Positions 1 through 64,000 of a stretch of DNA of 64,000 nt are shown here, piece by piece. The notes beneath the pieces are model-generated. The model was not told the origin of the DNA. It did not search any database and saw nothing but the letters and a program-made list of their open reading frames with translations. Origin of the DNA: Octopus vulgaris (lineage: Eukaryota); the NCBI GenBank assembly GCA_951406725.2, contig OX597826.1:10168001-10232000 (forward strand). The letters run 5' to 3'. Both the position numbers and the translations under genes were made by a program. Position 1 is the stretch's first letter; the number at the start of each line of letters is the position of its first letter.

Positions 1-148
1 GTTGGGTATTATTTCTAGCAGGCTGTATGAACACATAAAGGTTCCTTCACTGTATCATGTGACAGTTTGTTACTGACACATTATTTCTAACGACCAGGTT
101 TAATTCTATTGTTGTGGTAAAGGTTGATCATATTATTAAACTTTATTA

Positions 149-558
149 GGATCTTTGCGGTTTGAACGGCAGTTTTTTCTAGCGGTGTCATATGAAATTG
201 TCACCCATAATTATGACCCTAGTATCAATCTATTGCATTTCAATCTGTTTTAGGGTTAGGGGTGGGGGGAAGGGTATATTTTTTACTTCTCAAATGTAAA
301 TAAACCCAATCTGTTTCTTAAACGAGGGACATATTCATACGGCACAGAATGTTTTTTTTACTTCAATAGAGGTCATTGATTGGTTGAAATTGCAGAAATT
401 GAAGAAAAACAACAAATATCTTACAAACAATAGAATTTTCTCAATAAAGCCAAGAGAAAAAGATTTTTTATAAACACATTCTACCAGTATACGAAGTTTA
501 AAATTTTTTAGTTACTTAGAAATTATGTTAAAAACTGCCGTTCAAACCAAAAAGATCC
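149..558. mobile_element. MITE with GGATC...GATCC TIRs, 8-bp TSD and internal TTAGGG repeats (copy 1)
   Basis: TIR ggatctttgcggtttgaacggcagtttt / aaaactgccgttcaaaccaaaaagatcc. TSD ctttatta (141-148) / atttatta (559-566). Confidence 0.85.
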
Positions 559-950
559 ATTTATTATGACAGTAAAAATTGATGACCAATAAACTTCATT
601 ATAACAGTCAAAGGTCATCACCATCATTTTAACATCCACTTTTCCATGCTTGCATTGGTCAGATAGAGTTTATATATAGGCAGATTTTTTCAACAGCTGG
701 ATACCCTTCCTGTCACCAACCCTCACCTATTTCCAAGCAAGATAATATTTCCACTTTCCCTGACATGTTTTTTGTATAGAAGACTGGAAATGAAATCATA
801 CTGCTTGTATGACATGACACTCGTATATATATATAAATATCACATGATGTCCAAGACAACAGACCACATACAAACACACACACACAAACACACAAACACA
901 ACTACATGCAAACACTCACAGACAGACAGACAGACAGACAGACACACACA

Positions 951-1020
<70 letters not shown>

Positions 1021-1026
<6 letters not shown>

Positions 1027-1241
1027 GAGGTGCTGAAAAGTACCTGGCTTTGGGCAAAAGTAAATACAGGAAGATAATTTAATTATGATTTTAGTCAGCA
1101 TATTTCTCTTTCAGATTCACAAACTTATTTGCAGCAGCCCTTCAGTTTTTCTAAGCCCTGTAAAAGAACTCAGAGGGCTGAGCCTCCAGCGAGGCCTTTT
1201 GTGATACCCTTAAACCAGGAACTTTCCAGCATCCCCTTGTA
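1021..1241. mobile_element. Mariner-type MITE
   Basis: Imperfect TIRs cagggaggtgctgaaaagtacctgg / ccaggaactttccagcatccccttg, ending in TA. A related inverted copy lies at about 29897-30110. Confidence 0.6.
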
Positions 1242-1996
1242 TATATGTTTATGTTTGTATATGTGTGTCTTGATATGGGGGCAATAGTTGTAAATGAGCA
1301 TCACCATCATACAAGTGGTGTCATTTATATCCAAACTCCTGTGAAACCATATCTACCTATGGGGAAATATACTCTTGTTTGGAAACAAGTAAAGGTCAGT
1401 AGAAGACAGGCATCCATCTGTTGAAAATCTGCCACAACATATATTCTGTCTGACCGATGCAAGCATAGAAAATTTGTGTTAAAATGATGATGCAAATATA
1501 AGAAAACAAAGACTTGATAAATTATACCATAGCATATTAGTTTTTGGATTATATTGACTTTTCATGCTTCGATTTTTTTTTTCTTTTCGTATTTTCATTA
1601 TTGGAATTATTGCAGTTGATTTTAATGACTCTTTTGTTTCATTATTTTAATTACACTTTTACCTTTTTTTTTTTTTTATTTATTTATATTCAGTATTGCT
1701 GATGAATGTGTGCAAAAGTTTGAGCCATCATTTAACTTTTTGAAGTTAAAATTAATTTATATAACAAAATTCCTACATTCAACGTATATCTCAAAATTAC
1801 GTTGGTCAGACAACATTTTCCTGTGATATATAACTGTTGTCCTTCTCACAAGACTATCAAAAGTTAAGATGTTAGTTTTTAGTCCTCAGTCATTTAGACA
1901 AATTTATATGGCAAAAATTATTTAGAAAGACCAGATCTGATATATTTAAGGCTGGTTTCCCAAATTACTTTGTGGAATCTTGTTCAATACTCTTTC

Positions 1997-2356
1997 ATCA
2001 TCATCATCATCATCATCATCGTTTAACGTCCGTTTTCCATGCTAGCATGGGTTGGACGGTTCAACTGGGGTCTGGGAAGCCAGGAGGCTGCGCCAGACCC
2101 AGTCTGATCTGGCAGTGTTTCTACAGCTGGATGCTCTTCCTAATGCCAACCACTCCGAGAGTGTAGTGGGTGCTTTTTATGTGCTACCTGCACAGGTGCC
2201 AGACGAGGCTGGCAATGGCCACAATCGGATGGTGCTTTTTACGTGCCACCGGCATGGAGGCCAGTCGAGGCGGCACTGGCAACGGCCACGTTCGGACAGT
2301 TCTCTTACGTTCCACCGGCACTGGTATCTCAGCTACAATTTCCATTGATGTTGAAT
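1997..2356 (-). mobile_element. RTE-LINE 3' UTR copy ((GAT)n tail, tandem ~60-nt units)
   Basis: Same sequence as the 3' UTR of the RTE fragment at 28803-29846. Ends ...ggacgttaaacgatgatgatg on the - strand. Confidence 0.75.
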
Positions 2357-2521
2357 AAAATCTTTTGAAATTGTCAATAAATAACAGAACAATGATTTCT
2401 AGTGTTTCGCATAATGAAATATAGAAAAAGGAAAAAAATGTGACAGTGAAAAGTCGACAGTTTTAAAATGGGAACACTCATGTAGGACTGCTTCACTTTC
2501 GGGAGATTTGAAATGTTTTAA

Positions 2522-2741
2522 CCCTTTCGTTACCAACCCGGCTGAAGCCGGCTCTGGCACTGAGTACAAATGTCTTGTTTTCATAAGTTTTGAATTAAAA
2601 TCTTCCACCAAGCCTTAGTCACAATTTATGTTCCTAACACTAGCTTAATGATAACAAAGTTATTTTACTAAATTCTTTGATATATTTAAAGTACTTGAAA
2701 GAAACACAGAGCATCTCAACAGAAATACAGTAACGAAAGGG
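2522..2741. mobile_element. piggyBac-type MITE (220 bp), copy 1
   Basis: TTAA|CCCTTTCGTTAC ... GTAACGAAAGGG|TTAA. Confidence 0.85.
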
Positions 2742-2772
2742 TTAAAATATATAATAGAGAAACAATTCTTAA

Positions 2773-2992
2773 CCCTTTCGTTACCAACCTGGCTGAAACC
2801 GGCTCTGGCTCCGAGTACAAATGTCTTGTTTTCATAAGTTTTGAATTAAAATCTTCCACCAAACCTTAGTCACAATTTATTTTCCTAACACTAGCTTAAT
2901 GAAAACTAAGTTATTTTACTAAATTCTTTGATATATTTAAAGTACTTGAAAGAAACACAGAGCATCTCAACAGAAATACAGTAACGAAAGGG
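2773..2992. mobile_element. piggyBac-type MITE (220 bp), copy 2
   Basis: Near-identical to copy 1, with its own TTAA on both sides. Confidence 0.85.
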
Positions 2993-3237
2993 TTAATGTT
3001 AAAGTGGAAAATATAATTGCAAATGCAAATGTATCTATAAACTTATATTTATGGCCGTTAGTCATAATTTGAATTGAAAACCTTGTCAGAAAGTGAAAGT
3101 GCACCTGTGTTGTGTTGCATGTTCTTCGTTTTTTCTTTTCTTTATTCTCCCACATGAGAATAAGATACCATGCTCACGTCATATAAATTTGATGTTTACT
3201 TAATATTTACTAAGTATTAATTGAAACAGCTGTATAT

Positions 3238-3750
3238 CATCATCATCATCATCATCATTTAGCGTCCGTTTTCCATGCTAGCATGGGTTGGACGGTTCTA
3301 CTGGGGTCTGTGAAGCCAGAAGGCTTCATCAGGCCCAGTCAAATCTGGCAGTGTTTCTACGGCTGGATGCCCTTCCTAACGCCAACCACTCCGTGAGTGT
3401 AGTGGGTGCTTTTTACGTGCCACCCGCACTGGTGCCAGACAGAGCTGGCAAACGGCCACGAACGGATGGTGCTTTTTATGTGCCACCGGCATGAGGGCCA
3501 GGCGAGGCTGGCAACGGACACGAAACGGGGCGGTGCTGGCAACGGTCGCGAAACGGAAAGTTCTCTTACATGCCACCGGCACTGGTAACACATCTGCAAT
3601 TTCCATTGATCGATTTCCATTGATCGATTTCGATTCTGATCCTCACTTGCCTCAATGGGTCTTCACAAGCAGAGTTTCGACATGCCACCGGCACTGGTAG
3701 CACATCCGCAATTTCCATTGATCGATTTCGATTCTGATCCTCACTTGTAT
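3238..3750 (-). mobile_element. RTE-LINE 3' UTR copy
   Basis: (CAT)n tail on +, gtgccaccggca repeat units, internal duplication near 3570-3750. Confidence 0.75.
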
Positions 3751-3808
3751 ACATATATTTAAATTCGATTAGAGGTGTGTATAGATATGTATATATATTA
3801 GAGTTGTG

Positions 3809-4224
3809 GGATCTTTTCGGTTTGAACGGCAGTTTTTAACATAATTTCTAGGTAGCTAAAAAATTTTAAACTTCGTATATTGGTAGAATGTGTTTATAAA
3901 ACATTATTTTCTCTTGGCTTTATTGAGAAAATTCTGTAGTTTGTAACATATTTGGTCTTTAATTTCTTGCATTTCGGCAATTTCAACCAATCAATAACCG
4001 TCTATTGAGGTGAAAACATTCTGTGCCATATGAATATGTCCCTCATTTAAAAAAGAGATTAGGTTTATTTACATTTGTGAAGAAAAAAGATACCTCTCTC
4101 CCCACCCCTAACCCTAACCCTAAAACAGATTGAAATGAAATAGATCGATACTAGGGTCATAATTATGGGTGACAATTTCATATGACACCGCTAGAAAAAA
4201 CTGCCGTTCAAACCGAAAAGATCC
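3809..4224. mobile_element. GGATC-TIR MITE copy 2 (inverted relative to copy 1)
   Basis: Perfect TSD GAGTTGTG at 3801-3808 and 4225-4232. Internal (TAACCC)n. Confidence 0.9.
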
Positions 4225-4304
4225 GAGTTGTGTATAGACGTGTGTATGTATAGGACATGTATATTTGTTTATCTGAATGTGGTCGCTGCCTAACAGATAA
4301 GTAG

Positions 4305-4481
4305 GCACAGGAGTGGTTGTGTGGTAAGTAGCTTGCTTACCAACCACATAGTTCTGGGTTCAGTCCCACTGTGTGGAACCTTGGCTAAGTGTCTTCTACT
4401 ATAGCCTCAGGCCTACCAAAGCTTTGTGAGTGGATTTGGTAGATGGAAACTGAAAGAAGCCTGTTTTTATATATATATATG

Positions 4482-4576
<95 letters not shown>

Positions 4577-4778
4577 GTATATATATAACGGGAAGGTTTA
4601 CAAAAATAAACAAAAGACGAAGGCAGGTGGAGTACAAACAAACAAATGTATTAGTATGGTGCTCAGGAATAGGAATAGAACAAGTCTTTTACATTTCGAG
4701 CATACGCTCTTCGACAGAAAGATACACAGAAAAGAAACAAGGAGAGAAAAAAATGCGTGTAGGCGCTAATGGTCTATC

Positions 4779-4844
<66 letters not shown>

Positions 4845-5500
4845 AAATTGCAAATCGATCAACATCAATGGAAATTGCAGCTGTGACACCAGTGCCGGTG
4901 GTACGTAAGAGAACCATCCGAACGTGGCCATTGCCAGCGCCGCCCCGACTGGACTCATGCCGGTGGCATGTAAATAGCACCATCCGATCGTGGCCGTTGC
5001 CAGCCTTGCCTGGCCCCCGTGCCGGTGGCATGTAAATAGCACCATCCGACCGTGGCCGTTGCCAGCCTTGCCTGGCCCCCGTGCCGGTGGCACGTAAAAA
5101 GCACCATCCGCTCGTGGCCATTTGCCAGCCTCATCTGGCGCCTGTGCCTGTGGCATGTAAAAAGCACCCACTACACTCCTGGAGTGGTTGGCGTTAGGAA
5201 GGGCATCCAGCCGTAGAAACACTGCCAGATCAGACTGGGCCTGGCGCAGCCTCCTGGCTCCCCAGACCCCAGTTGCACCGTCCAACCCATGGAAAGCGGA
5301 CGCTAAACGATGATGATGATGATGTATGTATGTATGTGTGTGTCTGTGTTTATACCCCCAACATCACTTGGCAACCGATGCAGGTGAGTTTATGTCCCTG
5401 TAACCTAGCAGTTCAGCAAAATAGACCAATAGAATAAGTACAAGGCTTACAAAGAATAAGTCCTGGGGCTGCAGTGAAATGATTGAAACAAGTAAAAGGA
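4305..5500 (+). mobile_element. tRNA/CORE-like SINE split by insertions into its central microsatellite
   Basis: Head at 4305-4465 (box A/B-like, ccttggctaagtg core) and tail at about 5330-5500, both matching intact copies at 22333 and 34185. The interval holds (CA)/(TA)n, an HHR mini-element and an RTE 3' UTR. Confidence 0.7.
4842..5324 (+). mobile_element. RTE-LINE 3' UTR copy with about 5 tandem units
   Basis: gtgccggtggca(c/t)gtaaa(a/t)agcacc units, ggcgttaggaagggcatccagccgtagaaa, (GAT)n tail. Confidence 0.8.
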
Positions 5501-5945
5501 ATAATATAAAAAAAAATGTACTCTACAGAAAAAAAGTATTGAGTAATTCTTCAATTTAATGTAAAAATTGCTTCTATTATAACTCGACATAATAATGTGT
5601 GTGTGTGTGTGTGTGTTCATGCATGTGTGTGTGTTCATGCATGTATGTGTGTGTTTATTCGTAATGATGTGTGAAGTGTAATTTTTTGACAGATGTATGT
5701 AGTTCTGTATTTGTGTTGTGTGTTTATGTGTAGGACATATTCTGCTGACCTTTTACACTGTTTTCTCATTCTCTCTCTCTCTCTCTCTTATCAGTGTTCT
5801 CTCTCACATTCTTAAGTCCCCCCTCCTTTCCTTGACAGACATAACACTCATACTTTCTCTGTCACAATTGCTTCTTTCTTTTTCTTCTCTTCCTTTGTGG
5901 ATGTATACTACATACCTTTTTCCATTGTATTCTACATACTTTCAT

Positions 5946-5993
<48 letters not shown>

Positions 5994-6275
5994 GCGTGCA
6001 TTTGCACCGATGTATTGCAAGCTTGAAAGAGTTGATATCAGGGATCTGATAAACTTGATTGGACATATTTCTGACTCTTTTGTTTTCATCTCAAATTTTG
6101 CAGTTAAGACTTGATGATATCCAAAACATGAACTTATAATTTTCAGTGACATCGATACGTCAGACTCTCTTAAATTCTGATTATGTTACAATAAAAATTT
6201 TCTATTTTGAAAACCTCCATGACATTAACAATTATTTGTATATTTCTGATTGCTGTTTTGCCCCGACTTCACTCT

Positions 6276-7061
6276 TGTTGAAAGGAATTAGTAATAATGG
6301 TACACCACCTCCCACATGATGAATGGAATGACCTAGTCATTATAAATAAGGAGAAGTACATCAAGTTTGAGAGTACTTAGTAGGTGGTCACAGATAGTCA
6401 TGTCTTTATTGGTTTTACTAAGAATACTGAAATGGGTGTTATAACTACCCAACATTTTAAGATTATAATAGTGGCAACAAGGATTTAAACAACCCATGAG
6501 AAATTAATAAACTCGACGAGGATAAAATAATTCATATGGAGTTAATAGGAACTTGGAGAGGAGTTAATAAGCTCACAAAGTTTTTTTGTGTGAATTTTAT
6601 GAAAAAAAAAATCGTAAAATTATGGAAAATTTGTTGGCTGGTTTGCTCAAGTTGCAAAAACAGCAACAACAGCAACTGAAAGAACATAGCAGCAGCAGAT
6701 ACAATTGCAAGAGCAACAACAACAAATGCTGCAATTACTGAAGTCATCAGGAAAGTCAGAAAGTGTGTTCTCACCAGACTATGTTGCAAACTACGTAGCA
6801 GAGTTCGAATATGAGCCAGACGAAGGAGTTACCTTCAAGACATACTACAGAAGATATGGGCAAATCTTTGAGAATAAATATAAAGATTGGGATGCTGAGA
6901 TGAAAACGCTTAATCTTGAGAAAACAGAACATGAATGATACAGTAATTATGTACTCCTAAGAAAACTTTTGGACATAAACTTTAATGACACAATAGATAT
7001 ATTGGGTAAAATTTTCAGTGAAAAAAGCTCATTGTTCAACACACGTTGGAAGTGTCTGAAC
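6276..7061 (+). mobile_element. Gypsy (Mag/K02A2.6-like) LTR retrotransposon 5' remnant: LTR, PBS, frameshifted gag
   Basis: TGTTG start, PBS-like tggcaacaagg at about 6472. gag fragments read AEFEYEPDEGVTFKTYYRRYGQIF...EHE*YSNYVL...FNDTIDILGKIFSEKSSLFNTRWKCLN. Confidence 0.75.
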
Positions 7062-7616
7062 TATTTTTGTTCTTTAGCTTCTTTTAGTTTTCATGGCTAA
7101 GTCCACATCTGTGTGCTGCCCTGTAGTGTAAATCTTTCGGAATTTTCATTTTGATCCTTTTCTGATTTGTCAGAAATAATAATTTTCATAATTTTTATGT
7201 TAGGCTTTTGATGATGTATTTGCTAATAGCACATGAAGCCTAATTAATCACTAATTCAGTCATTACTGATCTGGGGGTAACATGGTTTACTCAGCCATGA
7301 ACCATGTTGCATGTATCATGAATTGATCTGTGATGACATGGGTCAGCGATGAATTGAAGATTCTATGTGTACCACAAAAATGCACCCAAGCAACCACCCA
7401 CAGTGCTCAGCTACCCAGAATGCACTGTTTATTGTTTATGTTCACATGACTGTGCTGTGAGGCTGTGTATTTTTTTTTTATATGAAATTACAAACATGTA
7501 CCATCAACATGGGACGAGTGAATAAAGAAAATACAAAGGTACCTGGTCCTAACAAACAATACAGATGGGCGTCTTCTTTACAGGAAAAGGTAGAGATGTT
7601 CAAGAAAATATGTGAT

Positions 7617-8015
7617 TGTAGTGACGCTATTTTTGGAAGTTTTCAGCACGCATGCGCAGAGTTGGATTACTTCCGGTAGGCCACTGGAAGTTCCCTCATG
7701 CACATGTGCAGAGAACTGCAAACTGAAAGCGTTCCCGCTAAATCTGTCTTTTTGAGTCAGCAACCCTACCGAGTGGACGTGACCAACCTTCTCTCAGGGA
7801 AAACCCTACATGTAGAGAAGCTCTCTTCTAAGTGGGAACGGAGACGGTAAATTTTGGCTCACACAAGTGAACATTTGTGAACAGTCTTGTGGACTTGGCT
7901 ACCGGTTCGCCCTTAAGGAAAATATATGTGTGTATATTTTTATTTGTGAAACCTGGAAAATAAAGTATTATTTATTGCTATTGAAGTCAGTCGGATTTTG
8001 GTTCTCCCTTCGACA
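7617..8015 (+). mobile_element. Possible solo LTR
   Basis: Starts TGTAGTG, CpG-richer than its flanks, AATAAA near 7960, ends ...CGACA. No clear TSD. Confidence 0.35.
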
Positions 8016-10653
8016 ATTTTATGTGACGAGATAAAACAGACACCCCTCAGGTGTTCCTGAGACCTTCATCTTGTTACATGATGATGGGAGCCTTGCTGCT
8101 GCAAACAATGAGTTTGGTGTCAGTCAATCTACCATTTGATCCATTTACAAAGTATGTGGAGATGATTCAGCTACCACTGTATTTATTTTTTAATCAAACC
8201 ACTGTGATGCACATGGATAGACATATTATCAATTTACTAGCAGCAGCACCTGCTGCCATTCATCTCTGGCTTCCTTACTTTGCCATTCCAACTATGTCCT
8301 GATACCTTCTCCTTGCAAGTATACCCTGTCACTTCCCACTGTCCCTCTCCTGCTCCTGCTGTCTCACACTCTCTCTTTCCCTTGCTCTTCAATCTGGCTG
8401 AGTAACCCTTTATCTCCTCTTTAGCAGCACACCTGCTTCTGCTCTCATTCTTGATCACTCTCTCTCCTTCCTTTTGCTCTTACCTTTGGCCAGGTAACCA
8501 TGTATCTCCTTTACAGCAGCACACCTCTTTCATGCTAATTTCTCTCCCCCTCTCTCTCTAGGTAATCATGTTCTCCTCTTCAGCAGCACACCTTTTTCTG
8601 CCCTCATTCATGTTAACTCTCCCTCTCTCTGGCTGGGTAACCATGTACCCCCTCTGCAGTAAGACATCTATTTCTATGTCATACTCTAACCTTTCATGAT
8701 CTGTCACAAGATCACCTCCTCCAATACTTGCTCCCCCATCAAAGATTCCTTGCCTTGCAAAGTTACTTGGTAACCCTGCCAGTGCAGGTGCCATTTAAAA
8801 GCACCCTGTCCACACTGTAAACTGGTTGGCATTTGGAAGGGTATCCAGCTTTAAAAACCCATGCCAAACTGTCTTCGCCTGTGCAAGTGCCACGTAAAAA
8901 GCACCAGACCACTCTGTGGAGTGGTTGGTGTTAGGAACCATGCCAAAACAGGCACAGTAGCCTGGTGTACTCTTCTACCTGGCTGGCTCCTGTTAGACCA
9001 TCCAAACCATGGCAACATGTAAGATGGAATGATGATAATGATGATGACCAGCACCGAAAAAACAGCTTTCGACATTTTTGGTGCTTGAAAATGTCTTCAA
9101 TTCCGTCTTCAAACAATTGATTATTTGAATACTTTTGTGGATAAAAGAGTATCGAGAAATGATAATTTTGCTTATTATAGCCTGACAGAGTTAATAATTT
9201 TCAGAAATTTTGATTAGTTATACAGCAAAAATTGGATTAAAAAAAAAACAAAACAATTTTAATTACTGTCAGTTTTAATAATTTTGGTGACAGATGTGCC
9301 AAAGTTGATAATTTTCCTGGTTATATATCAAGATGCTTAATTTTGATGACTCCATTTCTGTTAAAATTTTTAAGAACAATAGCATAAATAGCCATAATTG
9401 CGATAAATGATAAAGTATGATTTACAAGTGGAATCCATAATTTTCTTAAAGGCAGAGCAACTGTATAACACCTGATCACACAAATCAAATGTTTTTGCAA
9501 ACAAGAATACAGTGTCATGAGCAAGTTAGACATGATATCAACCACAAATTTATTAGTAAAAAGAAAAAAAGAAAACATCAAACCAAGAACGGAATCTGGG
9601 AATACAAAATAGTGTCTGACAATGCAGAAGGTTTCACAAAACCTTTATATTTCAGGCACAAAAGCCCATCCTCAGAAGATACTACACTGCTTCAAGCAAA
9701 CTACAATACTCTTAAATCTTAAAGTTATTTCATGTTTCATGGCTGTGTGGTTAAGAAGTTCACTTTGCAACCATGTGGTTTTGAGTTCAGTCCCACTGCG
9801 TCGCAGCTTGGACAAAAGTGTCTTCTACTATAGCTCCATGTCAATCACTGTCTTGTGAATGGATTGAAACTGTATGGAAGCCTGTCACATATATATATAT
9901 ATATATAATATATAAATATATGCATATATACATTCATATATGTACATACCTACATATATATGTATATATACATGCATATATGGGTACAGGACACCAAAAA
10001 ATGTTGAACACAATGAGAAACGAAAACATAAAACAAAAACATAGAAAGAAACTTTTTTTCAAACACCGAAAAAAACAGAGATACGAGACATACAACATAA
10101 AGAATATTCCCCTTCTTCAGTTGTCCCTATTTCATCTACTCCGTGTTTCGAAGGCAAGGACAAGATGCGACTTCATTGAAACAGTCCTTCCCGCAAAGCA
10201 AATTAAATAAAATTTGAGATTTTTTGCCAAATACATATACACACACATGCAAACACATGCATACACACATGTGTGTGTATGTGTGCATATATGTCTGTGA
10301 CTGTTTACAAAACTATGCCGTGTGACCATTTCCAGTTCACCTACAGTTAGTGACTTCTGGTTGGGCTGCAATTTTGTTCAACAAATTATCTGCCAGCTTT
10401 CTGTTTTTGAATTCCTGTTGAATAAAATGAAAGAATAAAAAAAAAATCCTCAATTAAACAACAGGTAAGGATTGGCTACTGGAAATTTATCCAGCCGTAA
10501 CATCCTACCTCAGTTTTCTTCTTCTGTCTCTAATCTAGGCTAGCTTTGAAAAGCAGACATTAAATGAGATGACCAAACAAATAGAAGATGATAGAACTGC
10601 TCAAGTATCAGAGTTAGGAGATCAGCAATGGAGCATGAAGTGTGAAAGCCATA

Positions 10654-10760
10654 TCCTCCTCCTCCTCCTCCTCCTCCTCCTCCTCTTCATCATTATCCTC
10701 ATCATCATCACCATCATCACCATCATCATCATCATCACCATTATCACCACCACCACCACC

Positions 10761-10812
<52 letters not shown>

Positions 10813-10826
10813 ATCACCATCATCAT
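10654..10826. repeat. Compound (CCT)n(CAT)n(CAC)n microsatellite
   Basis: Direct reading of the sequence. It explains the poly-L/I/T/S/P ORFs. Confidence 0.95.
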
Positions 10827-11797
10827 TTAATATCCATATTTCCATTCCTGCATGGACAAACAGGATTTGCTGAGGCAGATGTTTTTTATGGCCGATCGCC
10901 TTTCTTGTTGCTCACTTTCACCCATTTCCAAGTAAGGTCAAATTTCCCTGTGGCCAGACATTTTTTTTTTCACAGAAGACTGGAAATAAACAATCTCACT
11001 TGTATGATGATGATGATGATGATGCTTGCTTACAACCATCACATGATGTCTAGACAAGAGAATACACACATATATACACACACACATACACATATATACA
11101 CACATATATTTATATGTTTCAGCTTTTGTCTGCCAAATCCACTCACAAGGCTTTTGTTGGCCTAGGGTTATAGTACATGAGACTGTACGCTAGGATTGAA
11201 CCCAAGATCACAGGATTGGGAAGACAGCTCCTTAACCACCCAGCCATACCTGTATCACCTTCCATACTTTTAGAATATTACTAATTCAGCATAACTTCAT
11301 TAGCTTTCTTTTAGTTAATTCTGAATAAAGAGAAATCTGCTATTCAAAATTTTGGCCTTTAATTAACACTGCTTCAAGCGAAATCACTTGCAAATTTAAG
11401 ATGTTAGGCATGGAGGTCAAACTTACAGCACTTGACCAGTGATGTGTCTTTACCACCACCCCCGTCCCCCACCACCTTCATCTACATCATGGGGCCATGC
11501 TCTTCTGGCATCCTTTGATGTATAGACTAAACACAAGTGGTTACTATTTTAAAGATAAGTAAGAAAGTTTTCTTGAAGAAGATTTTGATGCTGCATTGTG
11601 CAGATTGAGGTGTTAGCTTATGATTTTCCCCTGGCTAGAACAGTTATTGCTGTTCCATTCCTGTTTAGCCCTCACCATATGAATAAATAAGATACCATTG
11701 GTTTCAATGGTAATGGTATTCAGTTGTTTGATCATGTGAACTATTTGATCATTAAGTATTTAGATTGATTATAGGTGCCAACATGGCTGTGTGGTTA

Positions 11798-12205
11798 AAA
11801 TAATAATAATAACAATGAAATTATTGTATACAGTGCTCGGGTGCACCACAACTTGTCAAAAGTGCGCATAAAGCATATGCAGTAATGTACAAATGTCTGA
11901 GAAGTGAACAGTGTATGAGTCAGATGCATGCTTGTGTGTGTATGGAGGGGAGAAAATCAGGTGTAGTGTTGGCGAATCTCAGGAAGCATGGAAATTTTGA
12001 AGGATGCAGTGCTCCGACAACAACTGATGCCAGCAGTTTGTTCCATGCTTCAGCAACTCTCAGCGTGAAAAAATGTTTCCGAAAGTCATGGGAGCTGTGC
12101 TGTTTTCTGACTTTGTAAACATGTCCATGGGTGTTAGACAGGTGGAGTTTGAAAAGGTGCTCAGAGTTATTGTTAGTAAGATGGTTAATAATTTTATGGG
12201 TGTCT
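11798..12205 (-). mobile_element. CR1-type LINE 3' fragment
   Basis: THGHVYKVRKQHSSHDFRKHFFTLRVAEAWNKL matches the CR1 ORF2 C-terminal RGH..K....R..FF..RV...WN.L pattern. (ATT)n tail. Confidence 0.8.
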
Positions 12206-14228
12206 GCCAAGTCAGCTGCCAGATGTCATTAAGAAGTTTCCTTCCCAACCATGTGGTTCTGGGTTCATTCCCATTGTATGTCACTTAGGGTAAGTGTCTT
12301 TTACCATAGCCCAGTGCCAACCAAAACCTTGTGAGTGGATTTTGTAGATGGAAACTGAAAGAAGGCTGTCATATGTATGTGTGTGTGTGTATGTGCATGT
12401 GCGTGCATTTGTGTGTGTGCATTGCATGATAGTTGTTGATGTGTATCACTGTCACATAAGCAATAGCGTTCGTTTCCAGTATTCTGCAGCAGCATGATTC
12501 TGACTATGAGGAAATATCACCTTGCTTGGAAATAGCTGAGTATTGATGGCAGGAAGGATAATATCTGCTGCAGAAAATCTGCCTCAACAAATTCCGCCTG
12601 ACCCATACAAGCATGGAAAAGGGGACGTTAAAATGACGATGATGATGATGACAAAGAAGAAGAAGAAGAAATAAACTGAATACTCACTGATGCTAATTCA
12701 TAGAATTAGCTTATAAGAAGCTGAGTTCTTCACAGACATGGTTGCCCTTAACATCCTCCGAAGACAGAATCGGTGTAACACAATGTATGATAAAGCTGGA
12801 CCTTTGAATTACAAGCACAGTGTTCATCTGATGGGCTTCTGCACAGTTTCCATCTTTCTAGATTCACTCTCAAGGCATATGTAAAACCAAGGCTATGGTA
12901 AATAACACCTGTCCAAGGTATCATGCAGAGGGATTGAACCCAGCATCTCATAACTGCAAAGAAAATTTCGTAACTATTCAACCATGACATATCTATTTGG
13001 ACCATGCATGTCATCGGTGTGAAGGTACATGGCCTAGTAGTTAGGGTGTTGTACTCATGATTGTGAGATTGTGATTTCAATTCTCAGACTGGCTGTGTTT
13101 TGTTCTTGAGCAAAACACTGAATTTCGCATTGCCCCAGTCCACTCAGCTGTAAATAGGCAATTTTGCAATAGATTGGCCTGCAAGGTTGAGATGGTGACT
13201 CAGGAAAATTACTCAGAGGTCTTGTGAGTCATGGTTTGTATTCATTGACTGAGAGGATGAACAGAACAACTTGTACTATGAATCATGACTGGTTGGGATT
13301 GGTTGATCAACTAAGTCGAAGATTGATCAACTGATGTCTTTGGTGAATGATGGCACTTCAATCTTGGCTGTCACATCTTTTATTTAGACACATTCAATCA
13401 AAGACTGTATCATACATCCTCCTCCTCCTCATCATCGCCATCATTGCAGCCATCATCGTCATACATCCATTTCCCATGTTGGCAAAAAAGACTGCAGTGT
13501 GTGAATCAAGGGAGATTTTGCTGCTATTTATAGCATGTCGAGCAACTACTTTGAGGCTTCTCCCTTGCTTCCTTGTTGGCCAGTAACACACTGAGGTCGA
13601 CTTAAACTCACCTTCAGAATAATAAGTCTTTATTTAACGCAATATGGTCAAGTGGCAATGGCATGGCATTGCTATAATTTTTGGTACTTCTGTTCCTTCA
13701 TACTTAGAAATTTAATGGAGAAATCTAATCAACCAAATGTAATGAAGAAAAAAAAAATCAATTAAAACTACCAACATATGTATGTTTACCATAGTTAATC
13801 TTTTCAAACAGTCTGCAGACAGAGGAGGTGGACATCATAGAAGGCAGTATTTAATTAGCTCCAGTCGTGTTTGTTTGCTTCTTTTCTTCTTCCTTTTTCT
13901 TTCTTTTACGGTTTTTCTTTTCTTTCCTTCTTTCTTTTTGCTTTCTTTTACTCTTTTTTTAAAATTCTTTATTTTTATTTTTATTTTTGTTTGTTAAATT
14001 TAACCAATGGATATAATAATATTCTTATTAAACGTCTATATTTGCTATAAAGTTGCAATCAAGTTTCTGTATATTTCTATTATTTAACAAATTTCTAACA
14101 TTTCCCACCATTGTCCATTCCCACCTCTCTCACCTCATTATCCTCTCTCCTGCCTTCCCCATCTCTCTCTCTGCCCCTTCTCTTCTTTCACTCTTTATAT
14201 ATATATATATAATTACACACATATGTAC

Positions 14229-14292
<64 letters not shown>

Positions 14293-15600
14293 ATCTGTAT
14301 ATACACATACACACGTCAGCAACATTGAAAGAGAGACGTTTTTGTACTCAGTTCCACTAGTTTAACTAGGTGACGTCTAGAATATAATAATTTGATAGAA
14401 TGATTTTAACAAACATTGTTAGTATTGATTTATCAGTGTTGGTCTACAAATTGTTTCTGCCAAACCAAATCACAAAATCGTCATAACAGGATGGAAGATG
14501 GAGATAACAACAACAGCAAAAACTACACAAACAAAAACCAGCATCCTTCAGAATACCAATTTCACTGAATAAATTTTTTTTTGTTGTTGTTATGTTATGG
14601 TCTGATGTTTTTTTATTTTTTTTTGTATAAGTTTTATCACGTATTGTCCTGGTATAGTAAACACTGAATATTTTAATAATAATATTTGGAAAATGTTTAA
14701 TTTCTTTCTTGTTTTTTTATTGTTATTTTTATATTTATTTATTTAATTGTTTTTTTTTGTTTTGTTTTTTTAAATTTCATTTCTATTTATTCTTCTGTCT
14801 TACTGAAATGGTTTGGTCGAGGAACATATTCGAGTACCGTAGTTTTGTGTTCGCTTTGTGTCTGGCAACATTCTCAGAGCCCTTGATCTCCCACCTACAT
14901 ATTCATAAACACACACACACACACACACAAGCACATGCATGCACACTCATTCTCTCTCTCTCTCTCTCTCTTTCTCGCCCTTATCATTACTAACCCTGTT
15001 ACATCACTTCTAGCACTGTCTATCCCATTTCTCCCTTAATCCGATACTCTCACCCCACCCCAATCACCCTGTCTTTTCCACCATACCCTATTTTCCCCTT
15101 TCACTTTGATTCACCTTCTGTAGTTATTCCAAATAAACAGAGGCAACAAAGATGAATGAGAATTCCTTTTATTTTGTAGGCTGCAATTCAAGCTTGCTGG
15201 TGCTAATGCCATGATAAAATGCACCCAGAACATTCTATAAAGTGATTGGTGAATGAGTGGAGACAATGTAGAATCAAGAGGACTCTTTTGTCCTGGCTGG
15301 CTGAGGGCACGACAAGTTCTCTGGTGTTGGTGCCAGTACACTTTGTAAAGTAGTTGGTATTGGGGAAGGCTTCCAGATTAGAAACCATACTAGAATAAAA
15401 CATACAAAAAAGATGTGCTTCCCCTACACAGCCAGAAGGGTAACACTGAAACTATGCTTGAGCCTGGTCTCCATGGCTGATGAGGGGGATCTCTATGCTT
15501 ATTTCTCCTTTGTCCATTTCTGTTGATCATTTCCCAGTTCTGTCTGAGGAGGGTCATATTACCATAATATATTTAGCACACTCACTGGCTGATTATATAT

Positions 15601-16003
15601 ACTCTTTTACTTGTTTCAGTCATTTGACTGCAGCCATGCTGGAGCACCGCCTTTAGTCGAGCAAATCGACCCCATGACTTATTCTTTGTAAGCCTAGTAC
15701 TTATTCTATCGGTCTCTTTTGCCGAACTGCTAAGTTACGGTGACGTAAACACACCGGCATTGGTTGTCAAGCGATGTTGGGGGGACAAACACAGACACAC
15801 AACCACACATACATATATATATATACATATACATATATAAGACAAGCTTCTTTTCAGTTTCCGTCTACCAAATCCACTCACAAGGCTTTGGTCGGCCCGA
15901 GGCTATAGTAGAAGACACTTGCCCAAGGTGCCACGCAGCAGGACTGAACCTGGAACCATGTGGTTGGTAAGCAAGCTACTTACCACACAGCCACTCTTGC
16001 GCC
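15601..16003 (-). mobile_element. tRNA-derived CORE-like SINE (OR-type), full length
   Basis: Reverse complement of the 22333 family. Confidence 0.85.
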
Positions 16004-17710
16004 TATATATATATACATACATACATACATACATACATACATACACATATATATATATATATCGTACACTGGAATGCATATGTACATGAAAGCAGACAAA
16101 AAAGACAAATTTCTAAGGGATCAAGATATTGGATCACCAACTGAGGCAGAGTGGAATAAACTAGAGAGATGTCTGAAATTTACAATGGAACGTGTACACA
16201 GAACCTGAGCTCAAGATATTTGAACTGGTAGTTCCGTACCATATCCACACAGTTTTTATGTGTGTAGACCGAAGTAGCTTTACTTTCACGTTTCCTCCTT
16301 TCATACACTGTAGTGTTTCTAACAAGAATGCAAACCCATGATTTATGAAATAGCAAACCAACTTATTTGTCTTATCACCTATTTTAAATCTTTAGATGTA
16401 AGGAATACTTATTAGGATCTGTTGTTGTGGAAGTTTAGCCCCAGGCAGTCTCTGTTTGAGCAGACCTATAATCAAAGGCATTCTAGCTTTTGATCATAGG
16501 TCTGAATGTAATAGCTTCGACTCACAATTTTTTCAAATATATAGCATGTCTAGGAGGATGTTATTTAATTTATTCCCCTTTCCGTAAGGTAGTAGGATAT
16601 CATATAATAAAAATTTGGGTGCTATTTCTGGAAGACTGAGTAACCATGTAGAAGCTTCACACTATAATCTGTATAAAACTCTGGTATTATTTACATTGGC
16701 CAATTAAAACGAAGTGTTTATGCAAGGGTCAAAGTGCAACAATAGCGAAGAGAGATTAATGTCTGACCCTTCAGCCAAGAGTTTTATATCTAAACTGCAC
16801 TGATTTTTCTGGTTGGGGAGAATTGAACTTGGTGAGTCTAGACACATTGTTGTACTCCTTAAACAAGACCAATCTGCCTGCCAACCTAATTGAGTATATA
16901 GATTAATGACACGGTTGAGTTGTTAGCGTTAGGAAAGAAAAAAAAAAGAAACAAAACCCACCAAGCTGCCAATAATTCATATGATATACAGATATAATTT
17001 TATGTGTGAATCTCTGTTCTATGCTTTTAACCAACTACCAACAGATGAATGATATTTTTAGAATTTTAATGATTGCTTATCGTATTTAATTAAATTTAAA
17101 ATGAATATTAGTCTGTACGAACGTTAATAAATGATTTCAATCAAGTTGATAGTAGTTAATTTGCTATTGCTTTGGTGATGGTTGCATGAAATATTGAAGA
17201 TATTGTCAATAATCTGTTGTTTTACTCTGTAAAGTCACTTAGGTCTGGAAACGCATATTGTTGATGTATTAGTGGTAATTACAGCTTAGCAGCTTGTTAG
17301 TATTAGTCTCTGTAGAAGAGAAATGCTGAAGATAAATTGTTATGTGAGCCCTGTCCGCTTGCTGTTGTTGGTAATGTAACATGTGAGCTCTGTGAGTAAG
17401 AAGTCTGCTTGGCAGTTATGTGGTTTTGAGTTCAATCTCACTGCATGGCACTTGTCTTCTATCATAGCCTGTAATTGAGCAATAACTTCTGAGTGAAGAT
17501 TTAGTTGATGGAAACAGTGTGGAAACCCACCAGTGTGTGTGTGTGTGTGTGTGTGTGTGCATGTGTGTGTGTGTGTTTATATTAGTGTGGCGTGAAAATT
17601 GCCACTTTCACACATTCTGCAGGTTTACAATGAGACTGAATAATCTCCTTTATGCTAAATGTCCACTTTGTGCAGGATGACCATAACATCTGGACATAGG
17701 CATGACAGAA

Positions 17711-17947
17711 TCTTATTTCTTTACTACCCACAAGGGGCTAAACACAGAGGGGACAAACAAGGACAGACAAACGGATTAAGTCGATTACATAGACCCCCAG
17801 TGCATAACTGGTACTTAATTTATCGACCCTGAAAGGATGAAAGGCAAAGTCAACCTCGGCGGAATTTGAACTCAGAATGTAATGGCAGACGAAATACCGC
17901 AAAGCATTTCGCCCGGCGTGCTAACGATTCTGCCAGCTCGCCGCCCT
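17711..17947 (-). mobile_element. tRNA-derived SINE with Meta-like core
   Basis: Reverse complement of aaggcggcgagctggcaga...gtcgactttgcctttcatcctttcggggtcgataaattaagtaccag. Confidence 0.85.
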
Positions 17948-18414
17948 TTAATGACAGAATCTTCTATTTCATCCATTACATTTGGTCAGCTGGAATGGAG
18001 TTTATCCATCATACTGCCTGTTTCTTTGAATTTCTTAACTGCTTTCCTCACTGTGCGAAAAGGAACAAGGGTCCGTTTTAAGATGGCATGCACTGAAATC
18101 TTTTGCTCTCTCTCAAAATGACTGTCCCCTACATCCACTGAGTAGCATCGATTCAATTCTTTCTTTGTTAGATAAAATCATATTCATATTCAATTCAAAG
18201 AAAGAAAAAGTAAAGAAACAAGGAACTTAGTGATAGTTCCCAAATGTCCAGACTTTATGGTCACCCTGTCTTGGAAGAATGATGAAATAAGCACTGGGAG
18301 GGGATATATTTAACAAAAACTCCTTGAAAGCAATGTCCTAGTGTAAGAATAACATCATGCCTTGAGTGTATTGTTGTTAACATTATGTATGTTGTTACTA
18401 ACATCATGTGTAAC

Positions 18415-18620
18415 TCTTGAAAACGAGGTAATTTCTACTCTTCTCCTCTGGAAGCCATCTGCTCGCGATACCAGAGGGCGCACACTCTCCTACCCTGATG
18501 TAATCTCCAGGGATACAGGCATCCAGCGACAGGACCTCCGTAATGCTATGATGGACCGTGAAGTCTGGCGTAGCATAGTAAATTCCATTGTCTCGACCAC
18601 GGTCGAACAATGATGATGAT
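18415..18620 (+). mobile_element. RTE-clade LINE 3' end (second family)
   Basis: LLLWKPSARDTRGRTLSYPDVISRDTG...LRNAMMDREVWRSIV followed by (GAT)n. A longer inverted copy at about 37760-38075 interrupts a SINE. Confidence 0.75.
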
Positions 18621-18764
18621 GTAACTCTACAAAGTGATTATTAACCTTTTGTGTATTTTCTCATGTTTGAGAAAAATTGTGCAACATTCCATAAAAAAAT
18701 GAGTAGAGTCACGATTCTGAAAACCCAATGATGTGTAAATGGTATTTAGAAATTAGCCTGTTAG

Positions 18765-19000
18765 AAGGCGGCAAGCTGGCAGAAACGTTAGCACGCCAGG
18801 CGAAGTGCTTAGCAGTATCTCGTCTGCCGCTACGTTCTGTGTTCAAATTCTGCTGAGGTTGACTTTGCCTTTCATCCTTTCGGGGTCGATAAATTAAGTA
18901 CCAGTTACGCACTGGAGTCGATATAATCGACTTATTCCGTTTGTCTGTCCTTGTTTGTCCCCTCTGTGTGTAGCCCCTTGTGGGCAGTAAAGAAATAAGA
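18765..19000 (+). mobile_element. Meta-like SINE
   Basis: Family consensus. Flanked by the TSD-like repeat aaattagcctgttag / aaatcagcctgttag. Confidence 0.85.
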
Positions 19001-19450
19001 AATCAGCCTGTTAGTATTAATTTTCTTTGAATTTTGTCATTTTTCTAGCACATTTATTGTCTATTCTACAACAGCAGATGGTTTTCCTGCTTATCAACTG
19101 ATACATAAACTATCTGACTGAATGATGATGTGTGAGTCTTATTGTACTGATGCTGAATGATTCAGTTTGATTTAGATTTCAGTCTTTATGTTACCTCTAG
19201 GAATTATAATTTTGAAATGTTATTTTCAAATCTGAATCCATAGTCTTATGCTAATGTCTTGATATTGACAGCTATATAATCTAAAGGGTTATTAATGATA
19301 TGAGGTCTGAAGACAGGTGAAGCAGCTGGCTAACCAGAAGTTGTCGAGACAGTCAAGCCATCTGGAAAAGTAGGGCATGCAATCATCACTTATTTAGTCA
19401 ATCAGGTAGTAAAAGGATGTATCACCTCAGTGACTGGTGAAGTGGTATCT

Positions 19451-19683
19451 AAGGCGGCGAGCTGGCAGAAACGTTAGCACGCTGGGCAAAATGCTTAGCG
19501 GTATTTCGTCTGCGTTACGTTGTGAGTTCAAATTCCACTGAGGTCGACTTTGCCTTTCATCGTTTCGGGGTCGATAAATTAAGTACCAGTTACGCACTGG
19601 GGTCGATGTAATCGACTTAATACCTATGTCTGTCCTTGTTTGTCCCCTCTATGTTTAGCCCCTTGTGGGTAGTAAAGAAATAG
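19451..19683 (+). mobile_element. Meta-like SINE
   Basis: Family consensus. Confidence 0.85.
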
Positions 19684-19699
19684 GTATCTTTGTCAAATG

Positions 19700-20400
19700 C
19701 TACAAGAACAAAAGTAAGAAGCAACTACAGAGGTATCAGATTGATGGATAAAATTATGAAGGTTAAAGAAAGAGTTATAGCAGCAGCTAATTAGGAAAGC
19801 AAAATTTAGCTTAGCCAAGATGCAGATCAAGTTTATGTAAAGACAAAGAACTATCAACCTTAGTGAGGCAACCACGAAAGAAGTTCTTCTAAAACTAGTA
19901 TTCATTGATCTGGAGAAGGCCTTTAACAGAGTTCCATATTCTGCAGCTAAGAAAATTGGGTGTAGATGAATGATTTGTCAAAGCAATGCAGTTATGTACA
20001 GAGTGTTGCCAGCAAAGTGAGTGTCAACAATGATTTCAGTAAGGAATTAAGCATACAGGTAGGTGTTCCTCATGGTTCATTTCTCAGACCTGATAATAAT
20101 AGTTTCCCAAACCATAACAGAGGAGCTCAAGTCTGACGGCGGGAAATCTTATATGCTGAAAACCTTGTTTGCAATAGCAGAATCAGTCAAAGAATTAGAG
20201 GTAAAGTTCCAAAAGGTCTAAAAGTATGTCATAGTTATAAGGAAAGAAGGTAGGATTCTATTGTCTTTTGAGAAATAGTGGCACTTAATATGCAGGTAGG
20301 AGTAGGAATTCATTTAGTGTAAACTATTTAGTGTAAACTATGGATGCAAAAGAGGTGCTGTGGGATGCTAAACAAGCTGACTGAAAACTCTGCAAATAGT
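19700..20400 (+). pseudogene. Decayed RTE-type reverse transcriptase fragment
   Basis: ttcattgatctggagaaggcctttaacagagttcca = FIDLEKAFNRVP, followed by GVPHGS- and LYAE-like remnants with stops and frameshifts. Confidence 0.7.
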
Positions 20401-21719
20401 AAATACAAAAGAATAGTTAGCAGTTAGAACATCCATAAAATAAATTGTGGCTGTGTGGTTAGTAGCTTGCATACCAACCACATGGTTCTGGGTTCAGTCC
20501 CACTGCGTGTCACCTTGGGCAAGTGTGTTCTACTATAGCCTTGGGCCGACCAAAATTTGTTATTTATACAGAAACCCTGCAGAGATTTATCATTGACACA
20601 TTATGGGGCTTTTGTCATTTTGTTGGTCATGCTCCCATCGTAGTTTATCAATGGATCACACACACATATACACAAATATACAGAATGATGACAGCTAATA
20701 TGCCAAAACATTGAAGTAATTGTCACCCATCTTATTAAAGTTTAATAAACATATACACTACTAAAAGGTATTGAGTGCTTCAGCTTAATGTTAAATTGTT
20801 TTTATATATAATTTGGCATAAAAAAGCAAACATTATCACACACACACACAAATATGTAATCATATATATGTACGTATATGTAAGTATATATGTGTGTATG
20901 TAAGTATATACACATATGTATATATACACATACATATATACGTATTTATGTGTCTATATATATATATATATATATATACATGTTTATATATGTATAAATA
21001 TGTATATGTATAAATATATACACAAGCATATATATGTGTGTGTGTGTGTGTGTGTGAGTGTCTGTGTGTGTGTATATGTTTGTGTGTAAGTATAAATTTT
21101 TCCAATAATCCTGAGATGTTTATAAGCACTGGTGTTTAGCTTAACTCTTTGGTATTATATAGATAAAAGACCAGATGACAGTCTATTGCAGATAACATCT
21201 AGCATTCAACATCAAAAATAAAATTATACTTCTCAAATACACAGTGAAACACTCACATGTAGAAACACATTTCGGTAGATTCAAACTTAGTGCTCCACAC
21301 GAAATAGGCTAATACTTTAGACATCCAGCTAGTTTGTTTCTATATTATTGACATTATAGTACCTGTCTCTATCTGCTGGCTGAATTGTTGGCTCATCATA
21401 TGAAATGCTTTGTTGCATTTCTTTTGACTTTTTACATTACGAGTTCAAATTCCACTGAAGTCGACTTTGTCTTTCATCCTTCCATGGTTGATAAAATAAA
21501 GTACCAGTCAGGATTGGAGTTGATGTTATCAACTTCCCCTCTCTTCTCAAAATTGCTGGCACTGTGCCAAAATTAGAAAGCGTTATTGTTTTCAATGTTA
21601 GAAATGGTTTCAAAGAATCAAATATACACAGATAACTGTATTAAGCATTTATGTTTTAGCATGTTGGGGATATCATGAAAGGACTTAATATGTATTTATT
21701 TAAAGTTTACCTATAGTAT

Positions 21720-22060
21720 TGTGAAGGCACATGGCTCAGTGGTTAGGGTGTTGAGCTTACGATCGTGAGGTTGTGAGCTCGAATCCCAGATCGGGCTGCA
21801 TGTTGTGTTCTTGAGCAAGACTCTTTATTTCATGTTGCTCCAGTTCACTCAGCTGTAGAAATGAGTTGCGACATCACTGGTGCCAAGCTGTATCGGCCTT
21901 TGCTTTTCCCTTGGATAACATCGTTGGCATGGAGAAAGAAGGTTGATATGCATGGGTGACTGCTGGTCTTCCATAAACAACCTTGTTTGGACTTGTGCCT
22001 GGGAGTGTATCTTTCTAGGTGCAATCCCATGGTCATTCATGACCGAAGGGGGTCTCAGCT
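21720..22060 (+). mobile_element. tRNA-derived SINE (family D)
   Basis: Box A tggctcagtgg, box B-like gctcgaatc, core ttgtgttcttgagcaagac...cactcagctg. Related split copies on the - strand at about 37520-38235 (shared head/core) and 44030-44830. Confidence 0.75.
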
Positions 22061-22332
22061 TATACCAGTTATGCTAGAAGTGAAATGGCTGAGTACATGT
22101 GGTATTAGACTGCCTATTTTGGGTGTGTGAGTTCAAATCTACTGTAGGTGTTTTACTTTTACCATTTTTTTTTGTTTTGAGCAGATCAGTTTATTCTTCA
22201 ATAATTCATTTATTCCTTAGCTAAGACAAGTTAACCAGAAGAGTAAGAGGATGTGTAAGATCTTTACGGTTCCTTCAGACTGGTGATATTGATATATCTG
22301 ATGTCCAACATAAACATTTACAGCAAACATAG

Positions 22333-22760
22333 GTGTGGAGTGGCTGTGTGGTAAGTAGCTTGCTAACCAACCACATGGTTCTGGGTTCAGTCCCACTGCG
22401 TGGCATCTTGGGCAAGTGTCTTCTGCTGTAGCCCCGGGCTGACCAATGCCTTGTGAGTGGATTTGGTAGACGGAAACTGAAAGAAGCCCGTCGTATATAT
22501 GTATATATATATATATATAAGTGTGTGTGTATATGTTTGTGTGTCTGTGTTTGTCCCCCTAGCATTGCTTGACAACCGATGCTGGTGTGTTTACGTCCCC
22601 GTCACTTAGCGGTTCGGCAAAAGAAACCGATAGAATAAGTACTGGGCTTCCAAAGAATAAGTCCCGGGGTCGATTTGCTCGACTAAAGGCGGTGCTCCAG
22701 CATGGCTGCAGTCAAATGACTGAAACAAGTAAAAGAGTAAAAGAGTAAAAGAGTAAAGAG
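22333..22760 (+). mobile_element. tRNA-derived CORE-like SINE (OR-type), full length
   Basis: tRNA-like head, cttgggcaagtg core, central (TA)/(TG)n, (GAGTAAAA)n tail. Confidence 0.85.
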
Positions 22761-23430
22761 TGGTTTGGTTTGAATACCTGTAACAAAGCAAACTCTGTTT
22801 CAGTCACAAGATGTCCAGGTGTTGGTGCTATACTTTGTTAATAATAGGCACCAGATTATCTGTGAATGTAACAGACTTGTTCCTTGTCCATAGTGAGATT
22901 TATCTGTTTATCCTTCATTTGCTTAAGAAAGTAATGAAACTCTAAAAGAAAAGAAAAGAAAAAAGTGGGATTAAAAGTAATTAAAGTATAATTCAAATAA
23001 TCTTGAGGCCTTAGCTGAATATTGTTGTATCAGTATTTTTCCTCACTATTTCACTTTGCCAAGTGTATGTAATTTACCTCTCTATTACTTTCATCATTAC
23101 CATCATGACCACCATGATTTCCATCATCATCATCACTATCACCATCACCATTTAATGTCCATTTACTATGCTAGCATGGGTTGGATGGTTTGATGGGATC
23201 TGGTGTTGCAGAACCATGTTGAGTTCTCACATTAGCTATAACATGGTTTCTATAGCTGGATGCCCTTCTTAACACAACAATATTTAACAGAATTGTTTCA
23301 GTGAGGTTGCCAATTAACTTGCAAGACAAGAAAATGAAAAGAAGAAAGAAAAAGGGAAAAAAGAAAAAGAGATGAAGAAGAATTCATGAACTTTTTTGGG
23401 GTGGGGAAGATTTGGGACTGGTGTCATTAA

Positions 23431-23650
23431 CTCTTTAACATTCAGATTACTCTGTCAAATGTAAAGCCTGCTTAATCACATTGTTTTAAATTAACTGTAC
23501 AGCATCTTGTAACTCTGAGATTTTGATGATGTCCCTGTTTATTTTTAGAATGACTTTGTAGGGTAGGTGTGAGAGGTTAGAGCTGGCTGGTTTGAGCATA
23601 TAACAGGAAGACAATTTTGGCCTGGTATGGCCAGTTTAAACACTAAAGGG
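23431..23650. mobile_element. piggyBac-type MITE (second family)
   Basis: TTAA|CTCTTTAAC ... CACTAAAGGG|TTAA. A split copy lies at 47436-48702. Confidence 0.65.
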
Positions 23651-24264
23651 TTAAAAGAGGAAGTTATTCTCATTTGAACAAAATAGCTGATATTATATTG
23701 GCATTTTCCTTTTAACAAATCATTCTGTAGCTCTGTTCATAGATATCGAATACGGGGATAAGGAAATCACTTGCTAGAAAAACAAGTAAGGGTTAGCAAC
23801 AGGAAAGGCATCCAGCTATAGAGCAATGCTTCAATATAAACAAGTCTTCATCCAATCCATGTTAGGATGGAAGAATAATAGGAAGTAGATTGAATGACCA
23901 AATTCCATACAGTGTGATTCAGAAATCCCTTTATTGTATAAAAGATAAACAGGATTAAAATGCTAAAAGGATATGTATATATATATATATATAACAATTG
24001 CAGCGTAGAAGGTGTTTGTAAGCCATTTAAGAAACACACAAAAGCCGTTCGATTCACTTCAACATTTAAGTTTAATTTGTCAAGATATTTTCATCGCTAA
24101 AATCCACGACCTGTTCACTGACAAAAATCCGTGCTGCATCTCGTGTTTCCATACATGCATTTGTGTGTTTCTTAAATGGCTTACAAACACCTTCCACGCT
24201 GCAATTGTTTTCGTTTCAGCACACGATCTCAGATCAAATCACTTGCTATGCGAGTACATCTCCG

Positions 24265-24311
<47 letters not shown>

Positions 24312-24368
24312 GGTGGCAAATGAAATAGGGATGAATGTGCATTGTCCGTTTAATTGGAAAATTCTATA

Positions 24369-24456
24369 AGTGGCTGAAGATTGTTTGACATTTTAAAACT
24401 GATGTAATACTTACAGTGTTTAATAAAATGAAGTAGCATGAAACAATTGTACTACT
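24369..24456 (+). ncRNA. Type I hammerhead ribozyme motif with long stem II
   Basis: AGTGG-CTGAAGA-(~60 nt hairpin: CATTTTA/TAAAATG, AAACTG/CAGTGTTT, GTAA/TTAC)-GAAA-CAATTG-TA-CTACT. Confidence 0.6.
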
Positions 24457-25122
24457 CTACCTTGGATATACTTGTTGCTTATTTTGATTATATATATATA
24501 TATATATATATTTCCTTCCTCTTCCTTTACTACTACTTCTGTCTACTTACACCACAGCTAATTTTCATTCTCATTACTCCACCTAACAAAGGAACACCCT
24601 GCATGCTGTCAACTTTTTCTTTGTAAAAATAGATAAATATGTATTATACTAAAAAGTATTGAGTGATCCTTCAGTTTAATGTCAAATTGTTTTAATACAC
24701 ATAATTTTTTTTGTATTCAGATATAAAATAGGAGCAGCACTAGTGTAATAAACATTATCAACCACACATACTTAACGACAAACACACAAAGCATATATGT
24801 TAAGTATGTGTGGTCGATAATATTTATATATATGTGTGTGTGTATGTGTGTGTCTCTTTCTCTTTTTTCCTATACTATCATGATATATCTAACCAAATCT
24901 TTTTTTTCTTATAATCAGATTTCAACTGCAGGATGAAGACCTTGGAGGAGTTTTACATATGAGGAAGCAACCGTAATACTATTGTTTACAATGTTTAGAA
25001 CCAAGATACACGGAAGTATATAACTTGTAGCACCAAGTTGACCAATGCAAATTGTGGGAAAAAAACGGACTTAAAACTTATGATGTTCATCCTCTCATTA
25101 TGAGCAGAGACTGCAAAATTCA

Positions 25123-25320
25123 ATGTCTTCTGGTGCTGAAAATTTGCAATCTGCTCCTGCAACAGCAGAATCAAAGCCTCAGAAACCATCTGAAAGTGAG
25201 TGTTGTGGAAGTGGATGCAAACCATGTGTTTTCGATATCTATGAACAAAGGTTAAAAGCTTGGGAAAAAGAACAGCAACGCTATAGACTGTCTTCAGAGA
25301 TCCAGAATGTAGAAACTTTG
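25123..25320 (+). CDS. CYB5RL: CYB5RL first coding exon (oxidoreductase-like N-terminal Cys domain)
   Basis: MSSGAENLQSAPATAESKPQKPSESECCGSGCKPCVFDIYEQRLKAWEKEQQ... carries the P-x-x-P-x3-ECCGSGC-x-PCVFD-x-Y motif of CYB5RL/OXLD1 N-termini. In-frame TGA upstream at 25081. Donor TTG|GTAAGT after 25320, phase 0. Candidate acceptor at 24917-24918 (AG after a T-tract). Confidence 0.9.
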
Positions 25321-25804
25321 GTAAGTATTTGAATATTTTATTTCATTTCTCTGTTGGTCAGTTTGTGTTTGTTGTTGTGCTTGTGGTTGTCACACTTCTC
25401 CGTTTCCACACTGAATTTACATCGTTGGTAGTTTTGAGTTTAGCTCTGCAATGTCAACAAAACTGTCATCAATTACGCTTTTGTCAGCTACAGATGTAAG
25501 CTGCATCTCATTCTCTCTCTCTCTCTCTCTCTCTCTGGTGTGTTTTTGGTGTTTTATTTTAAAACTCAATTCTTTATATAAACCGTAGGATTATCACTGC
25601 TGAAATGCTTTCCATCATAGTTTTCTTTATCTTCCCTTCAGATCATACTTTACCGTCATAAATTAGGAAAGGATGCATTGAAGTATTATATATGTGTGTG
25701 CGTTGTGTGTATGTATATATATATCATCATCAAATGATGATGATGATGATGATATATACATACATACACACATGTAAACACACACACATATATATATTTT
25801 GTAA

Positions 25805-26290
25805 ATCGAAATTGAACCAAATTCGAGGACTGGCACCCATGCCAGTGGAGCGCTAACAGCTCCATCCGAGTGGGATCATTGCCAGAGCAGTTAACTGGCT
25901 TCCATGCCGGTGGCACGTAAAAAGCACCATTTGAGTGTGATTGTTACCAGCATTGCCTTACTGGCACTTGTGCCGGTGGCACGTGAACAAAACATTCGAG
26001 CGAGGTTGTTGCCTGTGCCGCTGGACTGACTCCTGTGCAGGTGGTACGTAAAAAACACCATCCAAACATGGCCATTGCCAGAACTGCCAGACTGGCCCTT
26101 GTGCTGGTGGCACATAAAAGAACCCACTTCACTCTCAGGGTGGTTGGCATTAGGAAGGGCATCCAGCTGTAGAAACACTGCCAGATCAGACTGGAGCCTG
26201 GTGCAGCCTCCTGGCTTCCCAGACCCCAGTCAAACTGTCCAACCCATGCTAGCATGGAAAATGGACGTTAAACGATGATGATGATGATGA
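25805..26290 (+). mobile_element. RTE-LINE 3' UTR copy (variant subfamily)
   Basis: Tandem units plus the conserved 3' end and (GAT)n tail. Confidence 0.75.
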
Positions 26291-28106
26291 CTAAAGTTAT
26301 TGCTACAGGAAGAAGTCTGTGAAATTGCTACAATCCTTAAGATGTCAAATGGTTAAGTAAATATATTTATCTCTCTTACTGCCTGGTTTTTTTATGCTAT
26401 AAATATGTGTGTGTGTGTGTGTATATATATATTTATATATATATATATGTATATATACATATATATATGCACACACACACATATATATACATATACATAT
26501 ATACACACACATATATATATATATTCACACACATGAACACATATATATGTATAATGATATTGAGAATATCTAAAAGAAGATGCTTCTTCTTCATTCACCA
26601 TTGGTGTATGTAGATTGACCAGAATGAATACAATTTGATGGCATTAAATTGCATCCAACAATCATTGGGTGTTTCAGCATGTCTACCAAATCCAGTCACA
26701 AGGCTTTGGTTTGTCCTGGGCTATAGCAGTAGACATTTACCCAAAGTGCCACACAGTGGGACTGAACCTGAAACTAGGTTGTTTGGGAAGCAAACTTCTT
26801 ACCTGACAGCCAATCCGGTGTATTCTGTAAATAACAAAAATTAAGAATCCATTAAAAAAGTCCAACAGAAAATGTTAATGATACAGTATTGTAAGGTACT
26901 GCTTTCCAGACTTATTTAGTTATGGAACCCTTATACAATTTTCCAAAAACCATCCATATCAATATCCATATTGATCTTCATATTTTATGGACTGCCTCCT
27001 GATTTTAAAGCATTAAATGAAACTAAACTTGTTTTACAGAGATAATTTGTTCATAAAAAGAGACAACATTTAATGACTTGGTATTTTGGAAATGATGAAG
27101 GCCATCTTTTCCACATTGGCACAGGAACTCTATGAGTAAGGAGCTTGCTTCCTAACCATATGGTTTTGGAACTGCATCCAAAACTGTGTGGCACCTTGGG
27201 AAAGTATCATGCACCAATCAAAGCTTTGTGAGTCAGTTTGGTTAAGGAAAACTAAAAGAAGCCCATCATATATATATATATATATATCACCATGATTACC
27301 GTGACCGACCAGGCTATCAGATGTTGCTACACATCGCTGGTCACCATGCACTTCGCATTGTTTTAGCCTTCAAATGACACCACCCCGTTGGCTAAGTGAG
27401 CAGGCCAACAGAAGAAAGAGTGAGAGAAAGTTGTGGCGAAAGAGTACAGCAGGGATTCCACTTTGAGAAACATTGCTGTGAGGCATATTTGTGTTGTGAA
27501 CATTTACTTGTGAGTAAATAAAAATAAACAAATATTAAAATTAAAGAACATTTATGAATTTTCATGTCTATATAAGGAACGTAGGTAGACAAAGTTAATT
27601 ATCCATTCAGATGCATATCTTCATTAATGATATTTTTAATCAAGCAATCTAAAATATAGATTAGTTGGTAATGCAGGTATGTTTGGAGATCATTTTGTGA
27701 TTAAAAGAAGTTAACAAAATCAGAGGGAAAATAATATTTCATTATATTATTTTGTTTTAAATTGTTGTCAGTTCTTACATATTTAATCAAGGTGTATTAA
27801 ACATAAACATTCAGACATTTGACTAAAATTATTTTTCCTCACCTCATATTTATTTCCAGTTAATGTTTTAAATGCTCCCGTCGTTTCATCCATCCATCTT
27901 CTCCACCCACATTTCCTGGGAGGGTCATAAGGACAGTGTCCTCAGGCACCTTCTCCAAAGGGTCCTATCAGAAGCAACCATCGTCACACTTTCTGGCTGT
28001 ATTCCTACGCATGAGCAACTGAGACCAGTGGTTATTACCCAAACATCTCATTCTTGGTCAACCTCTCGGTTTCCCATCAGTTGGTTTGACTTGAAGAATC
28101 TGTCCT

Positions 28107-28472
28107 ATGGTTGTGAAACTGTTTCCGGAGGGCAATGCAGTCTTTCAGGATGATAATGCACCAATTCACACACCTAAAGTTGTTACTGAATGGCACGAGG
28201 AACGTTCTAGTGATCTCAATATTATTGAAAATTTATGGTGCATTTTAGAAAAATATGTAAGGAGTCGATATCCTCCACCATCATCACTACAAGAACTAGA
28301 GACTGTCTTAGCTGAAGAATGGACAAAAATTCCTTTGGAAACAATTCAAACTTTGTATGAGTCCATACCTCAGAATTCAAGCTGTAATTACTGCCAAAGG
28401 CGGTCCTACCTCATATTAAAATAAATTGCTTTGAAATTTTAAGGTGTTTCCATTATTTTGTCCAACCCTTGT
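28107..28472 (+). mobile_element. Tc1-like transposase 3' remnant
   Basis: VFQDDNAPIH...SDLNIIENLW...SLQELETVLAEEWTKIP. TIR-like end ...ttttgtccaacccttgTA. Confidence 0.85.
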
Positions 28473-28802
28473 ATATATATTCGTGTTTATACAATCAGAT
28501 TCCAGATTCGAAAGAGATTGGTGTTGGTCTCTGCACCAGCAAAACTTGTATTAATTAGTAAAATCAACAAAAAAGTGTACCGTGAACTTACTGTGGGGAG
28601 AGGGGAAAACGCAATGTTTCAGACAGAATCCTTTGTCAGGGAAAAGTTGCCAGGAGAGGAATAAAAGAGAGATGGCTGTTTTACATCCTCTAAGCTGGAA
28701 AAACTGGCTCTCAATGTTTACAGACTCTCAATGTTCTGTCCCCTATGGCATGTTCACTGTACTTTTTTGCCAATTTTAAATATATATACATATGTATATA
28801 TA

Positions 28803-29845
28803 TCATCATCATCGTTTAACGTCCGTTTTCCATGCTAGCATGGGTTGGACGGTTCAATTGGGGTCTGGGAAGCCAGGAGGCTGCACCAGGCTCCAGTCTG
28901 ATCTGGCAGTGTTTCTACAGCTGGATGCCCTTCCTAATGCCAACCACTCTGTGAGTATAGTAGGTGCTTTTTACGTGCCACCAACACAGGGGCCAGAGGA
29001 GGCTGGCAATGGCCATGATTGGTTGGTGTTCTTTTACGTGCCACCGGCACGGAAGCTAGTCAAGGTGGCGCTGGCATCGGCCATGTTTGGATGGTGCTTT
29101 TTACGTGCTACTGGTATGGGTATCATAACTACAACTTCCATTTGATATTTATTTTGATGTTGATGTACTTGACTCAATAGGTCTCCTCAAGCATAGCAGG
29201 TCACCCCACAATCCAAGGTAAGCACAGCAGGTTGTTCTACAATCCAAGGTACTTTTGAATGGGCTGGGGCTGGTTATGCAAAACTGGTGTAGGATACAGC
29301 CGTGAACTCACTTTATTTGTCGGGTCTTCACAGTCACAGCATATCTCCAGAGGTCTCGGTCTTTCGTCATTGCCTCTGTGAGACCCAACGTTTGAAGGTC
29401 ATGCTTGACAACCTCATCCCATGTCTTCCTGGGTCTACCTCTACCCCGGATTCCTCCAACAGTTTGAGAGTGGCACTTCTTCACACATCTCTCCTCATCC
29501 ATCCATAGTACATGACCATACCAGCGCAAATGTCTCTCTTGCATGCCACTTCTGATGCTTCTTATGTCCAACATTTCTCTCAGGGCACTTACACTCTGTC
29601 ATGTGTGCACACTGACATTACACATCCAGCGAATCATGCTAGCTTCATTTCTTTTGAGCCTACGCATGTCTTCCACAGTCACGGCCCATGTTTCACTAAC
29701 GTGAAGCATGGTAGTTTGCACACATGCGTCGTACAATCTACCTTTCACTCTGAACGAGAGGCCCTTTGTCACCAGTAGGGGAAGAAGCTTTCTAAACTTT
29801 GCCCAGGCTATTCTTATTCTAGTGGTAACACTCTATGAGCATCCA

Positions 29846-29846
<1 letters not shown>
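28803..29846 (-). mobile_element. 5'-truncated RTE LINE: ORF2 C-terminus plus full 3' UTR
   Basis: ERHLRWYGHVLWMDEERCVKK...GGIRGRGRPRKTWDEVVKHDL...AMTKDRDLWR, stop at 29308, followed by about 500 nt of UTR ending in (GAT)n. Confidence 0.88.
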
Positions 29847-29901
<55 letters not shown>

Positions 29902-30138
29902 CGGGTGCAGAAATGTTCCTGACTCTAAGGGTATTGCAAAAGGCCTGGTTGAAGGCCCATCCATCCAAGTTCTTTTACCAGGCTTAGAAAAACTGAAGGA
30001 CTGCTGCAATAAATGGTGTGAATTTGAGAGAACATGTTGAATAATATCATAATTAACTGATCCTCCTGCACTTTTTCTCCAAAGCCAGGAACTTTACACC
30101 ACATCTTTGTGTGTGTGTGTGTGTGTGTGTATATAAAT

Positions 30139-30400
30139 ATATTATATAAAATCTGTTCTGGCTGTCTGTGTATATGTCTTCTAGGATCTTGGGCATCCTC
30201 CACCCGATTGCACTTAAATTTGATATGTAGATACCAACAGTATCAGGGCGTGTATAAGTCTTGAAAAAATTACAAAAATCGATTCCAGGTGAGAATGGAA
30301 TCGATAAAGCCATGGGAACGTGCATTTGTAAAATCGCTTTTCTTGGAATAGAAAAAAAGTCTATCTTTATTTCTTCTTTTGCTGGTGTCTCAAATTTAGG
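30139..30400 (+). mobile_element. Helitron/HINE-like non-autonomous 5' fragment
   Basis: atattatataaaatctg...ctgtctgtg...cacccgattgcacttaaatttgat resembles DINE-1/HINE 5' ends. Confidence 0.4.
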
Positions 30401-30544
30401 TTAAATCAGTGTTTCTCAAAGGGGAGGCCTATGGGACGGTCGGACAAGTTGTTTTGAGAAAATTTGGTTTAAATGTTTGACAACTCAGCACCGTCCATTG
30501 GACGAGGGGGGGGGGGCGTTTTGCTCATATATATATATATATAT

Positions 30545-31175
30545 CCTTAAATCCTTAAATCCTTAAATCCTTAAAAATATTTTAGCCTGAAGGCCGCGGC
30601 CATGCTGGGGCACCACCACTGAATGAGCTACACTAATATGTGAATCCACCTCTGATATGTGGCACTTGATCAACAAGGGAGTTCGATGCTGCTGCCCGCA
30701 TCTGCGTCTCCTGTCATGAGGTAGGTTCATCTGGGGCTCCCGACAAGAAGAGATCCAGTTTAGTTTTAAAGAAACCCACATCCACACCATGTAAGTCTCT
30801 TAGGCATTTAGGGAGGATGTTAAAGAGCTGTGGTCCTCTGAAACCCTAGCTGTTGCAGTATCTGGACCTGTATTTTGATGGTGATGTTGGAATCTTTGGC
30901 ACCATGCAGTGGCACCCTGTTCTGCGGTTGGGGTAACTTTGAATGCCAAAGTTTGGGACAAGACCCTCCAGGATTTTCCAGATGTATATCACCGCATATC
31001 TCTCCCGTCTCTGCTCTAGGGAGAAGAGGTTTAATACTTTCAGTCTTTCACAGTAGCTGATATTTTGCATTGAGACGATCTTCTTTGTGTAGCTTCTCTG
31101 AATTGCTTCGAGTTCTGCTGTTAGTTTTATATTGTGTGGTGACCATAGTTGGGAGCAGTAGTCCAAGTGGCTGAT
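30545..31175 (-). mobile_element. CR1-type LINE 3' fragment
   Basis: HLDYCSQLWSPH...LEAIQRSYTK...SYCERLKVLNLFSLEQRRER, with a (GGATTTAA)n tail. Confidence 0.88.
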
Positions 31176-31179
31176 ATAT

Positions 31180-32500
31180 CAGTATAAGATAAATTGTATG
31201 AACTGTTAGTAATTATGCAGATTTTATAATATTAAGTACATACGACTTAGTACAAATATGATGTAGTTTTATTATGAAGAAGGTTTAGTTTTTCTCTTTA
31301 ATGAACATATATTTTGTATCAGATGTAAAATTTAATATTATAATGAAATAGTAACCAGAGAAATGTATTATTAATGTATTATTGGAAAAACATAATCTAA
31401 AATAAAGGAAGTGATGTGGTGGTGGAAGAGTGTTTGTGTAATTATATATCTGTATTGGATATATTACTGTTTTCTGGATAAAGAAAACCATTAACATTAT
31501 AGGTGATAATTAGAAGGATTGAGAGAGAAATACCGACAGGATGTTGAATTAGAAATAAAATTGTACTTGTAAGAACTGTAGAAATGTAAATCTAGTTCTA
31601 ATATAATTATAGAGTTATAAATTTAAAGGTAAGTTATCTAAAGGTTGAGTCAATAATGAGATAATATGTGTGTGTTTGTGTGTGTGTGATTAAGTACTAT
31701 TAGGTGTAATGAAATTATTAGGGTGGCCCCAATTTATATGTGTATGTGTGCAGGTATATACATTTATAAATTATTGGGCATATTCTAATATTATGTCCTT
31801 TGTTCCTACTAAAATAAATAAAAAGGTAGTTCATTAATTTTTGAAATTTGGCTTCTGGTAGGAGCTAGTGAAGATAGTTGGAAAAGAGGAAAGCTATAGT
31901 CGGGCTGTGGTGGAAGTTAGTTATAGAGGCTACGACTTCATCTATGTAGCATAGGCAATAAATTTGTCAGGAAATGACAAATTCATTGTCATTTCGCAGA
32001 GACTAAATGACACTAATATTAGAGAAAGTTAAATTTATCATCATTTATTGTATATTGTACATTGGTTAGAGAAGTATGAATGGAATATGGTTAAGTAAAT
32101 TTTAAAGTATTTATGTCAGATTTTGTTGTAATAGTCAGTATAAGTTGGATAGTAGTTTCTTAACAATAGTCAAAAATCATTAGATATGGATGCATAGTAT
32201 TAATGTTAGAGGAAAGTGGCAAGAAGTAGGTAATAAAATTTTGCAATTATGGGTTGTGGAATAAAGGAAAATGTTTAGATTTATAATTTTGATATAGTTA
32301 AGTTCAATGTTCCAGTAATCAAAAGTTTTAGTACAATGAGAGATTATATAAAATATCAAGTATGAAAGTTTGATTTGTAGAATGAGATGGAATAAGATGT
32401 TAATCTGATAAAGGGTCATGAGTTGGAACTAGTAGGTGGTGAATGTGGAGGTATTATGTAAAATATTTACTTGTTAGTAGAGTTGTTCAAGAGTTTGAAA
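31180..32500 (-). pseudogene. Possible highly decayed Penelope-like RT/EN region
   Basis: FLYSTTHNCKILLPTSCHFP weakly echoes the PLE LY.KPT...YL...S.HP motif. Otherwise unalignable by eye. Confidence 0.3.
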
Positions 32501-32544
32501 TGTCAGGAAGTTTCAATCTCTGCTGGTTTGCTTGCTTGTCACCG

Positions 32545-33203
32545 CTCAACTCATGGACACAAGCAATGATTTCTTTACTGAATCGTTACTGGCGACGAAA
32601 AATGGTGCCTGTACATCAATATGAAGCAGAGTAAGGAATGGCTTAGCCTTGGTAAACAAGCGTCACCACATGTGAAACAAGATCTTCATCCGCGTAAAAC
32701 AATGGTGGGAATGGGAAGGGATTATCCATTACGAATTGCTTGAATGGAACCAGACGGTCAACGTGGAACTCTATGTTCAACAGATAGAATGACTCAACAT
32801 GGCTATTCAAGAGAAAAGAACTAATCAGCAGCATGGAGTTCTTCTGCTGCACGACAACGCCCGCCCTCATATCACCAGTATGACCAAGGAAGCATGGCTG
32901 GGAAGTGCTTATTTGGCATCTCCTGATTTGGCACCAATGGATTTCCACCTCTTTCGATCTCTTTCAAATGCTATGTGCGGAGTTTCATTCAATACTGATG
33001 TAGAATTGAGAGCTTGTGTTGGATAAGTTTTTCGAGTTGAAATCGGGTGATTTCTACCAACGAGGTATTGAAAATCTTGTTGAATGTTGGGAAGAACAAC
33101 AAGGGTGAATACATTATTGATTAATTAGTTGGTTTTTTTTTTATTAAACCTTTAGAAAAATTTGAATTTAAAAAAACGGCGGGAACTTAGTTGCCAACGC
33201 AAT
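32545..33203 (+). mobile_element. Mariner transposase remnant
   Basis: GVLLLHDNARPH...SPDLAPMDFHLFRSL. TIR-like end gaacttagttgccaacgcaaTA. Confidence 0.85.
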
Positions 33204-33556
33204 AGATAGATAAATATATGTATGTGCTTGTTTGTGTATATTAGTGTTCACCCATATACATCATTACAGCTATTTTCTTACTAGAGTTAATATTTAAACA
33301 AAATAAAACCGAGATATAAAAGTACAATACAGCTGTTTAAATAAAACTATTGTGTTTTTTTAAAATAATACTTCATTTTTGGTTAATTAAAGACATACTC
33401 ACAAATGCTTAATGAAAATATATTTTGACAATTTAGATGTTATTCTTTGAAAGTACACTTTCTTTTCCATGTTTTGAAGAATATTATTTTTGATGGATTG
33501 ACACTATAATTATATTGAAATGAAAGATTACTTCTGATTTATTTCTTCAATATCAA

Positions 33557-33738
<182 letters not shown>

Positions 33739-34184
33739 ATGATGTAATATCATACTGAAATATTTTCAGAACATCAAATTGATGTTATATATTTTAAAAA
33801 TGCACACACGTGTGCATGCACACACATACACATGCATGCATGCATGCATGCATGCATGCACATGCACATGTGCACATACTCTCTCTCTCTCTTACTTTTT
33901 CCCTTTCTCTTTTTGTCTCTCTCTCTCTCTTTCTCCTTTGACTTTGTCTTTCTTTCTGTCTGTCTCTCTACCCCCACCTCTACCCTCAGTAACCATCTCT
34001 ATCTCTTTTCCTATCTCACCTTTTCTCTGTATATCTGAAACTGTATCTGTCCTTTCAGTTTCTGTATCTATTTCTCACTAGGATGTCTGAAATTTCTACC
34101 CTTACCCTCTCTCAGTTGTAGCATTGTTCTTCTTCTCATACCTATCTCACATATACGCACCTGACTGTTTTTATAAATACAAAG

Positions 34185-34595
34185 GTGTAGGAGTGGCTGT
34201 GTGGTAAGTAGCTTGCTTACAAACCAAATGGTTCTGAGTTCAGTCCCACTGTGTGGTACCTTGGGCAAGTGTCTTCTACTACACCCTCAAGCTGACCAAA
34301 GCCTTGTGAGTGGATTTGGTAGACGGAAACTGAAAGAAGCCTGTCGTATATGTATATATATGTGTGTATGTATATGTGTGTGTATGTTTGTGTGTCTGTG
34401 TTTGTCCCCCCCAACATCGCTTGACAACCGATGCTGGTGTGTTTATGTCCCCATAACCTAGCGGTTCGGTAAAAGAGACTGATAGAATAAATACTAGGCT
34501 TACAAAGAATAAGTCCTGGGGTCGATTTGCTCGACTAAAGGTTGTGCTCCAGCATGGCCACAGTCAAATGACTGAAACAAGTAAAAAGAGAATAA
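34185..34595 (+). mobile_element. CORE-like (OR-type) SINE, full length
   Basis: Family consensus. Confidence 0.85.
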
Positions 34596-34892
34596 AATAT
34601 ATATATATATCTATAATGATGAATTGTATTATGTAGTGATACATGTGAGTTGTTTATTCTGAAAAAGTAATTAAAAAGATAATGAAGAGGAAAATAACCA
34701 TCCAACTATCTTACAGCTACTTACCATATCAATCTTTAAAAGAACAGAATGCAAAGAAAATTTAGATAGGATTTGAACCTTGCTACTCGAGGCAGCATAA
34801 CTATATTCCATTTATAAGCATTTAATCTGGTTCTCCTTTACACAGCTTTTCCCTTTTTCAGTAAAATCCTTATCACTGAGTAACTCATTATT

Positions 34893-35019
34893 CAGGGTGT
34901 CCACAAAGTCTGGGTACATGGAGTAAATAAAATCAAAACATAAACAATTAAATATAAGAAATAATTATTTCTTAAAGTATGTGTTAATCCCCATCTACCC
35001 AGACTTTGTGGACACCCTG
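34893..35019. mobile_element. Small Tc1/mariner-type MITE
   Basis: TIR cagggtgtccacaaagtctgggta / tacccagactttgtggacaccctg, followed by TA. Confidence 0.75.
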
Positions 35020-36341
35020 TATAACTAAATTTCTATTAACATTTAGATCCAAATGCTACTGATTGTGTTTAACAATACAACTCTCACATAAGAAAACAAT
35101 AAGTACTTTTGCAACAAAGCTGGAGTCCTTTCATTTCTTCTTGGTTATTAACCATTATTTATTATGGTATTTACATATAAGAGAATAAGGTGTACGTACG
35201 CTGCAATAATATATATATGTAAAATACAAAATGGGACAACGACGCAAAACATTCAAATAGATGATACAAAAAACACGGACGGGTCATTCGAAGCCTCTAA
35301 TCTTCAGTCAAGAACCAGATCATCCTCGCAATTTTGGCTGATTAATTTTGAGATTGCTCCGATCTGGCCAGCCCCAAGGAAAAACTAAGCCAAGAGCATT
35401 AGATTTCTTGGAAAAAGGATCGAATGTATACGAAGCAAGGACAGAAAAACGGACAATGTTACACAAATATAAATACAGAAAACAAAAAATATTTATTATG
35501 GTATATAGTATAGCACTAGGATTTATTACACTCACACATGTTTAAATATAGTAGATAGTACAGTTATTGCCAGCACTGATCGGGTGTACCTTTGATCAGA
35601 GATTTTCCAACTGAAATTATCCCATCTTTCGCAGATGTACAGAAGACTGATTATGAACTCTTTTTTTTTTCAAGAAATTAAGATGTAATTTGAGGGAATT
35701 ACAGCTATTTCTAGTGACCATGTTTAGGTTCCATTATTAGTTTGTAGAATATAAAGGTTTTAAAAGAAGAAATAAAATGAAGAATGTGATATCCGTGTTC
35801 TTTATGTCATATTTGTGGTCTTCCATAAACAACCTTGCCTGGACTTGTGCCTCAAAGGAGAACTTTCTCGGTGCATTCCCATGGTCCTTACTCTTTACCT
35901 TTTATATCTGAATTAAAATATGAAATAGAAGAATCGAGTTGGAAGCAATGTAAAACTTCATGGGTAATGGATTTTTCGGGTTAGTGAACAAGATCCCTGA
36001 CTCTTCTAACTAAACTTATTTTGAGGTTCACTTATTATTCAGTTAGCAAGCAAATTCCTGCCTTTTAGCTACAAAGTATCAAGCAAGGGATTCTAATCTA
36101 TGGAAGTTTAGTGGAATTAATGTTTAGTTTAAACTGTGAAAGGTTTGTGGTAGAAATGGTAATGTGATAGACAAAACAACTTCATCATCATTAGCGTCAC
36201 CATTTAATATCTATTTTCTTTGCTGGTTTGGGTTGAATGGTTCAACAGGGGCTGGTGAACAGGAGGACTGTGCCAAGCTCCAATGTCTGCTTTGATGTGG
36301 TTTCTACAGCCAGGTGCCCTTCCTAATGCCAATCACTTTAC

Positions 36342-36635
36342 ATGGCCTAGTGGTTAGAGCAGTGGACTCGTGGTCGAGGAGTCACAGGTTCGAATCTCAG
36401 ACCGGGCAATGTGTGTGTTTATGAGTGAAACACCTAAGCTCCATACGGCTCCGGCAGAAGGTAATGGTGAACTTCTGCTGACTCTTTTACCACAACTTTC
36501 TTTCACTCTTTCCCCCTGCATCTTGTAGCTCACCTGTGACGGACTGGCGTCCCATCCAGGTGGGGAACCTATATGCCAAGGAAAGCGGGAAACTGGTCCT
36601 ATAAACCAGGCATGGCTTGAGAAGGAAACAAAAAG
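36342..36635 (+). mobile_element. tRNA-derived SINE (family E)
   Basis: Box A tggcctagtgg, box B ggttcgaatc, V-domain-like cctgtgacggactggcgtcccatccagg. Inverted copy at 42620-42928. Confidence 0.75.
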
Positions 36636-38569
36636 AAATCACTTTACTGCATGCATTTTATGCTGGCACCAGCACCAATGAGGTCACCAATTAACTTGTA
36701 AGATAAGTGCCCCCCAACTGTGGTAGATTTTAGCATTGGAGGAAGAGTCTTTATGCCAGATGATGAGAGTTTAAAGTATGATAGAGGCACAAGAACAGGT
36801 GTCTTGCTGTTAGGGGAGATGCATGGTTCCCCAACTGAAAGAGAGAGAAGATGGTGGTGGGGATGTGTCAGGGCATACCCTTGAGTTACAGGAAGGGTAC
36901 AGTTAAGAGAAATGGTACAGCGGATTGAACAGGGTGAGTGGGTAGGTAAGTTTAAATGAGTATGGAAAGATAGTTTTTTGTGGTATGTAAGTGATGGCTC
37001 TTTTCATTCTGAGTTCAAATCTTGCCAAGGTTGACTTAACATTTCATTTGGTGGTGGTGGGGAGATAAATATCAATTATATATCAGGATTAATTAACAAA
37101 TTAAGTAATGCCCCCTATTCTTCCACATTAAAAAAACCCCAGATTTCTGGTCATGTGCCAATTTTGAAGTCAACATTCAATTTGGAATGTGGAAGGAGGT
37201 TAGTGATTAGAAGGAAAAAAAGTGAACAAGGAGCAAATTCTAACTTGTGCATTGGATAAATATATAATCTAAATTACTGATGTGTTAAATTACTTGCTGT
37301 TTCCTTGAAGGGTAATTTTCCCCTTAATCAGAAATGTGTTTCACGGAAGATTAGTTTACAAGCATCAAGTGATGCCAGTACGCAAGCAAACACATGGACA
37401 TACAAACATATGCATGCACACAATTGACGAGCTACTTTCAGTTTTTGTATACAAAATCTCCTCACAAAGCTTCAGTCAGCTCAGGGCTACAGTAAAAGAC
37501 ATTTGCCCAAAGTATTGTACAATGAAACTGAACCCAAGACTGCATGGTTGGGAAGCAACCTTCTTAACCACATAGCCACACAAGAGCACTCGGTTGGTTA
37601 TGACGATGAGGGTCCCAGCTGATATGATCAATGGAACAGCCTGCTCATGAAATTAATGTGTAAGTGGTTGAGCACTCCACAGACATGTGTACCCTTAATG
37701 TAGTTCTCGGAGAGATTCAGCATGACACAGAGTATGACAAGGCTGGTCCTTCGAAATACTCATCATCATCATTGTTCGACCGTGGTCGAGACAATGGAAT
37801 TTACCATGTTACGCCAGACTTCACGATCCATCATAGCATTACAGAGGTCCTGTTGCTGGATGCCTGTATCCCTGGAGATTACATCAGGGTAGGAGAGTGT
37901 GCGCCCTCTGGTATTGCTAGCAGATGGCTTCCAGAGGAGAAGAGTAGAAATTACCTCGTTTTCAGCTCTACAACAATGTCCAGCAAACTGGACTCTCCTA
38001 CCTTACACAAGAGATGATACAGGTGGTAATTTCCCATATATTTGCATTTTGGTTGGATGACGCTTCCACGAGAGATTTTGAAATACAGGTGCAACTCATT
38101 TTTGCCAGCTGAGTGGACTGGAGCAACGTGAAATAAAGTGTCTTGCTCAAGGACACAGCACACCACCAGGAATTGAACTCGTAACCTTATAATTGTGAGC
38201 CGAATGCCCTACTCACTAAGCCACGTGCCCTCACAATAGCCACACATATGTCTATTATAGTAATCATCATCATCATCATCATCATCATCATTATCACCAT
38301 CATCATCATTTAACGTTTGTTTTCTATGTTTTGGCATGTTTTCTATGGCTGGATGACCATCCTAATGCCAACCAGTTTATAGAGTGTACTGGGTGCTTTT
38401 TATGTGTCACCTGGACAGGTGTTTTACATGTGGCATCAGCACAGGTGCTTTATATGTGGAACCAGCATGGCTGCTTACCATGTAGCACTGGCACAGGAGC
38501 TTTTTACATGGCTCCGAGTGTGTGCTTTTCTATGTGGCACCAGCATGGGTCCAGTAAATAAATAATTAT

Positions 38570-39015
38570 CGATCTTTTCGGTTTGAACGGCAGTTTTTAA
38601 CATAATTTCTAGGTAACTAAAAAATGTTAAACTTCGTATACTGGTAGAATGTGTTTATAAAACATCTTTTTCTCTTGGCTTTATTGAGAAAATTCTATAG
38701 TTTGTAAGATATTTGTTGGTTTTTTTTCTTCAATTTCTGCAATTTCAACCAATCACTGACGTCTATTGAGGTAAAAAAACATTCTGTGCCGTATGAATAT
38801 GTCCCTCGTTTAAGAAACAGATTGGGTTTATTTACATTTGTGAAGAAAAAGAGATACCATTCCCCCACCCCTAACCCTAACCTTAACCCTAACCCTAACT
38901 AACCCTAACCCTAAAATAGATTGACATGCAATAGATCGATACTAGGGTCATAATTATGGTTGACAATTTCATATGACACCGCTAGAAAAAACTGGCGTTC
39001 AAACCGAAAAGATCC
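38570..39015. mobile_element. GGATC-TIR MITE copy 3 with expanded (TAACCC)n
   Basis: TSD ATAATTAT at 38562-38569 and 39016-39023. About 7 telomere-like units at 38868-38913. Confidence 0.9.
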
Positions 39016-39074
39016 ATAATTATATTTCTCTACAATCAATGAATGAGTTTGTTTTCTACCCTTTTTCTTTTCAG

Positions 39075-39208
39075 CTTTCTCCAGTTGCATATAAGCCATT
39101 TGTGCTTAGGAATATTCAGCAGGTGACAAAAGACAGCTTTTGCTACCGCTTCTGTGCACCCACTGAGCATCCTCTTAATATTAATCTGGGGCAGCATGTT
39201 ATTCTCAG
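39075..39208 (+). CDS. CYB5RL: CYB5RL coding exon 2 (FAD-binding domain start)
   Basis: Acceptor ctttttcttttcag, then LSPVAYKPFVLRNIQQVTKDSFCYRFCAPTEHPLNINLGQHVILR, donor AG|GTATCT (phase 2). Resembles the cytochrome b5 reductase-family segment ...T.D...RF..P....L.L..GQH.ILR. Confidence 0.92.
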
Positions 39209-40769
39209 GTATCTCTCAATTACTATTTTATCTTTACCTTTTACACACAAAGTTTAATGAAAGAAATATTTGTTTTATTATTTTTTTTTCTAAAATATAT
39301 TAAAGAACTTTCCTTCGTAGATTTTTCTTGTTATTTTTTAGTTCCAGATGGAAGGGAGAGGGGCTGTCTCCATAGTTTAAAAAAAAAAACCTTCTAGACA
39401 AAATGATAAAAATAATTGATTGAGTTTAATGTAATCGATATTCACTTTGAAGTGTGTAACTGGAGGGAAAACATGAGCAAGGAAGAAATTTTAGAAATCT
39501 GTTCAGAAATAACAATAAGAGCAATAACAGTATTAATATAAGCACAGGGCCAAAAATTTAGGAGAAGGGGAGAATCAATAAGTTTAACCTCAGTACATTG
39601 ACCATGGCAGCACAAAAGGCAGAGTTTGGTGATAGGAAGGGCATGTGGTCTTTGAGAAAAAATTTGCCCCAATGAATTCCATCTGACCCATGCAAGCATG
39701 GAGGTGTGGACATTAAAAACAATGATGATGATGATGGTGGTGGTGGTGATAATGTTAATTTTACCTAACTGCATGTTCTTCATGAAGAAGATGACCCTGA
39801 GAAATTTAAGCTGTCATTATTGAGTGTAAACATGGTCTGCAATTAAGTGATTTTGTTGCTAGGAATAGCAAAGATGTATGGAAAGAGCTGTCACAGAATC
39901 CAAGAGTCTTTCAGGAAAAAAACAAAACAAAAAAAAACATTATTGATAGAAAGCCAATCCACTTCCATCAAAATATATCAGAACTGATGTATGTTTGTTT
40001 TTTTTTTGTATTCTTCGGAGAATTTTGAATGACTGTTTTAATGATAGGACTTTCCTCCACTTGTTTTCCTGGTAAAGATGTGGGAATGTTCATTCCATCT
40101 ATTTACAACTGATACATTCAAATGTCACATAAACCACCTGCTATTTTTTGTGATTTATAAATTTCCTTTGTCTCAGCTGCGAACACTAGAAATTAATGTG
40201 ATTTGAAATGAATTGAATTCGTATTTATTATATCTTCACATCTTACTATTTAACAAATCTTGATGTTCAACATTTGTGAAATATCTAATTTTATTATTGT
40301 ACTTGGCCATACTATTTGATTATCATAGCTGTTGAATTTACTCATTATACTTAACTAATGCAATTAATGGATTTGACTATCAGCTATACAATAAATTTAC
40401 TTAATGACTTTATTTCAAAATTGTATGCATTTTTGTTTCTACTGAAGCATTTTCATAACTACACACTACATAGAAATGTATTCACTTGTAAATGTAATAA
40501 ATCCTTAGAATAGAAAATAAACTCTCTCTACAAACTAAGTCTCCATCACATTTTCAATTCCAATATGAAATACGGATGTTGAAATATACTTTGCAATTGC
40601 TTCAGCAAGGAAGACTTTAATTGTAAGAACATAAGATTAATAATGTTGTGAATTGTTGTTGTTTGGTTCCAAGTCAGCTCTGATTGAGTAGAGCTATCAT
40701 CAAAAGGTTTGCCCTAGGTATGACGGTATGGCATTAAACTGCATCTGGTGGTGAGGCTCCAGTTTGGAA

Positions 40770-41076
40770 CATTATTTACATTATTTACATTCGACGGATA
40801 TTTGTCCTCATCATGTTTGTTGTTAACAAAACATTTCAGCCTTCTTCAGGTGTCTTGGGGAAATTTCAAACCTGGGTTCTCATTCCCAAGGTATTTTTCG
40901 ATGTTATTATTATTGTTCAGGTCACTGCTTGGAATCGAACTCGGAATCTTGGGGTTAGTAGCCTGCGCTCTTAACCACTACACCATATGCCCGTTGTGTT
41001 AACAACAAACAAGATGAGGACAAATATCTGTCAAATGTAAATAATGTACATAATTCCTCATCTCTTAAATATAGAA
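40770..41076. mobile_element. Palindromic tRNA-hammerhead element, copy 1 (right arm reduced)
   Basis: Inverted tail/HHR remnant/tRNA head joined to cgttgtgttaac...aaatatagaa. TSD gctccagtttggaa / gctccagtctgaaa. Confidence 0.75.
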
Positions 41077-43079
41077 GCTCCAGTCTGAAAGTTCTGGAGT
41101 TGCAGGAAGTGTGAAATAATCCCTTAATTACCATTATTCCCAGGGCTGTTCTGACCTGGAACAGTAATACTTGTCAGGGTCCCATCTATGAGTTAAGTAC
41201 ATTTTTCTGAGGGTAGATTGAGCTCTTTAGCTGCAGTGAAGGCAATCAATGCAGGAGAAGGAAATAACCAAAACTAATAACCCTAACATACTCTGAGCCA
41301 GCACAAAAGAGAATGACTGATAAAATTAACTTGAGATTTGTCTAACAACACAGATTGATATTATGGAGACAACTACGAGCTCCTGTTAATGTGCATTCTA
41401 CCACATCCAGAGATAGTAGGAATTGATGAAGATCAACATCAAAGGTGTTCCAGTCATGACCAACAAAAAGGCTGTTTGTATATCTAGGACTGTAACTGTT
41501 CAGCATGTCCTTCCATTTTTAAAATAGTAGGGTGTGATTTTGCGGGAGATTTGCCTGCTATTACTTGCAGACTTAGCAGCTGCATATGGGTGGCATTACT
41601 GCATTGGACATATAGTTGAGGTAATAAATAGTAAGGTTTAAATGGCCCAACTGACCATGGGTTTCAGATATTATTGACTCTTGGTCATAATACTAACCAA
41701 AAAAAAATTTAGTTAGAATTCTGACCAAGGATCACAAGTCAGATTCTTCAAGCCGAGTCAACTGGCAGGAGATCTAGGAGTACACTACAAGTAAGATGGT
41801 TGGACAATATCCATAGTCTCATTTGGGAATCCAGCTGGAAAGTGTAATGATGGTGCTTTTTGATAGAATCCTATGGGAGAGATAGTTGAGGATTCTACCT
41901 CCATGACCCTCCTAGGATTTATGTTTGTGAAAATGGGTGGAGAGATGGTCAGAACTGTGTTGGTGTTAGAAGTTTTAAAAAAAGACACCCACTGCCCATC
42001 TTCTGGGTTTGATGGGTGTTATTGCAGGAAAGACTAACTCCAACAATACTACAAAAATATTCTTTTATTCTTTTATTTGTTTCAGTCATTAGACTACAGC
42101 CATGCAAGTGTGCTGCTTTGAAGGATTTTAGTCAAACGAATCAACCCCCAGTATTTATTTTTAAGTCTGTTACTTATTCTATCAGAGTGTTTTGCCAAAC
42201 TGCCAAGTTATGGGGGACATAAACACACCAACACTGGTTGTCAAGCATTGGTAAGACACACACACACAAACACATGATAGGCCCAGATATTTTCTAAATT
42301 TGATTTAGTTCTTTTAACCTTTACTGGCCAGAACTGAACATACTTGGCTCTACGCATGTGCACTTGGGACACGGGAACTGAGTCAGCTTGTTTTTGACTG
42401 TGGGGCACTTTCCAGAACTCTTCACATTTCATATGATGTAATTTACACATTTTATTTTGTTTTGTACCAATCAGCACAATGAATATAAAACTTCAATACC
42501 AACATAACTTAGGTACTTCAAAGGAAGATAGTTGAGAAAATTTTGGAAGCAAGTGTTACAGAGTTAAGTATCCCCTTTTTGCATCACCCCCTCAACAGTA
42601 GCATTAGTATAGTACTTGTTGTTATTTGTTCCTTCTCGAGCCACACCTGGCTCATAGGGCTGGTTTCCCGGTTTGCTTGGTGTATAGGTTCCTCACCTGG
42701 ACGGGACTCCGGTCCATCGCAGGCAAGCTGCAAGATGCAGGAGGAAAGAGTGAGAGAAAGTTGTGCTCGAAAGAGTCAACAGAAGTTCGCCATTACCTTC
42801 TGCCGGAGCCGCATTGAGCTTAGGTGTTTCGTTCATAAACACACATACATCGCCCGATCTAAGATTCAAACCTGCGATCCCTCGACTGCGAGTCTGCTGT
42901 TCTAACCACTAGGCCATGTGCCTCCACAGTATAGTACTTACTTTTCAGTTAAGTCTATAGTTAAGAAAGAAATTATGACCTAGTTAGAAAATGTCGAACA
43001 CGACAATTTATTATCACTTTTGAAAAAAAGTATTTTATTCTATGAGAAATTTTAACTCACTTAAAAATATTGTTTGAAG

Positions 43080-43167
43080 GGCCACTCTGCAAGGGGAAGA
43101 GATATTTCGTCAATATACACCAATCAGTGATATGGAAGCACCTGGTTATTTTGATCTTCTTATCAAG
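43080..43167 (+). CDS. CYB5RL: CYB5RL coding exon 3 (RxYTP FAD-binding motif)
   Basis: Acceptor tgtttgaag|G completes the Arg codon, then ATLQGEEIFRQYTPISDMEAPGYFDLLIK, donor AAG|GTGAGT. RxYTPxS and GYF(D/E)LLIK are FNR/b5R family motifs, and phases are compatible with exon 2. Confidence 0.93.
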
Positions 43168-43464
43168 GTGAGTTAATTGCTTTTATCATCACAATTGTCT
43201 TCTACATCACATTTGTCACCTTTGCTGTATAATTTATTGTTGTACTAACTTTTCTTCATGACCTTTGATAACCTCTGTTACGTGACCTTTGCCATACAAC
43301 TTACCTCTACACATCATCATCATTGCTATACAATCTTTACTTATACATCAACCACTTTTGCCATACATTGGCAGGTGACATTGCAAACACACCCACCTGT
43401 CAGGTGTATTGCAATGTACACCTGTATACTTACTGGAGAAACTGCAGTATATAGATGAATGTTA

Positions 43465-43760
43465 TATCCTCCTTGTCATCGTCGTCCTCCTCGTCATCGT
43501 CATCCTCCTCCTCCTCCCTCGTCCTCCCCCTCCTCCTCCTCCTCCTCGTCCTCCTCCTCCTCGACCTCGTCCCCCACCTCTTCCACCTCCTCCTCCTCCT
43601 CGTCCTCCACCTCTTCCACCTCTTCCTCCTCGTCCTCGTCCTCCTTGTCCTCGTCGTCCTCATGCTCGTCGTCCTTCTCATTGGCCTCCCCCCTCCTCTT
43701 CCTCCTCCTCCACCACCACTACCACCACCGCCGCCATCACCACCACCAACACCTCCCCCC
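43465..43760. repeat. (CCT/CGT/CAC)n low-complexity tract
   Basis: Direct reading of the sequence. Source of the poly-P/S/R ORFs. Confidence 0.95.
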
Positions 43761-44339
43761 AGTCGTCGTTTCCCATACTTGTATAGGTTGGACAGAATTT
43801 GCTGAGGCAAATTTTCTACGGCTAGATGCCCTTCCTCTTGCCAACCCATACCTGTTTCTGAGTAAAGTAATATTTTCATGTGGCTGGTCATGATTTTAAT
43901 GGAAGGTTGCAAACGAAGGATGCTGTTTGTATGATGGTGACACTCATTTACAACAATCATACTATGTCAGGGGAAAGAGACACAAATACACACACACACA
44001 CACACACATTCACACACACACACATAGGATTAAAATCCTGCTCCAGTCATGAATGGCCATGGGATTGCACCTAGAAGGTTCCCCTCTGAGGCACAAGTCC
44101 AGACAAAGTTACGGCTTGGCACCAGTGATATCACAACTCATTTCTACTGCTGAGTGAACTGGTGCAACATGAAATAAAGTGTCTTGCTCAAGAATACAAC
44201 ACTCAGCCTGGTCCAGGCTCATAAATTCCTAATTGTAAGTCCAATAATACAGTTCTATATTTAAGAGATGAAGAATTATATACATTATTTATATTGTTTA
44301 CATTTGATGGATATTTGTCCTCATCTTGTTTGTTCTTTA

Positions 44340-44383
44340 ACACAATGTTTCGGCTGATATACCCTCCAGCCTTCATCAGGTGT
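44340..44383 (-). ncRNA. Minimal type I hammerhead motif (left arm)
   Basis: ACAC-CTGATGA-A-GGCTG(AGGG loop)CAGCC-GAAA-CATT-GTGT on the - strand. Confidence 0.65.
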
Positions 44384-44431
44384 CTTGGGGAAATTTTGAA
44401 CCTGGGTTCTCATTCCTAAGGTATTTTTTGA

Positions 44432-44484
<53 letters not shown>

Positions 44485-44698
44485 TCTCTGCTTGGAATTG
44501 AACTTGGAATCTTGGGGTTAGTAGCCCGTGCTCTTAATCGCGGGCATATGGCATAGTGGTTAAGAGCGCGGGCTACTAACCCCAAGATTCTGAGTTCGAT
44601 TCCAAGCAGTGACCTGAACAGCAACAACAGCAACAACAATAATAATAATATTGAAAAATATCTTAGAAATGAGAACACAGGTTCAAAATTTCCCCAAG

Positions 44699-44742
44699 AC
44701 ACCTGATGAAGGCTGGAGGGTATAACAGCCGAAACATTGTGT
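44699..44742 (+). ncRNA. Minimal type I hammerhead motif (right arm)
   Basis: ACAC-CTGATGA-A-GGCTG-gagggtataa-CAGCC-GAAA-CATT-GTGT. Confidence 0.65.
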
Positions 44743-44824
44743 TAAAGAACAAACAAGATGAGGACAAATATCTGTCAAATGTAGATAATGTAAGTCCAAT
44801 GCCCTAACCACTGATCCATGTGCC

Positions 44825-44874
<50 letters not shown>

Positions 44875-45475
44875 ATAGGCTTCTTTCAGTTTCTGTTTAC
44901 CAGATCTCCTCATCAGGCTTTAGCTAGCTTGAGGCTATAGTAGAAGACAATTGCCTATGGGTGGCACACAATGGAACTAAATCAAACGTTCATGAATTGG
45001 TGACAGAATGAAGAATGAAGGAGTCTCCAGGAGGAGAAACAAAAAAGATTAAACCTGAGGTTTTTAAAACAAAATAGTTTGATTTCATTGATAACCCAGA
45101 AATTAGATGTTATATCGCAAAAATCACTTTGCTTTTACTGTTAGAGAAAAACTGGTAGTGGTGGTTGTGGGGGTCCTACTACTGCTGCTGTTGCTGCTAA
45201 AACTACCACCACCACCACCACCACCACCATCACTGTGGTTGCTGCCACTGTCACCACCACTGCTGTTGCCGCTACCACTATCACTGCTGCCATTGCCACC
45301 ACCACTACTACTATGGCAACTAGCAGCAGTAGAAGTAATACTAAAAGTGGTATTGATGCTCCTAAAAGGACAGTCATTCAGGAGAGATTATTCCCCTTGA
45401 ATCTCAAGGGTCCTTGAGATTGTCCCGGGGGGGGGGGCGTGTTATCTTCCTCAATAGTATATTGGTCTTATTATT

Positions 45476-45892
45476 AAGGCGGCGAGCTGGCAGAAATGTT
45501 AGCACGCCGGGCGAAATGCTTAGCAGTATTTTGTCTGCTGCTACGTTCTGAGTTCAAATTCCGCCGAAGTCAACTTTGCTTTTTGTCCTTCTAGGGTCGA
45601 TAAATTAAGTACCAGTTACACACTGGGGTTGATGTAATTGACTTAATCCGTTTGGCTGTCCTTGTTTGTCCCCTCTGTGTTTAGCCCCTTGTGGGTAGTA
45701 AAGAAATAGGTATTTCATCTGCCGTTACATTCTGAGTTCAAATTCTGCCGAGGTTGACTTTGTTTTCCGTCCTTTCGGGGTCGATAAATTAAGTACCAGT
45801 TACACACTGGGGTTGATGTAATCAACTTAATCCGTTTGTCTGTCCTTGTTTGTCCCCTCTCTGTTTAGCCCCTTGAGGGTAGTAAAGAAATG
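45476..45892 (+). mobile_element. Meta-like SINE tandem dimer
   Basis: Full unit followed by a second unit lacking the first ~45 nt. Confidence 0.85.
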
Positions 45893-47435
45893 GATACTCA
45901 CAACCTAGTTAACTTGGCTATTAAAAGTTAGTTCCTAAGCTTGGCCATTAACAATTATGTCTGGGTTTACCATAATTTTCAGGAGGGAACCCCGACATTG
46001 GGAGTTGAAGCCGAGACCAAATGAAATATCATGCAAGGTCTGAAGAGCTGCAGTGTGTGTGTGCACAACAGCCAAATACCACATCACTGGAACTGTGAAG
46101 TGCACAGTTCTATACAAGGATTTTTATATTTTTTTCATAAAGTGGGGGGGATGACTACTGACACTAAGCTTAAGGATTATATAATGTACACGTATAAAGA
46201 AAGAATTAAAGAAAAAAGGACTCATTATATTGAATGTTATTGATAATATCGGGTGGAAATAGGGGATGCTGCAGTTCCGCAGTTCCTATACATGAGCTGC
46301 CACTAAAAACAAGGGGGAATTCGTGGCAGTGTTCAGTGACCATTGGCTAAAATGCAAACCAATCAAGTTTATGTATAAATTTTCTTTTTATATGTTTGTT
46401 TCCTTTTACACAATATTAAAACAATGGCTAAATATTTTCTGAAGCAGCGCCCCCACTAAGTTTATCTACGTATCGCCACTGCTCCGTTTATTTGTACAAG
46501 GAGAGGGTAAATGTTTATGCTAATTATATTCAATTAATAAACTGTAATCGTTATCTTTCTCTCCCACACACAATCCGTATGTGTATATTTCAGCACATAC
46601 ATGCATGCGTATGTATATGTGTGTGTGTGTGTGTGTGTTTGCCTCCAGTGCCAAAATATACTGTCACCAAAGCAGGCTGAATGTCTGGTCATCTGTGCCA
46701 AATCATCAGCATCCAAACACTCACACCTATTCATCTCATTCCATTGTTCAACATCCTATCAATTTGTTCATCTCTTATTTGGAAATGTAAAGAAATAAAC
46801 AGCTACAGTAATTTATTCCACTGTTGATCTAACATTTTTCTAACACTTATATCTAATTTTCCTCTCTCCCTCTCGCCCTCCTTTTTCCCCATCTTTTCCT
46901 TTCTTTCCCTCATTTCTCCTTATCTCTTTCCTCTCTTTTCCCTCCTTCTCTTCTCTCTCTCTCTTTCCTCCTCCCTCTCATACACAAACTCAGAATAAAT
47001 GCATTGGGGCAGAAGGTAAACCCAGTGCGTAACTGGTACTTAATTTATTGGCCCTGAAAGGATGAAAGGCAAAGTCGACCTCGGTGGAATTTGAACTCAG
47101 AACATAAAGGCAGACGAAATACCACTAAGCATTTCGCCTGGTGTGCTAATATTTCTGCCAGCTCGCTGCCTTTTTGGCATGGTTTCTTCAGTGGGACGCC
47201 CTTGCTAATACCTGCCTGGGGCAACAATAAGATAGTCTGCCCCAGGCAATGCTTTTATGGGGATGGTACTGCCAAGTCTGCTATATAAGCCTGTATAGGG
47301 GACGGGGTCAGGGAGATGCGGGTTCAGGGGTCGCCCAGGTGGCACATATTCCATCTACACCTCTGGTACTTGATGAACATAATCTCTGACCTGGTTTTGA
47401 TCCCTAGTTGTAGCTTATGATGTTAATACTTTAAC

Positions 47436-48702
47436 CCTTTAGTGTTTAGATTACTTTCTCTAATGTAATGCTTATTTGTTCACATTCATCATCATTATCA
47501 TCGTTATCATCATCATCATCATTATTTAGCATCTGCTTTCCATACTGGCTTGAGTTACACGGGTTGACTGCAAACTGGTAAGCTGGGGAGCTGCACCAGG
47601 CTCCAATCTGATTTGGCATGGTTTCTTATTTCTTTATTGTCCACAAGGGGCTAAACATAGAGGAGACAAACAAGGACAGACAAAGGGATTAAGTTGATCA
47701 CATTGACCCCCAGTGCATAACTGGTACTTAATTTATCGACCCTGAAAGGATGAAAGGCAATGTCGACCTTGGCAGAATTTGAACTCAGAACATAAAGGTA
47801 GACGAAATATCGCTAAGCATTTTGCCTAGTGTGCTAACGTTTCTGCCAGCTCGCCGCCTTATATTAATTCTCAATATATTTTATAATTTACCACTCCATT
47901 CAAATTGGTCCTACCAATCAAATTAAACTGATTTAATTTAAAACTAAAGGTATTTTATAGAAGGCACCAACTAATAAGCGATATATATAGAGGGCGGGTC
48001 AAAAGTCACAAACAGAATAAGTTCAATATGCTCTGGAATTGTCAAAGACATTCTTCAGTTTTGAATAAAATAAGCAAAATAAAATGGTGAATGTACATGT
48101 ATTTAAACCCGGAATCATGTGGTTGGGAAGCAAGCTTCTTATTTCTTTATTTATTATTCTTTATAGAGGGGACAAACAAGGGCAGACAAACGGATTAAGT
48201 CGATTATGTCGACCCCAGTGCATAACTGGTACTTAATTTATCGGCCCTGAAAGGATGAAAGGCAAAGTTGACCTTGGCGGAATTTGAACTCAGAACGTAA
48301 CGGCAAACGAAATACAGCTACACATTTCGCCCGGTGTGCTAACTTTTCTGCCGCCTTCATAAAGGCAGACGAAATACCGCTAAGCATTTCGCCTGGTGTG
48401 CTGTTGTTTCTGCCAGCTCGCCACCTTTTTGGCATGGTTTCTTCAGTGGGACGCCCTTGCTAACACCAACCTCTCCAAGAGTGTAATGTGTTGTCGCTTC
48501 CAGCATGGGTGTCAGTTATGTGACACCAACAACAGCCACGGCTATGATTTCACTTGACTTAACAAGTCTTCTCAAGCAGTGATTGTTTCTTTTTAGAATG
48601 ACATTGTAGGGTATGTATGACAGGCTGGATCTGATTGGTTTAAACATAAAATAAGTAGAATATTTGGGCTGGATGTAGCCAATTTGTTTGCTAAAGTGTT
48701 TA
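47436..48702. mobile_element. Nested cluster: piggyBac-type MITE > RTE-UTR-like element > Meta-like SINEs
   Basis: MITE halves at 47436-47487 and about 48580-48702. Direct repeat tttggcatggtttctt at about 47612 and 48428 flanks the SINE block. Confidence 0.6.
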
Positions 48703-48734
48703 CACAGTGTAGCAGGCTTTATAAGTCTAATAAT

Positions 48735-48876
48735 TATTTACATTATTTACATTTGACGGATATTTGTCCTCATCTTGTTTGTTGTTAACACGTTTCGGCT
48801 GATATACCCTCCAGCCTTCATCAGGTGTCCTGGGGAAATTTCGAACCTGGGTTCTCATTCCTAAGGTATTTTTTGA

Positions 48877-48936
<60 letters not shown>

Positions 48937-49120
48937 TATTCTGGGATCGAACTCAGAATCTTGGGGTTAGAAGCCCATGCTCTTAACCACTACACCATAT
49001 GCCGACGGGCATATGGCGTAGTGGTTAAGGGCGCGAACTACTAACCCCAAGATTCCAAGTTCGATTCCAAGCAGTGACCTGAACAATAACAATAAAAATA
49101 GTAATAATAATAATAACAAC

Positions 49121-49164
<44 letters not shown>

Positions 49165-49336
49165 TAATAATAACACCATAATAACATACCTTAGGAATGA
49201 GAACCCAGGTTCGAAATTTCCCCAAGACACCTGAAGAAGGCTGGATGGTATACAAACCAAAACGTGTTAACAACAAACAAGATGAGGACTAATGTACATA
49301 ATGTACATAATTCCTCATCCCTTAAATATAGAACTG
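48735..49336. mobile_element. Palindromic tRNA-hammerhead element, copy 3
   Basis: Centre catatgccga|cgggcatatg at about 49005. HHR motifs at 48788-48828 (-) and 49227-49267 (+, degenerate). TSD TAAGTCTAATAAT at 48722-48734 and 49337-49349. Confidence 0.85.
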
Positions 49337-50261
49337 TAAGTCTAATAATGTTTAGCTTTGTGTCTCTCTGTCCTGTGTTCACATCCTGCTTGGCTTGATT
49401 TTGCTTTCCATTCCACAGCATTTAATTTTGAAAAACCAAAAAGAACTAAGCATGTGATAGGTGTTGATTCGATTGGAAATACTTCTTTCCTACAAATTTT
49501 GTGGTTTTGTACCAGTATAAGAAATCAATAGTTTTACATTTTAATTATAATACAAAAATAGGTTTGGAAATTAACAAAAATATATATAAAAAAAAAAAGA
49601 GAAATTTCATTTAGTGTTTGTTTATTATTGATTGATTTCATGTTATATTAAAAAAATTACAATGACTAACGATAAGAAATTTTGTCTGCAAGATTTTGAT
49701 TGATATAGTGCTTTATCTAGTATAATTATACCAAACCATTTTGGAAAGTATTGTATTTGAAGCACTCAGAATTATGTCTTAAATCACTAATTAAATACTA
49801 GTATTACTTATTATTTATATATTTATTTATTCTGTATCAAGTTCTGATTGAGTCAATAAAAGAAAACAGACCAGACTGTATGATATATATTATTTAGTTT
49901 GGCCCTTTGTAATTCTGAGTTCAAATCCTCTCAAAATTTAATTGTTAATATGTGGCCCATGGGAGTTTCTCAATGGCATGCCTTACCAAAAAATTACCTT
50001 AAAATTTGTTTAGTTGTGTGGTATATCTGATGATGAGTCATGTCCCATGTGACCTGCTTCTTGAACAAAAAGGGTTGCCCACGGCTGCTCTAAAGTTGGC
50101 CCTTTTGAGTTTATGAATTATGTGCTGTCAAGAAACTGGAGTTGATTCTCAATTAATGAAGCACTTCTACCTCAAGAACGAGATTTATGGCCTGTCACAC
50201 AAAAAATAAACATTTGATATTTAATCTCTCTGTAGGTGTGTATGCATGCATGTGTGCATAT

Positions 50262-50305
<44 letters not shown>

Positions 50306-50601
50306 CATTTTCATCATCATTGTATCATTTTCATCATCATTTGATGCTCAATTTTTTCATGCTTGCATGGGTGAAATGGAATTTGTTGAGACAGGTTTCT
50401 CCATGGTTGGATGCCCTTCCTGTCACTAATCCTCAACTGTTTCCAAGCAAGTTCATAGTTTGCCATAGCTAGATATGTTTTTTTCATGGAAGACTGGAAA
50501 CAAACAACCTCACATATATGACGATGATGCTCATTTACAACTATCATGTGATGTTTAGGCAAAGGTACCTGCAAACACACACACATATACACATATATAT
50601 G

Positions 50602-50831
50602 TTTCTTTATTACCCACAAGGGCCCAAACACAGAGGGGACAAACTAGGACAGACAAACGGATTAAGTCGATTACATCGACCCCAGTGCGTAACTGGTACT
50701 TAATTTATCAACCCCGAAAGGATGAAAGGCAAAGTCGACCTCGGCGGGATTTGAACTCAGAACGTAACGGCAGATGAAATACGGCTACGCATTTTGCCCG
50801 GCGTGCTAACGATTCTGCCAGCTCACCGCCT
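50602..50831 (-). mobile_element. Meta-like SINE
   Basis: Family consensus. Confidence 0.85.
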
Positions 50832-50849
50832 ATATATACACATATATAT

Positions 50850-51075
50850 GTATTCTTTTATTCTTTTACTTGTTTCAGTCATTTGATTGTGGCCATGCTG
50901 GAGCACAACGTTAGAAGTGTTTTTAATAGAAGAAACCAACCCCAGGACTTCTTTCTAAGTCTAGTACTTATTTTAATGGTCTCTTTTGCCAAACTGCTAA
51001 GTTACGCGGATGAAAACACACCAGCATTGGTTGTCAAGCGATGGTGGGGTGACAAACACAGACACAAAGACACAC

Positions 51076-51114
<39 letters not shown>

Positions 51115-51250
51115 AAATGGGCTTCCTTCAGTTTCTGCCTAACAAATCTACTCTTTAGGTTTTGGTTGGCTCAAAGCTAAAGTAAAAGACACTTGCCCAA
51201 GGTGCCACGCTGTGGGACTGAACCTGAAACCATGTGGTTGGGAAGCACAA
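50850..51250 (-). mobile_element. CORE-like (OR-type) SINE
   Basis: Family consensus, diverged. Another diverged copy lies at about 52285-52700 (+). Confidence 0.75.
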
Positions 51251-51764
51251 ACAATCAGCTTTGAGTGCACTGAATCTTATAGCTGAAACAGTTGTTAGCT
51301 AATGAAGTTCATTGCATAATTTTTTGTTCTTTTGTCATTTATTTAATTTCATATATATATATAAACAAAAATACGGATAAAGATAATTACATCTGCCTAG
51401 ATTTTATAACCTCATTTTTCTTCTTCACACACACACACACACACACACACACAACTGGCTTCTTTCAGCTGCCATCTACCAAATCTTATCACAATGTTTT
51501 GGTCTATTTGGGGCTAAAGTAGAAAACATTTGTTGAAGGTGCCATGCAGTGAGACTGAACCCAAAACCACATGGTTGGCAAGCAAACCTCTTTACCACAC
51601 AGCCATACCTATGCTTTATATATATGTGTGTGTGTGTGTGTATATATATATATAATTTTTTCGTAATGAGATAAAAAGCCATATATGTATATATATATAT
51701 AATTTTTTCGTAATGAGATAAAAAGCCAAGGATGTGTAGATTTTAGAACATTTATAAATAGAAG

Positions 51765-51812
51765 GTCTTACAGCTGTTTCTAGGATATTTATTAAATCCC
51801 TTCATCGGAGAC
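51765..51812 (-). ncRNA. Type I hammerhead-like motif (U4 to C variant)
   Basis: GTCT-CCGATGA-A-GGGAT-ttaataaat-ATCCT-A-GAAA-CAGCTG-TA-AGAC. Confidence 0.55.
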
Positions 51813-52085
51813 GGTGTAAGAGGATGGTTAAGAAATAGTTAATTTAGATAAGATATGAAAGAGTGGTGGAGGAATGAAAATAGATGTGAGATATGCAGGG
51901 ATATTGTATATCTAGATCCATTATTTAGGCAGAATGGTATACACATAAGATTCCAATACCTTGTGAGTAAAATCCAATAGTATTTAAAATTGGTCATTCC
52001 AAGTATAGAGTTTTATTTAAAGTGACCTAATATATATATATATATATATATGCACACATACACACACACACATATATATACACAT

Positions 52086-52119
<34 letters not shown>

Positions 52120-53889
52120 ATATATACACACACACACATACACATACAGACATATACATACATATATAAAGGCACCATTCGAGTGTGATCGTTACCAGCG
52201 TCGCCTTACTGGCACTTGAGCCCCGTTCCAGTAGGGTGCTAAGAGCACCATCCGAGTGTGATCGTTGCAAAATTATGGAAGTATGGCAGAATGTGGTTAA
52301 GAAGCTTGCTTTGCAGTCATATGGTTTCAGGTTCAGTTTCACCGTATGGCATCTTGGGCAAGTGTCTTCTGCCATAGCCTTGGGACAAACAATTCCTTGA
52401 CAGTAAATTTAGTAGATGGAAACTATGTAGAAACCCATATATATATATATGTATGTATGTATATATATATATGTATATGTGTGTGTCTGTGCTTGTATCT
52501 ACATGTCCCCACCCTTGACAACCAGTGTTGGTTTATTTACATCCCTTAATTTAGCAGTTTCAGCAAAAGAAACCATTATAATAAGTACCAGACTTGAGAA
52601 AAATATGTACTGGAATTGATTCGTTTGACTGAATCTTTCAAGGTGATGCTCCAGCATGGCCACAGTGCACTGACTGAAATAAGTAAAAAATATAAAAATT
52701 AAAGGTAACTGATATCCAATGACCAATGAATACTGAATAATAAACAGGATTTTGACAGCCTGCTAGAAAGAGCAACCAAATCACCTTCAAATCACACTTT
52801 ACTCTTTTATAACATGTACATTTGGGAATATTTTAGATGCATTTTAGCTGGGGAAAGTTGGGATGGTTTATGGTTGGAACCCTTTTGATGACGTACTTCT
52901 TAAATCAGGGTTGACAGACAAAAGACCACCAAAAATTTTTTACTCAGGATAGAGGCAGTTTTCATTTAGTCTATATATACCAAGCTAAACAGAAGCCTTT
53001 TATTTTTCAAATTTACGCACATGTTCATTCAAATGAATTCTAAATATATGATCAATATTGAAAGGTTTAGCAGTTGAAATAGTGCAAGCATTAGTTTTTT
53101 CAAGAACTGTATGCATTCATTTCGTTTTTGGATTTGGTTTGCAAGATTCTTCATATGAGTTCGTGTGTTGAAGCATATTCTGTTGTGTCTGGGGAGAGTC
53201 ATTCTCTTTTAGTGCCTTATTATTTAACACACTCACCGGTAAAATTTCCACTTATTTCTTATTTTTATTTTCTAAAATTTTCGTTGCGTGTTGATTCTTT
53301 AGAAAATAAAAATAAGAAATAAGTGGGCATTTTACCGGTGAGTGTGTGAAATAATAAGGCACTAAAAGAGAATGACTCTCCCCAGACACAACAGCGTATG
53401 CATTCATTTAGACAATTTCTATTCCTGCTTTTACTGTAAGGACTCTAGCTGGTAAGAACTGTAAATATATCATGTAGAAAAGGTTTTTCCACAAATCTCT
53501 GTACACAGACTTAGCCAAAGCCTCATATCCTGTTCTTTCCTTATTGTTAGTAAAGTTGTTATAATATATATTATCCCATTTATCCATTTACTTTGGCCTA
53601 CATTTATAACTCGGGGTTTTTAGGGATAACTGTCTCTAATTGCCCCCACAAAATCTAGTTTCTGCTAACCTACAGAGCCAAATAAATTTGGCAACCCTGA
53701 CTTAGTTGGCTAGTAATATTTATCCCCACTTAAATGTGGATAGTCTGTTAGAACAAACTATATTGTGGAAGGTACAACGAGAAACTTTCATAATGGCTTT
53801 TGGTGCAAAATGGTCCTAACAGAACATCCATGTTAAAGTGGGGAGAAATATTAGCTCTCAGTATTGATACTGCCTCTGTCACTAATAAA

Positions 53890-54335
53890 AGGCACCATTC
53901 GAGTGTGATCGTTACCAGCGTTGCCTTACTGGCACTTGTGCCCCGTGCTAGTAGGGTGCTAAGAGCACCATCTGAGTGAGATCATTGCCAGAGTGGCTAA
54001 CTGGCTTCCATGCCGGTGGCACGTAAAAGGCACCATTTGAGCATGATCATTACCAGCGTCACCTTACTGGCACCTGTGCCGGTGGCATGTGGAAAAACAT
54101 TTGAGCAAGGTCGTTGCCAGTACTGCTTGACTGGCCCCCGTGCCGGTGGCATGTAAAAGCACCCATGACACTCTCGGAATGGTTGGTGTTAGGAAGGGCA
54201 TCCAGCTGTAGAAACTCTGCCAGATCAAAATTGGAGCCTGGTGCAGCCATCTGGTTTGCCAGTCCTCAGTCAAACTATCCAACCCATGCTAGCATGGAAA
54301 GCGGACGTTAAACAGTGATGATGATGATGATGATG
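53890..54335 (+). mobile_element. RTE-LINE 3' UTR copy (variant subfamily)
   Basis: Tandem units plus (GAT)n tail. Confidence 0.75.
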
Positions 54336-55129
54336 AGATTAGTGGTGGGTTAGAAGATTTTGTAAAGTTATCAGTGATCCTCTTGGCAAGGGACTAGAAA
54401 GTCCAATTGCAATTTGGGATGCAAGAAAGCTTGCAGAATATGCAATACACAAAGGAATGGTGAAATTGCTGGCCCATCATTCTGTCTACATCAGCATAGA
54501 AAAATGGATACTGGAACAACAATGGTGATGAATTTTATATTAACAAATAATAGTGTTGGCTTTAGATTGACTTGCACAAAATGTAATTTTATAGTGTATA
54601 CAAGATAATAACATTAATTAAAAGAATCAACATTTTCACAGTATAACCTAATTATTAATTACATAATAGGCTCCACAATTTTTTTCTCTATAATTTGGGT
54701 AAGTTAATTGTAGATAAGTCTAATAATTAGTTTGACACAAATATTTAATAAGAAAGATGGTAATTAAAGAAGTTGTTTTGAATTCTTGATGTAGGATTGG
54801 TTAAAGAAAATTACATTATTGGTAAATAAGAACAGAATATAAATTTTATTTTCAAGTTTAATTAGCTTTTAAAAATATAATTTACTCTTGTATGGGAAAT
54901 ATTCCTACAAAATATAAATGGATGTCTATTTTATGATTAAGGTTTATTCATCACATTATGATGATGTATTTGATAATTTTTTTATTTATGCATTATATAT
55001 GATTATTAAATAATGATAAAAATATTAGTTAAAAATTGGTATTGGATGTGTAATGGTAATGTCTGTCATGTAGGTATATATACACCATTGTTTAGTACTA
55101 TAATACACAGAGTAAGGTCACTGACTTCC

Positions 55130-55820
55130 TCTAATTTGTCGGTGTCCAACCACTGAGCTGAGCATCACCTGTTGTAAAGAATCCACTTTTCATCACAAGT
55201 CACAATCCGATCGAGAAACAGGTCGTTCTTTTTGTGTAAAAGAAGGGAAGAAGACACTTCAAAACGGCATTTTTTTGGTTGTCGTTCAGTTCGTGTGGCA
55301 CCCATTTCTCAAGTATTTTTGTTTTTCCAATCTCTTTCAAGTGGTTGGAAATTGTCTTGTACATTACGTCTAATTCAGAAGCAAGCTCTTGAACAGTTGT
55401 GTGTGGATTGGCTCTTCGTTGATCATTGTCAACATCCGATGGTCGACTACTACGCTTATCATCTTCAAGACTCTCATCACCGCCACGAAATTTCTTGAAC
55501 CACTATTGTGCAGTATGTTCATTAGTGGTTCTTGGACCAAATGCATTATTGATATCACGAGCTGTTTCAGCAGCTTTTTCGGCCTAGCTTGAACTGGAAT
55601 AAGAAAATTGTGTGAATTTGCTTTTTGTCCATGTTGTATTCAGCATCCCGGAAAAAATGGCCTAATTATTCAAAAAGAAAAAGAATAACATGATTAGACA
55701 GAGCGAACAATGAGCTTTAAAATCATTTATAAAGTCAAAGTAATTTAATGGAAATTAATTTGAAAATACATCAGTTAAAACCAAAATTTAAAATTCTGCA
55801 AGAACTTTCTTGACAACCTA

Positions 55821-55822
<2 letters not shown>
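55130..55822 (-). mobile_element. Mariner transposase 5' remnant
   Basis: The - strand reads KNDLFLDRIVTCDEKWILYN. TIR-like TATTAGGTTGTCAAGAAAGTTC at the right end. Confidence 0.8.
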
Positions 55823-55856
<34 letters not shown>

Positions 55857-56495
55857 GTAATTACGTGGATAAACAAATTAGATATTTCAAATATATTAAA
55901 TATATTCGTTTGGATATGAAATACAAATTATATATAAATGCAAAACAAGAGAAAGCAAAAGATAGAGACTTGCAGATGATGAATTTTTAAGTATAAATAT
56001 ATAAGTGCTTATACTGATAGGTCCAACTTGCACAGAGTACAAATGACAGAGAAAATTAAAGGGGTAGAAGAAAGGTGTTATAAATCCAGCAGCCGTTTCT
56101 GGGGGGTTCACAATCCATAATAATGTTGGGAGATTTAATTCATCACAATATGCGGCCATATAGATGCAATTAACAATTGGATAAGATGAGCCTCCATCAT
56201 CCGGGTAAAGAAGATCTTACAGCTAACTCTCTCCATTTAATCATTCCATCTTTGAATTTCTCTGCATTAAGATCTGAAATGTAAGATCTTCTTTACCTTG
56301 ATGATGGAAGCTTGTCTTATCTAATGTTAATTGCATACTTATGACCGCATGTTGTGATTAACTAAGTCTACCAATATTATTATGGATCACCGAGCCCCTC
56401 AAAACAGCCACTGGACTTATAATACCTTTCTTCCACCCCTTTTAAGTTTCTCTGTTGCTTGTTCTCGGTGGAAGTTGGACCTATTAATACAAACA

Positions 56496-57061
56496 TTGGG
56501 TTGTCCGGAAAGTTTGTGCCGATTTATAGTAGTTTACTTTCCAACTTATTTTAGAACATGGTTGAGTCCATAAAATAGGATTTGACTACACCTCCATTTA
56601 GAGCACAGTTTAAGCTATCTTTTTGTGGAAGAAGGTTTATGTTCCTATAACCTGTGTTAATTCTGTAACCCTTTAAAATGGGAGATAAGAAAGTTCATTT
56701 TCGGCACTTGATGCTTTGGGAACCAGACAAAAATTGCTGCAGCTCGGCTGGGATGTGTTACCCCACCCTCCATATTCACCAGATATTACTCCTTCGGATT
56801 TCCACTTATTCAAGGCTCTGCAGAATAGTCTTAATGGTAAAAATTTCAATTCCTTGGATGACGTAAAAAGATACTCTGATGAATTCTCTGCCATGAAACC
56901 ACCTCAATTCTGGGAAGAGGGTATTTTAAAGTTAAAGGAAAGATGGAGACACATTGTGCAACAAAAGGGTTCATATTTAGTTGATTAAAAATATAATGGC
57001 TAGTATTTATTGACCTTTTTCTTTCATTTAAAAATCAGCACAAACTTTCCGGACAACCCAA
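56496..57061 (+). mobile_element. Internally deleted mariner with intact TIRs
   Basis: TIR ttgggttgtccggaaagtttgtgc / gcacaaactttccggacaacccaa+TA. ORF remnant LGWDVLPHPPYSPDITPSDFHLF. Confidence 0.9.
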
Positions 57062-57390
57062 TATTTATATATTTATACTTAAAAATTCATCATTTGAAAA
57101 TCTCTATCTTTTGCTTTCATTCTTTTCGCATGCATACATATATACATATTTTGTATTTCATACCCAAACTAATATATTTAACATATTTGATATATATGAT
57201 GTATTTAATTTGTTCATCTACTTGATTGCCTCGATACCCGCTCAACTTGATCCTTCTTATAGCCTGTCTTTACCTTGCAGAACGGCTTCCTGTAAAGACA
57301 TCAGAGTCAAAGTTTGAATCTTTTGAGCACTACTATCTTCTATATGGAGAATCTCTGGATCTCATCTGTGAACTACATATATATATATAT

Positions 57391-57649
57391 GTGCCGGTGG
57401 CATGTAAAAAACACCATCCGTCCGTGGCCGTCTGCCAGCTCCGTCTGGCACCTGTGCAGGTTGCACGTAAAAAGCACCCACTACACTCTCGGAGTGGTTG
57501 GCGTTTGGAAGGGCATCCAGCCGTAGAAACACTGCCAGATCAGACTGGGCCTGAAGCAGCCTTCTGGCTTCACAGACCCCAGTTGAACCGTCCAACCCGT
57601 GCTAGCATGGAAAGCGGACGTTAAATGATGATGATGATGATGATGATCA
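57391..57649 (+). mobile_element. RTE-LINE 3' UTR copy
   Basis: Family sequence inserted in (TA)n. Confidence 0.75.
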
Positions 57650-58258
57650 TATATATATATATATTCAGATGAATATGGTACTTAAGTTAAAAGCAGCAGA
57701 ATTTTGTATGGTATTATCCATATAAATCAAATGGGGTGATTATAATCAAAATAAGCAACAAGGATATCCAAGGTAGAGTAGTCCAATTGTTTCATGCTAC
57801 TCTACCTTGGATATCCTTGTTGCTTATTTTGATTATATATATATATATATATATTTACACACACATACACACACAGGCGCATATATATTCTTTAGGGAAA
57901 GAATTTGATAAAAAAGGAGTTACACTCAATGTGTTGGTTGACCCTTGATCAACTCAGATATGTGCATTTTAGCAACCTATGTACTTTTTTAAAAAAAAAA
58001 AAGACCATTTTTAATGTATGTGTATATGCAAATTTGTTTAATACATCTGTGCATGTGTGTGTGTAATATGCTGAAAAACAAAACAAGAGTATCTGTTAGT
58101 TTGCTTAAATGATGTAATTACTTTAATAAGAGCGAAAAGCATTAATTGTGATTTAGCTTATTATGATAGATCAATGTCAGTAAAGTAATTAATTACCTAA
58201 GAAATTTATCATAAGTTACCCAGTTGCATTCCAGAAATTATAGTTAAACAATAGATTA

Positions 58259-58672
58259 TCGGAATCGAAATCGGTCAACATCAATGGAAATTGCAGCTGT
58301 GATACCAGTGCCGGTGGCACGTAAGAGAACCATCTGAACGTGGCTGTTGCCAGCACTGCCCTGACTGGCCTCGTGCCGGTGGCACGTAAAAAGCACCATC
58401 CATTCGTGGTTGTTGCCAGCCTCGCCTAGCCCCCGCGCCAGTGACATGTAAAAAGCACGAGCCGATCGTGGCCATTTGCCAGCCTCGTCTGGCACATAAA
58501 AAGCACCCACTACACTCACGGAGTGGTTGGCGTTAGGAAGGGCATCCAGCCGTAGAAACATTGCCAGATCAGACAGGGCCTGGTGCATCCTTCTGGCTTC
58601 CCAGACCCCAGTTGAACTGTCCAACCCATGCTAGCATGGAAAGCGGACGCTAAATGATGATGATGATGATGA
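58259..58672 (+). mobile_element. RTE-LINE 3' UTR copy
   Basis: Family sequence. Confidence 0.75.
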
Positions 58673-59268
58673 TTGTTACTATTAATTTAACTTTTAAAAT
58701 TATAGTTATGAATACGTAATATCTTTTATATGCGTTAGTGCATGCGTGAGGTAAAGTGTTGAAAGCTACAAAACAATGACGAATCAAAAGCTGCTTACTG
58801 ATTAGCATATTTGAATATTACATCATCAATATTTGTGCATAATATATCTATTTATAGTGAGAATAGATATCAATGATCTGAGGAAAACATAAATGTTAAC
58901 AAATCAAAATAAAAATCAAAAAATTAAAGAATTAAAAATGAATAAAATTAAAATCCCTATTTGATTAATACATTGTATCTTTAACTTAAATTTATTAATC
59001 ATCATATAAAATATTAATCGCATATTCCCAAGATACATACTTAAATTAAAGTTTTAGTAGACCATACATAATAATAATATAGTCACCTGTAAATAAAACT
59101 TGTAATCATATTTACCTTTCAGTTTATATTTTGATATTAATATGATATCTTCTAAGAATTATTTAATCTAATTAGTTACATATGTTAGTATATTAATCAG
59201 GAGATACTGTCTGACTCAAAGTTCCAGTAATCTTTCTACTATATTTAATTTTATTTTTAATTATATTT

Positions 59269-59785
59269 AAGGTGGTGAGCTGGTAGACTCGTTAGTACGC
59301 CAGTCTAAATGCTTAGCCGTATTCGCCTGTCGTTACGTTCTGAGTTCAAATTCCGCTGAAGTCGACTTTGCCTTTCATCCTTTATAGGTGCAGGAGTGGC
59401 TGTGTAGTAAGTAGCTTGCTTACCAACCACATAGTTTCGGGTTCAGTCCCACTGCATGGCACCTGTGGCAAGTATCTTCTACAATAGCCTCGGGTCGACC
59501 AAAGCCTTGTGCGTGGATTTGGTAGACGGAAACTGAAAGAAGTCTGTCGTATATATGTATATGTATATATGTGTGTGTGTTTGTGTGTCTGTGTTTGTCC
59601 CCCCAACATCGCTTGACAACTGATGCTGTTGTGTTTACATCCCCGTAACTTAGCAGTTCGGCAAAATAGACCAATAGAATAAGTACTAGGCTTACAAAGA
59701 ATAAGTCCTGGGGTTGATTTGCTCGACTAAAGGCTGTGCTCCAGCATGGCCACAGTCAAATGACTGAAACAAGTAAAAGAGTAAT
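59269..59785 (+). mobile_element. Meta-like SINE 5' half followed by a full CORE-like SINE
   Basis: Junction at about 59385. Confidence 0.8.
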
Positions 59786-61036
59786 AGTTGTTTTTGAAAG
59801 CATGTTTACATGCGTGAACACATGAAAACTCACCTTCCCTTCTTGTATCAAGGAGTTGACATCGAGAATACAAGATTTGGAAAAGCTCTTCAACACAGGA
59901 AAAAGCAAAAGGTATTACCATCTTTATAGGCACCAACCCTGCATACTATCTCCCATTCCACAGAAAAACTTGTTTCTTGTCTTTTAAATCCCAAATAAAT
60001 TTACTAAGGCTGGTACAACCTATTTCTATTATTCAAGGTGTAATAGTGATTAGCGATGTGTTTTTTTAAATATAATTTTCAGATTGCCTGACATAAAAGA
60101 ATCTCTTACCTTCAGATTTCCCTCTACATAAGTAATAAGGTAAATTATGATTAATGCTTTTAGCTCCTCTTAAAGTAATCATATCACTTAAGCTAACTAA
60201 TGGATACTCTTACTTTGTTTTCCAACTCATAACACATACACATGCACAGATGTATTAAGCAAATTTGCATATACACATACATTAATAATGGTCTTATTAT
60301 TTTTTTTTAAATACATTGGTTGCAAAAATGCACATATCTGAGTTGATCAAGGGTCAACCAACACATTTAGTGTAGAGAAATACCTAATTAACAATATTTT
60401 TTATGAAAATTTAAATTTATCTAATTTAATTTAATTTCTCAAATTGAATTAATTGGGCAAGGAAACAGCTGTAGGAGCAAGGAATTTGATATTGCACAGA
60501 ATTGAATATGTTCAAATAAATTGATGTCTGTATGTCAATTTCTCCATTTTCTTTTTCTATTACATGCATGCATACATACATACATACATACATACATACA
60601 GACAGACAGACAGACAGATACATATATGAGAAATAAGGACAAACACAAGTTTATATTATAGTTGCTCTGTGTGTTCCACCATGATGGTTATTAAGTGCCC
60701 TATAATAGGTGTTCCAAGTACATTTAGATGTTCAACCACAACAGATCATCAGGGAACAATTTATTGCATTAAGTTACAGATAGCTACCATGCACTTGGAA
60801 CCACAGTTGCTGGGCTCAATAACAACCATAATGGTGAAACACACATAGGAACTGTAATATAAACTTGTGTTTATCCTTATTTCTCCTGTATTTGCTCTGT
60901 AATTCATAATCAGTAGCTCAGTATAGAAGATACTTAACAGCTATAGGAAACAGGCTGGATTACGATAATCTGCATATCATATAACACTAACTTAGGTAAG
61001 TGTAAATTATGTATAAGGGAAGCACTCATCATTCTC

Positions 61037-62020
61037 AAAAGAATGCTAAACCTATGTAATCTGCCTCTACAGAAAATCAATTGAACCTAAATTACACAAA
61101 AGACCACACTGGCTATACTGAAAATCTTCATTAAATTTGTATGACACCCCAAATAAAAATATAACAATGGCCAACAATGTATTTAAATTGAGAAAACATG
61201 AAATCATTTGGTACAGCTCTCCCTTTTCCCTTCAAATAAAATTGTTACCAAAGATTTTCTTTAAAATTTTAAAAACAAACTTTCCAAAACCCCATAAATA
61301 CTATTTCATATTCAATAAATCTTCTGTGAAAATTTGTTACTCTTCAACACCTAATTTAGGATCAATAATATCCTCTATTAATAAATAAAAAATTAGTGCA
61401 CAGACAGGTAAATCTAACGAGTCAGATAAATACAAGAATCTTGGTCAATTTCCTAACTATAAAACACTCACTGCTCTTAGCTCCAATAAGATTGCCCAGT
61501 ATGAAATTGATACTCACAATCTAAATAATACCCTGGCTCCAAATTTATCTAAATTAAAAACAAAACAGCAAAAAAGAACAAAAAGATGCAGTTGTTACAT
61601 AAAAGATTCCTGTACTCTTGTGGGATATTATGTGTGATATGACGTGATTTATAAATGCCAGGTATCCAAACAAGATGCACAACCTAAAATATACATTGAT
61701 AGTACCACCGATTTTAAGTGTACATATCAAACTCATATCAACTCTTTTAATAATCCTAAATTTAAAACGGCCACCATGCTTGCTAACTATATACACAAAC
61801 TCAAATCAGAAAACAGAATGTATACATTAAAATAGTCCATTGAATCCCAAGCCCCCTCATATAACACTAACTTAGGTAAGTGTAAATTATGTATAAGGGA
61901 AGCACTCATCATTCTCTAAATGCACAATCTATCGCTGTTTAACAAATTGTCAGACATGGTTTTCTCATGCAAACATAAAATTTACACTACATTTTTACAC
62001 TATAGTGACTTTGATTAGAA
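61037..62020 (+). pseudogene. Penelope-like element C-terminus with GIY-YIG endonuclease (decayed)
   Basis: RKHEIIWYSSPFS...NFPKPHKYYFIFNKSSVKICYSSTPNLGSIISSIN; KRCSCYIKDSCTLVG...VIYKCQV...KIYIDSTTDFKCTYQTHINSF...TMLANYIHKLK...SYNTNLGKCKLCIREAL...FSCKH. These match the PLE IIWFNPPFS / CxC / VY..YIG..FK.R...H..SF / C.LC..E motifs. Contains stops. Confidence 0.85.
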
Positions 62021-62172
62021 TTGAACTAAGATACATTTTAAAACAAACTTTTATTCCTTGTCATGAATATTTTTATTAGAATATATTTAATTCTCTTTCT
62101 TCCCCACCCATACCTCTTATCTATAAAAACCCAGTCTCTAGTATTTGTCATTTGTCAACTTGTAAAACCTGT

Positions 62173-62260
62173 TACCCTGAAGAAGGAGGAATTGCTAAAT
62201 AATGGGTTTTATATCTCTTTATTTTTACTAGCAATTAACCTCTAGAAACAGCTGTTGGTA
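62173..62260 (+). ncRNA. Hammerhead ribozyme in the PLE 3' pLTR
   Basis: TACC-CTGAAGA-A-GGAGG.AATTGCTA...TAGCAATT..CCTC-TA-GAAA-CAGCTG-TT-GGTA, about 150 nt after the EN coding end. Confidence 0.72.
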
Positions 62261-62863
62261 CCATATTTTAACTATTCTGACTTGTAACTTCTTTCCTCCT
62301 TGTATATTTTATTTTGCTTTCATTACCATTTCAGACTTCTTTCAATATATTTATGTATACATGTATGTTTTAATGTATTTAGGTCTGCATCTAGGGATTT
62401 TTTAAAATCTATTATCTTACACACACATATATTTTTAATATATTTATTTACTTATAGATTTTTAAAAAATGTCTATGTATTTATATATTTTTAATGTATC
62501 ATGCATACTTGTTCTTTAAATTCATCTGAATCATGTTTGTGTATTAAATTACCTGGTCTTGCATCTCTTCATATTGCATATTTTTATCTTTAGTCTCAAA
62601 TTCCTCTTCAGCACTTCTAAGTGCAAACCTTAACTTTGTGAGAGAATTTCTATTTAATGATATTCTTTCTGAAAACAGTTATATGTATGCATGCATGTAT
62701 GTATATATGTATGTCATTATTCAGTTTATTTCATGATTTCTTGCCAATAGAGAAAGAACTGGTTTCTAACCTAGACCCAAGGTTCCATCACTAGAATTTC
62801 ACCATCAACAACAGGGTATTTTCGTTTGTATGTATGTATGTGCAGATTTGTTTGTTTTATGTA

Positions 62864-63213
62864 CACTTGCGTCAGAAATTAATTAGCACTTCTCAAATTT
62901 CTACATTAAATAGGTTAAATCAATTAACCTATGAGCTTAGTATGGTGTGATTTCGGTCCTTGTGAGGCGCTACCTATATCTATTAAACAAAGGAAGATTT
63001 GTCTGCATCCGCACTCCAAGTTGTTGTTGCACTGCTATGTCAACATCATAAGGCCGTAGACTCTCAAACTGCTCTGCAAACAAAGTTACGTCATCGTTCT
63101 GCGCAACAGTGAACTCGCAACAAAGCAATAGTTCGAGATATGGCCACTAGGTGACAGCACATACCTTGAGTGAAGAGCAAATCAAGGGTGCTAATTAATT
63201 TCTGACGGTAGTG
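62864..63213. mobile_element. Tc1/mariner-type MITE
   Basis: TA-cacttgcgtcagaaattaattagcac ... gtgctaattaatttctgacggtagtg-TA. Confidence 0.7.
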
Positions 63214-64000
63214 TATGTATTCTCATGCATATAGTTACATATCTAGACATGTTTATATATATTTAAATGATAAACTTCTGGAAAGTTTTACAGATTTTTA
63301 CAGTTCCAGTGATGGATTGAATCTGTAGTTTTCAAATTTGCTTTCTCCTTTCTGGTTTTGAGAAGCCTAATTTCTCTAGATTGGTATTTAGGCAGTGTGT
63401 TACATATCCCAGGGCCCCAATAATTACAGGTATAAACCTGAACTTGTAATCTGGATAGAGTAACTGCAGATTTCTCAATAGTTACATTTGGGTGTTACAT
63501 TAAAATGATGGTGATTTTATGTATTTATGTGTGTGTGTGTGTGTGTGTGTGTCAAAGACATTCCAGCCTGGTAAAAATCCCTGCCCTTAATTTAGTGTGG
63601 ATGGGTAATATCAAATATTTCAATCACAACATATATTTAAATTAAACATGAAAAAAATTGAAATATTATCATGACTTGCATGGAAAAATTGAAATATCAT
63701 CTTTCAGTATTTTATAAGATAAAATCTTAAATTATTAATTGACACATTATTAATTATCTTATAACAGCAATGCCTGGAAAAATCATGGATTACATGGAAA
63801 AATGCGAGCATGAAAAGTAATATTCTTAAGATTATAAACCTGGAAAAGTACAGGGCAAGTTATTACACCTGTAAAAGTATAGGACAAGCTATTATTTCTA
63901 GTAAAGTAAAGAATAAGAAACTTTTTACTTAAAATATTGCAGCTAAAATAAAAATTTGAATATTGAAAATTATTTTATTATAGTTTACAAATAACACTAT

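Follow-up and report, generated by a model that had tools for sequence, protein, structure and literature searches.

Paired end-pieces of a tRNA-headed Penelope-like element form a ribozyme-bearing palindrome in the genome of Octopus vulgaris

The palindrome at positions 44246-44788 of the analysed stretch of the Octopus vulgaris genome (64 kb, hereafter the window) is almost certainly a pair of short end-pieces (pLTRs) of a protein-coding retrotransposon of the Penelope/Poseidon type, i.e. of a Penelope-like element (PLE). As the unit of an independent SINE, the palindrome is largely refuted, and both its structure and its ribozyme are explained by known PLE biology. The testable new part, as far as the sequence can tell, would be a tRNA-like promoter in the pLTR of an autonomous element, accompanied by a sharp 5' limit of the copies (the "wall") and an ORF free of terminators. 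This tRNA-like head likely works as an RNA polymerase III (Pol III) promoter that makes SINE-like copies.

Architecture of the insertion

The insertion is bounded by 12-bp target-site duplications (TSDs), TGTAAGTCCAAT, at 44234-44245 and 44789-44800 (both on the plus strand), and this sequence occurs only these two times within the 64-kb window. Between them lie two oppositely oriented units in head-to-head arrangement, just as the initial annotation had described, whose arms form a 171-nt inverted repeat with 90% complementarity. The right arm (44539-44788, +) is a pLTR copy that extends from the tRNA-like head to the short-tail site. Its tRNA-Arg-like head (44542-44617, +), a putative Pol III promoter, contains an A box at 44549-44559 and a B box at 44594-44602 and is followed by an AAC/AAT linker (44618-44650, +) and the first ~40 codons of the PLE ORF (44669-44788, +; first in-frame ATG at 44669), inside which a minimal type I hammerhead is located (44698-44743, +). 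The left arm (44246-44537, -) is a pLTR copy with an (AAT)n linker (44429-44480, -), the ORF start, a second hammerhead (44339-44384, -) and a long tail (44246-44284, -), which is present in this arm only and consists of an early part of the PLE coding region. A tRNA-like head had been ascribed to each unit; this is true of the right arm, whereas the head of the left arm is truncated and begins at head position ~19.

An older tRNA-derived SINE on the minus strand (44110-44830, approximate ends) served as the insertion target and was split in its head region. It becomes continuous again once the insert and one TSD are removed, with 13 of 21 BLAST hits crossing the point, so the proposed arrival as one insertion inside another SINE is upheld. 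The earlier count of three copies within 9 kb is correct insofar as two further insertions exist. One of them (~40771-41076) combines a full minus arm with a short tail and a plus arm with a long tail, but this second arm measures just 80 nt (11-nt TSD), and the other (~48732-49340) is a head-to-head pair with a 14-nt TSD and a 3-nt deletion at the ribozyme cut site in both arms.

Identity of the arms

Several loci picked by the ribozyme alone have coding-like sequence directly before the head. A search with the endonuclease piece yielded 30 loci, including eight segmental copies of one insertion and the query itself. In 26 of them the head follows on the same strand, three lead straight to the body and one ends early. 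Reverse transcriptase (RT) motifs typical of PLEs are located upstream of the endonuclease piece (PF00078, E=1.4e-10), and a search with the RT piece gave 539 relatives at E<=1e-30, among them proteins of 800-870 aa. The endonuclease piece, with a motif reading VYS..YKG, has no Pfam match of its own; weak C-terminal GIY-YIG matches (PF01541) were found in two of six tested relatives of the RT piece, and the C-terminus of the tRNA-headed PLE aligns to the C-terminus of an 834-aa relative (E=2e-11). The ORF (RT plus GIY-YIG-type) comprises about 840 codons, an estimate from the ATG-to-stop distance because the majority ORF breaks at an indel column after 713 codons, and its stop is placed ~20 nt before the tRNA-like head. 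A monomer of ~2.6 kb consists of this ORF, the stop, ~20 nt, the tRNA-like head, (AAT)n and the ORF start again.

In three loci (L130, L131 and L144) the supposed tail continues into the ORF, and the first in-frame ATG is found just upstream of the hammerhead, directly after head and linker; partial pLTR tandems were seen in the same loci as well as in L221, L223 and L226. The tail represents the beginning of the PLE ORF and, as anticipated, does not come from a LINE. The autonomous PLE with the same hammerhead and tail that the initial annotation proposed to look for was found, and it carries the head too. Use of PLE machinery was rightly suspected, while the idea of an independent parasite of a PLE has to be given up in favour of a pLTR of the autonomous element itself, given the 26 of 30 loci that continue into the head. 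By its ORF, pLTR, tail and hammerhead features the tRNA-headed PLE is a member of the EN+ PLEs. No Cys-rich linker was seen by eye before the endonuclease, which by the criterion given in PMC8557442 points to Penelope/Poseidon rather than Neptune/Nematis.

Every copy seen of the tRNA-headed PLE is broken by stops or frameshifts, and the median non-CpG divergence of 183 arms is 4.2%, a value biased young since the arms were chosen for likeness. A metagenome scan gave one 12-residue match. Thirty loci with GIY-YIG Pfam matches were rejected as the source of the unit, as they belong to other PLE families without the pLTR unit. A young PLE family served as a control; it is present at L067, L072 and many other places, its 781-aa ORF is intact, and a Cys-rich linker ahead of the GIY-YIG domain makes it Neptune-like. 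A simple hammerhead pattern gave no clear motif in its L067 and L072 loci. On contig C31, at least eight near-identical copies of one insertion (L093, L095, L099, L101, L102, L103, L110 and L119) mostly share their flanks, i.e. they reflect segmental amplification.

The hammerhead ribozyme

The 33-nt ribozyme core has 2,166 exact matches in the genome (2.8 Gb, 227 contigs) compared with none for a reversed control, and is thus not a chance motif. Ten of the first 100 exact matches fall within the first 1.7 Mb of a 113-Mb span (C1:0.58-1.68 Mb), an enrichment at the contig end. The majority sequence reads GACAC-CUGAUGA-A-GGCUG/CAGCC-GAAAC-GUU-GUGUU, and the hammerhead core as well as stems I and II of this candidate ribozyme are present by sequence and folding. 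At 44246-44788, Rfam and ARAGORN called neither a hammerhead nor a tRNA; the minimal type I hammerhead reported for each unit is nevertheless there, with cores at 44347-44379 (-) and 44703-44735 (+). The AACGUU palindrome that had been suggested to permit dimeric cleavage exists in the majority sequence and is intact, for example, in L010; its G is retained in 60% of the arms and otherwise gone by CpG decay or deletion. It self-pairs in folding (-3.5 kcal/mol), in contrast to AACAUU (+2.8). At the locus itself the palindrome is gone from both arms, where the ribozymes read GAAACAUU and stem III has ACAUU instead of ACGUU, decayed alike in the two.

In 37 of 260 arms, 3 nt are deleted at the cut site with the frame preserved; the deletion is seen in all arm classes and in both arms of three insertions, which suggests that RNAs with a dead ribozyme were still copied. 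No pile-up of 5' ends was found at the hammerhead cut site in the arms of the 120 surveyed loci; L215 and L220 do end there, but with microhomology. The reading as a non-LTR retrozyme was discarded, as head-to-tail arrays are absent among 89 loci and just occasional partial tandems of two units (e.g. L049, L209) were encountered.

The palindrome as an insertion pattern

The survey covered 120 loci (sets of 28, 29 and 60, plus the three in the window), 72 of which are head-to-head pairs with lengths of 183-1137 nt. One long and one short tail, as noticed initially at 44246-44788, were found in 69 of these 72 pairs. The 3' ends of the arms fall on two sites separated by ~30 nt, each insertion having one of each. 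TSDs of 10-18 nt, with one mismatch allowed, flank 38 of the 72 pairs compared with seven of 355 shuffled flank pairs (at least 10 nt), which confirms the variable TSD length; 32 of the 72 pairs have no TSD by that rule. Arms of one insertion share slightly more non-CpG variants than random pairs (25 vs. 11.5, P=0.021). Contrary to what had been proposed, it is not the palindrome that transposes as a unit, because hardly any two loci agree in its length and break-points. A MITE or other DNA transposon was ruled out by the asymmetric ends, the TSDs of 10-18 nt and the variable centre.

Head-to-head pairs, a long plus a short tail, TSDs of 10-18 nt and a minimal hammerhead are known marks of PLEs. 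An inverted, 5'-truncated copy and a one-sided tail of 30-40 nt have been described for these elements (PMC8557442), and minimal hammerheads on opposite strands, 100-700 bp apart, have been ascribed to truncated PLEs (PMC4209133). The Poseidon enzyme of anole nicks and extends both DNA strands, two start sites inside the ORF start bound the tail, and the ORF overlaps the ribozyme, whose cleavage is not required (PMC11167929). The long and the short tail of each octopus insertion match these two start sites and the two-strand priming observed in vitro, and the behaviour of the anole enzyme would account for the structure of the palindrome. The family also offers a large natural test set for the insertion mechanism of PLEs.

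In thirteen of 30 loci with the ORF start, this start is enclosed by two pLTR pieces in a small tandem, not counting four others whose second piece starts in the head. Both pLTR pieces of a tandem begin at similar positions (Spearman 0.78), seven of the 13 within 10 nt of each other (permutation P=0.0006). Near-identical starts are found in L215, L218, L220, L224, L231, L234 and L236, and L231 crosses the same tandem junction twice. This pattern suggests an RT that, on reaching the 5' end of its RNA template, moves over to the 3' end of that molecule or else works on a small circular template. Such re-entry at the 3' end would explain how pLTRs are formed.

The tRNA-like head and the 5' wall

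In the head, the A and B boxes are spaced as in a tRNA. Its nearest match is tRNA-Arg (47/73 identical) among 35 tRNA sequences from 30 genomic loci, a sample in which Arg-ACG is absent, while the head stays below the Rfam and ARAGORN thresholds for a tRNA. The two boxes are its best-conserved parts (0.946 and 0.966 vs. 0.932 and 0.908 elsewhere in the head). The tRNA derivation claimed for the head is consistent with these features, and the head probably drives Pol III transcription.

A ribozyme-anchored sample of 89 loci contained 87 heads. Of the corresponding arms, 29 stop within the head, 44 between -18 and +5 (those at -10 to -18 being mostly fold-back copies) and 14 run into the ORF. 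Thus, 44 of the 58 arms that reach the head start also end there (binomial p=2e-18 against the truncation rate within the head). A head-anchored sample gave 25 of 30 loci that start at the head and five that are ORF-linked, three of which look like one duplicated insertion. For fine mapping, overlapping samples were pooled, duplicates removed and 16 fold-back cases of 93 heads set aside; in 61 of the remaining 77 the copy ends 0-7 nt before the head, in two others it ends at 8 and 19 nt, respectively, and 14 run on. Genome-wide, 2,895 pattern matches to the head contrast with 536 to the ORF end, the two patterns being 11 nt apart, which after correction by detection rates (16/52 and 6/14) corresponds to roughly 9,400 heads vs. 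1,250 ORF ends. We infer that this hard outer limit just before the tRNA-like sequence is the expected trace of a Pol III start, and a Pol III origin of the wall seems reasonably probable on these counts.

The wall meets a short hairpin, TGCCC-AC-GGGCA at -7 to +5, and a TATAA that overlaps the ORF stop codon lies ~28 nt upstream, for which reason a stall, a fold-back or a Pol II start retain some probability. That the wall reflects ordinary 5'-truncated PLE copies is rather unlikely. The hairpin does span exactly the positions of the wall, a short fold-back copy occurs at it in 16 of 93 heads, short and ORF-linked arms share the same majority sequence, and truncated PLE ends with hammerheads on opposite strands are known (PMC4209133). 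However, the ends are spread across the hairpin and up to its 5' edge, with a hard outer limit, instead of gathering at its 3' foot; just three of 14 arms terminate within the following ~130 nt, the boxes are well kept at tRNA spacing, and the element is without TTTT. If the wall were only a stall, this would be an ordinary old PLE family, likely mis-annotated as SINE or MITE.

Upstream TATA elements are used by Pol III genes too. A wall set by a Pol II start, possibly directed by the TATAA, appears highly improbable, even though the TATAA has the usual distance from the wall's outer edge. The internal, LINE-like promoter of Drosophila Penelope (PMC2377424) offers a precedent for such a start, but it would leave the A and B boxes at tRNA spacing and the TTTT deficit unexplained, and the TATAA, which includes the stop codon of the ORF, could be incidental.

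It is also very unlikely that a separate PLE is parasitized by a SINE or retrozyme that is independent and non-autonomous, has master copies of its own and transposes as a palindromic unit. Such a family would fit the ~5-7 fold excess of heads over ORF ends, and solo copies keep both boxes, with transcription possible up to the first TTTT in the flank. The head, however, belongs to the autonomous element (26/30 loci), the palindrome varies from 183 to 1137 nt, and no column separates 66 head-start arms from 37 ORF-preceded arms, which eliminated a SINE-only subfamily for lack of a diagnostic position. Six columns differ at p<0.03 between these classes, each through more decay in the ORF-linked arms. 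The head is followed by the element body in 28 of 30 head-anchored loci and cut short after the linker in the other two, hence no other SINE with the same head was seen among these 30 heads. Two loci on contig C3, ~1 Mb apart and with unrelated flanks (L214 and L222), have an identical junction of ORF position 232 plus AA to the head. A mini-element master of this kind was dismissed, as the junction has only two matches genome-wide, and so was a version joined at the cut site (one match). The short copies would resemble tRNA-SINEs in their working, yet they are not a separate SINE family.

The reading we favour with fair confidence is that SINE-like inserts arise when the PLE enzyme reverse-transcribes Pol III transcripts starting at the pLTR head, and that no separate lineage of SINEs exists. 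As judged from anole Poseidon (PMC11167929), the enzyme would nick both DNA strands ~13 nt apart, and the two nicks would serve as primers for reverse transcription from the two start sites within the RNA, one nick per site. The resulting cDNAs would then run towards the 5' end of the RNA, ~6-7 nt before the tRNA-like +1, or stop earlier, and be joined head to head. The hammerhead would be the usual ribozyme of PLEs, and the inserts probably do not depend on it.

Pol III terminators and RNA reads

The sense strand of the 2,621-nt majority sequence (22% T) contains no TTTT and no once-interrupted T5 either; decayed copies have 0.41 TTTT per kb. The deficit reaches P=0.010-0.026 in shuffles of the first 713 codons and 0.058 and 0.20 under Markov nulls, which absorb part of the effect. 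The control PLE family, at the same treatment and T content, has eight TTTT and five TTTTT in 2,588 nt, and nine other RT/EN ORF families pooled, with one spurious frame dropped, have 41 TTTT in 11.3 kb (3.6 per kb, range 0-5.9, with none in one 555-nt ORF). Even TTT is found at 6 per kb in the tRNA-headed PLE vs. 10-30. The absence of TTTT is suggestive of the whole element being read by Pol III.

This would extend the favoured explanation to an autonomous element that is transcribed by Pol III, including its ORF, from the head in the upstream pLTR. Short inserts would then come from reverse transcription from the first tail off the 5' end of the RNA, and long ones from the second tail. Such an extension is possible but doubtful. 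Besides the lack of terminators relative to the control family, it agrees with the first in-frame ATG directly after head and linker. Its statistics, however, are borderline and concern one family only. Pol III RNA is uncapped, and its translation needs explaining. Moreover, four of five upstream pLTRs of ORF-start copies that reach the head start run into an ORF end and one stops at the head (Fisher p=0.02 vs. 44/58), so that multimeric or circular templates are needed. There is a small chance that Pol III reads a coding retrotransposon end to end, starting at a tRNA-Arg head that the element captured, and that the ORF has been cleared of Pol III terminators. If true, one transcript would give rise both to full elements and to about ten thousand inserts that resemble SINEs and bear the ribozyme, a hybrid of SINE and autonomous element and a route to the birth of SINEs from PLEs.

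Three raw RNA runs (~6% of each) and a contig set gave thousands of reads on L107:1600-2400, mostly 85-95% alike and equal in strands. The reads represent divergent copies, and the step in their depth at the head resembles the genomic step. The same reads have no start or end peaks, and none at the ribozyme cut site, where the library type would probably miss cut ends.

Comparison with known elements

With the described Penelope/Poseidon PLEs (PMC11167929, PMC4209133, PMC8557442), the tRNA-headed PLE shares a single ORF of RT and C-terminal GIY-YIG type, partial pLTR tandems, an inverted 5'-truncated copy, a tail of 30-40 nt at one end, two 3' end sites in the ORF start, an ORF overlapping the minimal hammerhead, and AT-rich targets. 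In addition, and without mention in the text available on these PLEs, the octopus pLTR holds a tRNA-derived head with A and B boxes, at which most short copies start, plus an (AAT)n linker, and the sense strand is free of TTTT. The Sm-alpha and Sj-alpha elements of Schistosoma (PMC6765202) likewise have a Pol III-type promoter followed by a hammerhead, but they are non-autonomous tandem repeats with canonical ribozymes, whereas the octopus ribozyme is minimal and belongs to the pLTR of a coding PLE. Animal non-LTR retrozymes (PMC7229834; bioRxiv 10.64898/2026.07.22.740005) resemble the unit in their type I hammerhead, their kinship with pLTRs and their size of 170-400 nt. They differ in forming head-to-tail arrays with one ribozyme per unit, in contrast to the mostly dispersed single copies and head-to-head pairs with PLE tails in octopus, and no tRNA head is mentioned for retrozymes in the available part of bioRxiv 10.64898/2026.07.22.740005.

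A Pol III promoter derived from a small RNA is also found in the terminal repeats of the TRIMp3 elements Cassandra, Helenus and Ajax. These, however, are non-autonomous LTR elements with TSDs of 4-5 bp whose autonomous partners are expected to need Pol II (PMC10886601), while the octopus repeat belongs to an autonomous PLE. A PLE pLTR with its own tRNA-like promoter would be the PLE counterpart of such terminal repeats.

The unit is like tRNA-derived SINEs in its tRNA-like head, a length of about 270-300 nt, a copy number in the order of 10^4 and 5' ends that coincide with the head. Dependence on LINEs is generally assumed for SINEs, which have a LINE tail, whereas the 3' part of the octopus unit is the start of a PLE ORF, without an A-rich or simple-repeat 3' end. 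A tRNA-headed PLE would yield SINE-like repeats from PLE machinery without a separate master. Among the tRNA-SINEs of octopus, OK, OR1 and OR2, the last is listed as a CORE-SINE (PMC4758252). An octopus repeat annotation lists PLE and SINE families, with no mention of ribozymes in its supplement (PMC13282606). Our literature search returned no account of a PLE that has a tRNA head or is driven by Pol III, and the family may be catalogued in curated repeat databases.

Genomic surroundings

An exon at 43078-43170 (+) ends in a GT donor and matches FAD_binding_6 (PF00970, E=5.7e-6), which makes it probable that the palindrome at 44246-44788 is intronic to a gene for a cytochrome b5 reductase-like protein. 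Another SINE-like repeat is present in several copies at 45472-45893, 46972-48472 and 50595-50836, one of them with an internal tandem duplication of 184 nt. Further downstream, at 53173-53401, the window contains a MITE-like hairpin with arms of 104 nt that are 95% complementary and separated by a spacer of 21 nt.
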